Origin: Kondoa subrosea
Lineage: Eukaryota
Assembly: GCA_039545335.1 (NCBI GenBank)
Contig: BCIN01000005.1
Coordinates: 1-64,000 of the forward strand
Direction: 5' to 3'
Length of the DNA: 64,000 nt
Shown piece after piece: positions 1 through 64,000 of this stretch; positions within the stretch are counted from its first letter, which is position 1, and every line of letters starts with the position of its first letter. The notes beneath the pieces are model-generated. The model was not told the DNA's origin. It saw only the letters and a program-made list of their open reading frames with translations, and did not search any database. The position numbers and the translations under genes were made by a program.

Positions 1-95
1 GAAGTAAAAGAAGAAGATGAAGTGAGATCTTTAGATTGGGTAGTATGAAATTTGTATGCTAGCTTTCCATAGACCACCGTGCAACTTCCAAATTT
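1..95 (+). mobile_element. 3' UTR of a preceding, diverged copy of the same non-LTR retrotransposon
   Basis: Aligns by eye with 2245-2342, the 3' UTR of the element. Shared blocks: GAAGTA, GGTAGTA (39-45 vs 2285-2291), TTGTA[T/A]GCTAGCTT (52-65 vs 2298-2311) and CATAGA. Confidence 0.7.
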
Positions 96-99
96 TATC

Positions 100-2342
100 G
101 CAAGTCTACCTCAAAGATCCGACTGAAAAACATCTTCTTCATATTCTCGCTCTCCCAAAGGTTGGCCTGGCACCTCACTCTGATGTCGGTCGATTCCGAT
201 CGTTTGAGAAGCGGCTGCGAAACTATCCCCGCGTCAATTGGCCTGAGCCTGATGCTAAATCTGCTGCCCGAGAAGCTGCTACCTTTGCTCGACAAGTCAT
301 GTCATCGATAGAGAAAGGTCGCATCAGCAAGGCTGGGCGCATCTTCACTAGTGTTACTGGACTTGCTCCTGCTACACAAGAGACGGTCGAGAAACTTCGC
401 TTGCTGCACCCTGAAGGACCCACTGGACCTTTCACCTCAACATCTCGTCCTCGTGGTCCATCTCCTACGATCAAGCTCAAGCTTGACATCCTTATAAAGG
501 AAACAAAGAAGATTGCAAAGGATGTAGCACCTGGTATATCTGGTTGGACGATGCCGCTTCTGGACCTGGTTCTAGTCGAAGGGAGTCCGTTCGAGGAATT
601 CTACTACACCCTGGCAAAGTCGATTGCGAATGGTGCAGCTCCAGGTCGAGATATCCTAGTTGGGTCACGTCTGACAGCAGGTGCAAAGGAAGATGGTGGA
701 GTTCGTCCTCTGGCAACACCGGAACTCTTCTATCGTGGATCAGTTAAAGGCATTCTCAAAACTGCTCAAAAGGATTCTCACACATTGCCAACTCAATTCG
801 GACTTGGCAAGTCTGGTGGTGTTGAACCTATTCTTCGCTACATTGAGCGTGCTATTGAGGATTCACTTACGGGCATCAAGCACTCAATTATGATCGAACT
901 TGATCTGAAGAACGCCTTTAATCAAATTTGCCGCAAACACATGGCTGAAGCAGTGGCCAAGTATGCACCTGAATTACTTCCAATGGCGACATGGGCATAC
1001 GATAATGAATCTGATCTGTTCTTCTGCTTGGAAGATGGGACTATTGAAATTATCAAGTCACGTCAAGGTGTGCGTCAAGGTGATACACTTGGCAACCTGC
1101 TCTTCTCGATTGCATATCGACCAGTGTTGGAAGATCTTGTTCGAAGGCTCAATGAAGGAGAAACGAATCAGTTCAATCTTGNNNNNNNNNNNNNNNNNNN
1201 NNNNNNNNNNNNNNNNNNNNNNNNNNNNNNNNNNNNNNNNNNNNNNNNNNNNNNNNNNNNNNNNNNNNNNNNNNNNNNNNNNNNNNNNNNNNNNNNNNNN
1301 NNNNNNNNNNNNNNNNNNNNNNNNNNNNNNNNNNNNNNNNNNNNNNNNNNNNNNNNNNNNNNNNNNNNNNNNNNNNNNNNNNNNNNNNNNNNNNNNNNNN
1401 NNNNNNNNNNNNNNNNNNNNNNNNNNNNNNNNNNNNNNNNNNNNNNNNNNNNNNNNNNNNNNNNNNNNNNNNNNNNNNNNNNNNNNNNNNNNNNNNNNNN
1501 NNNNNNNNNNNNNNNNCAAGCTCTTACCTCAACTCAGCTCATCTGAACTCGTTCAATACGTCGACAACCACTCCTCAATCTCTTCACAGTGGCTTCATGC
1601 CATCCCAAACAACTCCTACAAAACGCTGTCGAAGAGAGAAATTGCANTTGGTTTGACACACCGAACGCTCATACGAGGTCACAACGACGTCTGCAAGTAC
1701 TGCTGCCGTCCAAACGTCATTGGACATGATGAAGTCTGTGCTCAACGACAGAATATGCGAATCTTCCGCCATGAGAAGGCAAAGATTACGATCAAGTACC
1801 ACGTCGAAACAATAGAGGGCACAACAGTCAAACCTGAACCTTCTATACCTGGTCGAAGAGATAGAACTGATCTACGCATTCGCATAGCTGGACCTGGCTC
1901 GTTCCGTCAAGAAGTTGGAGACTATGATATCAAGTTCACTTCTGTTCATTCGCAACGCTTTCCTCCTGCTCCGACCACTCAAGACCCTGACCTCTTTGCT
2001 TCAACTGAAAAACGTATTTCACATTACTTGTCTGGAATTGAAGCGGAGAAGAATCGTCACTACTGCAGTCTCGTTAAGAATCCCTTCCACCCTATCATAT
2101 TCACCTCATCTGGAACTCCTTCACCTACCTCAAAAGAAGTTCTTGCTCATTGGCAAGATCTCATGGATCCGTATGTATACAAATCTTTAATTCTCGATCT
2201 CTCTATCAATCTGTTACGTGCTCGGTCTCGCTGTTTTGTTCTCTGAAGTAGAAAGGGAACGCTGAAATAGACAATTTGCTTGTAGGTAGTACAGAACTTG
2301 TAAGCTAGCTTATTCATAGAACGACCATTGCAAACGAAAATT
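100..2342 (+). mobile_element. Non-LTR retrotransposon, RT + CCHC + restriction-like endonuclease (CRE/Cnl1/MoTeR-like), probably 5'-truncated
   Basis: RT motifs GGVRPLA, QFGLG..GGVE, ELDLKNAFN and GVRQGDTLGNLLF. After the N gap: SSQWL, CKYC...HDEVC zinc knuckle, RHE, RTDLRI..YDIK, EAEKNRHY and FHPIIFTSSG, which match an RLE domain. Stop at 2244-2246. The YxDD region lies in the gap. Confidence 0.9.
1182..1516. other. Assembly gap (N run) inside the retrotransposon
   Basis: Continuous N run, plus one isolated N at 1647. Confidence 1.
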
Positions 2343-2570
2343 AGCACGCGCCCTCTAGGAGGACTCGCACAGTAGAGTGCTATTATGCGATATGGCAGGA
2401 GAATCTTCAGCCCCAGTCACCGAAGTTCCTGGAACGCCGAATTCACCGCCGAAACGAATGAAAGTGGGTATAGACGTTGTGAGGGATTCCAACCCGACCG
2501 CGCTCGACAGACGTTTGTTCAGCAATTTGTAATTGTTACATGGGAACTCCTTCAGCCCTAAACCTAAAAT

Positions 2571-2722
2571 GGGATTGTGGCCGAGCGGTCTAAGGCGCTG
2601 GTCTTAAGATGCAATTTTATTTGCCAACCAGTATGGAAACATGCGTATGTTTTGTCCATTCTTCTCAATGCAACATAGGCTGACGCCCTTAATCTAGATG
2701 GGTTCGAACCCCATCGATCTCA
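2571..2722 (+). tRNA. tRNA-Leu(UAA) with a 17-nt canonical intron (2609-2625) and a 53-nt GT-AG insertion (2645-2697)
   Basis: Acceptor GGGATTG/CGATCTC, D-arm GCCGAGCGGTCTAAGGC, anticodon stem CTGGT/ACCAG with CT-TAA-G, long variable arm TATG-GAAA-CATG, T-arm ATGGG-TTCGAAC-CCCAT and discriminator A73. Confidence 0.92.
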
Positions 2723-2737
2723 TGGGCGTGTTGGTTC

Positions 2738-2747
2738 TTTTTTTTTT
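2738..2747 (+). terminator. RNA polymerase III oligo(dT) terminator of tRNA-Leu
   Basis: T10 run about 15 nt after the discriminator base. Confidence 0.8.
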
Positions 2748-3015
2748 GCCGTTGTCCTCGTGTGCAAGGGGCGTGCGGTTCATCTGTATTGTGGTCAGAG
2801 TCTGGAGACGAAGGTAGACATAAAGATCCAGGAGCAAAAGAAAGTACACTAAACGATTTACATCGTTCATGACAGTCTAGCAACGTGCATATAGCAGGCG
2901 AAAACCCAAAACCAACGCCTTCAATTTCAAAAGTACACACAGAAACGCCGCCCGGGCGTCACAAAAGGGCATCCCAGCTCTACTTTAATGCATCTATCTA
3001 AGCGTCAGCTCTGTC

Positions 3016-4601
3016 CTAAACGAGAACAAACGAAGCAATCACCTTGCCAAATCGGACTGCCCTCCTCTTGTGCGAAATGTAGATGGAACGGTTGTGAACT
3101 GCTGATATTGATCTACGAGTATTGGATGGCGAAGCATTAGGCGCTTCCGAATCATCTTCTTCGCAATCTTCATCCGTAGCGTCGGAAGTATCTTCCTCTA
3201 TTTGAAATATCAGCATTGTCGATACTGAGTCTTTGCACGAACCGCAGTCCTCCTCGTCAGCAGCAGCAGTACTAGGTTCATCTTCTTCACAGTCTTCTTC
3301 ACCATCATTAACTGAATCCTCTTCACAATCTTCTTCATCGTTTGTAGTTGTATCGTTTGAAGCAGGCCTGGTGATTTTGACCATTCCAGGTTTCTTGGAC
3401 ACAGGAGTAGGTTTCGATTTGCTTGACGATACAGAGGAAGAAGCAGAAGGGCTAGGACTGGAAGATCCAGAACCTGTCTCAAAATTCAATCAGAAACTTA
3501 TCACCGCAACATGATTTGACTGACGAGATTGTTTCAAGAACCAAGACAAGAGATCTGTATCAGTCCAAGGTTTGGTTGAAAGACCATTATGATCAGTATT
3601 CATAATATCCAAAGTCGCATCTTTAGCTCCAAGGGATTGTAAATCTTGCTCGGTAGCTTTAGGTGATTCAGTACCAGCAGTCGTATCGCTAGATCCAGCA
3701 AATTGTCGACTGGGAACACTGACAATATTCTTCAGAAGAGGGAAAACAGGTGGTGCATATTCTTGTTGTAGAGTTAAATCGCCGTCCTTTTCAGCTCCAC
3801 CTGCTGAACATGCAATAGCAGCTGGAACTTCAGGATGAGCAGTTGCGAATCGCCAGCACCCGCGAGAGCCTAGCAGAACCGACTTCAGCGATATAAATTG
3901 AGCTGCTACGAGAATCCTTCTCACCCATGCTGAAACCAGTGACATAGATTCTTGCCGAATCGACCTTGTAGTTTGACTTGACCTCATCTAGTATAGCCAT
4001 GACATTATCCGGATCGAAATGCCTGGCTCCATCTGGTGCGATAGGAACAATAGTGAGAAATCTACTCCGGATTAGCGCCAAAACTCAATATTCTGATGAC
4101 AGAGACGTACTTGGTAGCAGCCATAGTGTGAGCGTCATCCTTTTGTCCAGCTGCGGTCAAGATTTAGCCATGCGGTCATTCGAAATCTCCCTCGTGAGCA
4201 AACTTACAAAGGTATTGAGCCACTAATTTTCCAACAGCATCATAGCCAGCTAAAGATTTTGCGTTGGAAGGAGGACCACGAGCTCCAGAGCCCGGAAGAG
4301 AGATGACTGTACGTAAAAATCAACGGTTGAGCACGAGTTCTTGGCATTGTTATGCGCAGGGAAAATGTACTTGTAGGCCAGCCTGAAGAAGGAGTACCTT
4401 CGGGTACATAGACACTACAGCCATGGTGTAAGCGTCTGTCCAATTGTCGACTCAATAGCAAAAGACCAGAGCGTACCAGTAAGCTAGTTTTGCCATTTTG
4501 CCAGGCTGACTTGCAGGTGTTTGGCATGTGAAGCCACCTGCTGCTGCAACTGAAGATACACAGCTCAAGAGAGCGACAGAAAGAGCGAGGATGGATTTCA
4601 T
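3016..4601 (-). CDS. Secreted alpha/beta-hydrolase (esterase/phospholipase-like) with Ser-rich and acidic DCEED-repeat tail; multi-exon
   Basis: Signal peptide MKSILALSVALLSCVSSVAA, WPTIISLPGSGARG, RIYVTGFSMG nucleophile elbow, and candidate Asp (GSSD) and His (TDH). GT-AG introns join the ORF pieces. Confidence 0.8.
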
Positions 4602-5658
4602 TGTTATTTCGTTTGTGCGCGAGGCGTTTTAAGCGAGATTTCGTGTGCAGCAAGCAGTAATCGACCAGCGATTGAGAATTCAGGGAACGACGATAGAAAC
4701 CAGGAAACGAGAAACAGTCAAAGTGGCCAGCCTGGAAGAAGAGTGGAAAATCTAATGTCTTCTTGAGCTTAAACCTCCTCTTGCGCCGATTGGCCGAATA
4801 CTGCTGTTGATACTCTGGTCGCGTATGCTACTGGTAGATTTGATGCGAGCCCATGAGATCTTCGCGTGTTGGCCAAAACTCTCAAATAGCAATTCACTAA
4901 TACCTGTCTTCTCTGCTGTGATCTTTCGCTGTTTCTTTGCTGCTGTGCTCTTCTCGCGTGTTGTCATATGTGCTGTCATTTTTCTGCTGCTTGAATATAG
5001 CATGTCGCAGCAAATGCGTCCAAGCTTGAAACAATAGACCCTTTCTTTTCAATGACAGCGCAGACTGGCTAATTCATCCAATCTGACCTTACTATGTATT
5101 CCACTAGTCTTGCGATCTGGGGCTTTTGAAGCTTGTGAGAAGTATAATGATTCGATTGAGATTGCTCGAGATCACTCGCGCACTCTTCCCTCATCTGCAT
5201 CAGTCGCTCAGAAGCGCAAGAGAAGAAGAACTGGCACAGTTGGCTGTTGAGCTCTGCATCGCTTTGCTCATCAAGCAGACTGCATTCTTCTCAAATCATT
5301 CCTAAATTCTCGCACGAATAGCTGGCTGCATTCGCTGCGGCATGCTTTTGCGATTCATTTCACTAGCGCCTTCAATACTACTGATGGACTGACAGCTCTC
5401 TGCAGCCGCAAATAATGCTGCTTAAGGCATGATTATCACTCAGTCTCTGTCATCAATTCGCGTCCGATTGTGCGCGATGTCCTTTTAGATATACATCACA
5501 AGCATACAGCTTCTTGTACCATAGTCCCGCGACAAGATTATTCGCGTCTTGTCCCAGGCGTTTCAACTTTGGAAAAACAATCAAATCTTCCGTTGCATTC
5601 CAACAGTGATGCGCGAACTTGCTATAGCCTTGAGAGCTACCACCGATACCACTCGCAA

Positions 5659-8600
5659 ATGAGTCTGCTGCTGCCTCCCTTATTGCTTGAGACCACACCC
5701 AAGGCATTCAGCAGCAGCAGTACCCCAAAGAAAGAGAACGTCAACAATACTGGATCCTCTCCTACTCGCACTTCGCCTTCCAGGACTGGCTGTCGGGTCG
5801 CTTTAGAGTCATCACCCATCTCTAGACTTTTGTCAGATTACACGCCGAAAGAACGCGCTCAAGCGGCTGCTTCACGCTCAGTCGAATTCTCGGATTCCTT
5901 GTTTGGCACGCCTTTGGCTCTTAGAAGCCCTAAACATCGTCGCTATCAACCTTACAGAAGACCTGTGTCAGCCAGAATAGATCCCACTGATCCTGATCAA
6001 TTAATTCGGAAACCTTGCTTCATTGCTTCTGCTTACTTCCCTACTCCTCAAATCTCATCAGCGTCAAGCGGAGCACCTAAGAGTATACTGAAACAGAGCG
6101 GTCAGTCAATCTTGAATGTTCATGCCGTTTTGACTCATGTTCTTTGATAGCTGTACCTATCAATCTTGCAGAATCCTTGATTCAAGGAACGAAATGTGAG
6201 CTTAGCCCTTATTCCTAACAATCGCCACACTTAATTTCATTGGGTATAGTCAACTCTGGTCCAAGAAGACATAGCATTTCTCTACCCAACCTGACAATAC
6301 CCATGGCTAAAGCAACCGTCGAAACGACTTTGCAAGGTGAATTCACTCTAGCCCAAGTTCTCAAATCTCCTCTTCGAACACTCTACACTTCCCTACACTC
6401 ATCATCGAACACTTCAATCTTTGCGTCTGTCCCAACTTTCCAAATCGTACCCAGAGATGTGGAACATTCTTATGCTCTTCTTGCAACCCGTTTACAAGCT
6501 TGGGCAAGTCATGTTGGTAACTCGGTGACTGGTGGTCCTGCATCTCCAGAAATGATAGAAGCCGCAACAACCTTGGCGGAATGTCTCAAGAGAGATATTG
6601 GAATTGTTGTGAAGAAGGAAGATGAAGTATTAGTACAAGGACCAAGCAAGAGTAGTAGTGGTTCAAGTTCACCTGTGGATTCGGCTGCTTCTCCGTTCCG
6701 AAAGAAAGGGAAAAGTGAAGAAGAAATCAGAATGATGAGAGTTAGGATTGATGTAGCTCAAGCTGCGGTCAAATTGACTGGCATCCTCTTTCATTTCCAT
6801 GCTCTGTATTCAGCCTTTTCAGGTGAGTAGAGAAAGTGGATTTGTGTGTTTTCCACGCTTAACCAGTTTCTTCATATCTTCACAGAAACCGACATCAAGA
6901 CTATTCTCAATCTCATTCTTCTCGTCCCTCAAACATCTGTTCTCCGTCTACCCAAAGATCGAGATATTGTCGCTTTCTCAGCTTGGGTTCTGACGGCTCA
7001 GATTCTTCCCGTCTCCATCTTGAAATCCTGCAAAGCAGCAATCATCGACGCCATTAAGGCCATCCTCGACACAACCAAAGCCAAACCATCTGATAAAGCT
7101 CGTCGAGCCAACTTGGAAGCACTTTCAGCGGTTCAAAACTTATCTTGTCAGCATCCCTCTCTGTTTGTCGATTTTACAGAAGCGGATCAATTGTATTGGA
7201 TCCTCAATGCTTTCCAACACAAAAATTTACAAACTAGATCAAGAGCTTGTGCAGCTTTAGGTGGTCTGACTTTAAGTTTGACTCATGCTTGGGGAGAAGA
7301 ACCCGAAACTCAAGCTAGGCGAACAAAAGCTAGAGATCAACTTTCTGCTTTCACTAGAGCATTCTTCCATTGTGGCGAAGGAGCTAGAGAGAGGGAACAG
7401 CTGAAGTACTTGAAAGCTCAGCTGGAAATCAGGAAGAAGAAAGCCGAAGAAAGTAAGGTGCTCCTTTCTTGCTTTACCAGATGAGGAGGCTAATAGACAA
7501 ACAGTGCCTTGGATCATGGGTTTGCTTGCTTTGCTTCCTGTCATCCTTGGACATCGTTTCAGGAGATTAGAACCGCAAGGTCCGCAAATGTGGATGGATC
7601 ATATGCAGGTGAGCAGCTCAAGCATCTTTGACGAGACTTGTCGGCTCAACTGTTTGTAGCTATGTGCTGTCCATCCAACTGAGTCTATCCGAACTCTCTC
7701 CTTCTTCATGTGGAACCACCTCTTCTATTCCTGGCTTCTCGTGAGCGGAAGACCTAGAATGGATGGAGTTGCATATCCTTCTGTCTGGGCGCTAGAACCT
7801 GGCTGCTTTGATAAGATAGCTCAAGCTGTGCGCGATCCTAAATGGTTGGCTAAGGAAAGAACACCGGTTGGCAGCGCAGAATGGACTCGGAACTACCAAC
7901 TCACCGCTCAACTCAGTGTTTCATTACTCTATGGTCTCTCTGGCTACATTCACAAACACTTTACCGACGACAACGGCTCTTTCCATGCTAGCAAGAGCTA
8001 CCCTTCCTTCACCAGACTATGGGACGAAGTAGTCCACAAGGACTTAGTCAAGCTACTCATCAATTGCAATGTTACAGATGTGAATGTTACAGCTTGGAGA
8101 TGTTTCGCTTCAATGCTACAATGCGATCTACAGACTCAAAGTCATTTCAAGGAAGAACGCTTGATATATCACCAACTACTGGAAGGTACCGCTCTCAGTC
8201 CACTGGCGCCTGATGCCACACAGCAGTTGTGCAAAGAGATGCTCAGAGGAGCTATACAGCCAGAGGAGATCAATGGCTTGCCACAAAATTGGATCGCTGA
8301 CAACCTGACGAAAGTTCTTGCAACCCTTACGATCATGCTCTCTGTCCCTCAAGATTCTGCTGTTCTCCTTCATGGCGAAGGTGGCAGTCCTGGACTGATT
8401 GTGCAGGCTTGGATGCGCATTGCCATTGCTGTCAAAAGTATGTAGAACCAAAGCTGTTCGTTGGCATTTGCTCAATTGTTCCATTCTAGATGCTGGTCGC
8501 GATAAAGCAAACCTAGCTAAGGAGATGTATCAATGGCTTCAGACCTTCAGACAAACGACAGACGATTCTTCTTCTTCACAAACCGTCTCTTTCCGGCAAA

Positions 8601-10819
8601 CCTGCTATTCTTTATTCAGCGCAGTCGGGGTAGAACTCTTCGGTTCGATCACTCACTTATTTTACGGTATGTTAGCAACTTCCAAACCCCCTCATGCTGA
8701 AGTTATTCGTTAATAGATGCGGCTCAACAAGCCAAGATTGACTCTGCAGAGAGACAGATTGAAGATCTTGTTAAAGCGCTGCGTGCTGCTGCAGCCAATA
8801 TACTAGTGGACGAAGACTTTCTCAAACGCGCGTCATACAACTTCTTGCAGCTGGTTCCTGACGAAAAGAAATCCATGCCTTCAGAACTGCTAGGTATGTC
8901 TTTGTGTCTTTCGATTCCAGCATGTCTAATGATTTTATAGCATCATCATGGCAGAAGTTCTGGCTGCAATGCCGCGATATTGAACAATCAGACGAGATGT
9001 CTTCAGCATGTGCAGCTTACCTGAGCGCTTGTTTACGGTAAGATCTTGCTCTTTGTAATCACGCTTGCTAATTCCCTTCTGCGTGCTATCTCTGCAGCAC
9101 ACATCTCTTGTCCCATGTCAAGCTTGTTCTCAGTGGCCTCTCCGAGCTGCATGATCCCGCTTACAGCATACAATTGAACCGGATTTGCCAGTCTTGGCTC
9201 ACCGACTGCAAAGATTTCCATCCCGAAGCAGTCACACTTCTTATCGCCGCTCACTCCCAACGCAGCTGTCTCCCATCTCCAAGTTTGCTGGATCTGTGTC
9301 AATTAATCAATAAGGCGGCTCTTTCTGCCAATGCCTTCATCAAAATGCAAGAGATCATGGCTGGTATCTGTACAGCGATGGAGACTCAGCCTACCGATAT
9401 CCGCTGGATATGGCTCGAGAGCACAACCAACATTTGGGTGCCCTGGTTTACGCGGGCTTCCGAGCTGTCAGAGGAGGATCAACTTACGGTAGGCTCGCTG
9501 TTCTACCTTTCAAATTATATACTGAACATTGCATGCAGTGCAATCGACTTTACGGCGACATCCTGTGTTGCTTGCAGTCGGTACTCGAGAACCGAAGCAT
9601 AGATGGCGCGGTATTGTCAAAGTGGCAACCACTACTACTCTCCGCTTCAAATACAGCATATGGCGCTGTTGCGTTTGCAAACATTTGGACAAATATCTTT
9701 GCGCCTACCGTCAACCTCGAGCTGTCCGATGACCTACGGACCACCCTTCAAGCAATCGCACTAGCATATCCGGAGCTTCATGTCGAGTTGCCTCTTGTAC
9801 ACGACTCGTTGGACAGAACCGTTAGTTATCTAAAGCTAAACCGTTTGCACTCGCGTTGATTTTGAGACAGCTGAATGAAATCGGTCATCTCTCGGAGTCA
9901 TCTCAATCACAGTCAATTCCTGCTCATACTGTGTCTTCGCACGGTTAGCAACCTCTCTTCTTGAGTGCAATAATGGTACTGATCCATGTAATCAGACTTG
10001 ACAATAGAAGCTACACAACCGGCTACTCTACATTACTCAGCCGACATCTCTATGCAACCTTCGATCGCGCAGTCGCCATCATTCGCTAGACAGGAGCTTG
10101 GAGATTTGCCGATTGATCAATCAGCGAACACGCCAGCGGCATCACAAAAACGGTCACGAGCAGCTATGGAGAGTCAAGCGCAGTCGTCAAGTCACAAAAG
10201 ACCTCGCAAGTCGACAGCTCCCTTGAAGCAAAAGGAGCCAAATACACTGCATGAAAGTACGTTGACTTCTTCCTAGTATACCTTGCAGTACCTCATGTGA
10301 TCTCCAGCAATGTGCACTCCGTCTCAAGCTGGTCGCACTACCCGCTCGCAGTCACACTCAGCCAAACGTAGAACCTCTCCCAGATCTACATTTGACTGCG
10401 TCGAAATTCCAGTCATTGAGAGCATTCCTCGGCCGACGAAATCTAGGACTTTGTCCGTCAAGAAAGGTTCATTGAAGCGCAGTCATTCCGAAGGTGAACA
10501 TAAATTGTCATTCAGAGATTCTCATCTTCTCATTTTTCGACCAGGCGACCATACCAACTCTTCCTTCTCAGCTATACTGCCGCGGGGTGGATTGGCATCA
10601 GACATAGCCACACCTGCTCAACGTCCTGCTTGTTCTACTTCTTCGCTAAAAGTACCAAAGAGTCACAAGCAAGAGGATCTGCCGGCAGACATGGATCGCA
10701 AACTTAAGCAGATTTCCTCCAAAGTTGACGATTCGACAAAGAAGGCTTGGTCGTCGATGAGTCTTGGCGACGCTGCAGGGCTTCTGATGGCAGCGACAAA
10801 GGGTTTGCTGACCAAGTAA
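5659..10819 (+). CDS. RIF1: Rif1-like telomere/replication-timing protein; multi-exon
   Basis: N-terminal RSVEF and KSILK PP1-docking motifs, a long helical HEAT-like region (AQAAVKLTGILFH...) and a disordered Ser-rich C-terminus. Confidence 0.7.
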
Positions 10820-10979
10820 GATTCCAACAGTTAGTTCAAAGTGTGTTTAGAGGTTGTATAAGGGCATTTCAGTTCCGTTGATCATTCTTTCTAGTTTGTT
10901 ACATATCCTAATTGTACAAAACTTTAGCATGCATAACCAATTTTACACACCCAAACAAAGGTCCCTTTGCCGAGTTCCC

Positions 10980-13329
10980 TCAGAAGACTTGCTGTTGTTG
11001 TTCATAGATACCGCTAAAGAGCTGAGAGTACAGAAGTCTATCGTTGAGCATATCCCGATCTTGCGTCATTAGCTCTATCAAGGCATTGAAGCGAGGCCAT
11101 GAATAGCTTAAAGCCTTGTAAGCTGTAATGTAGGCATTCAGAGCTCTAATCTTGCTCGCATCATCGAAATCCTCAGGACCTATGACATCCAATCAGACAT
11201 GAACGAGATGTAGTCATTCCTAAATGATTAATACTGACCACCTTCAGCCGCAGTTGGAGCTTCTCTGAGGAGTTGCACCCAAAGATCCATCTCCCTTTGC
11301 ATCACTTGCACACTTGAGGCCAAGGTAATGTTGGTCGAGGTAGTGGTGAGCATCTTATCAACAAGTCAGTTTCTATGTGAAGCACAAGCCAGTAAGCTCA
11401 CCTCGAGATGATCAGCCAGATCTTTGCTGCCTTGTACAATCCTACTTTGGGAGATTGCTAGCAGAGTTTGCAATACTTCCATCTCTTCTTCTGCTACTAG
11501 TTGCGCTGTCGATCTTCGTATCAAAGCGCGATTGCAACCCATCAATGTACTAAGCATGCACATTCTAACCATTTCGGTGTGTTGCTGTTGTGTCCAAATT
11601 CTTCAGCCGCAAGCTTCAATAAGACGAACAAGATAAGGACTGACAGCTACCACGATGCAAATGGGGTGTTTGTTGGTGCTCGCGCTCAACTGCTCTCTAG
11701 CGTAGCGCGAGAAATTCCATTCGTCATCCCAAGTAGCCCAGAAATCTAGAACTGCTTGATAATCCAAAGAAGATTTCCTAGCCAAAGGTCCAGATACTTT
11801 GGTGACTAGTTTTCGAGTCATTGCGATATAGGTGGACCAGACTTTGAACATGATGTTGCCTGCGTTCGGGACAGAAGGTGATTCTAGAAGTTTGTGAACC
11901 AAATCTTCAGTCAAGGGACCTTCTCGACCCTTGAAGCCTCGAAGGAAGAGAGCAACGTCATCATCCGTTCTGCCAAGTCTACGTCAGATTGCTCATGGTT
12001 GGTACAGAGCTCTGACATCACTCACAGTTGTAAAGCACCTCCAGAGGTAGCAGAAGCCATAGCGTCATTGGCGCATAAAGCTGCAAGACTTTGTATGAGT
12101 AACGCAACAAAGTCAGTTGTAGACGATCGCTGACTGATGTTGACAGCATCGGAGAAGACAGAATTGCCGCACTCGACATTGAGATCGTTTTCGTGTAATT
12201 GTCGCAGATGGTTCACAGCTACACCAGAATATTGTCTTGTCAAATTTGATCCTTCCTCGACCGACACTGTAAACAAAGCAATAGATATTGAGATTCGTAT
12301 AAGAACAGAAAACACAGGCAAACTGACAATTCTTGAGCGTGAATAGCAAATATGAAGCAGCTATCGATTCCGGACAAGGGCAAAGTAGAAGATCCGAATC
12401 GGAAAGCTTCTTTTGAGCTTGAACGAGAAGAGATTTACAAATTCCATCTCTTTTCTGACCATAAGTAGCTAAATCCAATTCAGGTTGGAGAGGTAAGACA
12501 GTCATTGTTTTTAGAGGAGATGGACCAATTAAGCCTTCGTGTACTGCGACTCTACTTGCTGTTGCTACAATGACGGAAAGGAGAGCTTGAGTTGGTGTAG
12601 AGAGCTCTGTGACTCTGTAGCCGACTGCAGAGAAGCGAGCTCGTAGTTCACTCCATTCTACGCAGGGTTGCTATGCGGGGAAGAAGCTGTAAGCGATGTC
12701 AGCGAGTAGCAATAGAATATAATTACCTGGAAGTAAGCGCAAGAATAGTATGCTTCTGTGAGGGAGGAGCAGAATGAAGCAGCAGCTTGAATATCGTCCA
12801 TCTTGGTAGCTAAAGAACTTGGACTGAGAGTAATAGCAGTTGAATCTTCAGGACTTGAACCCGCTGAAGAGTTCTTTCTAGATGGTATCCACGTATTGCT
12901 TACTACAGCAGCTTCTTCGCTTATAGGAACTTCGCCAAAGGCTTGTTTGGCGAATTCGATTCTATCACCAGTGCGGTTCTTATATTTCCTCTTTCCCTGC
13001 GGCGCTTCGACAGCAACACAACGGATTCCCTTCTTGGTACAAGAATTGCATGCGTCGTTGCCTTCATTTCTTATACACTTGACTTTCCTCAAACGACACG
13101 ATGCACATGAAGAAGCGTAGGCAGAACGAGAACCAGTGCTAGACTTTGCAGATCCACCTTCTGTAGATTTGGAGCTGGATGCAGCTGGAGGAGTAGGTAT
13201 TTCGGGAGCAGGATAAGGTAGAGTCATGGATGCGAGCGGATCTAAGAATAATACATCGCCGTGGTTGGATTGGTGTTGCTCAAAGGGAGGCAGGGTATAA
13301 GTAGACCAGTCAAGCACAGGCAGATCCAT
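10980..13329 (-). CDS. Zn(II)2Cys6 fungal transcription factor; multi-exon
   Basis: CASCRLRKVKC...CNSCTKKGIRC cluster. Downstream exons read on the minus strand to about 10980. Confidence 0.85.
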
Positions 13330-13425
13330 GTTGGTATCACAGCAGTCGCATGAAATCTACAAAGCCAGTCGTTGAATTGGATCAAGAGCAAGCCTGTCAC
13401 TTGACCGCATGCAGCGAGTTTGGTG

Positions 13426-15463
13426 ATGTTCAAATCTTTAGGCCTGCTCAGTACTGTCTCGTGTCCAGAGATCAGCAGCTGCCAGCGCAATCCATGCATC
13501 TTCTCGCACAAGCCTGTCAAGCGAGTTAATCCAGAACCTGAGGATTCCACAGCTCCAGCAGCTAAGAGGCAGAAGACCGCTGTCTCAGCTTCGACTAAGC
13601 CTGTAGACTTGCTGGACTCTCTCTCCCAGTCTCTGCCTTCCTCTTTTACGGCCAAAAGTGCTGTCGCTTCCAAACCTGTCCCGTCCACTTCTGTCATCTC
13701 GCGATCTCTACCTTCACAGCCTGCTCGCTCTACCCAGCCGAAAGCCTCCACATCCCAAACAAGTATTCCTAAAGCGAACAGCACACCAGTTCCAGGTCGA
13801 CTAAACACACCTTTACCTCTTACCTTGAAGAACTACTCTGTGTCTACCTCCCATACTCCCTTTGCAGCTCGAAAACAAATCTTAGTCTTGTTCAACGAAC
13901 AATTTCAACGCATTTACGCACCTCTGGGACCTCGATTGGAACAGAACAACTTGGCTTCTTTGCATGCTTCAGAACAAGAAGATAAAGTTTACAGCGCGAG
14001 CAAGAAATTGACTTACAAGAACGTTGCTGCTCAGACTTTGAATCGATTGAAGAAAAGAATGGTTGCCAAAAGTGAATTTGATCAAGGGACGAATGAGGAA
14101 GTAGAGAGGAAGATCAAGGAAAAGGAGAAGAGGGAGAAAGCGATCTTGAGAGGTGGAATGATTGAAAGATATGGAATGACACCCGAAGATGTCGTCAAGT
14201 GGGAAAAGGATTTCGTTTGGACAATACCAAGCTTGGATCTGAACACTGCTATGAGAACTGAAGAAGGTAGGATCCCAGAGCATTATGTTGCCATCTACTG
14301 ACTGAGTTTGTTTGGGATCGCTACAGGCTTCGCTAGAGATTGTCATAGATGCAAGAAGAACTTTGAAGTAAAGGCTGAACTGTCAGAGGTGCGGAATTAA
14401 AATAGGCAGATCTTTCGGTATACGAGCTGACATCTTTGAGTAGTCTGCTAAAGCTGCATGCAATTACCATTGGGTACAAAAAACCTGTCTCTGCTAGATT
14501 TCTATGCTGACGCTCGGCACATTGCTAACAGGGTAAACTGGTCAGCGAGGTAGTCAATGGTACGTTGGCTGCGCTTTGGCGGACAAGAGAGTCATGTTCA
14601 AGCTCCCGATCGCGTACAGGTCAGAAAGAGCGTTTGTGGTCTTGCTGTCGTGGTCCAACACCTTGCTCGGTCGGTGCGCATGTTTTCCAGGTCAGTAACT
14701 TCCTTTTAGTCTTGTTGCGCGGCAATGACAATTGCATTGCCGATAGGATTACGACCCGGTGACTTTACACGCTCGTCAACCATTCATGCACACATCGGAT
14801 TTTTCGACTGCCAAAGAACCACTTGATATTGCAGCGTTGGATTGTGAACTAATCTACACTACAGCCGGCATGTCTTTAGCAAGATTAACAATCTGTGCGG
14901 GCGATAAGAATGTGGTCTTTGATGAACATGTCAAAGTGGACCCTGCTACGCCATTGGACTATGCTACGAGATTCAGTGGGATCAAGGAGCAGGATTTGAA
15001 GGACGCCACTTTGGATTTTGAGGGCTGTCGAATGAGGTTGGGTGATCTTATTGACGAGAAGACGATTTTGGTCGGACATGGTCAGCTATGGTCACTAGAG
15101 GCATTATCATGAGGAGCACTCATCTGTATAACAGGGCTGGACAACGATCTCAAAGCGCTCAGGATCATTCATCCGCCAAGTAAAATCGTCGATACTTCTT
15201 TGGTGAGTTTCAAAACTAGATTCGAATTCGCCCAAGAGCTGAGCACATTTTGTAGCTGTTTCCTCATCCCGCTGGATATCGTCATTCTCTCCGTAACCTT
15301 TCTAAGATGCATCTAGGCATCTTCATCCAGGATCAAGGTGATTTCTGACCATTCTCAAACAATTGTTCTTATGCTTTGTCCAGGTTATCACGACAGTAAA
15401 GAGGACGCATTGATTGCATTAGAGCTAGTCAAGGTCAAGTACGATCAAGACCAGGATAGGTGA
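13426..15463 (+). CDS. DEDDh RNA exonuclease, REX3/REXO1-like
   Basis: ALDCELIYT, VGHGLDNDLKAL, DTS and HDSKEDA motifs, plus CNYHWG and WSCC motifs. Confidence 0.88.
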
Positions 15464-15568
15464 AGAATAACCAAACATATAATACCAAACCATGATATGA
15501 TGAAAGAAAGCACTTATGATCTATGTACATGCAAGCAGAACATTATGCGAAATATGATATGCTTATGA

Positions 15569-17480
15569 CTAACGAATAGCTGTGCGACGATTGCTGATCT
15601 CAACTTCTTTGCCTTCCCGTCCGGTCGTTGCATCTCCATGACCTTTCGTCCGCTTTGGCTGAACGAAGACATTCCAGAATCTGACGGAAGTCAATCAGCC
15701 TATAGCTCTGTTCGAAATAAAGCAAGCACGTACTTCAAGTTCTCATCACTACTGGCCGTTGCAACAGTGCATCCGTCAGGACTCAAAGCGCTGAACAAGA
15801 CTCGAGTATCGTGAGCTTGATTGATGTCCGCAATTTTGCCTAGAGTAGGATAAGACCAGACAGAGAGCTGATTGTCTGGGAAACCATGCGACGAAAGGAC
15901 TTCTTTGGCATGCGGGTTCCAGACAATCGAGGTGACTTGAGAATTTGTAGTGAGCGAATTGAGTCTCGCTGAAGTCGTTGTGTTCCAGAAGTGCAGAGTC
16001 TGGAAGACTGTTCAACCGAATGATATCAAGTTCGAGCGTCAAGTTACCTTATCATTGGTTCCACCACCTGAAGCGAGGAGTGAAGATTGCCATGGGCACC
16101 AAGCAAGAGCCTATCGAAATATCAATGCAAATTCTACTTCATTTGGCATTACCACTTACTTTGACTGCTGCTGTATGATTGTTTTTCGACATCTTTGGTG
16201 TGGTCAGATTTCTGCCATCCCAGACATTGACCACATTGTCGTTCCCTCCGCTGGCAAGCAGCTATTATACCATGAGTACCGTCTCGTGCGTTTGGGAATT
16301 AGACTTACACCTTGACCACCTCCACTCAACCCGCCAGTCATGTCGGGTTTCCACGCCAAACCGCAAACTTCAGCTCTATGAGCTTTGATCTCGCTTTGCT
16401 TATGTGTAGCAACTCTGACATCCGAGTTCCAGATCACACCATCTTTGCTTCCGCTACTCAAAACAGCACCAGACCAAGACAAACTTGGAACTCTAGAAAT
16501 ATGACCTGCCATTGTCCTGATTCTCGAACACGCATTGACGTCGTAAATTTGTATAGGACCAGAATTGGTTCCAATAGCAAGGTAAGAACCATCTTCAGAA
16601 AATTTGACCGAAGTAACCGTTTCATCCCCTTCTTCTTCACCAGGTAAATTGACTTCGCATAATTTGTTCACTTCACCTGAATCTGCATGCCAAACATAAA
16701 CTTGATTCTCTAAAGCTATAGCAACGATATTGGTGCATGACCAATCGAGTAGGTTGAGGTAGTAATCATCTAGTAAACCTGGGGCATCCAATACTCGGAT
16801 AGGCATACTAGCAATTCGACGTTTGTTGACTGCTGAGATGTTCTTCTTGGGTGTTTTGGCATATGCAGCTAAGAGAGCTGCATTGGCTGTGGAAGATGGA
16901 GGAGGTTCAGAAGAGAAAGCCAAAATACGTCGACCTAAGTCTAGACCCAGAGATTCAGTTAGATTGGCAGTGTGTTCGCTATCATTGCCTGATTGAAGAT
17001 TTGTAGTAGCTGGTGAAGAATCGTCGGAACTATCATTGTCTGAAGATGCGCCTGAAGTAGAAGAAGCTAAAGATGTAGCTGGAGCCGAAGAGTTCTCTCG
17101 ATTTGGAATGAAGCGATCGTATTGCTGAAACATTCATCAGCCAGAGTTTACCTCTTCAATGAATGCATACTGACTTTAGTTGATTTGCCTGATTTCTTCT
17201 TTGGACTGACACCAGCTATAGCTCCTTCCCAATCCGAAGCAACAATGTCCATCCTGCCTAAACCACCATCCTTGCCAGTAGATTTCGTTTTTGCATGCCC
17301 AGGTGTTTTTGTAGGTGAATTCTTTGCGCTTTTAGTACCAGAATTAGCTCGAGTAGGAGATGCTGGCCGACTACGACTTCCTGTAGGTCTTTTAGCTGAC
17401 TTTGCGGCCTTTGCAGAGTGCAAGTTGAGACCGCTGACAGAAACCAGAGGAGAACGAGGAGGAGTTCGAGTACCGGACAT
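15569..17480 (-). CDS. CDC20: APC/C activator Cdc20/Slp1 (WD40)
   Basis: C-box DRFIPNR, RILAF (KILR-like Mad2-binding motif), VLDAPGLLDDYYLNLLDW, WD40 repeats and C-terminal IR tail (RRTAIR*). Confidence 0.92.
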
Positions 17481-18357
17481 TCTCAAGCAGACCTCTATGC
17501 CAGGATAGAGCGTTCAAAGAGCGGATGAGCAGGAAAGAGACTCGGAGACAGAGGAAAGCAAGAGAAAGTCGCGAAACTGAGGAAAACAAACAAAAGGATC
17601 GGTGAAAAGTCAACATGTCACAGGCGCTGCACTCTCTCCTTTCTTCTCTTTCTCACCTGCCACGACCCTCCGGGTCAAGCAGATCCATCAACAGCCAGTC
17701 TTATGCTACTTTTCACAAAGATTGAGACAATTCGAGTCTTCAGCTTGTCTCGTATCATTTCCAATGAAATTCTCTCGGTCAAATGCAGCTCAAGAAAGGG
17801 CGTCAGCTATCAGAGATGCAGAGACTCTCTCGCAAGTCATTGCTGTAGTCTCTATGGAGTCTTTAAGGCGCATTATATGCAGTTATTGCTGCTACTCGAT
17901 GTAGAGAAGATTTCGGGAGAGTCTTTCGAAGCTTGGACTGGCCATTATGTTGAGACTCGTCACCATTACTGCACCGACTGAGGCGCCTAATTCTGCTCTT
18001 ATCTGGCTTGTTCAAATTCCAGTCATGCTGCTGTGTCAATCGAGCTCAGGACGAATCTTCGCAGCATTTGGCTTCTCGACCCTATAAATGTTGCTTCCTA
18101 TACTTACACTGCTTTCTTACTTGACTTCATGGACGCACTCGACTTGAAAACACAATGCATCTCTTTTGTCGCGCACGTATTCTATCGACACTTGAATTGG
18201 ATACATCTACTTTACCGATCCTAGCCCAAAGGAGCCAATCCATTCGCAGTTTTCCCAAAGTTCTTTCAGGCAGAAAGAAAGTTTCGTTGTCTAAAGAAGA
18301 AAGGAAGATGCTATCGGCTCATTCTGTCGGCTATCTCAGCCTGGTCTTGCATTCAGG

Positions 18358-18950
18358 CATGCTCCAGAGATTAGCTTGAATAAAGCTTGGACCGAAGAGC
18401 CAAATGGAGATGCAAGAGAATCTAAGTCACTTGGACCTCATTTATGCTTGCAATGTGCTTCGAAATTCGCAACGCATCCCTTCACTTCCCTGCCCTCTTA
18501 CCTTCCGTCTCACGAATTCTGCGATGCTCTCTGGAGATGTTTGACTTGAGTTCTTTGAGAAAGCCTTCCAAATTCGACGACATCAGTTTCATTTGAGCTG
18601 ATCCGCCTTGTGTCTCGCCGCAAATGCCCAATAAATTCAATCTCAGAACAGAACAGCAAAAAAGAAGAGCCTTGACTTGTGGAAAAAGGGCTGCACAACC
18701 TGGCAAAAAAAAACAATTTCCCAACCGGGGAGTCGAACCCCGCTCTTATCGGTGAGAGCGATATATACTAGCCGATGTACTAGCTAGGAAAACGATCATG
18801 AGATGTGGATACCGAGGAGTCAGTACAAACCATCCGCATATACAGTGATCTGTAACGTAAACCTCTTTTCGCGCGAAATTTCGGCTTCGTTCACCTCCAG
18901 GCGCTTCTTCCTCTCGCACTACCACTGTAACAGGCGTTTCGTCTATCATT
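18358..18950 (-). repeat. Left arm of ~600-bp inverted repeat (partner 21820-22425)
   Basis: Near-identical reverse complement of 21820-22425. Confidence 0.95.
18718..18789 (-). tRNA. tRNA-Glu(CUC), intronless
   Basis: TCCTAGC/GTTGGGA acceptor, TATCG-CT-CTC-AC-CGATA anticodon arm, CGGGG-TTCGACT-CCCCG T-arm, then a T-run. Confidence 0.95.
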
Positions 18951-19480
18951 GCTCTCTTCTTCTGTCAAAACCTTGTATCATGATACTTCGACACAACTAG
19001 TCGCAGACGGCTGCAGCTCATGCACTCCCGAACACCATACTTGGCCTGATAGCTGCCAGTCTGCGCGGCAGGTCTTTCTCAAAATCATCGTCCCTCATCT
19101 CGTGCTTCGTCTTTCTGTGTCGCTCGGCGTCAGTCTTCATATCAAGTTGCCCCTGAAATGGGCTCACAAGATGATGCACACTAGCGTTGCAATGCCCGTG
19201 ATGGTGCCTAATCTAAAGGGAGCGTCTCGACCTACTTTTCCTTGTTACAATTTCACCACCACCTGTTTATCGCTCTGCCGTTAGCTCGCCTCCGTCCCTC
19301 TGATTCAAAGAGGGAAGAGGAAAAGGTCAACTAGATTCCATTTGCGCCCGTTGGGGGACAATGCTTGACTGCTCAAAAGCCCTTTTCCGGCTCTTTCCTC
19401 TTCTCTTCTCCGTGTCACGTTGTGCTACTTTTCTCCGCAGCCATTCAACCTACATCCCATCAAATACCTCATTTGCACAA

Positions 19481-21539
19481 ATGTCTCATCTGAATTGCAT
19501 TCCCCGACCAATCTAGACTGGAACTGTCGAAGAGATTGTCAATGACCTATACTCTAAAGTGCACGCGAAAACTGGTCAAATCGCCTTCGGTTACCTTTAT
19601 CCTCCTCACCTTTACCGATTCGGCTAAAGCTACAACTGATCGAACGTTGGCCTACAAGAATGTGAGGGATCTTTTGAAGCAAGGTTTTGGTCGATCAATA
19701 TTTGAACTTGTACTCTTCAATCGACGCGACCGATTCTTCTTACTCCATGAAAGTCTTTCTCCGTTACGCACGCAGATATTGGTTGCAACGCCCCACTGCG
19801 GTGGAGTCGCCTGGTACAGTAATGGAGAAAGCATGCTCCGACAACCTGGCAGCTGCCTTCGAGTACACTCTCTGCGGTATGTATTACGAGACTGACGGAA
19901 GAGCGCTACCCATAAAGGTTGTCAACAGTAATACTGGAAGGCAGAGTCGGTCAAGTTGCTGATGAAAGCTCAACGAAATGATCGACCAAAACCGAGCTTT
20001 GTCTTTTCGTCTTCCATGCATCGCGATGATATCTGCTCAATTCCAGATCTCTCACCGGTCTTCAATCGTCAACACAACCTGTGGTAGCCCAGAACGATAG
20101 AACTGTTTCTCCCTTCTCGTGATTTCGCTCTTACTTTCTGCACTGCCGGTGGCTGTTTGCTATGCTATCATTGAGTCACGCTCAGATACTCGGCGGCCAT
20201 ACAGAAGGAGGCCAAATAGGATTACAGTAAAGGCAAATCTTCCAGGACGCGCGATGACGATTTTGAATCTGGACCTTACGTAAAGGGTTTGTCCGCGTCT
20301 TCTTTGGCTTTAGCAATTCTGATTTCATGCATACAGAATCCCAACCGTCCACTCAAGCCCTTTCACCTACTATTACTGCAAATGCTGAAACCCAAGTCAT
20401 TTCCCCGCTAAGTCTTATGCTCTCGACATCTTCCACGACCAGATTGCCTAAGAAGAAGCCCGAGCACTCGAAACATTTTGAAATGGAAAAGTGCTCAATC
20501 TTCTTTCACGTAATTCTCCTCGACCCAAGATTATTGATCTCCTGATCTTACTACTGCAACTTCTACTCAAACTTCGAAATCGGTGGTCGACAGACGTGCT
20601 GTCGTCGAATGTATAACTGGATTGGCAGGTGATCTGCCGCGATTGATTGGAAAGGGACTAAGGAAATTGTTACATTGGCTTTTAAGCATCCGTTACAAGC
20701 TCCTCTGTAAGTCTCGCTGTTCTACGTTGCTCGTGCATTGGCTGATTGAAGTACTGTAGATTGGTTGGCTGTTAGTCATTATTCGTTCAAGTCAAATATA
20801 CTTCGCTGCATCAAGTGGATTTAACTACTCTCGTGTTCAGGTTAGCCTCTCTCTCCTCTCTCTACAATTTTTCAAGGCTTTCGGAATGTTGTCTTATAAC
20901 TCAATCGTAAGCTCTTCTCCTTTTATTTTTTGCGTGAACATGATGAGCTTATTCCTGTTTCAGGCATATAGATCAAAGCTTCTTGGTTAAACCTTCAAGC
21001 TGAACACGTACTTCAATCTGAAAGACTCGTAGAACATGGAAAATGGAAACTGCTCAAAGGACCTATTACGGCTTTTCATTGCTCTATACTACTTTCTCGG
21101 TCGGGTAACGCGTGATTGCACCTCGCAACGGAGAGAATTAACTTCAGATTCGCAACTGAGACAGAGGTGTCGTACTTTGTTCGGTACTAGTTTGCGGTCT
21201 GCAAAGGGTGCTTTCTTATAGTCATGTGATGGATGTGGCAGCGCTATTGTCTTCGGTTCTATGACCTGATCACTCATAATTGACTTTGTAACCTCACTCG
21301 CCGCATATTCGATTGCATGTGCGCTATATAATTTGGTAGTCAATGACTGCTATCATTGCTTCAAACGTACAGGCGAATTGTATTCCTTCCAATGCTTTGT
21401 TATTCGCCTGCATGAACCAGGCCACTCTGGCTTTCCGAAGCTTCTCAATGCGAGAATGCGCAGAAAACCTTCGCAGGAGAAAAAGAAGGAGGAGAAGAAG
21501 AAGAAGAAAAACGAAGAAGACGAAGAAGAAAATGTATAA
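19481..21539 (+). pseudogene. Decayed protein-coding gene of unknown family between the inverted repeats
   Basis: ATG at 19481, then protein-like segments broken by in-frame stops and frameshifts (MSHLNCIPRPI*TGTVEEIVNDLY...; VDQYLNLYSS...; SCDGC...DCYHC; K/E-rich end). Confidence 0.45.
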
Positions 21540-21819
21540 CTGGGCAACGAAGTGCGATTATAGAGAGCGAGAGACACAATCGTCAGTATATCAAAGCACC
21601 GGAATGGGTCAACGTGAGAAGATGAGCGATGAGCGATCGAGGAGCAGAGAAGCGAATAGGATCTAAACAGAGGAAGAACAAGACGGATATAGACACAAAC
21701 AGTGCTTTATCTTATTATTGCCAGACTGGCGAAGCTCTCGATGCACTGGCACATATCTCATCTGGACATCGATTCTGTGACAGAGCGTATGAAACATCTG
21801 AAAGAAGTTCAAGAGCAGC

Positions 21820-22425
21820 GCGATGAAAGCGAAACGCCTGTTACAGTGGTAGTGCGAGAGGAAGAAGCGCCTGGAGGTGAACGAAGCCGAAATTTCGCGC
21901 GAAAAGAGGTTTGCGCTACAGATTACTGTATATGCGAATGGTTTGTACTGGCTCCTTGATATCCACATCTCACGATCGTTTTCCTAGCTAGTACATCGGC
22001 TAGTATATATCGCTCTCACCGATAAGAGCGGGGTTCGACTCCCCGGTTGGGAAATTGTTTTTTTTTTTGCCAGGTTGTGCAGCCCTTTTTCCACAAGTCA
22101 AGGCTCTTCTTTTTTGCTGTTCTGTTCTGAGATTGAATTTATTGGGCATTTGCGGCGAGACACAAGGCGGATCAGCTCAAATGAAACTGATGTCGTCGAA
22201 TTTGGAAGGCTTTCTCAAAGAACTCAAGTCAAACATCTCCAGAGAGCATCGCAGAATTCGTGAGACGGAAGGTAGGGCAGAGGGCAGGGAAGTGAAGGGA
22301 TGCGTTGCGAATTTCGAAGCACATTGCAAGCATAAATGAGGTCCAAGTGACTTTCCAAGTGACTTAGATGTCTTGCGTCTCGGCTAGTCGGTCCAAGCTT
22401 TCTTCAAGCTAATCTCTGCAGCATG
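21820..22425 (+). repeat. Right arm of ~600-bp inverted repeat (partner 18358-18950)
   Basis: Reverse complement of the left arm. It carries a small CCAAGTGACTT duplication near the outer end. Confidence 0.95.
21982..22053 (+). tRNA. tRNA-Glu(CUC), intronless
   Basis: Identical to the 18718-18789 copy, with a T11 terminator after it. Confidence 0.95.
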
Positions 22426-22675
22426 GTAAGGTAGTCCTGCTCATACCTCGTAAGGCTCCGACTGACCGATATGCAAAAGAGGAAGAAGAGAAAGGAAAGA
22501 TAGACATAGAACATAGGGACAGCGTTCTGAAGACTGTGCAAAACACATGCAGGAAAAGATCTCGACAGAGAGTGATAGGGAAGGAGAGCCAGCATTTATC
22601 AGTCTGCAGCTGCATCAAATAGACTGTGTGACCAATCTTAGCAAGTGAGATACCGAAAAGAACCACATACATACT

Positions 22676-24381
22676 TTATTCAACAGTCAAGCCGTCAAAG
22701 AACGACCCGTTCAGCATTCCTACTCGCCAATCAGCAACTGAACCTTCCAACTCTTCGACTCTCAAAGCAACTCGTTCAGCACATGCTCTGGCTCCTTCCA
22801 AATTGAAAGCTCCGGGTCCGACTTGCAGAGCAGCAAATCCACCGACAAAAAACATATTCAGGTCCGGTAGTTGTAGGTCTTCAGTAAGGCGAGGAAAACC
22901 AGTCAAAGACTCTTGACCCGCTAAGACAGACTGAAGGAAGCCAACTCTCGAGACATCCCATTTAGCGCCAGTAGCAAAGTAGAGGTAATCAACTTCATCT
23001 ATTGAAGTGAGAGAGTCTTTGCCCTTGACTTCTAACGACCAATGTTTAGAGATTGGGTTCCAGACTTGATTTTGCAGTTGGGAATGGAGTAGCAACTCAA
23101 GCCTACCAGACTTGATATGCTTCTGTAGTATAGAATTGTAAGTTGGAGTAATCGATCCACCATTGCGCGCCTGCAAGATGATCTTGAGCCGTTCTAAGTA
23201 TACTATTAGCATTTGCACTGCAGTGATTCTGGCAGAGCTGACCCGCTGGATCTTCCTCTACGAAGAAGCGTGACTTCATTTCGTTTTGATATTTGCCGAT
23301 CCAAGGCAAATCCACATCAAAAGGTTTGACTGGATTGAGCTGATTAGTTTGAGCATAATGATTAGATGACACAAGGTACCCTTCAGCCGACCTCTGCACA
23401 AGAGGTAAACCTTTTCGATACCTGACCGTATAGCAACATCAACAATCTGAGCGCTTGTCAAACCACCACCGCAAACGACAGCCTTTGTGGGTGTTCGTTT
23501 CGCTATCCGTTCAATGAGGTGAGGACATAGGACTGAACCGGTTTGAGCGATTTGACTAGAGTGGCAGGCGCCTTCCTCACAGCCTTGCAGTGAACAAGGA
23601 ATACAAGGTGTGTTTGCATGACCGACAGCTGAAATAATATAGCGCGCATAGTAGTAAGATCCATCAGCTGTTTTGATTTCGAATATAGGTTTGCCATCCA
23701 CTTCAAGAGGCACAACATCAATTACTCGAGCTTGAGTGACTTTAGGCATTTGATAGCGATCTATCAAAGCTTGAGTGAAGGATCGAAAGAGGTCAGTAGA
23801 GGGATTGAAGTAGTCTTGTCTAGATCTTTCGTTGATTGCTGGCTCTCTGGCCTTGCGTTTGTTTCTGCTCGCGGTTCATGAACACTTGATTCTGCTTGGA
23901 AAGATCGAGCTTACCTAGACATCTTCTGTTTGTGCTTGCTCTGCTCATGACCGACTACGTTACTAATCTCTTGCAATTCTGATTGTCGACCAGACGAATG
24001 AGCGTAAGAGAGTAAAGAGTCGACATCAGAAGCGTCGGTATGAAAGAACACTGAATCATGGATCAGTCTAGTATCCTGTAGCACAGCAAGTAGCTTACTA
24101 GGCGATCTCAAATGCGATATTTGTAGAGCATGAAACTGCTTATCCCAAGATGCGAGATATTCAGGCGAATTGTCCAAGACTAGAATATCATAGTCCTTCT
24201 TCTTCGACCGACCAGAACGTTTAGCACCTACTCGAGGAAGTCCATCGTACTTCTTGAGCCAGCTGGAGCGGAAATGTTCATCGTCGGTATAGAGACTTGA
24301 GGGAGTTGATTCTCGTAGTCTTGCTATACAAGCTACAGTATTTGGACCAGCGCCGATAATGCAGATGTCGTGAATGTACAT
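22676..24381 (-). CDS. FAD/NAD(P)-dependent oxidoreductase (flavin monooxygenase-like fold)
   Basis: DICIIGAGP, SHLRSP, VVCGGGLTSAQ, YFATG and GPGAFNLEGAR motifs. Confidence 0.85.
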
Positions 24382-25119
24382 GGCTGTGCTACAGGACTGA
24401 CTCAGCGAAAACCTGATTATTTGAAAGACGAGCAGCACCCGAAAGTCATGCAATGGTCATGACCATCAATTGGCATTCCAGAGGTCCTGAATGCGCCACA
24501 TCAACGAGCAGGCTGGAATAGGGAGACGATAGCATGTAAAGCCAGATCCCGTTATAAAAAGTATGCACGTCAAGCTCAATCAACGCCGATGGAAGCATCT
24601 GTTGAGTGAGAGCGAGAACTACCGAGAGCCCCTCGAGGATAGAAGCGATAGACATATGAAGGAGATAGAGAAAGCGAAGAGTCAGGAGGCATCAAGAAGG
24701 CATTAGCAATTCCGAGTCGCGTTGACATTTTCGCATGTTCATGTCGACGGTCATACTATCTAGTCAAGGCGTCACAGTGGACTGATGCTGTCAAGTTGCG
24801 AGCGAATTGGGAAGGCTGCAGCCAAGAACGACTTCATGGAAACGCTGTGTCGAGAAGAGTCTCAAGAAAATGGGTTGCTTGTGATTGCTTTGACTGCGCA
24901 AAGAAGAGCCCAGTACAGCTCCGATTCGATTGGTGTGACAGAACTGTCTGTGTCCTGCCTTTGCTATTCCTCTGAGCTTTGATTGCTTGGATGCTGTTTC
25001 ACGTTTTGACCATATTGATGTGCTTTGGCTTCTTTCGAGCTCTTTGCCTCTCTTCTTCGTACATCCACATCGAGGCAGGCTCCTCATCACTTTCACTCAT
25101 TCTCTACATCAATTGCACC

Positions 25120-25593
25120 ATGTTCAAGCTCTGCATTGTTATTTGCGCTCTCGCTATGTGCTCTGTCGCTATGGCAGACATCAAGATTTGGCCATTCCCT
25201 GGTAGTGATTGCAGCGGTGCTGCTTTGACTGGCTTTACCGTACCTTCGTTCGTACTCCTTAAGCATCCAAATTTGTCGAGCTGTATTGATAATTAATGGA
25301 ATAGAGTTCAATCAGGGGAAATGAAATCCGTGACAGTACCAGGAGATTCTATGGCCTATTTGATCGAGTTCGATGTCTGTACGCCTTCTGTCCATACCTC
25401 TTCACCAATACTAATGCTTCAAAACGCTTCGCAAACAGACGATGGAGCTTATACTTTTGCTGTCGATCCTCGTGGTGGTTGCAAGACTGAGACCGAGACT
25501 AAGAAGAACGATGTCTTCGGTCGTTCTTGTTTCGTGAATGGAGGTGCTCTCAATCCAGGGTCAGCCGCTTTCGTCTCGCACTCGAATCCTTAA
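25120..25593 (+). CDS. Small secreted Cys-containing protein
   Basis: Signal peptide MFKLCIVICALAMCSVAMA, WPFPGSDCSG, probable short GT-AG introns, stop at 25593. Confidence 0.6.
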
Positions 25594-26570
25594 AGCTCAT
25601 CATTTGAACAGCTGTGGTATCCAAGACATCTACTACGGAAAGCTTGAGGCAGTCTCGTCAGAGGTTCACAATCTTGTAATGCCTTGATGGCAGTAATTGG
25701 GTTGTGTAGCAGGACATGGATAATGCAGACTTGATGTCTCTTTTTGTAACTCAAGAAACATTGTCACAGTGAAGCGTCTCAAATGTCTTAGATGAGAAGG
25801 AGGACTTGATAGTATTGCAGTTCAACAGTACTATTGCTTCTCCCTTTGTTTCCCTTTCCACAAAGTCTGTACGACACCTTCAGGCTCCCGCACCTTCTTT
25901 CCAGCTTTGTTGAAAATGAGCAGAAAGAGGCCACGAGGTATCAAGAAAGGTTGCCAATATCTGATCTAGCACAGTAACATTGAGTTACAATCCTTCAGTC
26001 TAGCTCATAGAGGTTTGAGAGCAGGCTGTACACATTTGTGCGGTCGAATATAAGAAGCATTCGGTTGCGAGAAGCAGTATCTAATACCGGAAAGAAACGG
26101 AATGTAGCCAAAGTACAGTAGAGGGCATGAAATTCGACGTGCAGAAATCAAGAATTGAAGCACTTCCAGCCTATTTCCAGCCTTCTTTGGTGGATTGTGA
26201 GACATAAGACGCAGTGTATTTGGACAAAAGACGCGATATTGAACGAGAAATTAACACCAACTTGAGTTTCAAAATTGTCGATTTCAAAGGCTATGGGTGC
26301 GCGCAACAGCAGGCTTTCCTGCTCTGCCTTCAAGAACAAGCCGAAGTGAATCTTGTGCGCTCTAAAAGGCCAAGAAAAGGTGATCGATATGGTCGCAGAT
26401 GGTGAACAAAATTTGACCAAAAGTCAAAGAGCAGGCAGCTTGCAGGATTCCGCCCGGAAGCACACTATCTCATCACATAACATTCAATGCATTTGCATTT
26501 GCTTCTCTATTCAAGGGTATCTTCATGCTTCCATATCGATGATTTTCTCACTTTGCTTTTTGTAGGACGA

Positions 26571-28179
26571 TTACTTCCACTACGCAACACAAATCATCAA
26601 CAGATTGCAGGAAGATTAGGAACAGGAAGCTCACATTCCATATCTGCGCGAGCCACTTGGCAAGGTCTACTTCCCTAGCTTCGCTTTTGACGATCCAGGG
26701 ATGTTGCAGCATCTGCAACGGCGTAGGTCTCTTTTTCGGGTCTTTCTCCATACTGTCATTCGCCTTGCCGATAAGCATTTCACAGAGCATAATTGAAAGC
26801 AGGAAGACTGACCACAATCTCAAGAAATCTCTTATAGCTTTCTTAAACTCTACTCCTCCTGCAGGATCATCCACCAATTCAGGTGGAGACATTTTGATAA
26901 TATAGTGCAAGAGATCAATAGGACCTAAAGGTGGTTCACCCTCTGGTGGAAAAGGGAATTTGTTCATTGCGATTTCGTGAATCGTTAGACCTAAAGACCA
27001 GATATCGGATGTCCAGGTATAAGGAGCGCCTTGTATCCTTTCGGGCTGAAAGAATAGATTCGTTAGTAGAGATAGTGGCAAGGGAAAGAGAGACAACGCA
27101 CGGCCATGTAGTAAGATGTACCAACGAAAGTTTTGGCTAGACTGTTTATGAGTTCTCCAGAAACGCCAAAATCACATAGTTTGATTTGACCATCTCGGGA
27201 AACAACTATATTGGAAGGTTTGATGTCTGTGAGCTCATGAAGCGAATGAATCATTATGAATATGATCATCGACAATTCGCTCACCTCGATGAATAATCTT
27301 GCGATCGTGCAAGTAGACCAAACCCTTGAGAACCGCTTCAGCTACTTTGCCTAGCACTTTCTCGCCCGTTCGTCCATTTCGTTTTTTGATCTGTTTGTAT
27401 ATCGCATCTAGACTTCCTCCCTCTGCAAATTCCATGATGATAGCTATTTGAGAATCGCCTTCTTCTAGGAAAGCGCCATGGTATTTGACTATGAAAGGAG
27501 CACGACATTCTTTGTTGAAAGCGAGTTCACGTAAGATTTGTTTGTGAATGTCTGGGTTGGGTGACGTGGACATAGTCTGTAAGCAAGCGGATACATTCAG
27601 CTCATACGATAGAGCTCAGAACGATCGTTCACTGACCTTTTTGGCCATCACTTGACCAGTAGGTTTATGCAACACTTTCCTAACCTCACCAGCAGCACCT
27701 TCGCCTATCCTTCCCAGATCCTCGAAATCTTCAGGTTGCAGATCACCGCCTTCAGATCCAGCTGAACCTCTTCTAGCTCTGGTCGAGATGGGTTCTTTGA
27801 GTCCGCTTGCACTAGCAACTGAACTGCCCGAACTACTCCTATGTGTGGCTTCAAAAGGTGAAGGTAAAGAAGAAGTATTGGAAGAAGAAGGCGTATGAGC
27901 ATCAGATAAAGAAGAAGACTGCTCATCCAGATCTAAACCATGTATAGCTTTCTGCAACTGTTTCATGCGTTTCAAGGACTCTTCAGCGGAATTGCTGTCT
28001 GGTGGTAAGGCATTGTTGGAGACAGAGCGAATAGTACGATCAGCAGAAGGTGTGGGCTGCTCAGTAGAGATAGAAGGTAAGATGGGAGCCAAAGTCAATT
28101 TGGGCTTAGGTGATGATGCTGATGGCAGGGCCAAGGATGGGAAGCCCTTCTTCTTGTTTGAGGGCACGCTGTAGCTCAT
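26571..28179 (-). CDS. MAP kinase kinase, Mkk1/Mkk2/Pek1-like (cell-wall integrity)
   Basis: [65 protein letters not shown]. Confidence 0.92.
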
Positions 28180-28575
28180 CCTTCACCGTGTCTTCTTCAG
28201 TCGTCGGAGATCATAAGCTGGCGTTGTCCAGGTTTCGTTTGACTCCAAGCATGCTTGTCTCGAGTTGGCGAAGCAATTCTTGTGTCTTGCATTGGCGCTG
28301 GTGTCTCAGAATCTAGATTTGATGTCTACTTCTACATTTACTCTCTTCCACTTGCTTTTATTTTGTCGCTGTCTCCTCTTCCAGAATCCAACGAACTTAT
28401 GGATTCGGCTGGTTTCGATGTTTGCTTCAGTGTACTTTGCACTTGTCGTAGTCACTCATGATAGAGTCATCTTCCTGCTGTATCCCCGTCCGCTTTGATC
28501 CGAATGCCTCGTGCCCTCTCAAAGTTTAGCGAGGCGTTTCATACTCTCTTTTCTTTCCCATATCATCTCTTAAAT

Positions 28576-29549
28576 ATGCAAGAAATTCGTGAGTACTTGT
28601 ATCAGCAATATGGAAGAATGAAGCTGATTTCAACCTAGGCAACCCTTTCTCGAACCAATCTTCTATTCAAGCTGATTTACCTTACCTCTTGATGCAAGTT
28701 TTGGGCAAGAATGATCTATCTCGTCTGCTTCTCAGTCTCACTTGTCGACTTTATCAAGAAGCCTATCTTCGCTATCGGAAAGACATTGTGCTATACTCTG
28801 ATTATGAGTTTGATATGCGGAATCTCGAAAGAGTCTACAGGAGGGAACCTAATGTTATTGGTAATGGCAAGAAACCTCGTCTTGGTCTATACGCTCGTCC
28901 TATTACAGAAGAAGAGTGGGATTGGATCGTTTACAAAGATCAAGTCTTCAAATTTGATATAATGGAACCTTATTTGCGACCTGGCTCTACTCCAGTGGAG
29001 GTTGGCAAGTTTATTACCGTTCGTACCATCTATGTCAGAAAAGAAGATTATTCCGGCAAAGTCATCACTCCAAGCGGCTGCAATGTGATTGAAGTCAAAG
29101 GTGGTAATGGCTGGGGTGAATACACTCGAGAAACCTGGGCTGCTTCTAATCCTGCTGGTTTCACTTTACGTGATATGAGAGATATGGCTGTCGGAAGATA
29201 TAAAGATTGTCCAAGCGGTGAATTCACTTTTCAGCAACGCAGACTCAAAGTGGAAAGAATGCTTGGTTGTCATGGACCTTTCAATTTGGTGGATGCTGTG
29301 GTAGACTTGAATGAGGATCAGGATGTATGTAGTCCGTTCTCTTTCCGAGCTCCAGCTGATTTCGCTCTTTCTGACATACAGATCAAAGTCAGACGAGTCC
29401 CTCTGTCGAGCAGTAGCGAAACTTCTAGGAATGGCAGAGGTCAGCGAGGTAACAGAGGCTCGCGAGGTGGAAGGACAAGAGGTGGTAACGGTCGAGGTAG
29501 AAGAGGTTTCTGGACTAGCCTGCCTTGCCAATCTTCTCGGTCTAGCTGA
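28576..29549 (+). CDS. Hypothetical protein, possible N-terminal F-box-like segment and RGG-rich C-terminus
   Basis: 286-aa ORF plus a short first exon. LPYLLMQVLGKNDLSRLLLSLTCR and RGGRTRGGNGRGRRG. Confidence 0.55.
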
Positions 29550-29691
29550 AAGCCATGGATTTATCCTCGTACATCGAAAGACTCGGCAGAGTCGCCTCAA
29601 TAATGCATATCGGTTGATTAGTAATCAAACTCTTTTTGACCCAAACAAAAGAGCGATGAATTTCTTTTGAGCATCCCAAGGGGCTACAGCA

Positions 29692-30724
29692 ATGTCTTCC
29701 GCTAGACAAAGACGACCACAAGCTATGCCAGAAGCGACAGAAGTGATAGAGAAGCAGGAGAACATCGCTAGACAACCTATCAAATCATGGGATTCGCCAG
29801 CAGCTCCTACCAAACCTTCCTTCTGGTCTAGACATCCTCCTGATACGCCTGAGCTGGTCTCAATCGTTGGCTTCTCCTTGGGCATAGTCTTCACTTTGGG
29901 TCTCTTGTCTGGTGTGAGAATCCCTGAAGTATTGTCGCGGCAAGAGACGAGAGCAGGATTGGTTCAAGTGCTGCGTAGTCCGCAATTGGGTCTCTACTTG
30001 GCTTTCTGGGCTACTTTCCATATGGCAGAATACCTTACAACTGCAATCTATAATCCTACTCAAGTCAAATTGGGTTGTAGTGTTATTTCTCTGAGGTCGC
30101 ATCTAGTCATGCTAAGTGATGAGATAGCTTATCTTCTACATAATGGTATTGGCTACCATTTGGCTCATTTCTGTGGTCTATTGGAATACATCCTCTCTGA
30201 CACTCTTCTCCCTACATCACTTCAACAATATAAGCATCTCCCTTCTGTAATTCTCATCGGTCGGTTCATTTTCCTTCTTCAGCCCCATCGCAACTGACTT
30301 TTGGCACAGGCATTGCAATCACTTCATTAGGACAGTACTGTCGTTCATTGGCAATGATCACAGCCGCCTCTAATTTCAACCACGATGTTCAGTTCACCAA
30401 AGCCGACTCTCACACTCTAGTCACAAGTGGCATCTATCAATACTCTCGTCATCCTTCGTACGCCGCTTTCTTCTATTGGGCTGTCGGTACACAAATCTTG
30501 CTTGGCAACCCTTTCACCGCCTGCGTATTTACGATTGTCCTTTGGCGATTCTTTACGCAGAGAATCTTCTGTCAGTTTGATTTCCCTTTCGAACGCCTTT
30601 GTAGGAACACACAGCTGACAAATCCACATTTGTAGATGAAGAGTTAGCTTTAACTGAGTTCTTTGGGAATGACTATGTAGAGTTCAAGAAACGCGTAGGA
30701 ACAAAGATTCTCTTCTGTCCGTAG
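29692..30724 (+). CDS. STE14: Isoprenylcysteine carboxyl methyltransferase
   Basis: FHMAEYLTTA, HTLVTSGIYQYSRHPSY, RI.EE..L..FFG.DY motifs. Confidence 0.92.
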
Positions 30725-31181
30725 TAATCAAGCGAACGAGAATTGATTTGCTTTTATGCCGACACAATGCTTTTGCAATAAAGACCAATGAATGTTGGCT
30801 ATAATACTAGTAAAAATGTCCCTTTGATACCGCTGAATGCACGCCTGAACCCATTCTTGCCCGACCCCTACTTGATTTACTGTGCATACAATGCGTGCTT
30901 GGTTGATGGTTATAAAAGACGACGCATATGATCCGTCTTGCCAAAGCGAAATTACATGAGACCTTTCCAATTGGTGTGACCGACCGTGATGCAAAGCGAG
31001 ATGAACGAGAACGAGTTTTGTTAAATGAGTGTGATGTGTAGAATAGATTAAGATGTGCTTCGACCCGAGATGCTGCTTTTCACACATGTCTTCTTGAATT
31101 TGGGCTATATGAGTATCCAACAGAGTGATATGGAAGAACAGATAGGGGAGCATGAATGTGCGAGACTGAGGGAAAGCCGTA

Positions 31182-32153
31182 TTAAACTGTACGTAACCCG
31201 CCTTACTCAGCTGATAATCAGGCTTAGTAGGAGATTGAATACGTACAACCACCGAGCAAATCATCATCTGCATATAAACTCGATCTTGAGAATTTGCCCA
31301 ACCCAACTATCCCTAACCGTCCTTGCTGATTTTCCTCTTCCTCTTCTTCAGCATCTGAATCCACAAATTCATCTTCATCTTCACCTTGCAAATCATGTTC
31401 GCTTTCGTCACCACTTGCTTCAGCAGAAGATCCACGTCTGGTTCGAATCGTTTGCGCTTCCTCTGAATCATCCGCATCGTCTTCATACACATCACTTTCC
31501 GGTCGGACTGTATCCCAACAGAATTGTCTTGGTGTATCGAGCATGGATTGAGAGAGGAGAGCAGTGGAGAGTTGAGTGGAAGAAATGGCGCACATATCGC
31601 CATGAGGAGGAGTGTAAGAAGTAGGTGAAAGGTGATCGTCGGATTCACTGGAAGAAGAGCAGTCGTCATGCATGAGACCAGGAACATCTCCAGCTGAAGG
31701 TGCGGGATGATTGAGCTCGCCGTTGGAGAAGACAGTCGAGATGAATGGAGGTGGTTGACCAGCTTGAGATGCTTCTTTGGCTTTACGCTGTAAGCATCGC
31801 ATCCATGCTCCACCACCTTTCTTGCACGAAGGAATCTCTAAATCTTCACAAGAGGGAATGATGGGCGAACGATCGTATTGTTCGCGAGAATGGGTGAATT
31901 GAAAGGATGTAAGCTGATTATCTGGGAAGTGAACCGATTTGCCTGAGCCACATGAGCCTGCTGACGAAGAGCGACGGGACATGTGCGATTGATCAGGCGA
32001 ATGTACTGGTGATCCAGACTTGGACAGAATAGGATGTAGAGGAAAGATTGTAGGTCGGAGTGGACGAGGTTTAGGTAAGTTTTCGATGGCCATGTCGTCG
32101 AAAGGTTGAGGAAGAGCTGCCAGAGCTTCTGCGGCAGAAGTAGCTGAATCCAT
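31182..32153 (-). CDS. Disordered protein with RVxF-like KSVHF and THS..YDRSPI motif
   Basis: 309-aa ORF, Ser-rich and acidic, ending DDDLLGGF after a terminal intron. Confidence 0.7.
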
Positions 32154-32849
32154 TTCTTGAAGGTGAAAAGGAGAAGAGGTGTGCTTTGACAGGTTTCAGT
32201 CGTGAAGTTTCACACAGAAGCGAAACAATGTAGCAACGTGAAAGTGTTGCTGGCGGTGTTGATTGACCACGTTACAAATTAGAAACGAGAGCTGCCGATA
32301 AATACTTGAAGCGAATTTTCAAGTGCGGGCTGAGCTTGAGCACAACTCTTTTTAGACGGGGTTACGATGAGAGGTACATGAGAGGCGAGTAGTGAAGTGT
32401 TTAGTGTGATAAAACGAGTTAGAACAGCCAAGGGATCTAGCTAGACTGCATGAAGGTCTAAGCAAATATTGGCACAAACAGCAAAAGTGTTGCCCACCTG
32501 TATCGGTGTTCGTTGAGACTTTTCAGAACGTAGACCTTGCAGTATTCGATGTGAACTGTCGAACGCTGGAAGAAGACAGAGTGTCGGAGATGCCAACGGC
32601 CTGTTTATGTTTGCGCAGAAAAGCCAAAGTTCGGAATAGGCAGAGCCTTTGTAGAGAGTGAGATGCGCTAAGCGCGAACGTTCTCCTGTGCTGAAGGTTC
32701 ACGGAATAGCTAAAGTCGATTCTGTTTTGGTGGGATTTTGTCAAAGGTGAGAAGGTCAAGTTGGCGTACGCCACATTTGGGTAAATTGCGCGGGCTGTGA
32801 TTGGATCACAAGGTGTCTACTGAATGCTATGTATTCCGATGCATCTCGC

Positions 32850-35357
32850 TCACGCTTTCAATACAAAGTCCATACTCGACGGATTCGGAGCTGCGAAATG
32901 ACGAGCAGAGACTTTTCAGCGCCGTGTTGACCGGAAAGGAAATCGGTCAAAGGAGACTCACAAGTAACTCGTGCCCACTCCAAATACAGTCGGAAAGCGT
33001 CTATCGTAGCCATCAGCTTGAGTCACTGTAAAAGTATCGCCCAACAAAAAACTCACATGCTTGCATATCTACGTATCGCCAATACGCATTTGCCCATTGT
33101 TTCCCTTCCGATGCAATCTTCTTTGCAAGGTCATCGTGCCCGTTCTTGCCTTCTAAATCGCCGGAGAAGAATGCCATGATATCAAACCTAATTTGAGCTC
33201 AGATTCGTCATTCCGATGATGCTGTGAAATCATCCCACGCACAAGTCTGTGTAATCAATTTTCACTGGGACATAGCTAGAACATATTTTAGCGAATCGTG
33301 GCACAGACGAGAACTGGTACTCACTGAAGCCATGGTTGAATACGCTCGGCATACCATTCGGGGAAGATAGTACTCTTCAGCACCATTGCATTTGACACGA
33401 GTAGACGATGGAAGCGACCACTCCATGCATCTGTATGGGTGTAAGCACTAGCATTGACAGAGAACAGCGCAGACTTACTGCCATCGACATCGATACTTCA
33501 CCTTGGTCAGCTAAATAAAAGTCTATGATTAAAATAGACTTACATGTACTTGTACTGATCCTGTTTCGGCCAGCTTAGACTTTCCACAAACTTGAGGTAT
33601 TTCGGAATCGCTTCACAACTTCCATCGTCGACCGTACACTGACCCATTTTTCCAGCGAAACCAACATCCAAGTATCTGTGTTCAAGCAATTCCGGATCGA
33701 CTGTTCTTTCCACAATACTTTCTTGCCCATCGTTCTCATTAGTAGCAGTGAATCGAACTTTTCTTCCCCAAGCACCATCCGCATCTCGATCGTTTGCTAA
33801 AGCAACCAATCTCATTCTTTGAGAAGATCTCCACCAAGTCTCTCTTTCGAACCAAACTCCAGTAGTACTTCCCCTCCAAACAAGCTTGTTGTGTTGTTTT
33901 TCTTCCCATGGTGGATCTTCGCTTTCTGGTGGAACATCCCAATATTGTTCCAAAGGAACGCATAGCAAGTCCGAATGGATAGTAGAGCGAGCGAAGGAGA
34001 AGAGGGGCATTAGGACAGCTGGACGTGGACCAGGCCAAGAAGTGAACCCATGCAAGTATTGCCATTCGGGATTGGCACAAAGATCCATAGTCGCCATGTG
34101 ATCTGAGACGTAAGAAGGACCTGGGTTGAGAGCGCCAATTTCTAGACCTAGTTGACCTCGACGCAGACGAGAGTGTTCCGGACAAGCAAGTGACCAGCCC
34201 CAAAGACTGCTTGCGTAATCAATGCATGATCATCTAAGAGTAGACACAGTCACGCACGCAGCATCATCACTGACAGTTTCTGCCTCTTCTGCAGTCAACA
34301 TTTGACCCTTTTCCGCTTTTTGGGTATGCAATGTTCTCAATTCTTCATCTAGAATCACCGCAGGTCCATCATGTGCACTCATAACGATATCCATATCCGG
34401 CAGCCATTCAACAAATTGCTGAAGCATTTCGCCCTGTTCTTTCGCCCTTTTCAAATCTTTCTTCTCCCCTATAATCTTCAATTCTCCTTTTCTGACTTGC
34501 ATAGTATGAGTATTCGGTGATTGCGAAAGTCCTTCTTGTCGTTGCAAAAGCAATTTTCTAGGTAAAGATAAGAAAGGTTTGATGGATTTATCAATGGAAT
34601 CGTATTCATCCAGTAAGCCAACCTCATTCTTTTGCGCAAATGCGAACCAGTGATCAAAACCTTTTGGAGGTGAGCGATTGTACCGACGTTTGTACTCTCG
34701 AACGGCTTCTGCTAGTGTTTTGCTTTGCTTAGATAGTTTGTGTTCCCATTGCCGAGTTGCGTTTTGGATGAGATCGAAGATTGGATGCGTAGCAGTTCCG
34801 GAGTGAAGAGCACTTTCTTTGAGGTAGACATGCCCATTTGAGTGAAAGTCTAGCTTGTCTTTTTGGGTTGAAGAGAGATAGGTAGTTGAAGAAGAATATT
34901 TCGAGGAGAGATTTGAAGAGAGTGATGACGATGAGGCTTTCGAGTCGTAGAGTGCCATGAGCATTGCTCCGAGTAAGAAAGCAGGAATGACAGCTCCGAG
35001 AGGTAGCTTGCGGTACAGCAGGAATCGGGACAGTCGCGTAAGCAGATTGGCGGGCAAGTCCGAATCATCCAGTGATAAAGCCTGCTTGCTCAGAGGCAGG
35101 TAGTGAGAATTGCCAGACAGACTACCGCCAAGTCTTGATGGCCGCCTATGATGATGAGCATAACCTTCCTCTTCATCTTCATCTTTCCAGTCTGGAACCT
35201 GTCCTTTCTCTCTGAGACCTGCAGCACCTGAGATTGACTGTCGACTGTCTTGGAGATTTGAATGTGTCGAAATATGGCTGTTTGTGCTCCGATCAAGCTT
35301 GTCTTCGTAAGGATTGTTTGCTTCTGTCTCCGAGTCTTGACTCTGCGAGTAAAACAT
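32850..35357 (-). CDS. Glycosyltransferase family 90 (CAP10/Cxt1-like xylosyltransferase), paralog 1
   Basis: TM segment, QSKTLAEAVREYKRRYNRSPPKGFDHWF, LVWRGSTTG, IDVDGNAWSGRF and RLYLEWAR. Confidence 0.92.
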
Positions 35358-35904
35358 AGGAGTCGACGGTGCAAAAGGTCTGTTCTAGGCAGATGAGCTG
35401 AAGCGGCATAGTACATTGTTCAAGCGAGTCCTCACACTCGACGCGACAGTGGATTGGTATAAGTATCTGTGACATGTGCAGGAGGTGCATCTTGTGCTGT
35501 AGCTGAAGACTGCTCTTGCAATTGAAGGGCAGAAGGTCGACGTGAACCCATGTTGCGTTGAATTGAGAGGATAACAGATAGCGACACTAGTACAGAAAGA
35601 CACAGACAAACAGAGATTCTTGCGATTGGTTGCTACCGTACAGATCGAGACATAAGCTGTGACCGTGGGCAGAAGAGATCAATTCGAATCGAATATTTGT
35701 CGGCTGTTGACCGCAAGCTGCCACTCTTTACCTTTCGCGTTGTTCTGCTACTGTATCTGGTGTTCTATGTGTCACAGATCTCTCTTCTACCTATAAACGC
35801 GCATCAATCCTGTTCACGCCTCGGTCGAGCGGGTACCTTTTTGGCTTAACATCGCTTGTTCCGCTTGTGCAAGGCGCAATTGGTGCTGAAGAGAGGCGGC
35901 AGCA

Positions 35905-38900
35905 ATGAGCAATGATACTCCGGTCAAGTCTCCACGTCTGGGAGCAGGAACTCTATCGGGTAGAAGAGACTCCTTCAATCCTTACAGTCAAGCTGGTCTT
36001 GGTTTAGCTCTTTCTGCTTCCACCTCCGGCACAGCAGGAAACACCAGCAATGCAGCTAGAATACCACCAGCTGGCAATGGACGTCTATCGCCAGCACCTT
36101 TTGTCCGGTCTTCCTCTATGCACAAACGAACTACCTCTGAGCCCGCAGCGGACAGCCGACGAGGCGGATCCTTCAAAACAGTTGTTAAAGATGGAATAGA
36201 ACGAATCTGGAATGCTGCGTCACCGCGATTGGCTAGTGTAGCTGAATTTGGTGGACCCCCTTCGCCCAAACGGGCTTTCTATCGAGGTGACGATCATAAA
36301 GAACTCAAAGGCAACCAACTACCTCTTCACCTACAAAATAGAACAGCTGCCGGTATCATCGCTACTCTCCGCGCTATCCTCCTCCGACCTTTCTACCTTC
36401 TCTTCAGACGAGGTCCTCTTCTACCTATCACTCTTCTCGTTTTCCTCGTCTTCGTGCTTGGCGGATTCTCATCAACACCACAGCAAGAAGAGCCTGCCTT
36501 TTCTTCCGACTACGTCTTTCAAGACTTTTCGAATTATACTCAACGAGAAAACGATGGTCGAATGAAACGAGTCTGGGCAGCAGCCGATGACTATATACCG
36601 CAAAGAGCAAGAGATCTTCTACCGGCTAAATGGCTTACCAATAATCCCGCCGCTCAACACAGAAGAAGACCAGAAAAAGTTGGTATTGAGGATCCGTTGT
36701 GGATGCCTAGACAGAAACGCTTTGAAGAAGGCGCGAAATGGATGAAGTTGGCTCAAGAACAAGCTCCTGGTTCCAGACCGATATTGGAACCTAATAGCCC
36801 AGAAGAACTAGAAGCAGCGATGAAGAAACCCTTGAAAGCGCGATCGCCAAGAAGAGATGGCAGAGCTTTGATTATTGAAGGAGAAGAACACCCGATACCC
36901 AGGCTGATGAGACGAGGGAGGAAGAGATGGGAAGCACTAAAAGCTAAACAGAGCAAGACTTTCAGTCAAGCAGTCAAGGAATACGTTAAGCGGTATGGGC
37001 GAAGGCCGCCGAAAGGGTTTGACAGATGGTGAGCTATGTCGCTTGTCATATTCATACAAGCTGATTGTTGTATATAGGTACGCTTTTGCACGAGCAAACA
37101 ACCTAAAGATGATCGACGAATTCGATCTGATCGAGCGTGACCTGCATGTCTTCCGAGCTCTGTCGCCCGAATCGCTTCGACGCCGAGTTGAATGGATGCG
37201 CGAAAATATGGATATGACTTGGGGTATTCGCATAGAAAATGGCAAACTAACTCGCGAAGGAGAATTGGCGAATCACGATCGAGCAAGAGGTGTACGAGAT
37301 TTGCTCAAGCGGTTCTTGCATGAAGTACCCGATATGTTGATGTGGTATAATGGTCATGACATAGCAAGAACAATGATACCCTGGGAGGAAAAAGATCGCC
37401 TGGAGCAATTGGTCGAGGATGGCAAATGTAAGCGAGCTGTTTCTCTCTGGTGACCCATTGCTTATCATTTTGCAGTCGATGTCGACAAAGAAGACCTTAC
37501 TCCGATAGCCCGGGGTCCTTTTCCATATTGGGGCATGGCTCAATTATGCGCACCAGATTCCGCTGTCCGAGATCCGTCATTCACCTTCGGAGAAGCATCT
37601 CGAGACTGGACAGGCTTCGAGATGCCTCCTCTACCGGAAGATGAGTTCGGCGGCAAAGTGCTTGGAACTGTCATCGACTCCTTCAAATCATACATGGATT
37701 TGTGCAACAGTCCACAATACCGCCACTACCATACCGCTTCAAGCTACGTCTTTCCTCATCACCCCACACCTCTATTACCACTCTTTACTCCTGGTGTTCA
37801 AGGCAATTTTCCAGACATCCATTCTCTGATTGTTGAGCAATTCGATTTCGAAGCACCTCATGATCCAACATGGGAAGAAAGACCTTTCGACCGCTTGGTG
37901 TGGCGTGGTCAGACCTCGGGTCCTCAATGGGATAAAGGCTCACCATGGATCAGCTCACATCGCTCTCGCTTACATCTACTTAGTCATGCTGAAAGTGGTT
38001 CAAGAGATATCACTCTCGCTTTACCTGAACCAGAAGACGCAACACTTACTCCAAAACAGAAACGAGCGCAATTGAGTAAGAAAAAACCTGAATTCTCTCA
38101 GCAAATAGAAACGCCCAATTATCGATTGAACCCTCTTTTCCTTGATACCGGTATGGTCGGACCAGCTGTTCAGTGTATTAAAGAAGACGGAACTTGTGAT
38201 GAGATGTACAAGGTCTTTTCTGGATACGAAACTAGATTGAGCTTTGATCGAAGTAATTTGTACAAATGTAAGTTCCAGGTCATTCAACTAAACATGCAGA
38301 ACTAATAGAGCTTTAGATGTGCTGGATATCGATGGAAGTAAGTCTCCTGTCTGTAAAGCCGGCCTCTGAGCTCATTTCTGCCAGATTCGTGGAGTGGCAG
38401 ATTCCGAAGATTGATGGCTAGTCATGCTGTTGTGCTCAAGGCAACAATATATACCGAATTCTGGACTGACTGGGCTATACGTGAGGGAATGCTATACCTG
38501 AGCTGGATCTTTGCTAATGCGGGACATAGCCTGGGTCCATTTCATACCAATACAAGTTGACTATTCAGATCTATGGGATGTCGTAAGTACGTTGTATGCT
38601 GTTCTCGTGCTATCGATCAAACTGTATTACAGATGGCGTTCTTCCGAGGAGGCCTGCGCGGAGAAGGCGCTCATGATCATCTAGCGAAACAAATTGCTTT
38701 AGCAGGGCGAGAATGGTCGCAACAATACTTTGTGAGATGCTTTCTCTCTTGTACGCTGGCACAGCTGATTCTTTCTGTAGCGTTGGGAAGACCTTGAGAC
38801 GTATCAATTCAGGTCAGTCGTAACTCGTCGCATCGCTATACAGCGAAGCTAATAATTCAATTTCAGGCTCATGCTTGAGTATGGTCGACTGTGGAACCAG

Positions 38901-39026
38901 AAAGAGAACAACATGGATTTTGTTGCAGAGAATGATGATCTATTGGAAGAGCCAGTTTGGGAGAAAACGCCAACAGCAACAGATGCTCTACCGGTGCAGA
39001 TCATCGAAGACAACGAGGAGGAGTGA
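35905..39026 (+). CDS. Glycosyltransferase family 90 (CAP10/Cxt1-like xylosyltransferase), paralog 2
   Basis: QSKTFSQAVKEYVKRYGRRPPKGFDRW, LVWRGQTSG, LDIDGNSWSGRFRRLM and LMLEYGR. Confidence 0.92.
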
Positions 39027-39188
39027 ATGGGTCGAGAACGGTGTAAGTCTTCCGGGTTTTGGAGGGTTTTGGCATATCGCATTGCATTGCATACTAAAAT
39101 ATCATACTCCGTCCTTCTGCGTACGCGTTAGCGGCGTTACCAATCTTCTTCAGCCTGCGTCTTTTGTTTATCGACAATCTGGCAACCC

Positions 39189-41451
39189 ATGATGCACTGG
39201 CAATTTCCTCTGCTATGCTCTTGCGCGACAACTGTAGCAGCCCTCAGTAGCCACTCTTTGGTCCAATCGAGTCGCCTTCCTCTAGGATTATACTCTCGCT
39301 TGAATACATTCGAATCTGAAAGTGCTTCAAGTTTGTCTGTCAAATATCCTGCGCATTCTCTTGATGTCCCTATTTCTCACTTCAATGACGAATATTATGC
39401 ACCACATCAAGAAGGCACATTCAAGCTTCGCTATTGGTTTTCGAGCGAACATTATCGTCCAAATGGGCCAATTTTTCTGTTAGATGGGTACGCTTGATCC
39501 GGATTACAGCTGCATAATCTAAGCTGTTACAAGAGGAGAAACGAATGGCGAAGGCCGCTTACCCTTTCTTGATTCTGGGATTCTCAAGATTCTGTCTCAA
39601 GCAACTCATGGGCTGGGAATCGTGATCGAGCATCGCTATTATGGCCAATCGTATCCTACTCAAGATCTCTCAACAGGTCAGGAACATATTTCGCGCTTGA
39701 CCCGATCTGATTAATGTAGATAATCTACGCTTCTTGTCAACTGAACAGTCCAACATGGATCTCAAGTACTTTGTAGAGAACGTCAATCTTCCTGGATTAG
39801 GTAGCATCAATCAGAGCAATCCTGTCAGCCTATACGGCGGGTCTTACGCCGGCGCCAAAGTCGCTTTCGCTCGCAAGCTGTATCCAGAAACATTTTTCGG
39901 GGCGATAGCGAGCAGCGGTGTGATTCATGCTCAGGTACGTGTACATCGACCTGTGAACGCTATTCGGCTGATACTTAGTACAGGTCAATTATTGGAGTAT
40001 GTTGTCTCCGCGATGCATTTGGCTCTGTAAGCTGAATAGACCCAACAGATTACTTTGATATCGTACGTTTCCCTATGTTATTATAATATCGTTCTGACAC
40101 TATGATAGATCAGGAAATTCGGTCCACCGCAATGCATCGAAGGTATCATCAATACGGTTTCTTTGGTTGATGCAGCTCTGGCTCTCAAATCTGGCTTTGT
40201 CACGAAAGCTGTCAAAGCTTTCTTCGGTCTCTCAGGCGTATCAGATGACCGAGACTTTGTCAATGTATGTGTTTTGCTGTCCAATGTTGGTGGGAGTTTA
40301 CACTAAAAGCAGACGCTCACGTTTCCTCTGGGCGATTGGCAAGTAGGCTCTACATCCTCTCTGTATTACAGCCACTGAATGTTTAACACAGGGCAGAGTC
40401 TGGGATCCTGCGATAAATGACGACTCTTTCTTCTCATTCTGCTCGAATATCACTTCCTCCCCCAATGCTACAACATCGAGCGAGATCTTCTCTTTAACCA
40501 AACCTTCAACTTGGAGAGGAGCTATTGGATATGCTCGATACATCAAAGAACACGTAGCTAGTCTTTGTGAAAGTGAAGAGAAACAGGATGAATGTTTCGG
40601 TACGAGCAATGCTACTGCTTATCAGCAGATCGGTTTGGAACAGTCGCCTTGGAGAAGTTGGACTTATCAGTACGCCTTTGTTCGATTGTTTACAATTACT
40701 TGATGTCCTGACCGGAATCCAAGGTATTGCACAGAATGGGGTATATTTTTGAAGCTTGGCTGCCAATTAGCGTTTGCTGATATTAATTGCATAGGCTACT
40801 TTCAAGTCGCAGCACCTAAATCACACCCCTCGCTGCTCTCTCGCTTGCTCGACGTACCGTACGCTTCTAAAATCTGTTCTCAAGCTTTCCCTCCTGGTCA
40901 ATACAACTCCATTCCTCTTACGCCTAACGTCACCCGTATCAACCAATACGGAGATTTTGATCTGTTAGGCAGCAGAATAGCTTTCATTGACGGAGAAGAA
41001 GATCCTTGGATTGAAGCTTGCGCTCATAGTTCGTTGGCGCGCAAAAGCTATATGAGAGTAGATGATTTGGATACGCCTTATAAGTTGATCAAAGGTCTTT
41101 TACAACCTCTGCTACAAATATCACCTAAGCTGATCAAATATATTTAGGGGCTGTTCATCATTGTGAGTGTATAAGAAAGGTTCGGGAGACAGTCTGAGCA
41201 TATTCTGATCAATCTGGCAATAGGGGACGAGTATGGAGCAGAACAGGAACCGAAAGAGATCAAGAAAATTCATGCGCAAGAAGTAGAGTTTGGTAAGCCT
41301 CTCGCTCGACTGGCGGATGATTGTTCACAAAAACTGATGTCCTTTAGTGAAACACTGGCTTGAGCATTGGGATGCAAGCGATAGGCAGCGGGAGCACTTC
41401 CAGCAGCAGAAAGGCGAACATAAACTGATAATCCAAAAGCAGAGTGATTGA
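39189..41451 (+). CDS. Peptidase S28 (serine carboxypeptidase-like), secreted; many short exons
   Basis: FKLRYWF, GPIFLLDGGE, IEHRYYGQS, YGGSYAGA, FIDGEEDPW and GAVHHWD. Confidence 0.92.
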
Positions 41452-41646
41452 AACGAAGTGCGCCCACAGGGTAGTTTTCTGCAGTTGCAATGCAATAGGA
41501 GAGCTTGTCTGAGTCTTCTGCGATCCCTAAGTATGCGCCGTTGACCCGAGTCCATGCTACATCCACTCCACCTCCCCGAATCACTCTGTCTGCCTATCAA
41601 TAACTAAACGAATCAACTCCTCATGGCCTCATCTGTTGCTAGAACT

Positions 41647-42037
41647 TTATGATGATTTGGTCTTCTTTGACTTCTTAGCATCGACATCCTTGACATTGAG
41701 GGCTGTCATTTGCAACCTCCAGATGAGACTTCTCTAATAATCAAGCTAAGGCACAAGACTGACTGGGTGGCAAGCTCTGTCTGAGCTTCTCTGCCTTTTC
41801 CTGATCGAGAACGGTGAGAGTGTAAAGGTAAGTGCTGCAACGGATCTTGAATTTCGTTTTGCTCGCTGCTCCAGGTTTGCGTGAAGTAGACTTCTTTACA
41901 ATAGCGTCTGTGCATGATCACAATCCAAGCAATCAGACTGGAGTGAGACTGATAAGCCACGGATTGGACGCACGCTTTGCATTCTTCCTTCGTGCAATTT
42001 CGAGGAAAGCCTTGATATCTTTGACTTCAACAGGCAT
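41647..42037 (-). CDS. RPL38: 60S ribosomal protein L38 (eL38); absent from the ORF track
   Basis: Spliced reading [21 protein letters not shown]...[32 protein letters not shown]. Confidence 0.93.
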
Positions 42038-42638
42038 CTGTGTATAAGGAGCAGTTGTGTATTGATCAGTCTGCTGTTGTTAAAGGGTATGCAGCTCTAG
42101 AGCTCGCCTTGAAGAGGGGTGAAAGTGGTCGTGAAGAAGAAATGCGGTCGGAATTTTTCTTGTCTCAAGCCGAAGTAGTCGTAGATCTCAAAACTCGCTC
42201 TGCGCTGCCTAGAGACTCGCTGTAGTAGTAGGACATAGTCTAGCAGTATCCGAACGCTGATGTATGCCTCGACATGATAATACAAAGCTCTCAGGATCTT
42301 ACGTAAACATTTGATTTCGTTCAGGCAAGGCTGCTTCTTCCTACTGTGTTACTTCGGATGAGCGTAGCGTGTGTTGCTTCTCACTGACCCGTTTAGCGGA
42401 GCAAAGGAATAACATTGGGGCTAAACACAGCGAAACTCGGAAATCACAGTATCTGGCATTTGATAGTGGAGCACAACAATAAGCAGCAGCAGATAAAAGT
42501 ATCGTACGATATTAAACGACAACACACAAGAAAGAGGGACGGAAACAGTTAATCTCGACGACTCGAGCACCGCGTCAGCTGCATTAACTTTCGACTTCCT
42601 TGTCCAAGACCACGAAAGCCCAGAAGTAAGCAGAGCAG

Positions 42639-43546
42639 ATGAATGACCTCTTTGACGTCTTGCACAATCAATCAGCTCCACGTCGATTCGCGGTAGAATC
42701 AGATTCAGAGGACAGCGACTATGATGAGGAGATCCCAAAATCAAACATGGGCAAGCCAGTGGCAGCACAAGTCAGCATAACAGGAGAAGGACTGAAATGT
42801 AAGACGCTTTATGTAGTCGTCGGTGATGTAGGACAGGCGTGGAGTGCAGCTTGCAAAGGGCAGGAGAAAGGAAGTGTCACTGTTGGTGAGCAAGTTGGGC
42901 AATTCGTGCAAGTCAAAGAAGATACTCTGGTTCTTCAAGCCGATGCGTATATATTCCTCGCTACTATGTATCCCTTGGTAGAAGCCGTTTTGCAAGCTTG
43001 CAACCCTTCAATGTAAGTTTCCAATTTGTAGGCTCTTCGCGCTTGACCTAATCTCTTTCACTTCTTCCAAGCTTGCATATCATCGACTCTTACTCCGTAG
43101 ACAACTACCTTTCCCCAACATCTCCTCAGATTCCACCCATCCGATATCTTCAAACCTCTTCGTTTCCCTCTGCAGGAGCACCTTCATCAAGTCTGGCCAA
43201 GTTCGATATCCCAAACCTTCATTCCGGTTTATCCTCTTGTTTCCTTCTACAAGCCGATTCACTTTCTATTCCAGCTAGACTTCTTTTACTACCCTCTTCT
43301 GCTTCCAACATCGGTTTGGGTCAGACTAGACCGGATTCCATTTACGATCCATCTTCAGGTCATGAAGATCAAGTTCTTTTATCCGCATTACAATCTGCTG
43401 ATGCTGAAAATCTTGGTTGGCAAGAACTAGGATGGAAGAAAGATGATTTGACTTCTAATAATGGGTGGAATTGGTTGAAAAAGGTGAAAAGGGAGAAAGA
43501 AGCAAAGAAGAAGGAATCCAGTGGGATTGAAAACATGTACATGTAA
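42639..43546 (+). CDS. Probable proteasome assembly chaperone (PAC1/PSMG1-like)
   Basis: N-terminal RFAVESDSED, IPNLHSGLSS segment, and C-terminal hydrophobic-Tyr-X (MYM). Confidence 0.5.
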
Positions 43547-43550
43547 GAAT

Positions 43551-44467
43551 TTAACAAACGCTGCGAAAGATTTGAAAATATCGAAACGTTTCGGATTTCA
43601 ATGATTTTGGGTTATAATGAGTTGAGTCTTCTTTGACTGAGATAGAAAAAGGTAGAGCGGAGAAAGCTTCTTCAACTGCAGTCACTTCTTCTAGTATTCG
43701 TTCTCGTAAAGGCATCATAAGAAGAAATTGACCTCCAGGTCGTAAGAAGTGTAGGGCTGTAGCTCGAACTTGTTTGACTTGCTCTAGGTCTACAAGGCAT
43801 ATTGAGCGAGCGAGCGAGCGAGATGCGATTGGACAAGCGAACCGTAAATGAGATCAGAGCCGAGTAGAAGGTCATACTCTTGAGCCGTATGATTATCCAA
43901 TTCTCGCCAATCGATCGCTTTGACTTGAACTCGAGTATCTCTGATAGCCGTCTTATTGGCTTCAACGTTGTATCGCAAGTTCTCCAAGACGAGAGGATGA
44001 TAGTCGCTCAAAGTGACAGCGGAACATAGTCCAGAAGCAGCAAAAGCCAAACCACACAAACCAGTTCCAGAGCCTAATTCTAGTACGTTATTCGCTTGCA
44101 TTTTGGAGTCAATCAAGCGCTGAGCCATAAGAGGAGCGGACTCCCAAGTTACAGAGCCAATTTCGACCAAGGCAGTCGAGCGAATCTTCAAGCTGACATC
44201 CCCAAATTGATAAGACACAGTTTCTTCCGGTGCTGCTGATCGACCAGACAGTCTGGCCAGTACATCAGATACTTGATCAATAATAGATTCGTCATAGTCT
44301 TCGCTGCGAGCAATCAGTCGAATGCACCAATTCCGTGAGTAGGATTGCTCGAACGCATCTAGCTCAGGATTTAGGCAGATCTTGAGATGCGTCAATGCAT
44401 CCTGCAGATCAGCTAGTGATGGCTTGGGCCTCAGGCTAGGTAAGAAGCGAGAGGGCACATCTGACAT
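43551..44467 (-). CDS. Class I SAM-dependent methyltransferase (family 16, protein-lysine type)
   Basis: GSVTWESA, VLELGSGTGLCG, LSDY, DW, and YDLLLGSDLIY. Confidence 0.88.
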
Positions 44468-44624
44468 TCGTTGAAGGGAGAAGAGAGCAAACAATAGTGA
44501 CGAATGAGCTACATGATTTGCATATGCTATCAGCTTATGATTACAATGTTCATTCGAAGACAACAACGGGAGCCTGACTTCCAGAGTCGTGCGCAAAGTT
44601 ATTCGCTTAGTTTCGCTTGCAGAT

Positions 44625-45997
44625 CTACTTCAGCGATGTCCGATCCTTCCAGGTCCATTTCGGCTTGGCAATACGTGCTGCATCAACTGGAGCGAGCATC
44701 AACTCGATTTCAGGTCTAATGCGCATATCTTCAGCATTGATTCCAAGAGTAGAAGTAGACAAGAACTGACCCAAGTTCATTTTGTAGCACTCGATCAAGC
44801 AGCTGATCTTTCTCCGCTCGCAACACATCTTCTTCTTTACTGATCGCTTCCAAAGTACCTTTCAATACTCCTCCTTCCTGCGAGCTATAAGCAAATTTGG
44901 CCAATTGTACCACATAGCGTAAGAATTCAGGTGTTTGATCCGCATTGTTACTGATAAGTCGAAGCACATCTTCCGAATCGACTTCTTCTTGAGGTTTCTG
45001 ATCCGTTAAAGTAGCTGCATCCGCTTCAGTAGGTAAAGTTTCATCTCCAACACCTGGTGTTCCAGCTTCCTCATCCTCGTCGGGATCTGCTTTTGACTTC
45101 TTGTTGCTTGCAGTTGATTCTTCGCCTTCGACCACTTTTCGTTTTCTTCCACCGGTATGGGGACGTTTGGGTACAACAACTTCTTGATGAGCTACTTTGA
45201 GATGTTTCTGCAAAGCATCGGTACGTGGGAAAGATCGATCGCATTCAGGATATTCTGTCACAGCACGGTTACACTCAATACAGAATTTGTATTGAGAGCC
45301 GAAACCACTGACCTGGTTTATTGCAAGGAAAAGGTTTTTCGCCAGTGTGAGACCTCATATGCGTGATTAAAGCAAAACGAGCTCCTTGAACTTTATCCTT
45401 CCTACTGCAGCCATTCCATTGACAAGCGAATTTGTTCTTTGGGCATTTATCAATATGATCTGTACGTACATCCCTCAGATGAAGCTCACGAGCAGTCATC
45501 AAAGAAGTACATACCTGCTGTAATATGATCTGCGAAAGGCTCAATCTCCCAAAAGCTAGCTTTGCAATCTGCCCATTCGCACTGTAAGGAAGTCCTGTCA
45601 CGTTAAGAGAAATCCTCTTAACCGATGGTTCTCCTCACCTGCAGGAAAGCAATCTCTTCAGGCATTGTAGGACTATTGCATGCATATCAGAGACGCTCTT
45701 TCAGCAATCTCATGCAACTCACTCATATCCCTGCAGCAGCTCCTCATCACTCTCGGTTCCACCTATTGCAGGTAATGGCACAGACGCAGAAGCTTCAGCC
45801 ATAGGAGTAGACTGCAGAGTAGAAGGTCCAGCCAAAACAGAAGGTATGGAAGAAGCGCTGGGAGTAACGGGTGCACTTGAATCTGATGCGGATTGTGTTT
45901 TCAGCTTGACTTTCAGGGTGGGCTGCTTGACTGGCGCAGGAGCTGAAGGACCTGCTACAGGGTCAGAAGGAGTGTAGCTACAAGCCGAACCATCCAT
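44625..45997 (-). CDS. C2H2 zinc-finger protein (Iec1/YY1-like)
   Basis: FACQWNGC..RFALITHMRSHTGEKPFPC..CDRSFPRTDALQKHLKVAH and a C-terminal coiled coil. Confidence 0.8.
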
Positions 45998-46387
45998 GGT
46001 GGTCTATGGCAAGACGTGATTTTGCCAACTCATATGAAGGCAATGAGGCAGATGAATGTTGTCGCATCGAGATAGAAGCACAGATATATATACTGCAATT
46101 ACACCGAGTCTAATCCCAAAGCATGCAAATTCTTTGCAGTTTACAAGGTCTGTCAACCGCCAACAGCAAAGTATGAGCAGAGGCACAACTTCGTATGATG
46201 AACTGACCATCAAGCTCCATTTGAGCAGCGAGATTTTCCCATCTTAAGCAGTCCGCTTGCCAGAATCAACGCGAAGTCCAGCGTTGTTGGAAGAGAGGTC
46301 TGCTGGAAGATCCTTTGCCGTTCTCGTCGTGCTTTGGAACCCTCGCTCAGTGCCCTCATTTGGCAGAGCAGAAGGCGCTTTGGGAAG

Positions 46388-48361
46388 TCAATCTTCGTCA
46401 TCCTGTATATGCCATTTTAGTCAAGCCTCGAGAGCGGCATACTTCAAACGGACCGAGTCGTCGTAGAACTCGTCGTCGTCATCCTGTTCACAAGGCCAAT
46501 CGACAATCAGTATCAACCTGATTACGATCGAGCTATGCGAACCTCGTTCAAAGCATCCGAAATCTGAGCGAAATCCACTTTGTATCGCAAAAGACCACCA
46601 ATTCCACCGAACCCTGTGCATACAGGACTGACAGTATGAGACAATACTCATGGGTCGTACTCTTGACGCACCTCTGACGAATTGAGATCCCTCTTGTGAC
46701 TTGTTGGTAACGAATTCCAAAGCAGCACCAAACTCTTTATAATTCTCCGCCATCCATTCCAGAAGCGGTTGTGGATCTTTAGCCTGTTCCATCTCCAAAC
46801 CAGTCACTTTATCCAAAAACTTGGCTTGATCTTTTTCGCTCAATGCAGCAATACCAGCAGCTTGTTTGGATCCATCATCAGCTTTACTTGCGTTGGAGGC
46901 AGTAGGTGGTGGTGCAGCTGTGTGGATGATGACTTCTTTGCCTTCAGAGTTTCGCAGTACTCGACGAGTCACATCCAGATCTTCCCAAACGATCAAGGTT
47001 TCCACAGCACCCATTTCTAAACCTCGCAATGTATCATCAACACCGAAACAATATTTGCCAGTATCGGTTGAAATTTCGTCAAAGTATTTCTGAATCAATC
47101 TGTACGTACAAGAAGAAGGCACAAATCAATATTTACTCTGATTAGAGGAACTCTGACGCACTTCTTCTCTTGGATGAACTTGACGTTTGCTAAAGCGTCA
47201 CCAGCCAATTCAATAGCTTGATTGAAACCATTTTCTCCACCATAAGAAACATCCACAATCTTCATGATTTTAGCCTGCAATCTTCCATCCAACATATCGG
47301 ATTGAGATAATTCGGTCTTGAAATCAGCGCTACCAGCCATGACGATACCAACAACGTTGACTTTATCGTCGGTAATGAAATGTTGAACGGCGAATTCAGC
47401 AACTTTTCGGACATAGTTGTGTCTCTTCTCTTCACGAAGACGAGCGAAACGTAAAGCGGATTGACCACCTCGACCGTGCTTCTTTGGCAGATCGACAGTG
47501 AACTGTATCACAAACCCGTTTGTAATCAACGAAAGTTGATGACATCAGGCAATCGTAATACCTTGTGCAAGATCTCTCGAGTGTTACCAGCCACAGTGCC
47601 GAACAAAGTACCGTTACCGTCCATGATGATGAATCCAAACTTGGAATCGCTCTCGAGTAAATCCGCTAGAGCTTCAGTGTGAAACTTGTTGTCGCACAAG
47701 TAGAGAGAAGTGTTGATCGGCTTGAATGCTGTAAGCAGTAGAATCCTTCAATATCACTGAACGCGATTGTAAGACTCAGCTTACGTTCAAAGTCAAAATT
47801 GACTTTCTTCTCCTTCCTGTGCACAAAAATAAGTTTACTGCAATGTCGAGACATGAGACACTTACCCTTCGTCTGTCAAGATTGTACCGCAGTATACAAC
47901 GAGACCATTCGGCGGTACTCGATTGTAAAGCTTCAAGCGCTGTTGCGTGGAAGTGATAGCTGCCAAGACTGATAGACGATTGACTCGAGATTTGATGTTG
48001 GAAGCAGTTCCCAGTCTGTAGGTGCAAGAAAGAACGAGATCAACGCTGAAGCCGCGTGAAACCATCGCAAGGACTTACTCGTTCCTGTATGTACGAATAT
48101 TTACTGAGCACTACACAGCGCAACAGATATTCATCACTTACGCCAACATGTTTGTAGCTTGAGCGATTTGGGACCTCGGCGGCAGGATGAGCGAAATCTA
48201 GTGCAGCACAACGAAACAATTTGTCAATGCCCCCAGTCTTGCAACCTGTGTGAGTGGATATAACAGACCATACTAGTACCAGCACCTCTTGCTGCGTTGA
48301 GACTTCTGACGAGCTTCTTGACTTTCCATACTTGCAAATTCTGTTCAGCAATATCGGTCAT
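46388..48361 (-). CDS. SUP45: Eukaryotic release factor 1
   Basis: GTS, TASNIKS, YLCDNKF and [12 protein letters not shown] motifs. Confidence 0.96.
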
Positions 48362-48551
48362 TGCGTTTTAAGCCTTTTGCGTGCAACAGGGGTATAACAG
48401 CTCTGAGGAATAAGTCTATAGATGGCCGCCTGGGTAGTCTATCTGCCTCAACTCTGAGCTGAACGAGTTGCTTGAATGCGGTCAAGCTTTGTGATTTTTC
48501 CAAACTGACTCTGTTGAAGCGGGTAGCCACTCTGTTGCAATCTCCTGCTGC

Positions 48552-49756
48552 ATGCCAGACAGCCTGCGAGGAGAGCGAACTTCCTTCTCTACCTATTCAA
48601 CTCAAACAAAGCATTGGCTCTCCAATCCTGTCGTATCTGCTGGTCTTGCTTCGTGTACTTTAATTGGAGTGTACGCTGTTCGGAAACGTTTCGCTCGCAT
48701 TCAGAATCATGATTTCGTTACTGTCTGTTTTGTCTTCTCCTCCTTACCTTCACATCCATTTGATGCTTTCATGGCTTTCAGCCTCCTTTGATCGCTGCGA
48801 AACGCGTTATCAAAGGTAAAGTAGTCAAGAGTAAGTCTCTTGTACTCGAAGAATTGTGTATCGCAAGCTGATTCAATCCAGTGAGCAGTAGCTGATGCGG
48901 TCCGTCCATGCACCTTCTTAAATTCGAATCGAGCTCATAATACTCGCAGGACGGTTTTCGACTCTATCATACTCCCTTTCCAAGCTTCTTACGAAGTGTA
49001 CCAACTACTCATAAAGGTACACATCGATGACATCTGTGTTTTTATGAAGTCTGGCTGATCCGCTTGTTGCAGCACAACAGAAGCAGACTATATCAATAAG
49101 AATCGCAGGTGTTGATGCACCGGAATTAGCTCATTTCGGTAATGAAGCTCAACGTACGCTCCTTCTTCTACTTTCATAGTAAGATATGTGAGTAGAACAC
49201 GGAGAATACAGCGTTTTCCAAAGAAGCTTTTGATCTCTTATCGAACCTCGTTCTGGATCGAATGGTTACTGTACAACTATTACGTAAAGATCATAAGTTG
49301 CCTGTTTTTCTCTTCAAGATCAAAGAGTCTTTGAGCTGACATTTCCGCTCAGCACAATATGGCAGGATAGTAAGCTTCTATACCTCATCAAGTGCATAGA
49401 CAAAGCTTACTCAATGCAATTTCAGGTGGGGCTAGCTCATGTGAGGAGATTCCCTTGGTTATGGAGAACTTCCGTCAGTCTCGAAATGGCCAAAGCAGGC
49501 TGTCCGTTTCTTTCCTCCTTGGCTTTTTCTCTACTTATTCTCAAGACCTGCACGGAAAACAGTGGCAGAACTTTATACTGGATCAGGAGCAGTATACGGA
49601 TCAGAAGCGCATAAAGAAGCTTTGATAGCGGCGATAGAGAAAGCGAAGAAGAAGAAGTTGGGGATTTGGAGCAGGAAGAATTTAGAATCTGCCAAAGCGT
49701 ACAAGAAACGGGTATCTAGTTCTGGGTCAAACTCGAGTTCTAGTCAAAGCGAATAG
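48552..49756 (+). CDS. LCL3: Staphylococcal-nuclease-domain endonuclease, LCL3-like; many exons
   Basis: DADGFRLYHTP, IRIAGVDAPELAHFG, (D)QYGRI and AKKKKLGIWS. N-terminal TM segment. Confidence 0.85.
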
Positions 49757-49961
49757 AGTAAAATGCTGGTTACGACGTTGTTGTACGAAAGTGACGCTGG
49801 TTTGTAATGTAATGGAATCTTCATGTGTCAAAATTGACTACTGGTCTATTCCGCACTCTCCCCTACCCATTGCGCTCGCATAAGTTATTACGTATAGAAG
49901 CGCACGATCGCCTGAGCGCACAATCAGCTTAAACAGTGTAAAGAAATAGGAAGAAGACTGA

Positions 49962-50907
49962 CTACCAAGTGTAAGACTCCATGGACTTAAACAAACCACC
50001 TTCCTTTGGCTCCCAACCAGTCCATTCCTTCGTCTTGTAAGCCGTCCCTTTGCCTCCCATGGCCATAACAACCGCGATAAAGCCATACCCATTCTTCATC
50101 AAGTCTTCCATCGTAGCATCCTTGACAGGAAGATCCAATTTCTTGCTGATGAAATTCGCAATATCTTTCAATGGAATACCTTCTTCTTGAACCGCATGTA
50201 AGTGAACTTTGCTTGGACCTTTAGTGAGAGCAAGAAGATAGAGAGCACCAGCATCTTTTGCATGACAAGCTGACCAAACTTGAGATCCATCACCCACCAA
50301 AGCTACATGACCTTGTTTCTTAGCTTGAGCGATTTGTGTTGAAATGAAAGGATGTTCAACAGATGAAGAATGAGTTACAGGTGGTAGACGAAGGTTGATA
50401 GCTCGAACACCTTTGTCGGCGTAAGAAAGAGTTAGGTCTTCAGAAAGGGATCGAACAGAATGAGCGTTTTGATGTTTCCCTGAAGATTCGTCTGGAGTGA
50501 TATTACCCAATAAACCGCTTGTGTTGATGAAAGTCTTGTTTGTGCCAACCATAGCATCACAAATTGTAGATATAACATTGCGATCTTGTTCGCAAGCTTC
50601 TGCCATCTTGCCAGAGAAAGCTAGATCATGATTGAATCCCAGGTGAATGACAGCGTCAGAGTCTTTAGCAGCCTTAGAGAGAACATCCAGGTCGGTGATA
50701 GATCCTTTGACTGTTTGAACACCTGGAGCAAGAGCTTCTACTTTCGCTTTGGATGCATCTGAACGAGCCAGTCCAGTAACGGTATGGCCCGCTTGAACGA
50801 GCTGAGGGATAGTGTTGGAGCCGACTAGGCCTGATGCTCCGGTGACCTGCACAAGGATCAGCTCTATGCGCCTTCAGCCTATGGAGTGGACTCACAAATA
50901 CTTTCAT
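49962..50907 (-). CDS. NAD-dependent epimerase/dehydratase (atypical SDR)
   Basis: MKVFVTGASGLVG, GHTVTGLARS and DAVIHLGFNHD. Confidence 0.9.
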
Positions 50908-51544
50908 TTTGATTTTCTGGTCAATAAACTTGTTGTGCAGGTCGCGGTAGATGAACAAGAGAGTGAAGCAGCAGCGAACAAGGTATTTGCATTGGAAGCC
51001 GGACCGTTGCGTAGATTTACGTAATGCGTCGGCCGTGAGAAGTCATATGGCTTCCTTCTGCCACTTCAAGCATCCAAGCCTGCGTGCCGGATGATTGCGT
51101 AGTCATAGAAAGCGAGCGATAGTTCATGGCATAGCCAGACATATGGATAGAAAGTCGCCTCGAAAGGTCGCATTGTGCCGCAGGCGCTGAAAGAACCCAG
51201 GAAAGCAGGAGCCGAGAGAATTGTACAGCAACGCAGTGCGATCGAGACGCATGTAGAGCTTGACGTGGATGCTACGTCCAGCCAATAATATAGTCAGTGA
51301 ACAAGCAATGAAATCTTCGAAACTGCTGTCAAAGTACCTTCAAGCGTCTATCAACAAGTATTATTTATCGATAATGATAGTAAGCATATGCTATTGTACA
51401 GGTCGTGTTTTCGCAGCATAAAGATTCGCATATGACTTTGATGGACTGGCTCACAACAAGGCAACGATCAAAAGAGTCGCGCTTATTCAGTGTAACCAAA
51501 GCCTGTCATGCAAAAACATAGCGCTGATTTAGCTGAGTTCCAGC

Positions 51545-52193
51545 TCAGGTGGACTGCAGCTGACCTTCTTTTGGATATTTGATATCACCGTCTTCGATAT
51601 GCATAGAGAATCCAGGCTTTTCCTGTAGCAGTATCAGCGCAGCTCATAGCAAACACAAGCTGGACTTACGGTGTAGAAGCAGATCTGTACCGCGATTAAG
51701 AGATCAGCTAGCGCTTACAGCAAAAGTATGAATTGCCTTACCGTATTCTTCAGGTCACGGACAGCATCATCAGGTGCCTTGTAGTACCAGGCAAGATCCT
51801 TGTGACCATCAACAGCGTAGTAGTTCGCGTTGCCTTTGAAAGGACAGTGTCTGGAGACGCAAATCTCAATATTGAAGCCCTTTACGACGATGGAATGAAT
51901 TGCGCCCACGATGTTGTATCAGTGCTTGTAAGCAAGTCCATATTCACATCTTTGTTTGGGATGTAAAGACGTAAAGGATAAGCAGCTTTACCAATCTCGA
52001 AGCAAAGTACAGCGGAGGAAGAAGAAGCGACTTGTTTGCCTTGGTAGGATACCGTTGCGAGTCTTGCAGTAGGTGAAGTGACTACTTGATGATTCTGTTT
52101 AGCGAAGGGATTCTTATACGGTAGCTGCACGTCTAAGACCCGTTACTCAGGCTAGCTGATATACTTATCTAGACACTGAGCTTACCTTGCCAT
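51545..52193 (-). CDS. DUF427 family protein
   Basis: LYIPNKDV..DLL..T.TTSHCPFKGNANYY and AWYY motifs. Confidence 0.8.
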
Positions 52194-52660
52194 GTATCTA
52201 CAAGCGATAGATCCACTTCCACTTCCGTTGCTTCAGGATCGTCATTCACCTTTCTCACAGCTCGCGGGCTGAGCTTGTCTCCGCCTTTGAGGTCGGCTAG
52301 AGTAGGGTTTGTAAAGTCCAATAGGCCTGATTTGAAGCTTTGCAGTGGTAAGCGAGCAGTCTTGCCTCTGTTCCATTGTTAGATTGGACCCAGGTAATGA
52401 TGTCTGGCTTGAACGCACTCCACGACATATTTGCTCGCTTCTGCTACCCATTCACCACCAAGTAGAAGTCTCAACCGTTGTGCCATCGTATCGGCTTGCT
52501 CGAGAGAAGTGGTGCTTGCAGGACAAAGCATTGTTTTTCTAGAATTGCTGTCGAAGTCTTGCGCCCTTGCTGCGGCTTGATTGATATCTGAGCGTTCGAT
52601 ACTTTCTGTTATTCCCTTCATCTGCATACCCCTGTATTCTTGTTTCTGCCGCTTCCAAGC

Positions 52661-55600
52661 ATGTCTGAGGTTTCCAATGGTCAAGGTAATTCTATTCGCT
52701 GCATTGTTTCTGCTCTGTCTCAGAGGTTGTGTTTAGTCCTTGTTCCGCGTCTGTATCAGCAGGAAATGTTGGCCAGAGCGGTAATCCCACTGCATAAGCT
52801 AATGCTTGGATCTGATGCGTAACATCAGGAAGAACGCAATACCATAGTGAGTCACATGCTCCTGTATGATAGATACTGCTAAGGTACAATAGGTCCGGCT
52901 GGACACTGGTACTGGAAAGAGTTTGATCGCTATCATGTTGATTCGGATCATGTCTTCAAGGCTTGCAACCGAATTAGATCCAGAAGCGCCAAAGAAGGTA
53001 TGCTCTCTTTGTTGAACAGATGATCTGCTCAAATCGGCTGTCTCCAGATGATTGTCTTCATTGTGCCTACAAGAGAATTGGTCACCCAGCAAGTCGCTTC
53101 GATCAATTCTCAATTACAATTGGTCGTCAGAGGCTTGCGAGTGAGCACTGTATCGAGCTGACTACAGTAGTGCCTGATATTTGCGTGCAGGGCGACGATC
53201 AAGTAGATTTCTGGGACACTGCGCGCTGGAAGAAAGAACTTGAAGGCATTCATGTCCTAGTTCTGACAGCTCAAGTAGGTCGTCAGACCTTCTCCTAGAC
53301 CTGGCTGATCAAGTTATAGATATTCTACAACATGCTTACTCACGCTTATATCAGAATGACAGATGTTTCTCTGTTGATCTTCGATGAATGTCATCAGTAC
53401 GTCTCAGCTAGAATAGCCTAATATCACTCTGAAGGTACCTACAGCGCATCTAAGAGTCACCCTTATGCTAATATCATGCATGAAGGCTATCATCGATTCA
53501 TAGAAGCTAACAAAGGTCGAAATGTGAAACATCTTCTACCTCGAATACTAGGTTTGACAGCAAGTCCGATCTATAACACACGCAATCCACTGAAAGGCAT
53601 TCAGTGAGCCTTTTTGCCCTCTCTATATGATACTGCTGACTAAACTTGCAGAGATTTGGAAGCAGTTCTCGATTCTACAGTAGCAGAAGTCCAAACCTAT
53701 GCTGAAGAACTCAAAGGTCTCTCTAGAAGACCAGTAGAACGAATAGAATACTTCATGCCATCTTTCACTTCGAGCGAAGAAGCGTCTACTTTCAGGGAAA
53801 TGCTCAGAGAATCTCCTGCCGATCGATTCTTTGATGAAAAAGTTGAAAAAGGGTTCGAAAATGTTACCAGAGTATATATGTCACTCATCAACACGGACTT
53901 GACTGATTTGACGAGCAGGATTTGGGCAGTTTGGCAGCGGATGTTTTTGTTGCGCAATGGTTAAACCGCTTTCTGCTGTCGTAAGTACTTGTACCTGGTC
54001 ATATAGATAAATGCTGACATGATGTGCAGATCATCACAAGGCGAAGTTCTGGCAGCCAAAGTAGACGAAATTGCTATCATGCAATACCTACTTGATCGGT
54101 TTGAAGCTCAACTCAAAGGAAGAGTCGTTTCTGATCAGAATTGTACCCCGAAAGTCTGCAAACTCCTTGACCTTCTCTACAACTATCGGGATACGCCGAA
54201 TTTTATGGGTCTCGTCTTTGTACAAACGCGTCCTAATTGTGCTATTCTCTCTCGAATCATTGGCATGACTCATGGATTGGAATGGATCGACTCAGATCAT
54301 CTGGTCGGGCATGGAGAAAATCTGTCTTCTGCTTTGTCTGGCTTGGACTCGAAACAGCAAGCTCGGGTAGTCGCTCGATTCAGGAAAGGCGAACTCAATC
54401 TTCTGGTCTGCTCACAGATAGCAGAAGAAGGACTAGATTTCCCAGCGTGCCGTTGTGTTATACGATTTGATATACCTCAAACCATTACTTCCTATATCCA
54501 AAGTAGAGGTCGAGCAAGAGCTGCTGATTCTGAGTTGGTCATCATGGTGCAAAAGAATTCAGCAGATGAAATTCTAGTCAAGCAATACCCGATCGACGAA
54601 AGAAGTCTCCAGCCTCACTATAATTACGATCATGATGCAAATCCAGATGGTGAGAACGAAGCTGTCAAAGAAGGCCAAATGTTCCCCGTCTTCGAGGTTA
54701 ACTCTGGTGCTATACTTACTTTCACTTCGGCTATTCCACTCCTTCACGAATTCTGCAGTCTACTGCCTCGAGATGAATATACTCCGATCTGCAAACCTTT
54801 CTTCTCTGTTTATAATCTCGGTGGGAAATATCAAGCTACTCTCAGTTTACCTGTCAACGTCTATGTGGATGCTGATGAGCGAAGTGTGATTGGTCCCATG
54901 ATGCCTACTAAAATGATAGCCAAACAAGCTGTAGCATTCGAAGCGGTACAAATGCTTTACGAACGGGAGGCATTCAATGTCAGTGGCTCAGCGCCTGAGA
55001 ATCCTGCTCACTGAATTACTCGCTTTAGGATCATCTTTTGCCCGTTCGTGAAGAGTTTCAAGCAGCAGAAATCGACGGGCATGGCCGCGAAATTGATCCG
55101 TCAAAAGTTGCCGATGAAGTCGAATCGATCTATCACAATCAGCTGGGCAATCTCGAAGATCCCAATTCAAATCTATTCCTTCACCGGCTGTCTTTCCAAT
55201 CTGGAACCTCGCAAGAACAGCAAATCGGTCTGATTGCAGGCAAATTCATCGACCTAAATGATGAGCCTGGTACACTGTACGATAGCGCTATAGAAGGATC
55301 ACTGCAGTTTCAGATGACTGGAGTCTTGCCTCTGGTCTGGGACCCTGATGAGCGATCAAACCATATGACTTCGATCAAAACTTTCAACCATTCTATTCTT
55401 CAAATTGCGTGTAACAGGAGATATATCCGAAAGTACACAGAAGCACCTCTTTATCAGCTTGTAGTACCACTGATCGGCAAAAGCATGAACATTGATTGGG
55501 ATCTCATCTACTCACCCTTCGGCGATCAGCCAGACGAGAAGACTCCAAGAGGACAGCTGTTGGTCGCACCGGATGTTCATCGTCTGCGTTGGGCTCGTAT

Positions 55601-57646
55601 ATTCTGGTTCGAACGAAACCGACCAGATCTCAGTTTGGATACCTATATCGAAAGAGACATGCTGCTAGACAGAAACCCTCAAGAACTTGATACCTATGGA
55701 GCCTTCTTCCGAGACATAGAAAAGGGATACAAACTAGATCATCTGTGGAATGATGAACCTCTGATCGAAGTTGTGCCAGTGCGATTACCTGTTTCTTATG
55801 TCTTACCTCCAACGAAAGAGGATATGAGTGAGAAACACAACGGCATAGTGCCTCAATCTATATGTCATACAAGCAACCTGGACTTTGAATTCTGGCGGGT
55901 AAGTTGACGCTCACTTGTGGCTTCAATAAGCTGAGACCGCTAGTAGATTATTCGCATGCTGCCCAGTTGGAGTCGCCTGATAGTCGACAGGATGCGAGTT
56001 ACTCAGACTATGAAAGAGCTGGAAATGCCGCCAATCAGACAAGATCTCGTCTTACAAGCGCTCACTTTACCATCTTGTGCGATTGGTTACGATTACGAAA
56101 GTGCGATAGATCTTCTATAAGTAAAGCTGCGCTGACTAAATTATAAGCTTTGGAAACACTTGGCGACTGCTTCCTCAAATTGGCGACGTCGGTCCACATC
56201 TTCAACTATTGGCCTAAGAAGCAAGAAGGTTTCATGTCACAAATCAGACGCAACAGTATAGACAGTAAGTCAAGATCGTAGCAACAAGTCATTGCTGACC
56301 GGCGCATAGATCAATTTCTCCGCAAACATGCTCTCACTTTGGATTTGCCGAACTATTTCATTTCCGATGTCTACAAAGCGGCTGAAGTTTGGACACCGCC
56401 GACGATGGATTGCGATCCGATTGACGGTGGTCTGTATTTGAGACGCATGGTGGCAAGACGCACCCTCAGTGATGTGATGGAAGCCCTTCTCGGTTCAGCG
56501 ATAGCGACAGCCGGAGTAGAAATGGGTCTAGTCGTTGGTACGAAGCTGGGAATGTGCTTTGGAGGCTCAGAAGCATGGGCAACTCGCTACCAATTGGCCG
56601 AATCTCGGTCAACCCTTATTCCTGCCAATCTGGAAATACTCGAAACCGATTTGGGTTATAAATTTCGCGACAATCGATTGCTGTTGGAAGCCCTGATGCA
56701 TCGCTCTTGTCCCTCAGCTTCTTTAGCAAGCCGATCGTACGAAAGACTGGAATTCCTGGGAGACGCTATCATCGATTTCTATGTGGTGCAGCGAGCATAC
56801 AGAGCGAAACCGGATATCGCCCCTCAGCATCTCAGTCGATTCAAGCAAACTCTGGTCTCAAACGGAAGTTTAGCTTATCTTGCCGTAACGAAGCTCAATC
56901 TCCACAAATGTGTTTTGCATGGCAGTAATGCTCTTACCGCAGCTCATGCTCGAGCTGAGATCGAGGTCCTCGATCTCAACAACAGGCCATATTGGGAGAG
57001 CGTGTTTCTCTGGTATGTGTCCGCTTGCAGCTCAAACCTGTTAAGTGACAATGAAGACGAAACAGGGATCCACCTAAAACACTAGCAGATTGCTTTGAAG
57101 CGATCATTGGTGCTATATTGGTCGACTCCAACTATAATTTAGAAACCATCGACGAAGTTCTAACCAAAATGATGGATGATTTGTTTGTGACTGTACCGCT
57201 GGAATGCCCAGACGATCCTATCTCTCGACTCAAACACATTCAACAAAATCGTTGTTGTAATCTGATCAAGAGCAAGTATGTCCTCTTATCTGACTTGAAA
57301 ACATTGGCTCACGTGCTGATTATTTTGCAAAAGACCGGAAGCTCGAGCACCTCAGCAGCTCTGTACTTGGAACGTCACCTTCCATGGTCAACTGATAGGC
57401 ACCTATGCAGCTCAATCCAAAGTGGTGGCAGAACAAGGAGCTTGTCTTGAAGCTGCTGAATGGTGCGCCAGCCAGACAGTGGACCGGTTAGACAAACTTT
57501 GTCCTTGCAAGAAACGACAAATAGAGCAATCCAGTGAGCATCTTCTTGTACAAAGTGCTGCAAATGCTAATATATATTACTATAGATCTTGCGAACGGAC
57601 AGAAAGCCCAGGCAAAGGCGGCAGCCAAAATTGCAGAACTGTATAG
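52661..57646 (+). CDS. Dicer-like protein (DExD helicase, DUF283, two RNase III domains)
   Basis: DTGTGKS, FDECH, LGLTASP, AEEGLD, YIQSRGRAR, LETLGDCFLK, SDVMEALLG, ERLEFLGDA and ADCFEAIIG. Confidence 0.95.
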
Positions 57647-57710
57647 ACCGTATATATTGGATGGTAAGGTGATAGATGATGACGATATAGAGGAAGACGA
57701 GTAGATGTAT

Positions 57711-58674
57711 TTATAGAGATCCGAGGAGCTTTGACACTTCGCTGTGATCTGGAATTGCACTTGAGCGAATTGCGCCAGCAAGAAAGACGTGACTCACCGC
57801 TGAGTGATTTCATACGATGTATAAACGAGCAAGACAAGTCGTGGTCCGCAGCTGTATGTCTCATTAGCTGGGCAAACACTCATTGCGATAAGACTCGCTT
57901 CTCGACAAAATCAGCTCGCCTCCGAGCTGACTTGTACTGCCGCCAGCTCCCGTGAAATTGCCCATCTTGAGAGTACTTTGTATTGAGCTGCCAATCATGC
58001 CCAAGTAGCTTCTTTTGCTATACAAATGCATACCTTCAAGATTAGCTGATCAATCCAATCTGAACAAATAGGACGCACGAGTAGACGCTTTGGATATTCG
58101 TATCCAATCCTTTGACCTTATTCATCTCCAGCGCTCTGTAGAGTAAAGCAGATGGATCGGCATAGACTTGGTAAGGCAAATCTAGAAGTTCTTTGTAGGG
58201 TTTGACTGATTCAAAACTTATCAGCATGACCATCAAGACTCTTGATTGAAAGACTCACTCATGCTAGCATCACCGCAGCCTATAACTATCAGTTGCGAAT
58301 TCCGTTGGTTCAATTGCTCGGCCGACTTTCGACACAATATGCTTCAGACATAGCATAGCAGAGACATAGCATATCATACGATCAAATCGGACTGCTGCAG
58401 GTACATGAGGTAGTCTTGACATAGCTAGAATGACGGGCAGAATCTCAGCGTATGAAAGCAGAAGTGAAGCAGGAGAAACTACACCGCAGCGAAAGTGACG
58501 AATAAAGACGACAATCTGTTGCAGGGCGTCTCACAATGAGCTCAAGCCAGGAATGAGACGCACTGTTGTTTTGTCAATCAGATCTCCAAAGACGCGTTCT
58601 CGCTTATCAATGTCCAAAACAGTCTCTTGCGCTATTGCGGCTAGGACGATAGAGTTTGGAACAGGTTCAGACAT
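57711..58674 (-). CDS. AhpC/TSA-like (peroxiredoxin-like 2) thioredoxin-fold protein
   Basis: IVVFIRHFRCGLCQDY, LIVIGCG and YQVYADPSALLYRALEM. Confidence 0.8.
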
Positions 58675-58835
58675 TTGATCTCAAGGTGTTGTATCTTGGA
58701 CACTGCTATACACCACCGAAGGTTAACAAAAGAGAAATATTCAACGCGATGAACTTCAATACAGCTGATGATGATGATCGGTACAAGCTATTCTACAGGT
58801 AATACAATTGTCCATATCCATCTCATACCCCATCA

Positions 58836-60127
58836 TTATTGCTGCACAACAAGAGTCGGGACTTTGGAAACAGGTTTTAGCCAACTGATGACTTGCTTCC
58901 AGCACTTCTTGCTGCTCAAAGGCATCAGTTGTAATAATGGAACAGGTACTTCAGACATACTCTATCTGCATGTGTTCTCCGTCGCCTACATTATTAAAAT
59001 CAGCTAAGCTTCTTCAATGAGACCGGGCAAAGAAACCTCACAGATCCCGTAATGCAACGCGCCTCTCTCATCTAGCACTTTCAAGCCTATGTAGTCTTCT
59101 TTGTAGATCGGTAGGTTTTGCAGCTTGATCGGTGTTGGTGAAGTTTCAGATTCGGTATAATTCAAGACGGTGAAAGAAGGAGAAGTGTACGGCACAACAA
59201 CAGTGTCATTCTGCCAAGCCCATCCTTCGTCAGTCCAAAAGTGATATGACAAGACAGGTAAGCACTGACCGTGAAGGAAAGCATGACAAAGTTATCCAGT
59301 TTTGTTAAATTCTCCTTGTACGTCTCATTCCTCGGTGATCGATCTCCATCTCCACCATCCTTGTTCTTCTTCAAATAATCTTCACTCCCTCCAACTTCTT
59401 CATCACCCCATCTCTCGTTGTTAATTTCTCTCAGCCAAGCATTATTGAGCAAGTAAACACCAATATCTCGTTGATTCCTGAAATATTGAGCTGGTACGAC
59501 GCTAGATTGGGCATATTTCGTCCAGATTCCTGCTCGAGCAATGACTTCTGCTGATTTACAGATCCAGTCTCCTGATTTGCATGTTGGTAATTCACTAACG
59601 CCTGTCAGATCATATCGTCTACAAACTTCATAGAATAGAAGATTGTAACAAAAGGACTGACCCATATGCTGACTACCTAGTGTGATGAGATTGTGGCATC
59701 TCGGTTCCGGATGTTGCTGAATCATTGCTACACTCAATCATCAGCGCTTCTCTAATCATCCGATCGGATAGAACACACCTCTGAGTAATTGTCCACCTTG
59801 AGAGAAACCAACAGCATTATAACCACCTTTGAACTCTTCTAACCCTCTGATCGATTTCGCAGCTTCTTCTACTTGTTTCGCAGCAGAACCAAAGAATGAA
59901 GCTTTCCTATCATCACCAGGAAACCCAATCAAGTAAACTGAAGTGTTCAACTCTTGTTTCAGATCGGAAGCGAGAGCTTGTAGACCTTGATTGGAAACGC
60001 TATCACCTAAACCGTGCCATATTACTACTGGTAATGTTGTAGAATTGGAAGATGAGGAAAAGAGATGTTGGATGATTGGTGAGGCAAGACTGAGGGAGAT
60101 TGAGGAGAGAAAGAGCAGTGACCACAT
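58836..60127 (-). CDS. PPT1: Palmitoyl-protein thioesterase
   Basis: Signal peptide, PVVIWHGLGDS, AVGFSQGGQLLR, NLITLGSQHMG and GEHM. Confidence 0.9.
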
Positions 60128-60312
60128 TGCGAGTGACTCAATCCGAGAGCAATTTTTGACAGCCAAGTAAGGAAGATAACGAGACAGCAATGAAGGTGTG
60201 GATCTAGAGTGAACAGAGGGATCGAGCTGCAAGACAGCGCAAGGTATAAAGGCTTCGCTTGAAATGATGGATCCAGGTCAACCCTTCACGACCACAAATA
60301 ATACTTCAAAGG

Positions 60313-61191
60313 ATGTCGGCTGCTGCGGGATCAAAGTTTCGACAGCTCATGGACTCACCTGCTGGTCCAAAGTGAGCTCACGTTCAAGCGTTTTGGCGGA
60401 AAGTTGGGCAAGTTGTGCTGACTTTGGCTCTGTCTCGTTATGCAGGACTGTCTGTACGTGTGGCTGCTTGATGTGTGCTGGATCATCAGCTCATATAGCA
60501 GCGTCATGTGTACAGTCTTCTGTGAGTGCCTCAAGCTGAACTTAGCACGGGTTTTGACTGATTATGCTTTTCTCGTACGAAGGGGCTCCTCTATTCAGTA
60601 AGGGCAATGCATAACTAGCGCTGGAAGTCAGCTTAGTCGGTGTGCGTCTGTTTACAGAATGGTATGCACTTTCTCCAAATCACACACCTAGACAGCTAAT
60701 TTGCATTAATTGGCCAGGTGTCTCGTCGCGGCTGGTATCAGTGATCTGAAACGACCAGCAGAGAAAGTCTCTATTCCTCAGAATATGGGTTCGTTCTGTT
60801 GCTCATTGTGCCATAAGCAGCTGACATTCTGCCATTCTGCCGAACCAACAGCTCTAACCGCAACTGGATGTAGGCTTCTACCTCGATCACCGTAAGTATA
60901 CTGATGCTGGTGTGCAGTTATCTGGGTCCGATACTCTTTCGTAATCACGCCTGTGAACTATTCTCTAGCTGCGGTATGTTGCTTCTTTAGATACCTCTTC
61001 TCCAACTCATTCATTCTTCAGGTCAACGCATTCGTCGGCGCGACTGGTCTATTCTCACTGCAGAAAGCTCTCAGGTATGCTCTGCAGTCGACTGAGATCT
61101 TTCGTTATCTCAAGTCACTCTGCTCGGCTGCAGATGGCGACAAACTGTACCTGGCAAACCAACGAGTTACTATCTAGGCCTAACCAACTAG
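60313..61191 (+). CDS. Mitochondrial pyruvate carrier (MPC2-like) built from micro-exons
   Basis: Spliced AGPKTVFFWAPLFKWCLVAAGISDLKRPAEKVS...ALTATGFIWVRYSFVITPVNYSLAAVNAFVG. Confidence 0.9.
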
Positions 61192-61271
61192 TTTTCTTTC
61201 GTGTATGTATAGCAGGGGTTTCGATGTAATGCATAATCATTTCATGTTCCTTTTCATCTCATTGCAACCAA

Positions 61272-62521
<1,250 letters not shown>

Positions 62522-62539
62522 CATTTCATAAAGACTACT

Positions 62540-64000
62540 TTATGCTTCGATAGCTAATTGTACTTCCGACACGGGAGGGAAGCCAAACGTCGGTGCGGTT
62601 CTCTGAAAGACTATCTGCCCTGTTGAATGCTGGATATACCCCTTCAAATATCCCTGTCCGGTTTTCGTCAGCCCTCAGTACGGCAAAAAGTACAGGTCTG
62701 ATGCACAAAACGGACCTGATCTATCAAACTGACACACATGCATTCCACATCGTCCAGATCCAGACTCTCATCATCAAAAGCAATCAAAGCAGTCTTGAGC
62801 AATAAATCCATCTTGAGAACAGGAGGACGTTTGGAATCAATTTGAGGACGATCGGTGATCCAAAGCCTGTACGATATACTCTTTCTGTAAGCGACAAATT
62901 GCGCAAACAACGAAAAAGGCAATCGCACGTCTTTCTGATCAAGTTCCGCCAACAAATCACTTCCAGTTTCTCTCGCAACAAAAGATAGGTCCCTTTTGAG
63001 ATATGCCAATCTTGCCAATCATCTAAATGAGCTAACAGAGCTGCATAATTGCCTTCCTAATTCGAATCTACTATCAATTTTTTGTCTTCTTCAAGGAAGG
63101 AGAGACGACCGACCTTGAGATGAGAAATCAATGGAAAATATTGATGCTCCAATCCATACATTTGTAAGAGTTGCAAAGATGGGAAATTTCCTAGTGGTAG
63201 TGAAGCAGTAATCAGGTATATCAATATCAGTCTGATGTCCAGCTTTAGAAATGTTGATGACAATGCGAAGAAGGTTCAGACGAACCTTTTGTTCTTCCTG
63301 TGCGAGTTTGTACACATATTGAAAGCCAATGAAAGTTCTCCAACAGCCTGTACGTGCCTAAGTATACTGTGAGAGATCGGTAGAGCATCTTTGCTTACCT
63401 TTCGCAAACGACGCTGAAAGAGGTGTATTCTTCCCATATAATAAGCAAAGGCTACTCTATCCGCTTTCGGATAATCTTCAAGACTTGCTCCTGAGCTTCT
63501 GGTATTCGTAATGACCGTATCACAAAGACGAAGATTGTTGAGCTGCCAAAGATATCAGCGATCGTAGTTGATTAAGCAAGATTGGGGCTTACGTGGAAAT
63601 AGATCTTGAATGTCTCATTCGCCAAGAAGAGGATAGCTTCTCTTTTAGTTCCAGTCCTGAACACTTCCTTAGAGGGGATATATGCGCCTGAACAGCAGGT
63701 AGGCGTACCGATCTGGAGCTACCGTACTTAATGCTCGAGTGAGCGATCTTGCAGCATCAGTACATTTTGGTTGAGCCGGATCTTGAGAAAGTCCATCTGC
63801 CTGTTATCCCCATAGTTCTGTGTCACAAAGATGCTTGGAAGCGTGAATTAAGGACTGACTTGAAATGCTAGGCCAACAAGCCATTGAGTGAGATACCGCA
63901 GAGAAGGGATAAAGAAACCAGCTTCAGGAGATCTGGCCAATAATTGAATCGCTTGACTGAGATACCAAAGTAGATTAGATCCTGTCGTCGAAAGCATGAA
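62540..64000 (-). CDS. PCI-domain protein (CSN12/PCID2/Thp1-like); 5' end outside the window
   Basis: ANETFKIYF, AFAYYMGR, LLREKLEVICWRNL and DDVECMCVSLIDQG..QGYI. Confidence 0.8.

Follow-up and report, generated by a model that had tools for sequence, protein, structure and literature searches.

Spliceosomal introns are described from several kinds of noncoding RNA genes. The 2018 review PMC5855946, in the part of it that bears on this question, lists U6, U2, U5 and U1 snRNA genes and rRNA genes as their hosts, and tRNA genes are absent from that list; the same part describes U6 of S. pombe, a Pol III transcript, as having its intron removed by the spliceosome, and credits U6 introns in S. 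pombe and many other fungi to Tani and Ohshima (1989, 1991) and Canzler (2016). Introns of tRNA genes are treated as endonuclease-dependent in the corresponding parts of a 2025 paper (PMC12530127), a 2026 review on non-canonical splicing (PMC13149111) and a 2026 review of tRNA genes (PMC13578239). The part of that last review drawn on here does not contain the string “spliceosom” and mentions self-splicing tRNA introns in general terms only (PMC13578239). The view conveyed by these three sources, as far as the parts concerned go, is that spliceosomal introns belong to Pol II transcripts, U6 being an exception (PMC12530127, PMC13149111, PMC13578239). Our searches of the full-text literature outside subscription journals did not turn up any tRNA gene described as having a spliceosomal intron. 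The locus described below appears to be such a case: we put the probability that its 53-nt insert is a real U2-type spliceosomal intron, carried by the pre-tRNA of a working nuclear tRNA-Leu(UAA) gene, at about 0.65.

The DNA analysed is one stretch of 64 kb (the window), which is eukaryotic and intron-rich, with genes including those for Dicer, CDC20, eRF1 and a kinase. The C-terminal exon of eRF1 shares 69-76% identity with Pucciniomycotina and 59-65% with Agaricomycotina, and the nearest named relatives of CDC20 are only 39-49% identical. CDC20 and a protein-atlas comparison gave no placement; judging by eRF1, the DNA probably comes from a Pucciniomycotina fungus of a thinly sampled group. 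The eRF1 gene (46421-48100, reverse strand) has a C-terminal exon that extends about 80 residues past the usual end of its named homologues, which align to no more than about 62% of the query, against 92% for three unnamed metagenome proteins. The features of the class II tRNA-Leu(UAA) gene, together with the two other tRNA genes of the window, are given in Table 1.

Table 1. Positions of the interrupted tRNA-Leu(UAA) gene, its parts and splice signals, and the tRNA-Glu(CUC) genes of the window.
Feature	Position	Strand	Basis or remark
tRNA-Leu(UAA) gene, class II	2571-2722	+	Sequence; Rfam RF00005, 35.3 bits (gathering 29)
Exon part 1: acceptor 5′ strand, D arm, anticodon stem 5′ strand, loop to G37	2571..2608	+	
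Anticodon TAA	2605-2607	+	Read from sequence
17-nt intron, canonical 37/38 site	2609..2625 or 2610-2626 (one-base slide)	+	Anticodon stem parse
Exon part 2: A38, anticodon stem 3′ strand (2627-2631), variable arm	2626..2644	+	All stems paired
Class II variable arm, 13 nt, C48 at end	2632-2644	+	Sequence
53-nt spliceosome-type intron (by sequence)	2645..2697	+	Between C48 and T stem
Donor GTATGT	2645-2650	+	Read directly
Branch motif GCTGAC (putative branch A 2683)	2679-2684	+	Read directly
Acceptor TAG	2695-2697	+	Read directly
3′ exon: T arm, acceptor 3′ strand (2715-2721), discriminator A (2722)	2698..2722	+	
T arm ATGGG-TTCGAAC-CCCAT	2698-2714	+	Contains B-box-like GGTTCGAACCC
Probable Pol III terminator: T10 then GCC, 15 nt 3′ of gene	2738..2747	+	Sequence
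tRNA-Glu(CUC)	18718-18789	-	47.7 bits
tRNA-Glu(CUC)	21982-22053	+	47.7 bits

Read directly, the acceptor stem of the Leu gene is GGGATTG/CGATCTC and its anticodon stem CTGGT/ACCAG, and the D arm is of the normal eukaryotic Leu type. The anticodon loop reads CTTAAG, then 17 extra bases, then A38. This intron at 37/38 was absent from the listing of the preliminary description, which had recognised the 53-nt insert between C48 and the T stem; the coordinates and motifs that it gave for the insert (GTATGT, GCTGAC and TAG) are exact. The Rfam tRNA model spans the whole gene at 35.3 bits against a cut-off of 29, taking both inserts as insertions, and the gene has the cloverleaf, the long variable arm and the score above the curated threshold of a class II Leu tRNA. 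That standard tRNA finders would miss or mis-call it was borne out by ARAGORN, which overlooked the gene at default settings and, with introns allowed, wrongly called a Leu(aag) with a 67-nt intron; after scripted removal of 2609-2625 and 2645-2697 it returned a tRNA-Leu(taa), 82 nt long and fully paired in its stems, in keeping with the earlier statement that removal of GT...AG restores the T and acceptor stems, all of whose pairs are intact. Sequences resembling the consensus of box A and box B are intact in the gene. Both tRNA-Glu(CUC) genes end in a long T run followed by GCC, like the Leu gene with its T10 run. They lie one in each arm of an inverted repeat of about 580 bp (18358-18941 and 21830-22425, 91-100% complementary in four blocks, with about 2.9 kb between the arms). 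Rfam at gathering threshold over the 64 kb reported the interrupted Leu gene only and missed both tRNA-Glu genes; they were recovered on 3.6 kb, and the miss over 64 kb is an effect of the speed filter.

The putative branch A of the insert lies 14 nt before its 3′ end. Since the bases beside the two junctions differ, the insert has a single GT..AG register, and excision in this unique register restores the tRNA product exactly. We compared the insert with the mRNA introns of the window, collected as joins of two long ORFs (each of 100 codons or more, with a combined length of 300 or more; n = 17), a set that is drawn from ORF continuity and may include a few false members. Continuity of Pfam domains backs two of them, one splitting a Palm_thioest profile (1-90 and 89-196) and the other lying between eRF1_2 and eRF1_3. 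These introns are 48-69 nt long with a median of 52, a range that includes the 53 nt of the tRNA insert; they have G at +5 in 15/17 cases and T at +6 in 13/17, end in CAG (12/17) or TAG (5/17), and have the donor GTATGT itself in 2/17. A strict CTRAY is found 12-16 nt before the end in four of the 17 and within 5-30 nt in six, so the branch motif is less diagnostic in this window. The donor, branch motif, branch-acceptor distance and length of the insert all fall within the pattern of the 17 introns, and the resemblance to protein-gene introns noted in the preliminary description thus holds.

Chance occurrence of such a segment was gauged by counting, over the window, all segments of 45-65 nt that start with GTNNGT, finish in YAG and have CTRAY 8-20 nt ahead of that finish; there are 41 in 2,685,270, real introns included. 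We estimate that a normal variable arm would remain in no more than about 16 boundary registers, and the chance of such an insert is therefore roughly 2e-4. A second copy of the insert was not found within the 64-kb window, nor was there a sign of an introner family at that scale. No significant fold was detected for the insert region (z 0.36) or for the precursor (z -0.67). Features of a self-splicing group I or group II intron are lacking as well: the insert is only 53 nt long, and an Rfam cmscan of 2300-3000 with E up to 10 returned no family except tRNA, and no ribozyme.

We also looked for relatives of the gene in metagenomes. An exact 29-base piece of its 5′ half gave 0 matches. A degenerate scan, covering Leu(UAA) genes alone, paired the Leu(UAA) D-arm/anticodon motif with a T loop 76-106 nt further on and was blind to GT, AG and branch. 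It returned 49 loci: ten with a long 37/38 intron only, 33 explained by the T loop of a neighbouring tRNA or by chance (the script's 30 plus three tandem cases reassigned by reading), one further locus, and five with a second insert. These five represent three distinct Leu(UAA) genes. L003 has 53 nt at 47/48 (GTGAGT...CTAAC...CAG); the gene found at L005, L029 and L038 has 51 nt at 53/54 in the GC-AG form (GCAAGT...CTAAC...CAG); and L027 has 47 nt at 53/54 (GTTTGT...TACTAAC...CAG). In all three, CTAAC lies 9-11 nt before the end of the insert. Each gene also contains an intron at 37/38, of 12-13 nt where the window gene has 17, and a T-rich trailer, with T6 and T8 runs directly 3′ of the L005 and L027 genes, respectively. 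With both introns removed in silico, ARAGORN called tRNA-Leu(taa) in 4/4 genes (the window gene and these three). At L005, L029, L038 and L027 the G that closes the insert rebuilds the one before TTCGAA; because GTTCGAA is rebuilt in this way, the B-box-like DNA stays whole in L005 and L027 despite the split T loop. The 300-nt flanks of the metagenome loci with a second insert contained no clear coding sequence. The same degenerate pattern gave four loci in viral contigs, all of them tandem tRNAs or long 37/38 introns, and in prokaryote genomes two chance matches and nothing relevant.

Two further observations were made among the metagenome loci. The long introns found at 37/38 only (L001, L008, L013, L014, L016, L021, L026, L042, L043, and L046) measure 47-67 nt. 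In addition, L025 is Leu(UAA)-like; its anticodon loop is followed by an insert of about 54 nt that repeats CTTAAG and is not GT-AG, and there is one mismatch in the anticodon stem and one in the T stem.

All stem pairs are intact and standard in each of the four genes (acceptor 7/7, anticodon 5/5, T 5/5), and across the four genes covariation is seen in six of the seven acceptor pairs, three of the five anticodon pairs and two of the five T pairs. Because pairs of the acceptor and T stems bring together bases from both sides of the insert, the 5′ and 3′ exons co-evolve as parts of a single tRNA. L005 and L027 have the same acceptor stem and the same insert site (53/54); their mature sequences are identical at 71 of 81 positions, with compensatory changes in three stems. 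Their inserts match at 34/51 positions, no better than unrelated pairs (32-34/53), and GY, CTAAC and CAG are kept between them despite the otherwise diverged sequence. To judge by these alignments, the pattern is what splicing of the intron would lead one to expect, and not what decay of a pseudogene would leave. Compensatory stem changes have occurred in genes that bear an insert; therefore selection acted on the interrupted gene. The preliminary description had looked to relatives for retention of the splice signals, and GT or GC, CTAAC and AG are indeed kept in the three metagenome genes with the rest of the insert diverged. Its reading of the insert as a spliceosomal intron is thereby supported at the sequence and comparative level, by termini, donor, branch, length and the restored cloverleaf.

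The window itself makes use of the codon in question: TTA accounts for 62 of 609 Leu codons in its 22 long ORFs, as had been said of it from the beginning. Under the established rules of decoding, UUA is read only by a tRNA with the anticodon UAA, and such a tRNA is needed because TTA codons are in use. When the contigs of two DNA runs from one sample were compared with 2500-2800 at 80% likeness, one contig per run matched, with no joint, partial match or difference, an agreement that is perhaps not independent since these runs may be the source of the window itself. No further contig in about 19 Mb matched the Leu gene. The unbroken contigs and the lack of a second match hint that the Leu(UAA) gene is single-copy. 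In both runs the contigs come to an end some 100 nt upstream of the gene, at the edge of a retroelement, and because they break there a repeated retroelement is taken to adjoin the gene. ORFs resembling reverse transcriptase are found at 44-2246 on the forward strand (RVT_1, 27.6 bits, just under the cut-off; N run at 1182-1516); they stop 325 nt upstream of the Leu tRNA, on the same strand, and the repeat edge is near 2470-2475. The element may be one that targets tRNA genes.

Two explanations other than a spliceosomal intron in a working tRNA gene retain some weight, though both appear unlikely to us. The first is that the copy is dead or redundant: intron-like DNA (a transposed intron, or one of introner-like kind) would have entered one of several Leu(UAA) genes and would remain unremoved, with the other copies supplying the tRNA. 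The retroelement just upstream lends it some credit, as the neighbourhood is not pristine. However, the gene is otherwise perfect, with its stems paired, its A- and B-box-like sequences intact and a T10 run like that of the tRNA-Glu genes; the insert is not repeated within the window; and an insert of the same kind occurs in three other distinct genes with compensatory stem changes, the comparison of L005 with L027 included.

The second, which we regard as no likelier than the first, accepts a real spliceosomal intron and places it in a Pol II transcript, either the gene's own or that of a host, from which RNase P and RNase Z would free the tRNA. Recruitment of the spliceosome is normally coupled to Pol II, which counts for this explanation. 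A T5 run inside the insert of L003 might halt Pol III, and the trailer of that gene offers only T4 and T5 runs; the T5 run fits Pol III read-through badly. Moreover, intron-bearing U1, U2, U5 and U3 genes in yeasts are Pol II genes in the pertinent part of the 2018 review (PMC5855946). Set against these points are the T10, T6 and T8 runs directly after the window, L005 and L027 genes, as well as the intact box A- and box B-like sequences, the latter preserved in L005 and L027 by the terminal G of the insert; in addition, no long ORF or obvious host gene overlapping 2300-3000 was found.

A non-canonical tRNA intron, cut by the tRNA splicing endonuclease and joined by a ligase or handled by some other nuclease, with GT..AG a coincidence, is decidedly improbable. 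Ectopic and multiple tRNA introns do occur in Cyanidioschyzon merolae, Chondrus and nucleomorphs, according to the parts of PMC3728597 and PMC13578239 that deal with them. We examined both possible bulge-helix-bulge (BHB) arrangements at the two junctions, over 32 registers, and neither a BHB nor a relaxed BHB was present in 4/4 genes (window, L003, L005, and L027), so that the BHB-like motif named in the preliminary description as a sign of endonuclease excision is absent. A 4-bp central helix was lacking in every one of the 32 registers in three genes, the window gene among them, whereas most shuffled versions of the window insert gain one by chance; L027 had flanking helices of 2 bp or less only. 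The second inserts lie at 48/49 (window) and at 47/48 or 53/54 (others) with no BHB, and the window insert has no significant fold; the absence of a BHB speaks against an ectopic intron of the red-alga, nucleomorph or archaeal type. Furthermore, the arrangement G[T/C]...CTRAC (9-14 nt)...AG recurs in 4/4 independent inserts, which is unexpected for endonuclease substrates. That the mature RNA keeps the insert, as an outsized variable arm or some other extension with a function, would suit the window gene and L003, where the class II variable arm has the insert at its 3′ end, but it is scarcely credible given that no stable structure is found, that the splice signals are left unexplained and that the 53/54 site in L005 and L027 would destroy the T loop.

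We return to the reading of the insert as a spliceosomal intron of a working tRNA gene. That the Leu precursor is actually spliced is our inference, as are the splicing machine, the polymerase and the sequence of events, which would run as follows. Because the internal promoter boxes are intact and a probable T10 terminator follows, the gene is probably transcribed by Pol III. The precursor would carry two introns of different kinds, one of 53 nt at 48/49 and one of 17 nt at 37/38. The spliceosome would recognise GUAUGU, the branch A of GCUGAC and UAG, and would join C48 to A49. This step would come first, because the T arm and the L-shaped body can form only after the 53 nt are removed. End processing would then become possible, acting once the L-shaped body has formed. 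The tRNA splicing endonuclease takes its measure from this body and, together with a ligase, would then remove the 17-nt intron at 37/38.

A broader proposition is that these genes belong to an unrecognised class of tRNAs in several eukaryotic lineages, in which a Leu(UAA) precursor, probably made by Pol III, needs both the spliceosome and the endonuclease and makes UUA decoding splicing-dependent, with at least three gains within seven nucleotides (47/48, 48/49, and 53/54) and possibly with the sole Leu(UAA) gene of the genome affected here; we consider the case for it evenly balanced. If true, dependence of a tRNA on the spliceosome would undo the textbook separation of intron classes and would furnish a second, independent case of spliced Pol III transcripts, and splicing capacity would become a condition for the translation of one codon. 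There would be a bearing on the origin of introns as well: the tRNA host is not part of the spliceosome, so proximity to the active site would not be the sole route of intron gain. Standard finders miss or mis-call such genes, and genomes may therefore wrongly seem to be without a Leu(UAA) tRNA.

Among known systems, the tRNA-Leu(UAA) of cyanobacteria and plastids has a group I intron, which is about 250 nt long, self-splicing, located in the anticodon loop and bacterial or organellar. The present gene resembles that case in that the same tRNA species has an interruption of non-endonuclease type (here as read from the sequence), and differs from it in the 53-nt length of the insert and the lack of a ribozyme match by Rfam in 2300-3000. 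The locus also recalls nuclear tRNA genes of Cyanidioschyzon merolae, Chondrus crispus and cryptophyte nucleomorphs, which have more than one intron, with T-arm sites included, in the relevant parts of PMC3728597 and PMC13578239. The introns of those red algae and nucleomorphs, as these parts present them, are BHB-flanked and endonuclease-dependent, whereas GT/GC-AG termini and a branch motif are found here, with no BHB.

Closer in taxonomic terms are the spliceosomal introns in noncoding genes reported, in the part of the 2018 review that covers them (PMC5855946), for U1, U2 and U5 of Rhodotorula hasegawae (= Erythrobasidium hasegawianum, Pucciniomycotina) and for rRNA genes; the eRF1 of the window is closest to Pucciniomycotina, the subphylum of that yeast. 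Unlike the Leu gene, for which Pol III is the probable polymerase, those snRNA and rRNA cases are Pol II or Pol I genes. The nearest parallel is with the U6 introns of fungi. Similar to these, the insert is about 50 nt long, has a canonical 5′ splice site, a branch and a 3′ splice site, and interrupts a small structured RNA; and like U6 introns, the inserts of the four tRNA genes are unrelated in sequence and lie at different sites in different lineages. Two differences set the tRNA apart. U6 occupies the spliceosome's catalytic centre, a fact that gave rise to the reverse-splicing explanation for its introns, and a tRNA does not; and the Leu tRNA also needs a second, protein-only pathway for its intron at 37/38. 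Spliceosomal introns in noncoding RNA genes are thus known, and a tRNA as their probable host is, relative to the literature that we found, new.

Follow-up and report, generated by a model that had tools for sequence, protein, structure and literature searches.

A probable U2-type AT-AC intron in the LCL3-like nuclease gene of Kondoa subrosea

Introduction

AT-AC type II introns begin with AT and end with AC but depend on U2, and they are rare: Sheth et al. (2006) counted 24 of about 610,000 introns in five species, with human SCN4A and SCN5A and TAF2 of human and Drosophila among the examples, and took conservation of the ends in orthologues as support (PMC1557818). ATAAGT is the consensus reported for U2-type AT-AC introns (PMC5029451). 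These articles, like the others cited below, are drawn on as excerpts.

In Saccharomyces, Parker and Siliciano (1993) reportedly studied an engineered AT-AC intron. Natural AT-AC splicing in this yeast comprises a nested intron of RPL30, which yields a minor isoform of 1-2% (PMC5029451), and the SUT635 protointron (PMC6726248). RNA-seq assigned AT-AC ends to 69 of 14,305 junctions in Trichoderma longibrachiatum (PMC4324775), and AT-AC junctions are also on record for Fusarium graminearum (PMC3577648). As for introns of the minor class, a survey of more than 3000 genomes contained no convincing case in Basidiomycota (PMC10639083), and matches to minor RNAs were described in a single basidiomycete, with no conclusion drawn in the excerpted text (PMC7072748).

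Here, we describe a candidate member of this class, intron 6 of an LCL3-like nuclease gene, in a 64,000-nt window of Kondoa subrosea DNA (contig BCIN01000005.1, positions 1 to 64,000; assembly GCA_039545335.1). Like the animal type II introns, as far as the excerpts describe them, it has AT and AC ends, an ATAAGT donor and major-spliceosome signals, whereas it differs from them in its length of 63 nt, in its intron-dense fungal host, in which no minor-spliceosome RNA was found, in the CAG that adjoins its AC and in being predicted from genomic DNA. With the excerpted Saccharomyces cases it shares the AT-AC ends and a fungal host lacking a minor spliceosome or, here, one in which minor RNAs were not found. 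However, those cases are minor isoforms or non-coding, whereas the AT-AC cut of intron 6 appears to be needed for a normal protein, and its donor fits the ATAAGT consensus, which that of RPL30 does not. The Trichoderma and Fusarium junctions make up a fraction of a percent and stem, like intron 6, from Dikarya, but from ascomycetes; the excerpts assign them no spliceosome type and do not name LCL3. U12-type AT-AC introns have the terminal dinucleotides alone in common with intron 6, which has neither their ATATCC donor nor their CCTTAAC branch site. No publication on LCL3 intron 6 was found in the literature searched, in which supplementary intron tables could list fungal AT-AC cases. Intron 6 would add a case to a known class.

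Results

The LCL3-like SNase/TNase gene occupies positions 48552 to 49756 of the forward strand, with an inferred start codon at 48552 and a stop codon ending at 49756. It comprises nine coding exons encoding 247 amino acids if intron 6 is cut AT-AC, and it is single copy, with one match in the 18.9-Mb genome of 27 contigs. The other seven introns are all GT-AG, measure 50 to 61 nt and leave the frame intact. These are intron 1 (48723 to 48781, 59 nt), intron 2 (48831 to 48888, 58 nt), whose acceptor was picked by homology among several AGs, intron 3 (48900 to 48949, 50 nt), intron 4 (49017 to 49072, 56 nt), whose donor lacks +5G and follows an exon ending in AAG, intron 5 (49154 to 49211, 58 nt), intron 7 (49370 to 49425, 56 nt) and intron 8 (49502 to 49562, 61 nt). 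Intron 6 is the longest of the gene. Four AGs stand in a row at the end of intron 2 (48880 to 48891), the third of which fits the homologues, and the gene contains two micro-exons, one of 11 nt ahead of intron 3 (48889 to 48899) and one of 14 nt (49356 to 49369).

An eRF1 gene with many introns (Pfam eRF1_3; about 46200 to 48361, minus strand) lies head to head with LCL3, the two starts being about 190 nt apart. A promoter common to both genes is suggested. A gene for an NAD-dependent epimerase/dehydratase (49962 to 50870, minus strand) lies tail to tail with LCL3 and ends about 200 nt from its stop codon.

Pfam SNase matches on LCL3 exons 5 and 9 were weak and below cut-off, and the last exon alone, used as query in a protein search, had no match. 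Searches seeded with the last exon yielded a set of 233 homologues of at least 140 amino acids, many of them named LCL3. The nearest belong to Pucciniomycotina (47-52% identity). In a tree of 37 proteins the query joined no supported group, which leaves membership of this subphylum no more than probable for the organism. Its terminal branch was the longest (1.27), as expected for a protein without close kin; its root-to-tip distance lay inside the range of the homologues. A profile of 14 fungal homologues aligned the LCL3 motif with D83-K-Y-G-R87 of the thermonuclease chain 4qf4_A, and, with staphylococcal nuclease numbering counted from this alignment, residues matching Arg35, Asp40, Glu43, Asp83 and Arg87 are all present in the spliced model. 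We take Arg87 to be a catalytic residue and Asp83 to be a conserved structural or substrate-pocket/substrate-binding residue rather than a catalytic one. By homology, the product is classed as an SNase-domain protein with predicted nuclease activity.

Intron 6 extends from 49293 to 49355 on the forward strand, in phase 1, and contains one in-frame TGA, which its retention would bring into the reading frame. The original prediction had placed a 63-nt intron with the signals ATAAGT, GCTGAC and CAGCAC here, and a direct cut of the sequence bore this out. Exon 6 (49212 to 49292) ends with the codon of an invariant Asp (residue 153, SNase Asp83) and one further base, and exon 7, the 14-nt micro-exon, encodes Tyr-Gly-Arg (Arg157, SNase Arg87). 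The 5' splice site ATAAGT (49293 to 49298) matches the 5' end of the genome's U1 at +2 to +6. The branch site GCTGAC (49335 to 49340) has its branch A at 49339; the distance from this A is 46 nt to the AT, 16 nt to the AC end and 13 nt to an alternative CAG end. The 3' splice site is CAC (49353 to 49355). The competing CAG acceptor (49350 to 49352) lies three bases ahead of the AC and serves both a GT-AG and an AT-AG option. The competing donor GTAAAG (49284 to 49289), inside exon 6, lacks both -1G and +5G and is 55 nt from the branch A.

For the raw-read check called for at 49293 and 49355, the contigs of two DNA runs showed the same letters (word depth 143.5 and 54.6, no differing letters). 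Both runs derive from one sample, may be the source of the assembly, and were each assembled separately into one contig spanning the stretch. Since two separately assembled runs carry the same bases, an assembly slip at the intron ends is unlikely; the agreement bears on such a slip and does not exclude a strain-specific mutation.

The AT-AC cut ranked first among 26 open in-frame cuts, out of 148 GT-AG, GC-AG, AT-AC, AT-AG and AT-AA cuts tried in the region. It produces D-Q-Y-G-R-I in the 247-aa open frame, and thus the DxYGR motif whose restoration had been claimed. The GT-AG option (49284 to 49352), which uses the donor GTAAAG and measures 69 nt, preserves the frame and deletes the Asp, again as anticipated. 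A third in-frame option, absent from the original prediction, is AT-AG (49293 to 49352, 60 nt), whose product retains the Asp and gains a Pro. With the query left out of the profile, the AT-AC product scored 301.0 bits, the AT-AG product 293.1 and the GT-AG product 283.9, and in 133 BLAST comparisons the AT-AC product came out ahead of the GT-AG product 132 times and tied once. The alignment of homologues proposed as a check showed the Asp in 232 of the 233, the lone exception (P0011) being a garbled segment. In no homologue is the Asp separated from the next residue by an insertion, and none of the 233 carries the GT-AG form of the motif. Among metagenome loci, D[QRH][YF]xR was present in all of the best 80 of 282 confirmed, and none of these 80, which are intron-poor genes or transcripts, has an intron at the position of intron 6. 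By inspection, the cut can slide by only one base each way, to CA-CA or TA-CA, so that AT-AC is the sole known pair at the protein register. The predicted ends of the intron, AT and AC, are fixed by this register, and homology sets the predicted cut beyond chance.

ATAAGT matches the U2 consensus in all but its first base, and GTAAGT ranks among the most enriched donors in the genome (55 seen, 4.6 expected). GCTGAC is a U2-type branch site, and its 16-nt spacing to the intron end recurs in 23 of 300 look-alike canonical introns. The U12-type 5' site, RTATCCTT, does not fit intron 6, which reads ATAAGTTG, and the branch motif CCTTAAC does not occur in its 63 nt. That the donor is U2-like and not the U12 ATATCC, as had been proposed, agrees with its match to the genome's U1 at +2 to +6. 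Four U1 copies with a canonical 5' end, below the Rfam cut-off, are present in the genome (G000), each of about 180 nt (C1:1708176-1708355, C1:1714006-1714185, C4:373418-373597 and C4:1498388-1498568). Two U2 copies, above the Rfam cut-off, form an inverted pair on contig C8. Genome searches for U11, U12 and U6atac, run without a positive control and open to escape by an intron-split snRNA gene, found none of them. Judged by its motifs, intron 6 has signals of the major-spliceosome type. We also looked for a U1 variant that would match a donor beginning with A and rejected this possibility, as all four copies have the canonical 5' end. The two U1 genes on C1 lie 5.7 kb apart in opposite orientation.

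The strength of the competing sites was gauged by counting donor enrichment upstream of branch-site and acceptor motifs, independently of annotation, in 873 kb of the genome (424 kb unselected and 449 kb of flanks of selected sites). GT[AG] donors with +5G were enriched 5.6-fold, and those with neither -1G nor +5G, the class of GTAAAG at 49284, 1.1-fold (196 seen, 178.7 expected). Within the same 873 kb, C|GTAAA was seen twice against 1.8 expected, and C|GTAAGT 13 times against 0.6. Donor-to-branch distances peaked at 32-43 nt, which puts the AT site of intron 6, at 46 nt, in the tail. Strong donors 44-51 nt from the branch A numbered 35 against 24.0 expected (p 0.02), and with a looser branch motif donors at this distance numbered 103 against 72.3. 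At 54-61 nt, the range that includes the GT rival, strong donors showed no excess (13 seen, 23.9 expected). In pairing with U1, the GT donor matches at 7 of 11 positions and the AT site at 6 of 11, with similar duplex energies (-1.9 and -2.5 kcal/mol), and some real LCL3 donors pair worse (intron 1, -0.2 kcal/mol; intron 8, +0.5 kcal/mol). The donor of intron 4, GTACAC, likewise belongs to no enriched class. The branch-to-acceptor spacing of 13 nt that CAG would have occurs in 38 of the 300 look-alike introns. Some use of the competing GT-AG and AT-AG cuts is possible because of the U1 match of the GT donor, the weakness of some real donors and the common spacing of the CAG.

Two further genes contain comparable introns. 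In the gene for a tRNA-guanine transglycosylase (TGT, QTRT1-like), a 51-nt ATAAGT...TAC intron (C3:1915245-1915295, minus strand; locus L148) gives the exact register of PDB chain 6h45_A when cut AT-AC, whereas cutting GT-AG four bases further along, which keeps the frame, replaces a conserved Asp with Asn. Near the end of the gene for the chaperonin CCT3, a 53-nt ATAAGT...CAC intron (C1:201941-201993, plus strand; locus L092, 1501 to 1553) restores, when cut AT-AC, the Val at position 523 of PDB chain 5gw4_g, whereas canonical cuts drop the residues that follow this Val, which we take to be conserved. Both introns end in AC without an earlier AG; in CCT3 there is none between branch site and AC. 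They were found by eye among 80 distinct AC-ending sites, and both of the two sites tested against PDB held. Read in this way, the genome is predicted to hold at least three ATAAGT...AC introns (LCL3, TGT and CCT3).

Only two of the 79 other AC-ending sites were confirmed, and most of the remainder are chance matches or unconfirmed candidates. A genome-wide count of the pattern showed no bulk excess, with 84 matches ending in AC and 205 in AA or AT, a ratio near the expectation from base composition. Since the pattern approximates the reverse complement of a normal intron, antisense introns probably account for many of the AT-AC matches. With a looser pattern there were 216 matches, which were left out. 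Sequence was retrieved for all 80 distinct AC-ending sites and for about 65 controls out of the first 100 listed, and 158 sites were classified (52 AC only, 28 both, 78 control only). Candidates and controls could not be told apart by the lack of an AG close by (30 of 80 and 24 of 78), nor by a weak coding model. Of 59 flank pieces chosen by eye, ARPC5 gave the sole Pfam match; its intron was read as canonical and rejected. Another candidate is a 51-nt ATAAGT...CAC segment (C1:2642022-2642072, plus strand; locus L123, 1523 to 1573), the removal of which joins two hydrophobic stretches. These stretches look RTA1-like; Pfam gave no match and hence no support for this candidate.

Discussion

Protein conservation, the donor and branch signals, the snRNA inventory and the TGT and CCT3 introns together argue that intron 6 is, very probably, a constitutively removed U2-type intron with AT-AC ends. 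This sustains one half of the original prediction, that of a rare AT-AC intron handled by the major spliceosome and liable to be mis-predicted by gene finders that look for GT-AG. The other half, in which alternative splicing would switch the nuclease between an active and an impaired form, found no backing: the class of the competing donor is without detectable use, no homologue has the GT-AG motif, and nothing points to regulation. The Asp lost from the supposedly impaired form is SNase Asp83 by alignment.

Primary papers on the pairing and rescue of A-C intron ends are said to be those of Parker and Siliciano (1993), Chanfreau (1994) and Wu and Krainer (1997). The pair that joins the two terminal bases of an intron is not of the Watson-Crick type; it is usually G-G, for which A-C can substitute (PMC11585973), and in excerpts on yeast and human a G-to-A change at +1 is rescued, less efficiently, by a terminal G-to-C change (PMC1557818). 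Extended to intron 6, what has been published for yeast and human on A-C pairing, and on AC being chosen rather than AG, suggests the following course. U1 and then U6 would engage ATAAGT through +2 to +6, and U2 would pair with GCTGAC. During the second step, the two end bases of the intron would pair, the A at +1 being matched by the terminal C. Because this A needs a terminal C, the spliceosome would skip the nearer CAG and ligate after CAC, yielding a normal nuclease.

Several other readings have to be weighed against constitutive AT-AC removal. One holds that intron 6 is cut at GT-AG (49284 to 49352), giving a protein from whose motif the equivalent of three residues is lost, a net two residues shorter and without the Asp, or that the allele was recently disabled, so that the fit to AT-AC is the remnant of a mutated intron. 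The GT-AG cut has canonical ends, stays in frame, uses a CAG at a common spacing and has a donor that matches U1 at 7 of 11 positions; yet its product loses 17 bits and has a motif seen in 0 of 233 homologues, and neither a donor without -1G and +5G nor a branch distance of 55 nt is detectably used. Decay, for its part, would take two substitutions landing on the sole mutually rescuing pair, one of nine possible, while the remainder of LCL3 is intact. We regard both variants as very improbable. It is still less likely that the AT donor is joined to the nearest AG beyond the branch point (AT-AG, 49293 to 49352), adding a Pro after the Asp. This cut would be in frame, keep the Asp, use the first YAG, at 13 nt, and score merely 7.9 bits below AT-AC, but no homologue has an insertion after the Asp, in the TGT and CCT3 introns no AG precedes the terminal AC, and AT-AC is the most efficient pair after GT-AG in the excerpted yeast data (PMC6726248).

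A regulated switch between a full nuclease (AT-AC form) and an impaired one (GT-AG form) would account for two in-frame cuts with one branch site in common, and in TGT, likewise, an in-frame GT-AG cut four bases on replaces a conserved Asp. However, every ATAAGT holds a GT four bases in, so that decoys arise without selection, and both the lack of detectable use of the GT donor class and the absence of the short form from all homologues make such a switch highly unlikely. That assembly or sequencing errors made an AT-AC intron out of a GT-AG one is scarcely credible: the two runs, which may be the assembly's source and are thus not an independent sample, each gave one contig over the whole stretch with no other letters at the depths stated above, and two errors 62 bases apart would be required.

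It is tempting, though distinctly far-fetched, to go beyond constitutive removal and to speculate that the AT-AC type II introns of this genome are a selected class rather than merely tolerated exceptions, in which A-C ends lock in the 14-nt exon carrying Arg87, the CAG just ahead of the AC is an early recognition signal and enzyme output is tuned by splicing fidelity through GT-AG decoys. The 14-nt exon would be bound to be included, since the AT donor would be a poor partner for the AG of the next intron. Were this true, the decoys that remove a conserved Asp in LCL3 and TGT would tune the output of the respective enzymes.

For annotation, constitutive AT-AC removal means that a gene finder restricted to GT-AG would report an LCL3 protein without its invariant Asp and a TGT with Asn in place of Asp. 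The presence of at least three predicted introns of this kind in a genome in which no minor-spliceosome RNA was found suggests that intron-rich basidiomycetes regularly contain type II introns and that this class has been overlooked. Intron 6 reveals no new machinery. With CAG and CAC three bases apart behind an A-first donor, it offers a natural experiment on how the 3' splice site is chosen.

Read in reverse, the region of intron 6 (minus strand, 49340 to 49277) resembles a 64-nt GT-AG intron with GTCAGC, ACTTAT and a terminal TAG, since ATAAGT comes close to the reverse complement of a branch motif and GCTGAC to that of a donor motif. Resemblance of this kind inflates pattern searches for AT-AC introns.
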